From assembly GCF_048593235.1 (NCBI RefSeq), contig NC_133618.1:333454562-333514955 (forward strand): a DNA stretch of 60,394 bases, in the 5' to 3' direction. This document shows positions 1-60,394 of this stretch, in pieces. Both the position numbers and the translations under genes were made by a program. The DNA comes from Sminthopsis crassicaudata (taxonomy: Eukaryota). The notes beneath the pieces were generated by a model. It worked only from the letters and a program-made list of their open reading frames with translations, had not been told where the DNA came from and ran no database searches. Every line of letters starts with the position of its first letter. Positions within the stretch are counted from its first letter, which is position 1.

Positions 1-660
1 TCCTAGGATGTCCAATGACATATTTTGCTGCAAATAAAAAGCAGATTCAGAAAGAATTATTTGACATACTGTTTAATTGACAGAGTAGCAAGCTAACCGT
101 AAGGGACTTCAGCAGCATCCTTCACCTTTTGTTCCCTCTTTTCAGCTACTATAGTCTGGAAGAGAGAAGATGTAAGCTATATGCAAAAGAGTTTGTAGAA
201 AAAAAATTCCAACCCTTCCAGTCTGTTGAAAAGAATGTTTAACTGTTTCCAGGACAAAAATAGCTCAAACAACCCTTAATTTAGTGCTGGGAAACTTCCA
301 GGGCCAAATTGAAACGTTCAAAGAAATGCAGAAAATAAAAGAGAATCACTTCTATCCCTTCTAAGCAGTAGAGAAAGTAGTAAGACCTGGCGTGGATCCC
401 AGAAAAGTTAGCTAACTATTGTATTAAATCTATTTTGTTATTGTAGAGAAGAGTGAATGCCAGCAAAACCATTTTTTCTTTCTTTTATGTATGTAACAAT
501 TTAAATGTGATGAATCTGTTCAGCACATATTGAAATTGGAGTCAATTTTAAAAGAAATGGGACTTTTTTATAGTGAAATTACCCCCAAAAAAATTATCTG
601 ATTGGAACTAGAGTATTATTTCAGGAGTTTTCTTTTTCTTTTTGGACTAGCCAATCTGGA

Positions 661-837
661 GGGAAGGAGGGAAGGAGGGGAGAGAGGGAAAGAGAGAAAG
701 AGAGACAGAGAGACAAAGAGACAGAGAGATAGAGACAGACAGGGAGAGATACAGAGAGGCAGAAACAAAGGGAGAGGGAAAGGGAGATGGAGAGAGAGGA
801 AAGGAGGAAAAGAGGTAGAGAGGAGGAGAAAGTAGAG
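661..837. repeat. GA-rich low-complexity repeat ((GA)n/(GAGACA)n-like) running into the gap
   Basis: Near-pure purine run, e.g. gagagagggaaagagagaaagagagacagagagac, up to the first N. Confidence 0.95.
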
Positions 838-1193
838 NNNNNNNNNNNNNNNNNNNNNNNNNNNNNNNNNNNNNNNNNNNNNNNNNNNNNNNNNNNNNNN
901 NNNNNNNNNNNNNNNNNNNNNNNNNNNNNNNNNNNNNNNNNNNNNNNNNNNNNNNNNNNNNNNNNNNNNNNNNNNNNNNNNNNNNNNNNNNNNNNNNNNN
1001 NNNNNNNNNNNNNNNNNNNNNNNNNNNNNNNNNNNNNNNNNNNNNNNNNNNNNNNNNNNNNNNNNNNNNNNNNNNNNNNNNNNNNNNNNNNNNNNNNNNN
1101 NNNNNNNNNNNNNNNNNNNNNNNNNNNNNNNNNNNNNNNNNNNNNNNNNNNNNNNNNNNNNNNNNNNNNNNNNNNNNNNNNNNNNNNNNNNNN
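838..1193. other. Assembly gap (356 N)
   Basis: Run of n characters; the X-containing ORFs over it are artefacts. Confidence 1.
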
Positions 1194-1334
1194 AAGAAGA
1201 AAAACTCTCATTCCTCAATTTTTTTAATTGAAACAATTCAAATTGATGATGAATTTGATTGGGTTTTATGCAATGTGAGGCAATGGAAACTCCCTCTACA
1301 GTCAAAGTACCAAGTTTCAAATCTTCCTGACACT

Positions 1335-1432
1335 TGACATTATGTTGCTTTTGTCAAGTTATTTGATCATCCTAGGTTTTGGTTTCTTTATCTGAAAAAT
1401 GAAGGAAATAGATTATAATCTATAATCCTTTG
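1335..1432 (+). mobile_element. MIR-family SINE fragment
   Basis: caagttatttgatc...ggtttctttatctgaaaaatgaagg resembles the MIR core (caagtcacttaacctc...tttcctcatctgtaaaatg). Confidence 0.5.
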
Positions 1433-1704
1433 ATGAACCAAATTGAAAATGGAAGGGTGGAAGGAAAGGGAGACTGAGCCAGTATATGCCTATGTTGCAT
1501 ATTGAATTTCATACTAAAATTTCTCTGCCTTGCTAACGTTAAGATTTTTTTTTAAATATGGATATGTTGGTATCCCCAATTTGTTTTTTCTCCCTCTCCC
1601 AAAATCATATGTCTATATTCATAAAGATAAAGTCTGAGGGATATAGGAATCTATTCCAATACTGTATTTATCTTATATCCAATGTGATAGAAATACATAT
1701 ATTT

Positions 1705-2309
1705 TGTAAAGATGGCATCATTTTCAAAGCACTGAACTGTAACATGCCCTCCTAGCAGTTACAATTACTAGTCTGCCCTAGGCCCAACAGAATACCTTTG
1801 ACCACTGACCTTTGCAGTGTCAACTCTACCCAGCTCGCCTCCTCTGAGGCCTTCAAAGGTCTTTGGCCACGATCTCTTGAATTTATAGTTTAATAACCGG
1901 TAGCACGCTCAAGAACAGCCACGTGTAATCTTAAAAGCCTTTATTATACCTACTCACATAATACCCTGACTTGATGCTCTGACTTGTCAGTTCCCTAGTG
2001 AACATCTGGTCTGAAGACCCATGTGTTCACTACCAAACTCCTTACCTCTAGGCTACCCATCAGCTTGGCTTGGCTACCCCAGGTTAGGGAGCCAGGTTAA
2101 GAGAGCGACTGCTCTCTGCAGTGGGCTTATAAAGGGCCTGTGAGGTCATACACACAGCCAATCAGCGAGAGAGTCATCACCCATTACGAAGCTATCTCAA
2201 TGTGGCCAAGATCCCACCCACAGGGAAGTCCTAATATCCACAGAGAATACTTCCAGGCCACTCAATCTCCCGTTGCGCTGTGGCACCACCCATTTAAAGG
2301 GCCCTTACA
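1705..2309 (-). mobile_element. ERV LTR (605 bp), probably the 3' LTR of the adjacent ERV2 remnant
   Basis: Inverted termini TGTAA...TTACA. On the minus strand, a TATA-like CTTTATAAG (~2127) precedes AATAAA (~1940). A purine-rich PPT-like AAACAAGAGAATGAAAT abuts the LTR start. ATTT also flanks both ends. Confidence 0.85.
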
Positions 2310-2597
2310 ATTTCATTCTCTTGTTTGCGGGAACCGCACATCTCATCAAGCTAAACTTTTAACACCAGCTATAGTTCACTTGATCCATGAGATGACAGAG
2401 TGTTATGCCCAAGGATGTACAAAGCAGCAGATCAGTAAACAGAAGTATGACAATGAGAACTAGGCTCAACAGTGGCCCAAGTGTTCAACCCATTCATTCA
2501 ACCCAAGTCATACTCAAGGAGATAATAAGCCAAAGAGGTTGGATGCCAATGAGGTAGGATGTCAACACTGAGGTGGTAAGTCAACAAGGTAAAACAT

Positions 2598-2786
2598 CAC
2601 AATTCTAGTTAACAATTAAATATCAGTGAGATAGGTTGTCACAATTCTAGTTACATTTATCACAATTCTAGACCAATTCTAGTTTATCACAATTCTCTAT
2701 TGCACTTTTCACAATTCTAGAGCAATTCTAGCTTATCACAATTCTCTATTGCACTTTTCACAATCCTAGAGCAATTCTAGTTTCAC
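2598..2786. repeat. CACAATTCTAG-based tandem array with a 49-bp higher-order duplication
   Basis: Repeated (c)acaattctag; the unit caattctagtttatcacaattctctattgcacttttcacaattctagag occurs ~2.3 times. Confidence 0.9.
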
Positions 2787-3149
2787 AGGTGCACATAAGC
2801 AAAGTCATGTCTAGTAACATTGTCTCAATAACAACGGCAGGTGGGTGCGTTGGTTTTTCACCCACTAATTTAAAAGCATAGTCCTTCAATAGAAAGCATA
2901 GGGTAAAGCCTCTCTCCAGGCCATCATATGGCAAGTGGCCACAGGAGGAGCAAGCAGGCCCATTGTCCATTTACAGTCTTTATATTGCATATCACCCAAA
3001 ACAGTCCATTTCAGCTGCAACACTGGAACTGTCTGTTGTCTCTGGTGTCATGGTCAGGAGGGACATTGCTGCCAGCAGCATCTGGAGGGCTGCTGACATC
3101 TGGCTGGTCCCTCTGGGCTGTTGTCTGGTCCTTCTCTTGGATCCCCAGG

Positions 3150-4001
3150 TTACAAATGTCTCTGGTGGAGATCAACTCTGCTGCTGGATCTGCACCTAGG
3201 AAGGAATGTACCCCGGGCCCAATTTGGGCCTTTCCAAATGCCATCCAGGCCTTTCCACATCACAGTGGAAACAAAGTTGTCAAAAAGATTAACAAAAGTC
3301 AGACAAAAGTTAATCAGTCTGTCACTTAGCTGTACTTTCTGTGTATGCCTGAAGTTCATTGCTAAGGTAAAATGCAAAGAATTTAAAAATGTAAAACCAA
3401 AATAATTTAAAAGTGTAAAACTGAAATAGATTAAAAGTGTAAAACCAAAATAACTTAAAAATATAAAATAAAAATAACTTAGTAATGTAAAATCAAAATA
3501 CTTTAAAGATGTAAAATCAAAATTTAAAAATTGCAAGCAATCACATATATGTATTGCCACATCTTGCGCACATCCCAAAATTCCTTTCTCTTGTTTAGAA
3601 GAGAAGATCTTGGGGATAGTCTGTGCAGTAATGACTTTACTAATAGGATTATAAGAAATGCCAATGGAATGGGCAAAGTCAAATTCAATGCAAAAACACC
3701 TAAAGGCAAAATATTTGTAAGCCAATCCATAAACTGTCTTAAATGCATGTGAAATTTCTACAATGGAAAAATAGTTGATCACATGTCTAGCTGCTTCTCC
3801 AGATTGGAATGAAGCCATAATGTCCATTGGTCTTAAAACATTAAATTTCAAATCATAAGGGTTTTGTCCTATAGGGAGTATAGGAGAGTGAAAGAAAGAT
3901 AAGCTGTGTAAAGCTTCCTCTTTAGTTATCACAGTTTGCAAATATAAGATTGTAGCAGCCTGATTATAAATGATGTGAAGTTCCACTCTGAAAATGTACA
4001 T
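3150..4001 (-). pseudogene. pol: 283-aa open integrase-derived ORF, predicted catalytically dead, with an internal 8-aa repeat
   Basis: Longest real ORF in the window and colinear with betaretroviral integrase. KTDNG reads KTVYG, the VER glutamate is absent and the zinc-finger CxxC is deleted. Confidence 0.7.
3354..3521 (-). repeat. 24-bp tandem repeat, ~7 copies, in frame within the integrase ORF
   Basis: Encodes FDFTSLKY/FDFTLLSY/FYFIFLSY/FGFTLLIY/FSFTLLNY/FGFTFLNS/LHFTLAMN. Confidence 0.85.
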
Positions 4002-4389
4002 GTAGGGTATATTTATCTGAGCGCTTTCTCACTCACTCTCGAAGTTCTTAAAAGAGCTGATACCTTTTCAATGGTCTTTCATAATAGGGATGGCATTAAG
4101 ATGGCACATTCTCTCAAGGCAAAACTGGGGTGTGGTGTGATTTAGGATTAGAAGCTTTAATTTAACACTTTTTTTCTAATCATCTGTAAAATTGAACTCA
4201 TTTTTTTCATTCTATATTTTTAAAGGGGCATGTCTACAACTCACAATGTGTTCATCAATATACCTTCAAGTCTGAGTCAGTTTTGTGTTGAAGCATCCTC
4301 TCTTCTCCCTCCCATCACCACCTTAAGAACAATACCAGGGAATTGGGGAGATTTTATACATATTGTTTCCATTCAATTCAACTTCTAAT

Positions 4390-5430
4390 GATTCATGCTT
4401 AGTATCATAGATGCCATAATACTGAAACCTATTTTTCAATTTTTAAACAGAAATTACTGTTGTATTTTGTCAGCAGATTGTTTTGCACATATTGATATAA
4501 TCATGTGATTTTGCTATTATTTGTCTATTATGTTTATACTATTCTTAATATTGTACCAACTCTGAATTATTGACATAAAAATAATCATGCCATAGTGCAT
4601 ATTTCAATATTTTCCTTAACCTCTATGATAATTATTTAATAATTTTGCATTAATACTCATTAGAAATATTGATCTGTGCTTTCCTGTATCTTTCATTAAT
4701 TGAATTTGAATCGGTTTAGATATAAGGATTATGTTTGTCTCACAGGCAGACTTTGATAGCATCTCTCTAGTTTTGCAATCAATTTATGTATTATAAGAAT
4801 AATTATTCTTTGAATTTTTGATAAATTCACTTTTTTAAAATCCCATTACAAGCATTATAGTGAATCAAAATTAATTTCCACACTGTCTATATTCAAAAAG
4901 TATTTGTCTTATTCTTCATTCTGAACCTTCACTTCTTTATCATGAAGTGGATAGCATGTTTCATCATCTGTCCTCTGAAATAGTGAATGTACATTGTGCT
5001 GATAAAAGATCAGTACAAAAGTATTCCATCATATTTATACACCATAACTTTTTTCATTCATTCCCTAGTTTATAGGAACCCCTCAGATTCCCATACTTGC
5101 TAATAGCTATAAATGTTTTTGTGCATTCTTAAAATTTTTTCTGTAGCATTATACTCAATTTCTCTGAGAAAGTTATTCTTGACTATAAAGCCATATAATT
5201 TGTCTTCTGGAACATCATATTCCAAGTTCTCTATCTTTTATTGTGGTGACTACTAAGTCATGTGTGATTCAGACTGTGTGATTCCTTAGTACTTAAATTC
5301 TTTCTGGCTACTTGCAGAATTTTTTCTTTGACCTGGAAACTTTGGATTTTAGCTATGATATACCCAGGAGTTCTCATTTGTGCATTTCTTTCAGGAAGTA
5401 ACTGGTGGATTCTTTCTATTTCCACTCATC
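4390..5430 (-). mobile_element. Old L1 fragments (ORF2 RT region and ORF1 C-terminal region)
   Basis: T-rich antisense L1 texture; ORF1-end motifs such as cttcaggaagtaactggtggattctttctatttcc. Confidence 0.65.
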
Positions 5431-5502
5431 TATCCCAAGAAAACCCCAAATAGTGGTCACAAGGAGTTATATATGATGGAAATGACTGAACAACAACAAA
5501 AG
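5430..5502 (+). mobile_element. MAR1-type SINE 3' tail
   Basis: ccaagaaaaccccaaatagtggtcac...atgactgaacaacaacaa. Confidence 0.55.
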
Positions 5503-5509
5503 TATAAGA

Positions 5510-5935
5510 CTAAAAAGGCTGGAGGGAATAAGGTTATGAAGGGTTTTGAAAGATATTTTGTGTTTGATTCTGATCACCATAAGGAACCAGTGGAGTTTTG
5601 GGGTGTTTTTTTTTTTGTTTGTTTGTTTGTTTTTGTTTTGTTGGTTTTTTTTAGTAAGGGAATGAAATAGATGGATTTGTACTTCAGGAAAATCATTTTG
5701 GTGGATGAATGGAGAATGGATTGGAGTAGGGAAAAAACTGAGGCAAACAACCCTACTAGTAGACTATTCCAGTTGTCTAGTCATGAGATGAAAGGCCTAA
5801 ACTAGAGTGAGGGCAGTTTCAGAGGAGAAAAGCAGTCATAGAGAAGTGATTAAATCAAGGTAAAATCAAAAGACTTTGGCAAAAGCTTGGATATTGGGAG
5901 ATGAGAAATGGTGAGGAGTCAAGGATGACTTTTAG
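5510..5935 (-). mobile_element. L2 fragment
   Basis: Purine-rich antisense L2 motifs (aggaaaatcattttggtgg...gaggagtcaaggatgact). Confidence 0.65.
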
Positions 5936-7637
5936 GTGCAAACTAGAAGGATTAAAAGGAGGATTTTTGCCTTCTACAGTAATAGAAAAAGTAAAAAGAA
6001 GGGAGGCCAGAAGTCTTTTGTCACTCTAACCATGGATGCTCTTCGAAATCTAGAAGCCCCTCAGAGAGGGGGATGTTCCAGCATGAAATTAAGAGGGATG
6101 GAAGCCTATAGTGCTCTGACCAAGGATCTTCCAAGGGGACCTGTCCAGCATAAAAGCAGACATTTTATGGGAAATGAAAGCCATAGGCAAGAGCATCAAG
6201 AATCATTGTACTAAATTGTACCAAATACGACTTAATGACTCAAACCAAGTTTGTAGGAGCAGCTAGCCTAGTCCTGACCCTACCAAAAAGTCTCAAACTA
6301 AGAACTAAAACTGAGATATGCATAAAGAGAAGAAAACACCCAATACAACAAAGAAATACTGTGGATTTTAGACACCCCAGATATGAAATGAAAAGAATAG
6401 AATAATTCCATAACTACAAGCAAAGCCTTTTGTGGGGAGAGGAGGATGGGTGAGAATTGGCCTGGCCCCAAGAACAATAAGAATACATAGAGGAAGCAAG
6501 GGTTAAATATGAAATAAAAACTCTGGAGAAAAGCAAGCAGAACCCAGTGACTCCAAAAGAAAACAAAAATAATTATTAAGAGCCTATTATATGCAAATCA
6601 TTCTGCTTAATTCTGAGGAGAAAAATAGAAAAGCAAGATTGTTCTTAAATTTTTATAAGAAATATTAGAACAAAGTCAAAAGATTTTAAAAAAAACAGAA
6701 AAATAATCTGTGGGAGTCTCTATTCTAAAGACAACTGTTCTTGAAAACATTTTTAGTAGAAATAAGCTAATAATCACCAGGCTTCCTGAAAACCATAACC
6801 AAACAAAAAAGCTGAAATCACAAAAGAAAACTGCCTTAATCTACTAGAACTAGAGAGCAAAATGAAAATACAAAGCATTGAGGGAATTCTGGGGAAATGG
6901 AAAAGTTGATCAGAAAATTCCAAGCTCTACAAATTTTCCCCACACACAAGGTAAAAATAATGTCTAAGGGCACACATAGAGTAATAAAAATAAACAAGAG
7001 TTAGGGCAGAACAGTGGTCCCACTAGGACAACCAGAGAAAATCTGAAGAAAGAGGTCAGGATTACAGAGCTTTGGCATGAGTGAAATGTAAATACTTCCA
7101 GGTTAAGCAGCAAGCTCTGAGGCTAGATGGGGTGGGAGGTACCTCTACACCAGCTCCAGGAATTTTTGCCTCCTGGATAATATGGGAAATCAGACCTCTA
7201 GGTGAGGGATTTTGAAGGAACCTTTACTGATAAGAGCACCAGAGTGAGAAGTAACTAGCATGTTCCCAATGAGTACAGAAGCAGTGGATCATGAATGAAG
7301 CTGTTTTTGAGTACTAAGAGGAGAGTAGAATTCTTCATTTGTATTCCAGACCAGGAGGGGGAACCTAAAGCCAGAGGCACCAAACCTCAAATCCAGGACT
7401 AGGGGTGATTATAAGAAGCTGCTGTAATTTTATTTTTAATGAAGAGACAAAGGGAAAAGAACTCAACTATAGAGAGTTATGGAATAGGGAAGACCAGAGT
7501 TCATCTTCAGAGGAGGATAACTGAAGAAAAAACAAAAAAAAAAACCTTTCTTTCCCCAAAGAGTAACTTCAAATAGTAACCTGTCCAAAAGGTATTGGTA
7601 GAAGAATTCAAAAAGGGCTTTAAAATAAATGAGAAGT

Positions 7638-7800
7638 GAGCAGCTAGATAGATGGCACAGTGGAATATCACCTCTGGAGTCAGGAGGACTTGAACTCAAA
7701 TACAGCCTCAGACACTTAACACTTACTAGCACTGTGACTCTGAGCAAGTCATTTAACCCCAATGCCCTTGCAAAAAATAAAAATAATAAATAATAAATAA
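7638..7800 (+). mobile_element. WSINE1-type tRNA-derived SINE
   Basis: gcagctagatagatggcacagtgg...ggagtcaggaggacttgaactcaaat...ctcagacacttaacacttactagc...caagtcatttaaccccaatgcc followed by (AAAT)n. Confidence 0.85.
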
Positions 7801-8358
7801 AAGAAATTGAGAGGAAAAAAATTTAAATAAGAATAATCCAAGAAAAACAAGACTATGTAAAGAGACAACTAACTGGAAAAGGAAACCAAAATCTTAAGGT
7901 AGAAAAGAACTTCTTGAAAATTAGAATTGGGCAAGGAGAAGCCACCAAAGTTATAAGAGACCAAGAAATAATAAAAGAAAATACAAAGAATAAAAAATAG
8001 AATCAAATGTGAAAATAAGAAAAACAAATGATCTGGAGAACCAGATCAAGAAGAGAAAATATAAGAATAATCAAACCACCCAAAAAAAGAAATATTTATT
8101 TAATCCTGATATAATAATACAAAAAAAAAAATTAAAGAAAATTGTGCTGAAGTATTCAATCAAGACAGGAAAATAAAAATAAAAACCACTGATCACCACC
8201 TCAAAGAGATCCTATGAGGAAAACCTATAGGAATATCACAGACAAATTCTGAAATCCTTGGATCAAGGAAAAAATATTATGAGCAACAAGTTTAAAAAAA
8301 AAACTATTTGACTATAGCAGAGTCATAATTTGAATCACACAAGACTTAGCAGTGGCTA

Positions 8359-9086
8359 TGATGAGGTTAGTGGCAGGTTTGAAGTTCAGGGAACCAATGA
8401 AGAGGTTTGGTTGCCCTAGATTCCCCTAGAATTCAGCACAGGAATTTATGAACCCGAAAAGCTAGACTGGTAAAAGAAGTTTATTATTGGCATTGGGAAG
8501 TCAGCCTTTGCTATGAATAAATAGAAAGACTAAATTCCTTAGTGGCAAGGTCCTGGTAAAGTTTCTAGCAGAGAAATTCCAACACAGAGGTATAAAGTCT
8601 TGTTATGGAAATAGGTAAGAAAGAGATAAAAGAGGAGGTAATGCTGAAAAAGAATATCATTTCAGTGGGCAGAGGGTTGCAGCTTATGCCAAGGAGAGAG
8701 AGGTTTCTTGGCCTAGCATGGCATGGCATGGCATGTTAGGTCCTCTGCAAGGACTGAGCCCCAAGTTGGCTCATTTTATAATGCTAGCCTAGGCTAGCAG
8801 CTCTTGATGGGGGCTGGTTATAGTGAGAGCTGGAATCAGAGAAAAATCTTGCAATTGAATGCATCTCTCTGGGTTAATCTTCACCTCAATGGGGAGCCTA
8901 ATCAATAGTGAGTGTTATCAATGGGGGTGGTGTCTGTTTTTCAGGGTAACAGAATGAAGCTATTTATCCTGTTTCCCTTGGGCGAGGTCTTTTACAGAGA
9001 CCAGGATTCAAGGAGACTTTCTCCTTAAAGGAGTTTCAGAGAGAGAGTTTCGGGGTCCTCCTTTCAGTTTCAGGCTCCCCTCATCA
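8359..9086 (-). mobile_element. Solo ERV LTR (728 bp) inserted in L1 ORF1
   Basis: Perfect 8-bp inverted termini TGATGAGG...CCTCATCA; minus-strand TATAAAA (~8775) and AATAAA (~8480); L1 ORF1 continues on both sides. Confidence 0.8.
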
Positions 9087-9402
9087 TTTACATTATAAGA
9101 CTGGTCTTAGAACACTATATATATCAAGGAGAAAAAGAACTGGAAATGCAGCTGAAAATATCATATCCAACAAAGTTAGACATAATCCTGAAGGGGGGAA
9201 AATGGATATTTAGTGAATAGCCAGACTTTCAAGATTTTGTTGTAACAATATTTGAACTTAATAGAAAATCTGACTTACAAAGATTCAAGAGAAATACAAT
9301 GTAAACCTCAAAGTCTAAATTCAAAGGATCCAATAAGGATTAAACTGTTTATTTTTTTATGTGTGGAAATGTAAACTGTATGTATAAAATTGTCATTAAT
9401 GG

Positions 9403-9560
9403 TGCAGCTAGATGGTGCAATGGATGGACCCGCATCCCTGAAGTCAAGAGGACCTCAGTTCAAATCCTCCCTCAGACACTTAGCATGCACTGGCTGTGTG
9501 ACCCTCAGTCAGCAAGTTATTTAATCCCAATTGCCCAGCCAACAAATAAATAAATAAATG
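9403..9560 (+). mobile_element. WSINE1-type SINE
   Basis: gcagctagatggtgcaatggat...gaagtcaagaggacctcagttcaaatcc...ctgtgtgaccct plus A-rich tail. Confidence 0.8.
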
Positions 9561-9844
9561 AAGTTTTTAATAGCAATTGGGTACTTTAAAAAAAAAAAAA
9601 AAGATTGAGATAGAACTGAATATTTATAACTTATTATATAAAATAAGTATAAGTAGAAATCATGACGTCAGACAAAGTTAAAACTAAAATAGATTTAATC
9701 AAAAGACAAAAAATTAAGGAAACTAAATGATGAGCTGATAAAGTTAGATAAATATAGAAAGACTTGTACTTATAAAGGAAAGTATTATCCATCTTCAGAG
9801 AGAGGACAAACAAGCATAAAATGATCAGACACATGCATAAAATG

Positions 9845-10000
9845 GTTATATATATATGTATGACTATAGATATCTATGTTTATGTGTAAGTAAGTAGGTG
9901 TATATATATGTATTTATATGTTTGAGTGTATATATGTATGTATGCATATATGTATATATATATGTATATATATATATATATATATGTTTGTTCCTCTGTG
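9845..10000. repeat. (TA)n/(TATG)n microsatellite
   Basis: Direct inspection. Confidence 0.9.
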
Positions 10001-10339
10001 TATGTGTATTCCCATGTTTAATTATAGTCTTAGGGATGAGAAAGGGAAAGGGAAAAAAGAATAGAGTAAAAAATAACAACAGAGAACAAAAGAAAACCTA
10101 CAAAGAAGCAAAGAAAAGATGATTATCTCTGGACAAAATAGTATTTATTACATAGGCTTTCTTGAAATAGAAATTTATTATTTTACATTTTGAATCCTTT
10201 CTTATGTTTTGTTGTGCACATGACAATTGTTTTTTTCTTTTCCTATTTTGTATTAAGTTTAAAATAAATAAATGAAAGAAAGTACAAAGCTTCAACCTGT
10301 TTCCTCCTGAAATAAAGACTGAATTAGAAGGGGAAAAAA

Positions 10340-12210
10340 GGAAAGTAGTTATCAAAATCCAGAGTTTCTAAGTCAAAGAAAACAATAACCAAGTAAGGTA
10401 CAAGTACAAAGAAATTATAGTCAGATTCATACAAGATTACACTTCAACTACATAAAGTAAAGAAAAATGTTGAAATATAATATTCCAAAAAAGCAAAAAA
10501 TAAAAGCTTATAACCAAGAACAATTTGCCTTAAAAAGCTGAGCATAATACTAGAGAAAATAGACTTTTTCAACAAAAGAGAGAAATTCCAATTATTTCTA
10601 ATGAATAGACCAACACAGAGCAGAAATTTTGAAATGAAAATAGGAATTGAGAAATACTTAGAAGGGTAAATATATTCAAGTCACTAAAAGGACTAAATGT
10701 TGATGAACTGTTTACATTCCAATAGAGAGAAATGTCTTACTGTCTCTAAAGATTATAGAGGAAAGTTTTTTTAAAAATGCAGGGTTTGGGAGTGATTTTG
10801 TTCTTTTTGTAGGTTTAAGAATGGAAAAGAAATACACTAGAGAATTTTAAAATGAAGAGAATAGAAATTTATTATTTCTCATAATTAGGATTTTTCATGG
10901 AAAAGAACATAAAATATTAGAGGGTATACTTCAGGTAACATTAGTCTCATGAACTTCATTCTTATTTGAACCAGTCAAAGGAGAGATTGAACAATACTTT
11001 TGGTATAGAAATAGATTAAATTGAACAAGGAGAGGAAAGGGATTTTAAAAGGAAGGTAGAGTTGGAGAATACATCGCAAAAAGAAAAATGAACTTCAATT
11101 TCAGAGGGCATATTGTTAGTGAAGATTAAAAGGAAATAGTGTCTAAGACAAGATGAAAAAAGGAAGGGCAATAACATGGTGGGAAAATACTTGATATATG
11201 AAATGCCTTCTCTTTTACTTCCTTCTTTGTAGAGGATAAGGAAGAAGGAAAATAAAAAATAAGCATGCTAGGATGATAAGAATTCACTATTAGCAATCAT
11301 AACCATGATCATTATGAATAGAACTGCATAAAAGAGAAGATAGCAGAATGGATTAGGAAACAATATGTTCACAAGAAACATGAAGATTCACAAAAAAAAA
11401 AAAAAATTGACTTTTTAAAAGTGAAGGGCCACAAAGAAAACTTAAAGGAGGGAAAGGTACCTATATGTGCAAAAATATTTGTGGCAGCCCTTTTTATAGT
11501 GGCTAGAAACTGGAAACTGAATGGATGCCCATCAATTGGAGAATGGCTGAATAATTTATGGTATATGAATGTTATGGAATATTATTGTTCTATAAGAAAC
11601 AATCAGCAAGATAATTTTAGAGAGGCCTGGAGAGATTTACATGAATTGATGTTAAGTGAAATGAGCAGAACCAGGAGATCATTGTACACAGCAACAATAA
11701 GATCATATGACGATTGATTCTGATGGATGTGACTCTTTCCAACAATAAGATGATTGATGCCAGTTTCAATGATCTCGTGATGAAAAGAGTCATCTACACC
11801 CAGAGAAAGGACTGTGGGAACTGAGTATGGATCACAACATAGCATTTTCATTCTTTTTGTTGTTCATTTACATTTTGTTTTCTTATTCATTTTCTTTCCT
11901 TTTTGATCTGATCTTTCTTATGCAGCAAGATAATTGTACAAATATGTTTACATATGTGGGATTTAACATATATGTAGCATGTATTGTATTACTTGTCACC
12001 TAAGAGACAGGAGGGGAGGAAGGAGAGGAAAATTTGGAACACAAAACTATGCAAGGATCAATGATGGAAAATTATCCATGAATATGTTTTGAAGCTAAAA
12101 AGCTTTATTAAAAAAATAAAAATTAAAGTGAAGGGCTAGAGCAGAATGTATTATGCTGCAGAAAAATTCAAAAAATCAAGGGTATTAATCATGGTTTTAT
12201 ACATGAGTAA
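10340..12210 (+). mobile_element. Older L1 (ORF1 end, spacer, ORF2 start) hosting a younger L1 insertion
   Basis: ORF1 C-terminal and EN-start motifs; sequence resumes after the nested insert at aaagtgaagggctagagcagaat. Confidence 0.65.
11430..12124 (+). mobile_element. 5'-truncated young L1 3' end with 12-bp TSD
   Basis: ORF2 C-terminus ICAKIFVAALFIVARNWKLNGCPSIGEWL; poly(A); TSD aaagtgaagggc at 11418-11429 and 12125-12136. Confidence 0.92.
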
Positions 12211-12254
12211 AAGGCAGGGAAAGTAATTATAATAATATAATGACCATTTATATA

Positions 12255-12470
12255 CTTATTGGAGAATTACTAAATACTTTACAAAGATTATCTCATTTGA
12301 TTCTCACAGCAACCCTGGGAAGTATTTTATTCCTTTTCCATAGATGAAACAATAAAGATTGAGTGACTTGTCCAGGTTCACACAGCTAGTAAGCGACTAA
12401 GAAGACAGAATTTTATTTTAGCTCTTCCTGACCCAGTACTCTTGTCATCTGAGCCACTTAACTGCCTCTT
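12255..12470 (-). mobile_element. MIR/MAR-family SINE
   Basis: atctcatttgattctcacagcaaccctggg...gagtgacttgtccaggttcacacagctagtaag. Confidence 0.8.
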
Positions 12471-12649
12471 TATTGCATTATACTTAAAGGCATTGTAGAC
12501 TATAATGTAATAGTCATATTTTATAATGGGGAATCTAAAGCATACACAGATGTCATTCTTTCATACAGAAATGTGTAGAGAAACTGTTTCTGAGAAAGTC
12601 ATTATGACATACAAGGGAAATGCTTTGAAGATACTTTTTTTTTAAATTT

Positions 12650-13680
12650 ATAATGTCATCCTCTGTTCAAGCAGGAAAAGAAATAGATATGCTCCCCATC
12701 ACCCAAAATAATTTCTTCTAAAGAACTTGAATTACTTTCACCACTGATCTAGCTCTTCAAAGGAATGGTGCTGGACCCTGAATTGTCTTGTTATTTTATC
12801 CAACCCCACAAGGCACCAATTAGTCTCTTTAACCAATCCCAAGACAATTCCTGCATAGAACTATTTTATTTCATCCAGTGACTTTTTCTCATTTGATGAA
12901 AGACTTTTTCATGTAGTTTAATGCCTTTGATTGATCGGTTGTTTTAATAAAAGTCTTTTCACATAATAAAGCTATTAGGCCTGGAACATCTTTTTTACAT
13001 CACCTTCAGAATTGATTATATTTAACTTTTTAAAAATTCTATCGAAGTCTTTTTGTTATAAATATAAAGAGACATAGTTCAAGAGACATAGTTTCTGGAT
13101 AATTAATCATTTTATTAATCATGCTAGTAATGATAAAAGGGGTCAGTAGCACTCTCTAATGCCAAAGACCCTCATAGTACCCCTTATGAATGCTCTTACA
13201 AGATTGAACATTCCTGAGAGTGGCAATCAATTATGATTGATTAACAATTAATACAAAAAATAAATATTATAATGAGAGACGTACTCATTCTAAATGAAGG
13301 CAATCTAAAAATGGAATCTATCCCTACCCAAAGACAATGAGCCAGATTTCACCTTAGATTAAATTCTTTGTAAGGTTCTTTACTTGGATGGAGCAACAAG
13401 AGTAATCTCATCCATCAAAAATATCCTTCAGGCTTCTGAAAAATCCTACTCTTAATTCAATATTTAATTATTAATATAAGAAGTAAATGATGATTTCTCT
13501 CACCTAAAAAGAACGCATTGAGATTCCTAACAGTTATAGTTGTAATGTCTATTTCTCCCTGTAATGAAATTTCCTTTTTCTTTAAGTATTTTAGGCTCTA
13601 TGCCTCTTTGTGTTTCCATATTAAGCAGTAATAAGGAACTCCAGCTTTTTCTTCCAAAACCAGATTGCTACATCTGCCTC
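12650..13680 (-). mobile_element. Very old L1-clade ORF2 relic (endonuclease plus downstream region), split by an LTR-like insert
   Basis: Minus-strand KAGV, LNMETQRGIEPKILKEK and LQGEIDITTITVRNLN match the L1 EN motifs KAGVAILI, LNMYAPN and LQGEIDSKTIIVGDLN; 12650-13045 is more diverged. Confidence 0.6.
13054..13290 (-). mobile_element. Partial LTR-like insert
   Basis: Minus strand ends gattaataaaatgattaattatccagaaactatgtctct...ataaca (AATAAA then a CA terminus); the other boundary is uncertain. Confidence 0.45.
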
Positions 13681-14829
13681 TCAAGGTTATAGACTACTCA
13701 GAGAGGTGTGTGGATATTTCTTTTCTTTTGCCATTATCTCAAACCCTAACTAGCTGTGTTCACCACATCACCATTTTGGGGGCCAGTGATTAGCAACCTA
13801 CTTCTATTTATCCATTTAACATTGAGTATTTTCTAAAAAGAGGTATTTTCTTCAAAGATATAGCAAGAACAGGTAGAAAAATTTGCCCTCAGCATCTCCT
13901 CACATCATCTTGGTTTCTGGAAATAATAAGCTCAAAACCTACAAAGCACTTGTCATGCAAAGTTCACATCCAAACGTGGCAGTGCTGTTAGATGATGTTA
14001 GTCCTTGCCTCATTTGGATACTGGGACACCACTCCTTCACCTAAAACAAAAGAAACAAAGAATGAGGAAGACAAAGAACCCAGTCCTGGGTTCACATAGC
14101 TACACAGGACCTCAGGGAGGAGAAGGTTAAAGGATTCTTTACAGCACCATCTAGAACAATATAGTTTGGAAATGATTAGGAAATGATATAGAGGCCCTAG
14201 GCTGGGGCAAGATAAGGCAAGAGTTCACCTATCAGAATCCAAATGTCAGGGACAGAGTCCAAAGTTCTGACAGAAGGAAGATGAGGGAAGATATATTTAA
14301 AGATCATTTTGCCTAAGAACTTCATTTTAGAAATGAGAAAGTTAAGTTCCAAAAAGTCAATATAATTTCTCTAAGGTCAGTGACAAAACCAAATGTTCTG
14401 AATATGAATCTACTACTTTTCCCATGATACTACTACATCATTCTTACTATTTCATGAGTCCATTTGTCAGTAGGTAAAAGATCTATCAATTCAATCCAAA
14501 TTGATAAACATTTATTAGATACTTTGCAGTCAGCCATCTAATGAAGAGAATCTCTTACTCTATACAAGCAAATCCTTGGACAATGGACATGGGCTGACAC
14601 TCAGAGCCTGTCTGGTTTGGTAGAAGCAATTAGAGCTTACACTCCACTAGCATCAAAAACCCAAGGTCATTCCCATAACCCTATAAGACATGAGAAAAGG
14701 ACTTCTATAAAATCATTTTTGCATGCAATTGTATAAATGTGTAATAATAATGATGACAATTAAAATAGCAATATAACAATTATAATATTACATTACAAAA
14801 TGCAATGATACTCATGTCACACAGGTACA

Positions 14830-14990
14830 AAACATCTTACATTTTCCAAAGCATTTGTACTTTCTTTAGTTTATCCTTGCAACAATCCATACAGTAGGCA
14901 GAAGTATTATTATTCCCATTTAACAGATGAGAAAAATGAGATTTGTTAAGGTTACAGTAGAATTGAATCTTCTGACTTCCAATCCAATAT
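14830..14990 (-). mobile_element. MIR fragment
   Basis: tccttgcaacaatcc...attattattcccattttaacagatgagaaaaatgag. Confidence 0.7.
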
Positions 14991-15051
14991 TCTTTGGAAT
15001 GCAAGGCACACGAATGTATGTATAATCAATGTTAGAAAATGTATGAATGAG

Positions 15052-16147
15052 AAAATGGGAAAAAAATTTTATGTCTAAGGGTTCTGATAAAGGCCTCATT
15101 TCTAAAATATATAGAGAATTAACTCAAATTTATAAGAATACAAACCATTCTCCAATTAATAAATAATCAAATGATATGAACATACAATTTTCAGATGAAA
15201 AAATTAAAACTATTTCTAGTTATATGAAAAAAATGCTCCAAATCACTATTGATCATAGAAATCCAAATTAAGACAACTCTGAGGGACCACTATACACATC
15301 TTAGATTGGCTAAGATGACAAGAAAAGATAAATATGAATGTTGGAGGGGGTGTAAGTCACTGATACATTTTAGTGGAGTTCTGAATTGATCCAACTATTC
15401 TGGAACAATGCCAAAAGGGCTATCAAATTATATTTGATCCAGCAGTGTCTCTACTGGGTTTATATCCCAAAGAGATAATAAAAAGAAGGGAAAGGACCCA
15501 CATGTGCAAAACTGTTTGCAGCATCCCTTTTTTGTAGTGGCAAGGAACTGGAGACTGAGTGGATGCCCATCAGTTGGAAAATGGCTAAATAACTTATAGA
15601 ATATGACTGTTATGGAATATTACTTTTCTATAAGAAAAAGAGCTACAGAATGACTTCAGAAAGGCCTGGAAAGACTTGTATGAATTGATGCTAAGTGAAA
15701 CAGAATCAAAAGAATATTGTACAAGGCAACAACATGATTATGCAATGATCAATTCTGATGATGAAAATCAATTTTGAACAATGAGGTGATTCAAGCCAGT
15801 TCCGAAAGACTTGTGATGGAGAGAGCCATCTGGACCCAGAGAGTGGACTATGGGGACTGAATATGGATCACAGCATAGTATTTTCACTTTTTTGTAGTTG
15901 TTTGCTTGCTTTTTTTCTTTCTCATTTTTTCCCTTTTTGATCTAATTTTTCTTGTGCAGCATTATAACTATGGAAAGATGTATAGAAGAATTGCACATGT
16001 TTAACATACATTGGATTACTTGCTGTCTAGGAGATGGGGTAGAAGAAGGGAGGGAGAAAAAAATTTGGACATAAGGTTTTACAAGGGTATATGTTGAAAA
16101 CTATCTTTGTATATATTTTGAAAATAAAAAACTATTGTTTAAAAAAA
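15052..16147 (+). mobile_element. 5'-truncated L1 3' end with a slightly diverged 18-bp TSD
   Basis: ORF2 C-terminal motifs and 3' UTR; TSD agaaaatgtatgaatgag (15034-15051) vs agaaaatgcatgcatgag (16147-16164). Confidence 0.88.
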
Positions 16148-16189
16148 GAAAATGCATGCATGAGTTACAAAGGATTATACTATAATAAT

Positions 16190-16395
16190 ATATTTAGGTA
16201 ATGCTTTAAAATTTATAAAACTTTTTTCCACTACATTTCTTGGGGAAAAAGGAAAGGCATTAATATTATCACCACTTTATGGATAAGGAAACTTTAAGAA
16301 ATAGAGTGCCAAGCCCCATGTCACACAGCCAAGACTCAAATCTAGGTTTTGAGATTCAAATACAATGTTCTTTATATCTGGCCATACTGTTAAGT
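16190..16395 (-). mobile_element. MIR fragment
   Basis: attatccactttatggataaggaaact...ccatgtcacacagc. Confidence 0.65.
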
Positions 16396-18436
16396 CAGAC
16401 AATTTTATTTTTGCACACTCTTCAAGCACTGACTCAGATTCTCAGTTTTGAGCAGCAGTGACTTCTGGGTTTGGGTCTCTTGCTTATAATTTGCTTTCTG
16501 TTCAACATAGGAAGGGACCAAGACTGCTCCAGGAAGTGATCAGAAAATACCAGTATTAAAAAGCATTACAGGTATCCATGCTGACATTCAGAAGGTTCAC
16601 TTACAAAGTGGCTTGTGTTCCAGGGCAAGCCAAGAAAAGACAGAGCTTATCAAAAGGTCATTCAGTAACTGCTCTTCAATATTTGAAATGAAGTCAATGA
16701 CTTGGTAGCATAAGGCACTTCATGCTGCTTTGGGGAAACTACAGTTTGTCACACCTGCCAGTCACCTTTGACAGCTTCTATAATGGTTAGTCCAACATGT
16801 TTTGTTAGAAGCCTTTGCACAGGACTGTGTTCTCTGTAAGCCAGAGGCTAGCACTCAAATGGAAGGCAAGATTTCCAAAAGCATTTTTGTTCATGGAGCA
16901 GGCAGCTAAACTACAAGGGATTACTGTAGCTACAGCTACCTTAAGGCAATTTATAAAACCTCATTCTGTAAAAGCAGTGGAAACACAGGGGAAGAATGAT
17001 TGATGTCAATCAGTTTGCACTTTGCTAGATAGTCTTTAAATCCAAAAGCTGAAATTATAAATATAATTAGATAATATAGCTTTAAGATGAGAAGAGACAC
17101 AATCATTAACTTATACATAATAGGTACTTGTTTCAAATTTAGAAAATTAGTTTTAATTGAATCATGTCCATTTCAGAAAGAAGGAAACTGAGGAGTTCCA
17201 TGGGTATTATACTTCATTTTATTTTATCTTAGTCTGTATTAATGTTTACAAAAACTCAGGTTGGAGATTGGGAATAGTGGTGATGAAAGATAAAGAAATA
17301 AGTGAAAAAAGTTGCTTTTGTGTTTTGTAGACTGAGACATTTTAGCAAATATCCTAAAGGAGAGAAATGAGGATGAGCAAAATAGGCAACTGTGTAAGGC
17401 TTAACATGAAATAATAGATGATAGACAACAAAGGACATTTTAATGACTTTTTTTTTTTTACAAATGCATGGCTTTTAATGCCAAAAATTCTGCTTTCTAT
17501 AACTTATAGTCATTTATTTTGCAATGTCATATCTTAACTAAACTCATGGACAGCCCAGAAAATTAGAATAAGTGCCTCAGCCCATTGAGTGTGTCACCCC
17601 AAATAAAAATTGAGAAAGCGGGATATGGACAAGAGTTACACAGAATAGCTAGATAGGAAAAGCACTAGGGAAAAATGTCTTACAAAGGGCAACATATTGG
17701 AAACAAATGAAGTTCAGTCAAGAAGTATTGTTATACTTCTTGTGTGTGTGACAATGAAGACTAAAAGCCTCAAATGGATGATAATACACGGGACATAATG
17801 TCCAAAGTCTGTGAGCCACAGAGCACACGCACTCTCATCCTTGCTCTGAAGCTCTTTCAAAACTAGAATGTTCTAGGCAACTACCTCCTCTTTTATGGGG
17901 CAGCAAGATTAAATCTGAAATGATACTCAAGTAACTGGTTAAAAGGCAAAGTGAAATTTCTAAGACGATGCAGGCATCAGAAGATATAAAAACTTTTGCA
18001 TTCTCTCCTCTGGTTTAAAATATTAGACACATGAAATCAGCAATTATGAGAATTTAATAAAAACAGGTTAGCAAGGCAAATTAAGGACAATAAGTTAATC
18101 AACCATCTTCTTGGCACTCAAATAGATTTCTTCAACAAATTTTTCCCAAGAGTTCTAATCCACTTCCTGTTTAATTTCTCCCAAGTCCTATCACACAGGA
18201 GCAATTCATAGGCTTTCTTATAAAGCAAAGATGAGTGTTCACCCAAGAGCTCTTTACTCTCCAAAGCTTCTCCTCATCCCCCAACTTTTATTTTTCCAAT
18301 GGGAATAGACCTAGTTGTCTGATTTTGGATAAATTAGTTCACTTCTCTAGGTCTCAGATTCTCTGTCTCTATTGAGGTCATTGAACAAAACCATCTCTTT
18401 AATATCCCTTTGAATTCTAACATTTCACAGTTCTAT

Positions 18437-18677
18437 GGTAAGTCGTGCAAGTAAATATTTAGCAACCAGCTCCCCAGGGGGAAAAAACATATGCATGACA
18501 CTTTAAAGCTGAATTATTAACATTTTCCGCACCATTTTTTAGGTCTAGACAATCAACAGACCAATAAATTAACTCCTGACTTGTAGCTTTTGCCATTTTC
18601 TGAGGAATAAATGCTCACTTTGAAAATTTAACAATCTGTTCTTACAAGCTGGTAGAAGAGCTGCTTCCAGGACATCC
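18437..18677. mobile_element. Non-autonomous hAT DNA transposon (MER113-like deletion derivative)
   Basis: gtaaatatttagcaaccagctc...attattaacattttc...gtctagacaatcaac...gaaaatttaacaatc...ccaggacatccc matches my recollection of this family's ends. Confidence 0.55.
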
Positions 18678-20384
18678 CTCTTTCTATGTATTCATCATTT
18701 CTTTTACTTACTGAAGTTCATAATATCTTAGTCAATGTAACACTATGTATTACCACCTATGTCCCCCTTAGCCTTGCATATAACTATGGGACTCCTCAAT
18801 ACTTCTTGGTTTTTTTGAAGTTATTAGGTATTCCAGTCACTAAATAAAAACCCCCTTCCAGTAAATTATCTTAAGAAACAAACCAGGTTTGACACATAAT
18901 CATCAATAATGAGAATTTAATGAAAACAGGATAGCACAGCAAATCAAGGATTTGCTGTAAAATATATATAATCTTAGCAACCATTCATGTAGATTTCTTA
19001 AACAAATATGCTCTGAAAATTTTATTCTATTTCCCAATTAATTCTTCCTAATTCCCAGTACATCAAGAATAGGATATATCTTGTTCAAAACTTATAGCAC
19101 AGGTGTTATTGGGTCAGTATTCACAGCAATCTTTGTAGACACCATTTCTATTCAAGCCCACAACAATGGCAGATATTGAAAGCTCTAACTTTTTGGTCTA
19201 GCACCTAAATGAAGTTCTCTTTCCATCCCTGCAAGGTGGATCTAAGAGTAATTGTTCTACTCTAACCATTCACTCCACTTCCTCCTTCCCAATAGTCAGA
19301 GGCTCAGTCCCCTCCCTAAGAACTGCCATCTTATCCTGATACTAAACTTTTTGAACCACCTGGTTTTTCTATCAGCCCTACAGCTGAATCCTAAGGATTC
19401 CAAGACGATGACTTTTATCCTGCTGCTTATCCACAAAGACAATTAGGTCATTCCAGAAATTTCTCCCAGCAAGAATGTGAGCTCTTTGAGAGGATTTGTA
19501 TCCACAACACTTACCATGGTGTTTGGCTTCTACTAAGTCTAAGAGATCTCCACAGTCCAGAACACTAAGGTAGCAATTCAATGAACTAAGAACAGAGAAG
19601 GTTAATCACTAGTTTCTAATTGGCTGATTTTTTACCTACTATCCTGCTACCTCCCACATTCCCAGTTGCAGAGCTATACAAGCCCAGACTTTTGGGACTG
19701 CAATCGAATCCAACTTCATATCCACTTCTCCTCCCAGTGCCAGGGAAATCAAAAGGAAAGAAACTTGTCCTGGCTGGGATGGCAACATGTCTGTGCTACA
19801 AAAGAGCTCAGGCAGAGAACTGAGGGATGAAGATAACTGGGAAAGGACATATGTGAGTGGACTTGTGTGGCACTCCACTAAGCCTGGGGAAAGAATTCAG
19901 CATCCATCTTGTCCAATTTCGGTTTCCCTTTGATGTCACTTGGGGCAGAGACAAAGGCTGACAAAGTGTGGTTTGTCACATGTGAAACAAGACTGAGAAA
20001 GGCTGGTAGTACATACCCAAGGGAAACCACAATGAAAAAAGAAAAAGTCAGGAAATGAGTTAAGAAGGAATATAAGGAAAAGGAAGATGAAATTACCAAA
20101 GATCTCAGGAAGAAGAAAACTCAATTAAGAACTTGAGCATAAGTACATAAATCAACAGGAATAATAATAACAACAAAAGGTAAAAAGACCTCCAAAAAAG
20201 GTAAAAACCCAAACAGTATAATTTTAAGTTCTATGAAACCATTAGTGTTTTGGGGCTGCTGTCTAGGATCTATACCCATCCTGTTGTTCATTCACCTATT
20301 ACAATATAAACTTTGATGACATTCAAATTTCTGTACATTTCTTAATAAAAGTTTCCATGTTTTCTTAGCAGGCTGCCTTCTTTT

Positions 20385-20930
20385 TTCATTCATTCATTCT
20401 CCCAATAAACATCTATTAAGTACCTACTATGCTCAGTATACATCCTACATGCTTGAAGAATTATAAAGGTAAATAAGAAAAAGTCATTACCATTAAGAAG
20501 TTTATAATCTAGTAGGATAAAAAATGAAAAAATACAAATAATACAAATTAAAATGCTATTACTACAAAAATACAATCAAAATACAAGACCAGTTTTAGAA
20601 TATGTTTGTAACAAAAATTTGCAGGTAAGTACAAACACAGTACTATGATCAAATGAGAGAATTATTATTATTATTAAATAGTTAAGAGCATCAGGAAAGG
20701 GTCAGAGGCAAAGCCAAAGGGATTTCTGAGCATCTTCTATGATAATGCCTTGAAGTATCTCACGTTAAAGTATCCTAGTTTTAAACCAACTGACTAATCA
20801 ATCATTTTAAGTGCCTGCTATGTTCTCTGTACTACATGCTGGGGGTATAAAGAAAAAAAAAATGAAAGAACCCTTATCCTCAAGCAACTTGTGCTCTGTT
20901 GTGGAAAAAACATGTACACAAGTAACATAG
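20385..20930 (-). mobile_element. L2 3'-end fragments
   Basis: cattcattcattc...aaacatctattaagtacctactatg; aatcaatcattttaagtgcctgctatg...cctcaagcaactt. Confidence 0.65.
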
Positions 20931-21739
20931 GACTAGCCAATAAGACCCAGTGCTTTCAACATGCACAATGCAATATGTTCTGCCTAGAAGGAAACCACAT
21001 GGAGGTTTGGTGGGCTTGCTTCAAGGAATGTGTATTATAATGAGAGACCCTTTCCTCAATTCAGATCATATGACTGCTTCCTGTTGGCTTACTGTAGAGT
21101 GATGAAAAGTCTTTTAACTGGCCACTAAACTGGAACTGATACTGCATACAAAATGCTTTAGTGAACAAATAGAACTCTCTCCCTCTGCTTGGCTGCTTTC
21201 CATTGAGGAGCAAGAAATGCTGTGGACATTTAGGTGGTAAGAAACATAGCATCAATTGAATTTTGCATATACCAAGATATAGCAAATAATTACGCATGCA
21301 TCAGTCATTCAAAATTTACTTACAAACACATAGCATATCACTGAAATTAAGCAAAAGATATGTCATATAATAGGGTTGTCTTCTCATTTCCCAGAAAAAG
21401 AAGATGCTATGTTCAGACTATCAGATGATACCTTAGATATGGTATTATGATACAATGGAAAGCACATTGAACTTCCAATCTGAAGAGAACTGGATTTGAT
21501 CTTTGCTTTCTGTGTGCTCATTGACAATTTATTTGCCTTTTCACAGTCTCATATCTTTAAAAAATACTAGAGATAATATCTGGGATACTCATCTCATCAG
21601 AATGAGGAATCAGTGAGAAATCAGTGAAATAATTTATGCAAAATGCCTTATAAAATTTAAATTACTATATAAATTTTAAATTGCTGTATAAGTGTCTATT
21701 ATTAGATATATAAATTTCTATTATTAGCTTGGAGTACAG

Positions 21740-21990
21740 ACAAAGTATGGGGAAGCAAAGTGATGCAATGGAGAGAGAGCTGGACCTGGAGACAGGAAGT
21801 ACTAAGTTCAAATGTTGCCTCGGATACATGTGACTCTGAGCAAGTCACTTAACCTCTTTTGCCCCAGTTTTCTCATCTGTAAAATGAGCTGGAGAAGGAA
21901 AAGCAAACCACTCCAGTATCTTTGCCAAGAAAACCCCATATAGGATCACAAAGAATAGGACATGACTGAACAATAACAACAACAACAAAC
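21740..21990 (+). mobile_element. MAR1-type SINE
   Basis: caagtcacttaacctct...ctgtaaaatgagctggagaaggaaaagcaaaccactccagtatctttgccaagaaaacccc...gactgaacaataacaacaac. Confidence 0.85.
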
Positions 21991-22049
21991 AAAAGATAAG
22001 ATATAAAGGAGAAGAGATGGGATAGAGAAGAAAACACATTTAGTAAATC

Positions 22050-22270
22050 AGGCTTTTTGCTAAGGTTTTTTTTACTAATATTATCTCATTTGATCCTCAC
22101 AAGAATCCTAGAAGATGAGTACTATATCATCCCCATTTTACAGTTGAAGAAACTGAGGTAAGCAGGTTTAGTGATTTGCCCAGGGTCACAAAGCTATTAA
22201 GTACCTAAAGTCATATTTGAACTCAAGTGTTTCTGATTCTAGACCCAGGGCTCTACCCACTGAGCCATCT
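22050..22270 (-). mobile_element. MIR/MAR-family SINE
   Basis: atctcatttgatcctcacaag...cccattttacagttgaagaaactgagg...gatttgcccagggtcaca. Confidence 0.8.
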
Positions 22271-22799
22271 TGGAGGAAGACATAACATAACATAAATAAA
22301 GGAACAAATAGAAAAATGCAACAGAGGAGTAGCCTAATCAGAGATGTGCTTTAGAAAAATAATTTCATTTTATTATCCTTCTTCAGTATGGAATAATGGA
22401 AAGAGGACTGGCCATCTTGGTTTATATCTTTTCTTCATTTTATCCATTTAGTCCCCTGAGTAAATATAGATATTATCTACATTTTGGGAATGAGGCTTGG
22501 AGAGTATAAAGAGAAGGAGAGTAAAAAAGAGAAGGAAGAGCAGGAGGAAGGAGAGGAAAAGGAGTAGGAAGAGGAGAGTGAGGTAAAAAGAATAAGTTAG
22601 AGTCAGATTGTGGAGAACCTTGAATGCTGACCTAAGGAGTTTGATCTTTTCTGTCAAGATGTTAGCATTCTGGGAGTTGGAAAGATATTCTACCCTTAGA
22701 ATTGAAGTTACACTCCCCTCATCAGTACTTTCCTTTATAAGGGGAAATAGAAGGATAACAGGAAGCAGAAATGCCACTTGCAAATGAATAACTTACTAG

Positions 22800-23110
22800 A
22801 GCCAGAAACCAGCCATTATCAGAGCGTATAATAAAGTAGATGAATCACATAATGGAAACTAGTTGACTGCAGCACATTTCAAAAAATATTCTAAGTTAAT
22901 GTCTAATCAGAAAAGGAGATGATCTATACATATGAGAAATAACAAAGAGGGACGAGAAATAGGCATGTCAGAGTGTTCATTAGTAATTTCCAACAGACAA
23001 AAAGACATGAAAGATCTGCAGTATTCTGGGTGGATTCTGAGTGAATGATCTATGGAAGACAGATAGGAATCCCACAGGATGAGAGGACAAGGAGGGAGTT
23101 ACAAGCGTGA
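22800..23110 (+). mobile_element. RTE-clade LINE 3' fragment
   Basis: Translation TRNRHVRVF...RHERSAVFWVDSE*MIYGRQIGIPQDER resembles the marsupial RTE C-terminus (RWTARVL..RGRPPARWVDPLW..YGRTW...QDE). Confidence 0.55.
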
Positions 23111-48170: not shown

Positions 48171-49525
48171 AGAGACTTATAGTCATCTAACAGGTCTCAT
48201 GTGGAAATTTACTTAGCCATAGCAAGAGAAAGACATTCAGAATCTAGAAAGGACATTCATTGCAGATCTGACTTCGCTGAGCTCAGCTTCTATTGATTAT
48301 ACTGCTGGTTTGTAGTACAAAGTTCAAGGGAAGAGTGCTAATACCCTCGTGTTCTAACTGGTTTTTGTATTCGCCTAAATATGAATCTATGCCAATGCCT
48401 TTAGTGTTAGTTCTCTGAGCCAATTAAATCTCAAGATGTTTAAAATCTTTTAAGAAAAACTAGCCTAATTTTCCTGGACTGACATCTTATCATATTGCTT
48501 CCCCTATGGCAAACCATCATTTCCTTATATATTCAATGATAAATTTCCTTCATGGAACTCTGTTTATAGTCAGTTCTCAACATTCATGTATTAAATTTTC
48601 TTGAGTTCAACTATTCACATAAATTTATTAATAACTTCATTTTCATTTTCACATTGACAAGCCTGTTCATCTGTGCTATGTGCAGTAAAGAAAAAAATGA
48701 AATTTGAGCTGCATCCAGCTTTGTGTAGTGACCAATATCCTACTGATTACTTCACTAGTCTTGTAAAGAGCTCCCCATGCATTTCTTGCATATTTTTATA
48801 GTTTGCCTTATAATTCAGGTTTTATGTTGTAATTATATCTCCAAAGTATAGCACAAGTCCTTTGGGCACTAAGCCTAAATGTACAAGATCAGTGAAATAA
48901 AACTTATTAAGAAATAAAGATATTAAATAAACTTCTTGCCAGAATGTTTACAGTCACTGTTAGCCTAATCTAGGTACTTCGAGACTGCCTATCCCATCAT
49001 CAATCCCAACATCTTCTATATTCTCATATTCTAAGATACTTAAGATTCTCAAAAGGCACTCTCACAGTGCAGCCTTCACAATCTCCAATGCCATCCATCA
49101 TCCATGAAGGCCAGAGTGTCAGAGATGATGTCGAGACCTCACCAGTCTTGACATCTTCTGACAGGAAAGACTAAAGTCTCAGCAACCTTTCTCTTGGTTT
49201 TCAGAGGGTAACCAAGTCAGAGAGATTTACAGCAATATAGTAGAGAATAAAATATTTTTACCCATCATTTTTGACACAGTAGAAGGTAAGATTCAGGCTT
49301 TTTTAAGTTTTTATTTATTAATAAATAATTTATTTGCTATAAATAAATGTTATACTTTTTACCAAAAAGTAATTATAAATACAATAAATAGTATATATTA
49401 TATGCTATACAGTATTACTTTATATACCTGTTATTTGCTGTACAGTATTTATGATGCTGTAAATTTCATTTATTATGAAAAGTGAATATAGTCTGAGATC
49501 AATTTTTTTAATTGAAATGGGTCAA

Positions 49526-49900
49526 TGTAACGTGCTGTTGTCTCCAGAAGCTGCCAATCGCTCTCTGGGAGGAGATCTGCTGTCTCAACTCAAATCTGTC
49601 GGACAGAGCCGACTTCCCTTCCTGCAGAGAGCAGCCTCAAGTCTCGTCCACACAAAAACTCTCTCTTTCCTCCAGAGCTGCCCTCTTTTATCCTCCCAGA
49701 GAATGGGTGTGGGATAATGCAAGGGCTTCTGGGAAAAATTACTTCAACCAATGAACTTGCTCCTCCTAAGCATGCAAGCTCTTCCCCAGGAATTCACAAG
49801 TAAAACTCCCAGTCATGGCCGGAACTAGAGAATTGTCAAGTACTGATTTAGCACTTAGTAAGAACCTAATATCTCATTAGCCCTTAGTAAGAACCTAACA
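49526..49900 (-). mobile_element. Young ERV2-class solo LTR (375 bp) with 6-bp TSD
   Basis: TGTAAC...CTAACA termini; TSD ggtcaa at 49520-49525 and 49901-49906; minus-strand GGATAAAAG TATA-like box. Confidence 0.92.
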
Positions 49901-50029
49901 GGTCAAGGTAATAGAAAACACCCTATTTTCCAGAGATAAGTCCCAACAAGCAAGGTGGGCCCTAGTTTGACATAATAATAATCCTTTGCACTTGCCCTCT
50001 GGATGATCTCACTCTCTGGCAAACTCACA

Positions 50030-50470
50030 TTATTATTGTATTGTTTTGACCAGCACTAGGTGTTTTCTGAACTTGGACAGGCACTGGACATGCCTGGTGA
50101 TGAATTATGGTGATGAAGTCCTGCTATGAATCAAATTTGTCACATTGTTGCTGTTACCCCTCAATTTCAGGGATATAGCTCACTGCACAGCCATTGGTAT
50201 AAGTATTGAGATTTGGCCATTATTGATCCATTTTTTATCTTCTATGTGATTCTAGTTCAAAAGTTTCCTGTCTCAGTATCCTGAGTCTTTCTTAGTATGG
50301 TGGCTCATCATGGTGGTTCTTGGGGTATTCTCATATCGCTGTGATTGTCAGGACCTTCCAAATGAGACTGAGGGAACAGATCCAAAGAAGGCACAAATCT
50401 GGCATGAAATTCTCATCCACATATTCCAGATTTAGAGCCATGCTATAGATCATAGATAAAGATATGGGGA
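50030..50470 (-). mobile_element. Possible ancient CR1/L3-like LINE 3' ORF relic
   Basis: Minus-strand ALNLEY...PPY*ERLRILRQETFELESHRR resembles RPHLEY...YEERL..L.L.SLE.RRLR. Confidence 0.35.
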
Positions 50471-51099
50471 TGGACTGTGCCATTGAAAAGCCTCCTATTG
50501 CAGATTTCTATTTTCTTTCTCTTCTTTCTGTTTTCACTACATCTGCCTTCTGGGAAAAGCATATGCCTGTTTCTAAAACGTATTTCTATTTCCTAAAAGT
50601 TTGTTTACATACAAATTTACTTTGTTTTTAAGGTGATTTCTACAACAAACTTGGTTAACCATTTCATTGATGATCTTACCTTGTCCTTGCTCAAATGTAA
50701 TGAAGAGATAAAAAATGGGAGAATGCTTAGGAGAAGAGAAAAATGGATTTTTATGACTGTAGTGAATATTTTATTGGGGCAGTTTTCTAGTAAAGTGCTC
50801 AGAATTGTAGAAAGAGAATTATTATTCATTTCTTAAATAATTTCCAAGAACAGAAAAGGAAAGGGAATGCTTATTCCAGGACCTTTCCTTAGACAATAAG
50901 TCAACAATTTGTCTGAGAAAAGATTGTAATTAGCTGGCTGAAATAGCCTTTGAGGCCTTGGCCATTGTTTGCCCTTCCTTGGCTTAAAAGAAAAACTACT
51001 TCTCCTGAGGGAAAGAGCCAAGGAAATGATAGGGAAGTAGTAGACTGACTTAACAATGGTAGAGACAAATAAGAGGGAATGATAGCCCTGCTTATCAGC

Positions 51100-52110
51100 A
51101 CAGCTTAGCTTAGCAAAACACAACTATCATAATAAACAAGTTGTGGTACATGAATAGAATGGAATAATATAGTTCTATAAGAAAGGCTGAGTCTCATGAT
51201 GGAAAATGCTGTCCATATGCAGGTGATCTGAATGCAGATGAAAGCATAACCCATTTTCACTATTTTTTTTTGTAATTTTTTTCCTTTTGTCATGTTTCTT
51301 ATACAATATAACCAAAACAAAAATGTTTTAAATGATTGCACATATATAATCTATATAAAATTGTTCATCTTCTTAGGGAGGAGAGAAGGGAAGAAGGGAG
51401 AAAATTTGAAACTTAAAATTTATTATGATTTTAAAAGAATGTTAAAAATTGTTTAAAAGTAAAAAAGAATGAGTTTGATGACTAGAGAAGCATGGAAAGA
51501 CATACTGATGCAAAGTGAAATAAAGAGAATCAAGAAAAAAAATACATCCACAATGATTACCACAATGTAAATGGAAAGAATAAAAAGAAAGCAATCAAAA
51601 ACTGAATACTATAAAATTACAATTACCAAGCTCGAACCCTAAGAAAGATATGAAATGGTACCTCTCCTAATTCTTTAAAGGGGAAAGACTATGGACATGG
51701 ATCATTACATATAATGTCAGACTTTTCCTTTGTGTTAATTTTGTTGAACTGTCTTTTCCCTCTATGGTCTTCATTATAAGGGATGGTTCCCTTGGAGAAT
51801 GAGGAGGTGGGGGAGGGGATACATTAGAAAGTGTAAGATCATGTAAAAACAAAGCATATCAATTAAAATTTTTAAAAAGACTTTTAAAAAGACTTTAAAA
51901 AGTGATTTTTTTTCCTCTTTACTTGAAGGTCAGGGAGTAAAGGGTACAGAGTACTGCATGTACTGTCCAATTCAACTGATGGATTGGTTGTTCTTGCTAA
52001 ACTGCTTTTTTCCTCTTTCTTTTTTACATTTTTGTCATGTGATGGTTTACTACATAGGAAAAGTGAGAGGAATGCATATCTGAAAATGAAAGTGATGGAA
52101 AAAACAAAAG
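51100..52110 (+). mobile_element. Old L1 3'-end fragments
   Basis: gtggtacatgaatagaatggaataatatagttctataagaaa; actgatgcaaagtgaaataaagagaatcaag. Confidence 0.7.
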
Positions 52111-52719
52111 ATAACAATAATTGTGAAAGGCAAGGTGGTTCACACAGATTAGCTTGAGGAAAACAATACAGAACTCAGTGCTATATTGATATAGCTTTTT
52201 AATTCCCACAAAGTATCAGCCAGAGGCAGCACTATACTATGGCAGGGGCATGATACTCAAGCATTAATAAACTAACAAAATCAGCTGTAGGCAGTAGAGC
52301 TATGGACTCAGACAATGTTCTAAAGCATCATTCTCATCCTCCAGCAGAGATAGCTAATCATAGGGATTGTAGATCCCTAGATGTTATTAGAATGGAGTGA
52401 TGTTATTTTTTTAACAAAACTATATATCATCCAGCTAATAAAATAACCATCAAACCTTAGGATTCATTAAACAATTAATTTTTTAATTCTTTAAGAATTT
52501 AACCAGACCTGTAACTTTGTTCCAGTTACTTATGTTGCTATTCTCTAGTTTGTTTTTCGTTTTGAACAGATCAATTTCAACAATTCATCAAACATTAAGA
52601 ACCTACTATGTTTGGGGCCTTGCATTTTAGGCTTTATAATTACAAAGATCTAAAGGAAACAGTTCTTACATTCAAGGAACTTACATTCTGTTTATGAGAT
52701 AAATGTATTTTTTTTCTTT

Positions 52720-52930
52720 TTTGTCTCAGAACTATGATTTCATCAGTATAAGCTCATCAGTGAAGAAGGTCCTTCTACCACTGCAGTTCAATATTAATTC
52801 TACAACTTCCAGTTAGAGTTGCCAAGGGATTCTGACTTTTCCATTGTCTTTTCAATGGTCACACTGCCAGTCTGTACCAGAGATGGAAATTGAATTTGGG
52901 TTATACCTACTCCAATACGGGTTTTTGTTG
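52720..52930 (-). mobile_element. MIR3-type (marsupial) SINE fragment
   Basis: cagaactatgatttcatcagtata...tagagttgccaaggg...ggtcacactgccagt. Confidence 0.55.
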
Positions 52931-54012
52931 TTTTTTTTTTTTTTTAATTAGGCCACACTATCTTTACTCTGCATGTAGATAGTTAAGGAAATTCAAAATA
53001 CATATAAAGTAAATACAGGATACCTTAAGGCTAGGTGAAAAGAAGCCATGAAAAATGTCACAATCTACTTCAGTTGAAAGAATTTCCATAAATCCTTCAC
53101 AGTTATACAATTATATAAAGGAAAGGAAGTAGATTAGGCCCTTCATGTTCCTTACATTTTCAAATTACATATGTTTAATTTAGTATTTTGAAATATAGGA
53201 AATTGAAATAGTAATTTGTCTATTTTTTTCCTTAGTATTTAAGCAGAACCATTTTAAAAATCAGGGTTTGAACCACATTCTCCCTTCTTCTTTTGGTTTC
53301 ATTCACAAGTAAAAAAAAAAAAAAAGGATCTACAATGACATGGAAACAGGAAGCTTTTGAAGGTCTTAAAAACTCTTTCCTCTGATAGAGAAAGGATTAG
53401 AAAATATTTAGATTTAAATCTTTTCATAAACAAAGTCTTAAATTTCTCCTTTTGCTCCAAGCTATAAAAGGCTCAAAAAATATAGTTGGGAACTAATTGG
53501 CTTTGGCCTAAAATGTGGCTAGGAATGTCCATGTCTAGAAACTAAGACTGCTACTATCCAGTTAGCTGGATACTGTTATCCAGTAGCTGCTAACTAAGCC
53601 AGTTAAACTCTGGCTTCATGATCAGCAATTCTTTCTCATGCTGAAATTTAAAGTGCTACTGCCCTCTTCAGGGGTTCATAGTTTTCATATTTTGGATATA
53701 CTTGCAAAAAAATGGAAAAACCTTGACAGCTTTTCCTATGTTGCTCTGTACTATAAGCAGAAATTAAACTTTTTAACATAGGAGCTTTTTCTAACATGTC
53801 TGTTACAACATGGACTAGTATTCCTAATCCTCCTTAAGACATTTGTGTGAGGTAAGGGGATGAAGAAATTCAATTTTGTAACTGAAAATAATCTTCCTTT
53901 TAAAGGTCTTGTAGACTGAGTTAAGATTCAGAGTCCCAAGAAATCATTCTTGAAAATCTTGATTCTATTGGTTTCTTGAATCTTCTGAGGGTCTCAAATA
54001 GCTACTTAACAC

Positions 54013-54125
54013 TTTTTCATCCCTTCTCTTCTTTCTCATCTCTGCCTTCCTTCCTAACTCCCTTCTTTCCTTCCTTTTTCTTTCTCTCTACTCTCCTCTC
54101 TCCTCTTCCTTTTCTTTCCCTTTCT
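54013..54125. repeat. Polypyrimidine (TC/TTCC) low-complexity tract
   Basis: Direct inspection. Confidence 0.9.
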
Positions 54126-55699
54126 AGAATTTGAGTTCACACCATGTGCAAGGCTACCAGACACTATGCTAAAGGTTTTGAATCATGATCTGTATAATTT
54201 ATTTGACAAAATTTATACAATGTCTGGGGGAATTATGTTTGAAATTATGTTTAAAATTGGACTTAAAGCAAAGAAAGTTGCTAAGTAAAAATGATGAGGA
54301 GTAGAATGGGGAATGGAGCAGTACACAGATACTCAATTTTGTGGACCTTTTCATGTTCACAACCTTCAGCTGTTATTACCTACTAAAAGATCTGGTGAAC
54401 TTTTTATGGGCTTATACAATGTTTATAACTGAGAGGTAGTTTATTCCAATTTTACAAAGTAGCCCAAGGCAACAGTTTCAGGCAAAAGGAAAAGGCATAT
54501 GTAAATACATCTGATAGCAGTGCTGCTTCTGGAAAGAAATGGGTTACAATTTTCTTCATTCACTTTTTCTCTTTTCCACATCTGATCAGTTCAACCTTTA
54601 AAATGGGAAAATAAATGAGGCCTTATAAATTTTACCATCTTGGTTTATTGGTAATGTTATTTTTATTTCTAGATCCTGGAGTCTATAGCCTTGGATTCAA
54701 TTGCTAGGGTAAATCTGGCCGTATTTAAATCACCTTGCCCTTGCCATTCTCTTTTGCTTCTGCAGTGCTCTAAATTGTTTCAATCAAAAACTGACATATG
54801 AAAGCCACTTTCTAGGCTCAACATGCTTGGAGGCTTCTATGCACAACTTCATTGTGTCTTACAGTTTAACAATCTATTCTTAAGAATATTACAAAAAGGA
54901 GTTGTGAGGAACTGAAACTCCATGACATCTACCCTGCACTTGAAGAATGGACTTCATCTCAGGTCTTACTGGCCTTCACTTAAAGAATTAAAATAATGAC
55001 CAGGCCTTTGTATTCAATAAATAATCAATTCTTTAAATATCTAATCAGAATTGTGCTTTTGCTCTATCAGGAATCCATTAATATTAATATTAAATTGGAG
55101 ATGGAATACTGGGAAGCCCAAAAAGAAGGAAGCTAGGAGACAAAGTAGAATTTACTTAACTGAATAATTCTCCATCTAAACACTGTTTTTCTCCTACCTT
55201 AAACAGAGAAAGTGAACATAGGAGATTTCTTAATCACGTATGACTTATTAACGGGTGTAGGAGTGTAGAGTAAGCTGCTTACCATGAATTAAATATCTTT
55301 GTACTTCTTTTCCAATGGCCCCACGCCTTCCAGTCACAATCTATTCTGGCTATCACCTTCTGTCATAAATGTTTTGGTTCATCCATATGCCATATCTAGT
55401 TGCCACTTCAGCCTAACGGAGATAAAGGATTCCTTTGCACAAGTGCTATAGACTTTAGAACCACGAGCATTTCTCTTTACTGCTACCCTGTCTCTCTATT
55501 CTTTTATTCTTTCATTTTTGTTGTCATTATTATCAACTGCCACTCCTGGCATTTTTACTAAACCTATTTCAACCACACTGAAGCTAAATAGAAATACCCC
55601 AATACTGCCAGTCATGATGCATATGTTTATATACGTATGTGTGTGTGTGTTTGTGTGTGTGTTGGAGGGTAGGAGGGCAGGATGAAGCTTAAAGGATGG

Positions 55700-56160
55700 T
55701 TTAACTCAATTCACCAAGAATGTATTGACTATCTGCTATATTTTTGGCACTGGGACTACAAAAACAAAAATGAAGCAGTCTATATCCTTAAGAATCTTAT
55801 ATTCTACTGGGGTAAACAACATACACATAGATAAGTTGATCTTATTATTTCTATCTTCACAAATTTCTCAAATATGCCATTTTCTCACCAATCACACAGC
55901 AATTGCTTGAGTACAGGCCTTCATAATCTCTCAACTGAACTATAGTAATAGATTTCTAAGTGTTTATCCTGTATCAGATATCTCCCTATTCCAATCCCTC
56001 CTTCACTTAGCTGCCAGTGATCTCTTGAAAGAAAAATCTGATCTTGGTATTCACCTCCTCAGTGAACTTCATTGGCTCTCAGTTACCTCCTGGATGACAG
56101 ATAAAGTCCCATATTTAGCATTTAAAATACTTCACAATCTGGCTTCTTCCTTCTATAGTC
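55700..56160. mobile_element. Two L2 fragments in opposite orientations
   Basis: Antisense L2 3' end to ~55830, then sense-type cttgagtacaggccttcataatctctc...ctccctattccaatcc. Confidence 0.6.
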
Positions 56161-57067
56161 CCCTATATCTTCTAACTTCTAAAACTCAGGGCTCATTAGC
56201 TTAATTGACACCTGAATTGGTTACTAGTGGTTTCCTTATTACAACCTCCCTCAGAATTCTAAAACTAAACCTGAAGAGGCATGCTTTCTTGCTCACAACC
56301 CTCATCCAGTATGCTCCACTTAGCAATCAACTAATATAACTATTAGCTTTTTTTAAAAGACTTACTGAGAGGCTATAACAAGAATAGTTACAAAACAGTC
56401 CTCTCCAATGTGCATATATAAGAAAAAATGGTATTAAATTTAAAGAACAAGAGTAATTAAACATATTGTAGAGAACAATGTGGCAAATGGGTGACTCATA
56501 GCTGTGAGTCTTCGCTATTGGGAGTCCTTTTTTACTTTTTTGTAAAGTTCTTATGATATTCTGCTTGGGTGGAGCTCTGCTAGGCTTTAAGAAGTGGTGT
56601 TTCTCAAGAGTCCATCCATACTCATCATGTTTATTTGTCACCAGGCAACTTCTAGTGACTTTGAGAGACTATTTCAAACTTAACCTGACAGGCTATTCCT
56701 TTCATCATTTGATTGCTCTAGTAAGTTCTGTTGCCAACTCTGCTTGCTGGTAGAATTTCTCTCATGGTTCTAATGGATCTTATGGTCACTTGGGCAATCT
56801 CCTCCTGGAATACTTATTCATCTGAGTTAAAGAATAAACATAAAAGAAACAATTTTAAAATATGCTTATCAGTCATGTGGAGTGTTGGACCTACCTACTT
56901 CTGCCTCAGTCTCCTCAATTGTAAAATGAAGATAATAATAGCACCTACATTCCAGGATTGGTATGCAAATAAGATTGAAGGCAAGAGAAAGCACCAACCC
57001 TGAAGTCAGAAGAACCTGAGTTCAAATACTAGCTGTGTAATCTGGGCAAATTATCTAACACCAATTG

Positions 57068-57070
<3 letters not shown>

Positions 57071-57112
<42 letters not shown>
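57071..57112. repeat. (AC)21 microsatellite
   Basis: Direct inspection. Confidence 0.95.
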
Positions 57113-57113
<1 letters not shown>

Positions 57114-57179
57114 ACAAAAGCCAAATCATGAAGAGGCAAGTAAGTTTATTCAAGATGCAACAGGAAACCAGTTTCTCCA

Positions 57180-58070
57180 TTTTCCCCTCCACCCTACCTA
57201 TGTTGTCAGATGAACCTTCCTAATATTATTTTTAATCATGTCATTCTTCTGTTCAAAAGCCCTCAATGACTCCCTACTCTTTGTGAAATAGAGTCTAAAT
57301 CCTTTGGCCTAATATTCAAGGCTTCCTCACTCATACCCATATACATATGATCTACTAATTAGTTAGCATCTATTAAGAATACATCATTTTCCCCAAAATC
57401 ATCTCATGTAAATTCTCTAACAATCTGCTGATTACTCACCAAATAGGAAATGATATTTTGCCCTGAATCTTTTTTCATACCACTTCTTATTCCCATACAC
57501 ACATGAATCTTCCTTTGTTTTTTTTCTATTCAACTTTTCTAACCTCTCTATCCCACAGTGATTTTTCTGTCCTCTGAATTCTCTACAACACTTACTATTT
57601 GTAGCATTTATTTGGCCCTTGACATATGCTGTCTTGTATTTGAATTATGGTTTTAATAAATTTTAAAATTCCTCCAAACATGTATTAAACACCTTCTCTC
57701 TAAAAGATACTATGTTAGGAATAAGACTATGAAACCAAAAATAAAAGTTCCCTTAAGGAATTTATCTCTTTTTAAATAAGTGACAGGGGAATATAACATG
57801 GAAACAAAAATAGTAAAACATTAATAACTTGGATATTCAAAAAAGAAATTAGCACTTGAGCTAAATGGTATTTGTTGTTTTCTAAGGTAGGAATTCTATC
57901 AAGTGGAAGATAGGAAGAAGTGAATTAGCAAGTGTAGTGGATCACTTATGCAAAGGCATGGAAGTAAGAGATAGAATTTCTTGGGTACAAAATAGATAGC
58001 AGGCCAATTTAACTAGAACAGACACTACATGAAAGCAAATAATGTGAAGTAAGATTGGAAAGGTTAAGTG
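57180..58070. mobile_element. L2 fragments (sense, then antisense)
   Basis: tgtcattcttctgttcaaaagccctcaatgactccct; ggaagtaagagatagaatttcttgg...gtaagattggaaagg. Confidence 0.6.
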
Positions 58071-58079
58071 GGACTCATG

Positions 58080-58560
58080 CTATGGAAGATTTTATTTTTG
58101 AAAAAAAATTTTACTGTTAACTTTTTTAAAATAATGCTTTTCTGTATGTTTTATGACACCTTCTCAATGTGTCTGTTTCCCATCCAAAGAGACATTTCTT
58201 TTCATTTAAAAAAAATAAAAATAAAAAGTAGTTCAAAAAATCTAATCTATCAATTAATTCCTAAAATGCTCCTCCTCATCAAAGAAGTGAAGGGGTTATT
58301 TTCTTATCTCTGCTTTGGGTCCAACCTTAGTCATTATGACTAACTGAACACAGGGTTTAATTTTGGTTTTGTTGGTGCTGTTCCTTCCTTTAATATTGGT
58401 TTAATATTGTATATATTGTTTCCCCTTTTCTACTTACTTCACTTTTCATCGTCATCATCTTGGTTCCAGAGCTTGGTTGTGTTTTTCACATTTATTGCTT
58501 CTTACATTGAAGTAATATTGCATTTTATTCATGTAGATACTAAGTTGTATATTTCTGGTG
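58080..58560 (-). mobile_element. Old L1 3'-end fragment
   Basis: Antisense L1 tail texture ending ttctggtggcctccttcagctct. Confidence 0.55.
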
Positions 58561-58828
58561 GCCTCCTTCAGCTCTCAAAGAGCAGCTGACAGACAACCTC
58601 ACTGTCTGAAGCCAGGATATCTTTCCTATGAAGATGTGTCCATCTTTTGGTTGTCTTAGAGGGGATCACATCCTTGGAGTAGGCACAGAGACATCAAAAC
58701 AAGGAATAGAACACTTTTTCCTCTTAGTAGGAAGGAAATACAGTACACTGGGTGAGTAGAAAAAATAATAATTGACAGCGTTCTTCCTAAAATAAAATAA
58801 AAATCTGTCATTAAGCATATAGGGCTTA

Positions 58829-58979
58829 GGGACAGCTAGGTGCCACAGTGATAGAGCACCAGACCTGAAATCAGGAAGACCTGAGCTCAAATCTGACTTC
58901 AAATACTTAATGCTTCCTGGCTCTGTGACCTAGGCATGTCACTTAACCCCAATTGCCTCAGGAAAAAAAAAAAAAAAAG
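58829..58979 (+). mobile_element. WSINE1
   Basis: gggacagctaggtgccacagtgatagagcaccagacctgaaatcaggaagacctgagctcaaat...aaccccaattgcctc plus poly(A); TSD tatagggc. Confidence 0.9.
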
Positions 58980-59049
58980 TATAGGGCCTGAGCTAATGAC
59001 TCATATTCTCATTCTCTGAGATATTTCTCTCCAGAGTGTCCTTAATCAA

Positions 59050-59500
59050 ACTGCCAGTTATATAACTTATATTCATTAATTTTTGTTTGCTTATCTGTCT
59101 ACTAGCTTGGAACCATGCACATTTGTTTAGCCATTTCCCAGTCACTGAGCACTATTACAAAAATTAGTGCTATGAATATTTTGGTATATATATCTTCGAC
59201 CTCTTTGAATTATATGCCCAGCAGTGAGACCTCTATCTAAGTCAATGTATATGTTAGACATTTTCTCAACATAGTTCTAAATTTCTTTCCAGATTTGTAG
59301 GACAAATGCACAGTCTAACCAAAAGTATGCTTGTAAAACCATTTTTCCACAACTCTGACAATGCTAATTCTTCCCACTTTTTTGTTATCTTTACAAATTT
59401 GTTGGGAAAATAGTAAAACTTTAGAGTTATTTTGACGTGCATTTCTCTTATTAGTCATTCAGGGCTTTCTTTTATAATTCCTTTGAACACTATTTACCCA
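59050..59500 (-). mobile_element. Old L1 ORF2 C-terminal fragment
   Basis: ttgtttagccatttcccag...gctatgaatattttggtatatat...ttctaaatttctttccaga. Confidence 0.7.
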
Positions 59501-59899
59501 CTAAAGAATTAGTAAAAGATTTTAAATGACTATACATATTTATTTAATCATAGAAACTATATTGTAAGTTCTCTGAAATCAGGCATTGTGATTTATAACT
59601 CTTTATGTCCCCTATAGTTACATGCATAGAGTAAATGTTAAACAATTTTTGTTGGTTATGTTGATCTTAGACTTTACTGACATTTCCCTTCTTTTAAGTC
59701 TTCTCTGAAATGCAATCTTCCTTCACATCATTTTGCAAACTAGGAAAACTTGAGCCACCTTTCTTGTTGTAAAAATAAAGAAATATAAGGATATTTCACT
59801 TTATTAAATACATGCATTATAAAGAAGAGAATGAGTCCCTTCACCTCTTATCTACTTTAGAAAGGTTAGTCTATTATCCCTTAGAAATGATATGTGAAT

Positions 59900-60200
59900 T
59901 TCCATCTTTATAAATTTGCTTACTGCTGTTTGTCTCTTCTACTAATATGAATCCTATCCATTATTCAAAGTTAAACTCCTCCCTCATATCTTCTATGAAA
60001 ACTTCCTAGACCATCTCAGCCTAAAGTGATTTTTCCTTTCTTTCAACTTCTATAGTATTCACTGATCAGCCCAATACTTGATTATGTTATCTAAAATTGT
60101 TTTGTGTGTCTTCCCAATAAGACCGTCTTTCATGTCTTTTATGTCTCTTTATCCCTAGCAACTGGAATAATGCAAGGTATAGTCAATAAATTCTTATTGA
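59900..60200 (+). mobile_element. L2 3' fragment
   Basis: cttctatgaaacttcc...ctttatccctagcaactggaataatgcaaggtatagtcaataaattcttattga. Confidence 0.6.
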
Positions 60201-60394
60201 TTTATTAATTTATGTTCAGTTGTGTCTAAATATAGCATTTTACAATCTATATGAAATAAGACTGTTAGACAAAAAGTGCCTTATTTGCTGAAGTTAGTCT
60301 ATAACAGATGACAGAAAATAGATATATAGGTTATTGAAAAAAGTAATATGAACTTGATCCATGGGAGAATTCTAGAATAAAACAGGAAACTTTA

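What the first reader, a model, noticed from the sequence alone, without database searches (positions are those of the whole stretch)
3150..4001. Catalytically dead betaretroviral integrase kept as a 283-codon open frame
Seen: this is the only long real ORF in the window. Established: it is colinear with ERV2 integrase (GVNPRGL.PN.LWQMDV, GE...HV, KTDNG, H.TGIPYN, LNFLN, W.D...WKGP..WGRG). The CxxC of the HHCC finger and ~25 aa after MD are deleted, KTDNG reads KTVYG, and the VER glutamate is gone. Every indel, including a ~168-bp repeat, preserves the frame and there is no stop. The adjacent RNase H and env parts do carry stops, and the ATG is borrowed from another frame of the RNase H end. 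Inference: heavy amino-acid erosion with a preserved frame in very AT-rich DNA suggests selection on translation, either in a non-autonomous ERV master (an ETn-like partner of an autonomous ERV2) or after exaptation as a dead-integrase protein. The first ATG context is weak; ATTATGG at 3818 is stronger.
Basis: partly seen in the sequence, partly recalled or inferred. Interest (0 to 1): 0.7.

Follow-up and report, generated by a model that had tools for sequence, protein, structure and literature searches.

The report
Dead integrase frame reopened by chance
The long reading frame is a decayed retroviral integrase in a front-truncated copy of a retrotransposon with hundreds of copies in this genome, and it is likely open only by chance; the frame that young copies of the family do keep open lies in the part this copy has lost, where it is likely kept for the act of translation and not for its protein.

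Summary
The 283-codon minus-strand frame is real and derives from a betaretroviral integrase, but selection on it is not supported. It lies in a copy of a non-autonomous ERV2 family (552 and 342 exact hits for two probes) that lacks its 5' LTR and 5' half. Against an older copy, 8 of 10 indels inside the frame are not multiples of three. A private 17-base loss and a 2-base loss offset older shifts. None of 63 full-type paralogues has this frame (median longest stretch 134 codons, maximum 261). Private substitutions are 9 replacement to 2 silent. Younger subfamilies deleted most of the integrase.

Upstream, missing from this copy, the family carries a 340-360-codon, partly gag-pro-derived ORF, open in 41 of 45 young copies. 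Its 95 shared substitutions make 0 stops (7 and 11 in the other two frames), and 10 of 13 shared indels keep the frame, yet dN/dS is about 1. This suggests a need for translation in cis, as reported for mouse IAP 1-delta-1. Expression was not shown. The scan had not noted this family before.

The parts
3150..4001 (-). 283-codon frame (P0001): mosaic of integrase-frame and off-frame stretches plus a 52-codon repeat; catalytically dead
3982..4062 (-). RNase H C-terminal remnant, in another frame, with stops
   Evidence: 64% over 28 aa to a genomic ERV2 pol
4063..4077 (-). family-specific linker; 5' end of this truncated copy lies here
3894..3912 (-). compensating pair A: private 17-base loss at 3912 (junction unique in G000) and a 1-base loss at 3894 shared with 28 of 44 full-type copies
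3610..3625 (-). site B: 2-base loss that 27 of 29 nearest paralogues lack; seen in 1 of 44 full-type and 15 of 31 mid-type copies
3367..3523 (-). 24-bp tandem array, 6.5 copies; 0, 2 and 6 stops in the three sense frames; copy number varies between paralogues
3150..3219 (-). ORF tail read off-frame after a family-level 13-base deletion
2310..3149 (-). stop-riddled 3' internal region (probable env remnant, weak support) with a 49-bp array at 2632-2783
1738..2309 (-). 3' LTR, TG...CA, the only LTR of this family in the window; about 89-93% to the 3' LTRs of 26 paralogues
4078..4330 (.). single-copy host flank in place of the missing 5' LTR, primer site and upstream ORF

Best explanation
The frame is a decayed integrase remnant in a 5'-truncated copy of a high-copy non-autonomous ERV2 retrotransposon, and it is likely open by chance rather than by selection. 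Shown: the copy shares its subfamily's frameshifts, and two further small losses put the reading back in step; a 24-bp array that is stop-free in this frame adds 52 codons; the copy has no 5' LTR; its substitutions are neutral. Inferred: the source element already had a broken integrase frame, this copy inserted in the older wave and then decayed, and it makes no useful protein. Shown for the family: young copies keep an upstream 340-360-codon ORF free of shared stops while its amino acids drift at dN/dS near 1, and the two main large deletions spared that ORF while removing integrase. Inferred: source RNAs must be translated through that ORF to be copied (RNA stability against nonsense-mediated decay, or co-translational access to helper proteins), with Gag and Pol supplied in trans by an autonomous ERV2 not identified here.
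For: Copy number: 39 paralogues at 88-94% among 40 scored of 1351 candidates; 552, 164 and 342 exact probe hits. 0 of 29 nearest and 0 of 90 probe-picked copies have the frame; 2 of 90 reach 250 codons; median longest stretch 134 in 63 full-type copies. The 17-base junction is unique. The window shares a 5-base and a 1-base loss with 25 and 28 of 44 full-type copies and falls in a 95/84 clade with all 25 shifted copies; its end branch (0.029) equals the median. Private changes 2 silent, 9 replacement, omega 1.6, p 0.74 against neutral; window against copies 1.08; against a 78% relative 0.85. Shared integrase indels in-frame 8 of 23, singletons 15 of 64. Integrase loss grows with youth: LTR-LTR identity 93.3% (full, n=11), 98.4% (mid, n=13), 99.8% (short, n=19). 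No 5' half in the window; flank single-copy. An older eroded relative (L192, 44% to intact pol) has 312 stop-free codons here. Upstream ORF.
Against: Treating the five parts of the frame as independent, the chance that a full-type copy is open throughout is about 5e-4 (my product of 40, 18, 43, 5 and 3 of 63). With roughly 200-250 such copies (my estimate) that is about 0.1 expected, so this copy is a lucky tail. Both sites are in phase in 4 of 63 copies against 1.4 expected. The test on 11 private changes has little power. The AU test does not reject placing the window with the older in-phase copies (p 0.23), and the bootstrap had not settled. For the upstream ORF: stops are shared by 8 and 10 mostly old copies at codons 188 and 242, 0 of 38 full-type copies are open from the ATG, and a 4-base shift near the 3' end is carried by 22 of 45 young copies.
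Confidence: 0.85

Rival explanations
1. After insertion this copy was exapted: selection restored and kept the frame for a dead-integrase protein, for example a dominant-negative restriction factor.
For: Two separate losses both restore the integrase phase; the chance estimate is about 0.1 per genome. A strong ATG context exists at 3818.
Against: No 5' LTR. 9 replacement to 2 silent private changes and an ordinary branch length. Zinc finger, catalytic triad and C-terminal end are all damaged. No database protein matches.
Confidence: 0.05
2. The integrase frame was kept open by selection on translation in the family's source elements, and this copy preserves that state.
For: An older subset (11 of 45 full-type rows) is still in phase across the N-terminal part. 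Stops are sparse in the non-repeat part of the frame.
Against: The window carries the later shared shifts, so it does not preserve the old state. Shared integrase indels are in-frame only 8 of 23 times. A stop separates this frame from the upstream ORF. Young subfamilies deleted most of it.
Confidence: 0.07
3. For the upstream ORF: it is open only because the copies are young and in-frame indels arise easily at triplet repeats; no selection on translation.
For: Short copies have LTRs 99.8% alike. Several shared indels are 3 bases long. Old copies share some stops.
Against: Short copies differ from each other by about 3% in the ORF, so source lineages had time to change. 0 stops in 95 shared changes against 7 and 11 in the other frames (p 0.007 at the singleton rate). 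Shared indels just downstream in the same copies are in-frame 2 of 10 times against 4 of 5 in the ORF.
Confidence: 0.25
4. For the upstream ORF: the protein itself (coiled-coil-like and hydrophobic stretches, by eye) has a role in copying the element that tolerates most substitutions.
For: Frame kept; at least 8 copies are annotated as uncharacterised genes by NCBI. For IAP 1-delta-1, two papers describe the fusion protein as acting in cis.
Against: dN/dS 0.92-0.98 between groups and 1.0-1.3 against older relatives; no Pfam, structure or distant homologue.
Confidence: 0.15

Closest known systems
Mouse IAP 1-delta-1 (passages of PMC6466679 and PMC7411935; the primary paper, Saito et al. 2008, was not held, title seen only)
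   Same: Class II non-autonomous ERV with an internal deletion, a long kept ORF and a majority share of new insertions; a cis role of the ORF is reported.
   Different: 1-delta-1 has a recognisable gag-pol fusion. Here the family ORF is eroded past Pfam recognition, only its last third maps to gag-pro, and it drifts at dN/dS near 1. The window copy lacks that ORF.
Mouse ETn/MusD (passages of PMC6466679)
   Same: Non-autonomous class II element that outnumbers its helper.
   Different: ETn is non-coding (recalled); this family keeps a long frame. No LTR-sharing helper was established here.
Cattle ERVK[2-1-LTR] D-type elements (passages of PMC10924933)
   Same: Deleted, defective class II elements dominate recent copying; many source elements and recombination.
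   Different: D-type elements are reported to lack intact gag, pro, pol and env ORFs; the passages read mention no kept derived frame.
Dasyurid MEBrv clades, notably env-less MEBrv 3 (PMC11334065, sections 7 and 10 and passages)
   Same: Betaretrovirus-like ERVs recently copying inside dasyurid cells; a plausible source of helper proteins.
   Different: Those are 7.3-9.5 kb with 281-486 nt LTRs; this family is about 3.5-4.3 kb with 572-nt LTRs and no RT. The words non-autonomous and nonautonomous do not occur in the main text; supplements were not read.
Betaretroviral integrase (PDB 3jca_A)
   Same: Colinear N-terminal, core and C-terminal motifs.
   Different: Zinc finger and D,D(35)E triad lost; parts read off-frame; 52-codon repeat inserted.

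Membership tests
Class II (betaretrovirus-like) ERV | Integrase and RNase H closest to betaretroviral pol | tested here: met
Class II (betaretrovirus-like) ERV | TG...CA LTRs, 6-bp target duplication, tRNA-Lys primer site | tested here: met
   3' LTR in the window; paired LTRs and, by eye, 6-bp duplications in paralogues; primer site in 18 of 20 short copies (the tRNA label is recalled). The window copy lacks the 5' features.
Class II (betaretrovirus-like) ERV | RT phylogeny | not testable with these tools
   the family copies tested have no RT left
Active retroviral integrase | HHCC zinc finger | tested here: not met
   one His kept, second His and CxxC absent
Active retroviral integrase | D,D(35)E triad | tested here: not met
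   first Asp only
Exapted TE-derived gene | Purifying selection after insertion | tested here: not met
   2 silent, 9 replacement; omega 1.6, not different from neutral; low power
Exapted TE-derived gene | Locus-specific transcript and translation | tested here: inconclusive
   only contigs of runs guessed to be RNA were served
Exapted TE-derived gene | Orthologue kept in other species | not testable with these tools
   G000 has no relatives here
IAP 1-delta-1-type non-autonomous ERV (family level) | Internal deletion of pol with recent amplification | tested here: met
IAP 1-delta-1-type non-autonomous ERV (family level) | Long ORF kept open in copying lineages | tested here: met
   upstream ORF open in 22 of 25 and 19 of 20 short copies; 0 stops in 95 shared changes; absent from the window copy
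IAP 1-delta-1-type non-autonomous ERV (family level) | ORF is a gag-pol fusion | tested here: not met
   residues 256-357 match the gag-pro stretch between zinc knuckles and protease (33%, E 7e-10); no pol match; the rest unassigned
IAP 1-delta-1-type non-autonomous ERV (family level) | Translation required in cis; helper required in trans | not testable with these tools
   inferred from frame statistics only
ETn-like partner of an autonomous ERV2 | LTR shared with a coding-competent helper | tested here: inconclusive
   one 86% LTR match beside a long pol frame lacks a primer site and sits too near pol, so it is likely a separate solo LTR; 3 long-pol loci examined

The most novel reading that the evidence does not exclude
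A recently and probably still mobile dasyurid non-autonomous ERV2 family, with over 500 copies, carries a 340-360-codon ORF that selection keeps free of stops and frameshifts while its amino-acid sequence drifts neutrally. That would be a natural, genome-scale record that a defective retroviral RNA must be translated, whatever it encodes, in order to be copied, and a standing source of translated, sequence-free ORFs that annotation already calls genes.
Probability: 0.55. Interest if true: 0.62.

Novelty: new variant of a known kind. Interest (0 to 1): 0.4.

Why it matters
The flagged integrase frame is ordinary: a warning that a long frame in an ERV remnant can be made by offsetting frameshifts and must be judged against paralogues. 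The family result matters more. A cis need for translation in a non-autonomous ERV is known mainly from one mouse element; here hundreds of natural copies give frame-against-sequence statistics, and the idea can be tested with ribosome profiling and NMD knock-down in dunnart cells. It also explains at least 8 NCBI 'uncharacterized' loci as mobile-element copies rather than host genes.

Tried and rejected
Expression: no listed holder is on record as RNA. In contigs of 7 different runs guessed to be RNA, none of the listed pieces bridged the private junction at 3912 or the 4077 boundary (one search showed 32 of about 500 pieces). This is no evidence either way. My first reading that the 2-base loss at 3619 is private was too strong: 552 exact hits carry it, mostly in the short subfamily; it is rare only among full-type copies. 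My first guess that the upstream ORF ends in eroded RT was wrong: it maps to gag-pro. A matrix-like N-terminus (recalled likeness) and a protease-like middle (E 2.2) were not supported. Atlas hits to kinesin-associated coiled coils scored 0.80 or less, the level of shuffled proteins. An 86% LTR match as helper was rejected. The idea that the window keeps more RNase H upstream of 4077 was rejected. A probe held a private base and found only the window. The tree used 7 rows by a script fault and was replaced. Literature searches listed no title on this family; Repbase and Dfam could not be searched, so it may be catalogued there.

Full report
Observation. The minus strand holds a stop-free frame from 4028 to 3150, 283 codons from the ATG at 4001. 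It is the longest of 27 frames of 100 aa or more in the window and twice the longest of 300 shuffles. It matches betaretroviral integrase (3jca_A, E 6e-5) and aligns at 28.6% with residues 611-806 of a genomic ERV2 pol frame used as a ruler. One His and the first Asp remain; the second His, CxxC, about 27 residues after MD, the second Asp and the Glu are lost. The RNase H end lies in another frame with stops. Pfam and the protein collection give nothing for it.

The element. The frame sits in a piece that runs from 4077 to a 572-bp TG...CA LTR at 2309-1738. The genome (G000, 3.24 Gb, 8 contigs) holds hundreds of relatives: 39 at 88-94% among the 40 scored, and 552, 164 and 342 exact hits for three probes. 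Whole copies are about 3.5-4.3 kb, with two LTRs, a primer site, one upstream ORF, an RNase H and integrase remnant and a stop-riddled 3' region; no RT is left. The window copy has no 5' LTR and no upstream ORF, and single-copy DNA abuts it at 4078. NCBI labels a 95%-identical copy of the family's upstream protein as Sminthopsis crassicaudata, so the host is most likely the fat-tailed dunnart.

Why the frame is open. None of the 29 nearest paralogues and none of 90 probe-picked copies has it; 2 of 90 reach 250 codons, and the median longest stretch in 63 full-type copies is 134. Against an older copy, 8 of 10 indels inside the ORF are not multiples of three. The window shares a 5-base loss near 3971 and a 1-base loss near 3894 with 25 and 28 of 44 full-type copies; an older subset and a 78% relative lack both. 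A 17-base loss at 3912, unique in the genome, offsets the 1-base loss. A 2-base loss near 3619, present in 1 of 44 full-type copies, offsets another shift. The last ~20 codons are off-frame after a 13-base deletion shared by 53 of 76 copies. A 24-bp array, stop-free in this frame, supplies 52 codons. In a 47-row tree the window falls in a 95/84 clade with all 25 shifted copies, with a median end branch; the AU test does not reject the other placement (p 0.23), so the shared indels carry that argument.

Selection on this frame. Over 204 codons the window has 11 private substitutions, 2 silent and 9 replacement (omega 1.6, p 0.74 against neutral). Pairwise ratios are 1.08 against paralogues, 0.92 among them and 0.85 against the 78% relative. 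Shared integrase indels are in-frame 8 of 23 times, like singletons (15 of 64). The family shed the integrase as it spread: full-length remnants have LTR pairs 93.3% alike (n=11), copies cut back to 3841 98.4% (n=13), copies cut back to 3642 99.8% (n=19 of 20). Against this reading: my rough product of the part-wise frequencies is 5e-4 a copy, about 0.1 expected among 200-250 full-type copies, and 4 of 63 copies are in phase at both sites against 1.4 expected. The scan, however, picks the longest frame among thousands of ERVs (16,027 reported for this species, PMC11334065, section 7), and an older eroded relative has 312 stop-free codons over the same region.

The frame the family keeps. Just after the 5' LTR the copies carry an ORF of about 358 codons (P0002). 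It is open to 330 codons or more in 22 of 25 and 19 of 20 short copies, 9 of 22 mid copies and 0 of 38 old full-type copies. Residues 256-357 match the gag-pro stretch between the zinc knuckles and the protease (33%, E 7e-10); the rest is unassigned. Youth alone does not explain it: short copies differ by about 3% in the ORF although their LTR pairs are near identical. In 45 short copies, 95 shared substitutions make 0 stops in this frame and 7 and 11 in the other two. In 87 copies, 10 of 13 shared indels keep the frame, against 27 of 101 singletons (p 6.5e-4) and 8 of 23 in the integrase (p 0.035). In the short copies, 4 of 5 shared indels in the ORF are in-frame against 2 of 10 just downstream. 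Yet amino acids are free: omega 0.99 for shared changes, 0.92-0.98 between groups, 1.0-1.3 against older relatives. Against: stops shared by 8 and 10 mostly old copies at codons 188 and 242, a 4-base shift near the 3' end in 22 of 45 young copies, small counts, and non-independent copies.

Mechanism. Shown: frame statistics, anatomy and the order of deletions. Inferred: source RNAs with an early stop are copied less often. The likeliest cause is RNA decay, since unspliced retroviral RNA with a long 3' region is an NMD target (abstract of PMC2925335), and each integrase deletion shortens that region; co-translational access to helper Gag is the other option. Helper proteins must come from an autonomous ERV2; long pol frames exist in G000, but no LTR-sharing partner was established. 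None of this applies to the window copy, which has lost the ORF and the promoter.

Comparison and verdict. The family works like mouse IAP 1-delta-1, whose fusion ORF is reported to act in cis (passages of PMC6466679 and PMC7411935; the primary paper was not held), and it spreads like ETn or cattle D-type ERVK elements (passages of PMC10924933). It is not a gag-pol fusion, and its ORF shows no protein constraint. Searches listed no paper on it; passages of PMC4408412 did not mention ERV2; Repbase, Dfam and supplements were not seen. Earlier notes of this scan do not cover it. The flagged integrase frame alone deserves about 0.1. The family-level result raises the overall interest to 0.4, as a new variant of a known kind.

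Noticed in passing
L050:1570-2646 (-) and paralogues L032-L061, L199-L218: The family's upstream 340-360-codon ORF, absent from the window copy: frame kept, amino acids neutral; 8 cluster members are NCBI 'uncharacterized' loci.
   Followed up: yes
L199-L218: 7 of 19 short copies have identical LTR pairs (one measured on 167 bases only), so the family was copying very recently.
   Followed up: partly
L039-L041: Three family copies in a head-to-tail array at 3232-bp spacing with identical ORFs.
   Followed up: no
window 2632-2783: 49-bp tandem array (3.1 copies) that is expanded in many short copies.
   Followed up: no
window about 8359-9086: Probable solo LTR of another family, with 8-bp inverted ends, inserted in L1-like sequence (read by eye).
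   Followed up: no
window 11322-11717 (+) and 33010-33462 (-): L1 ORF2 C-terminal remnants (label recalled from the translations).
   Followed up: no
L186-L197, L129: Older, less deleted relatives that keep parts of gag, protease and RT; they form a graded series of decay towards this family.
   Followed up: partly
L037/L064: A copy in which the whole upstream ORF is missing and the LTR joins the integrase remnant at window-equivalent 3754; seen once in the samples.
   Followed up: no
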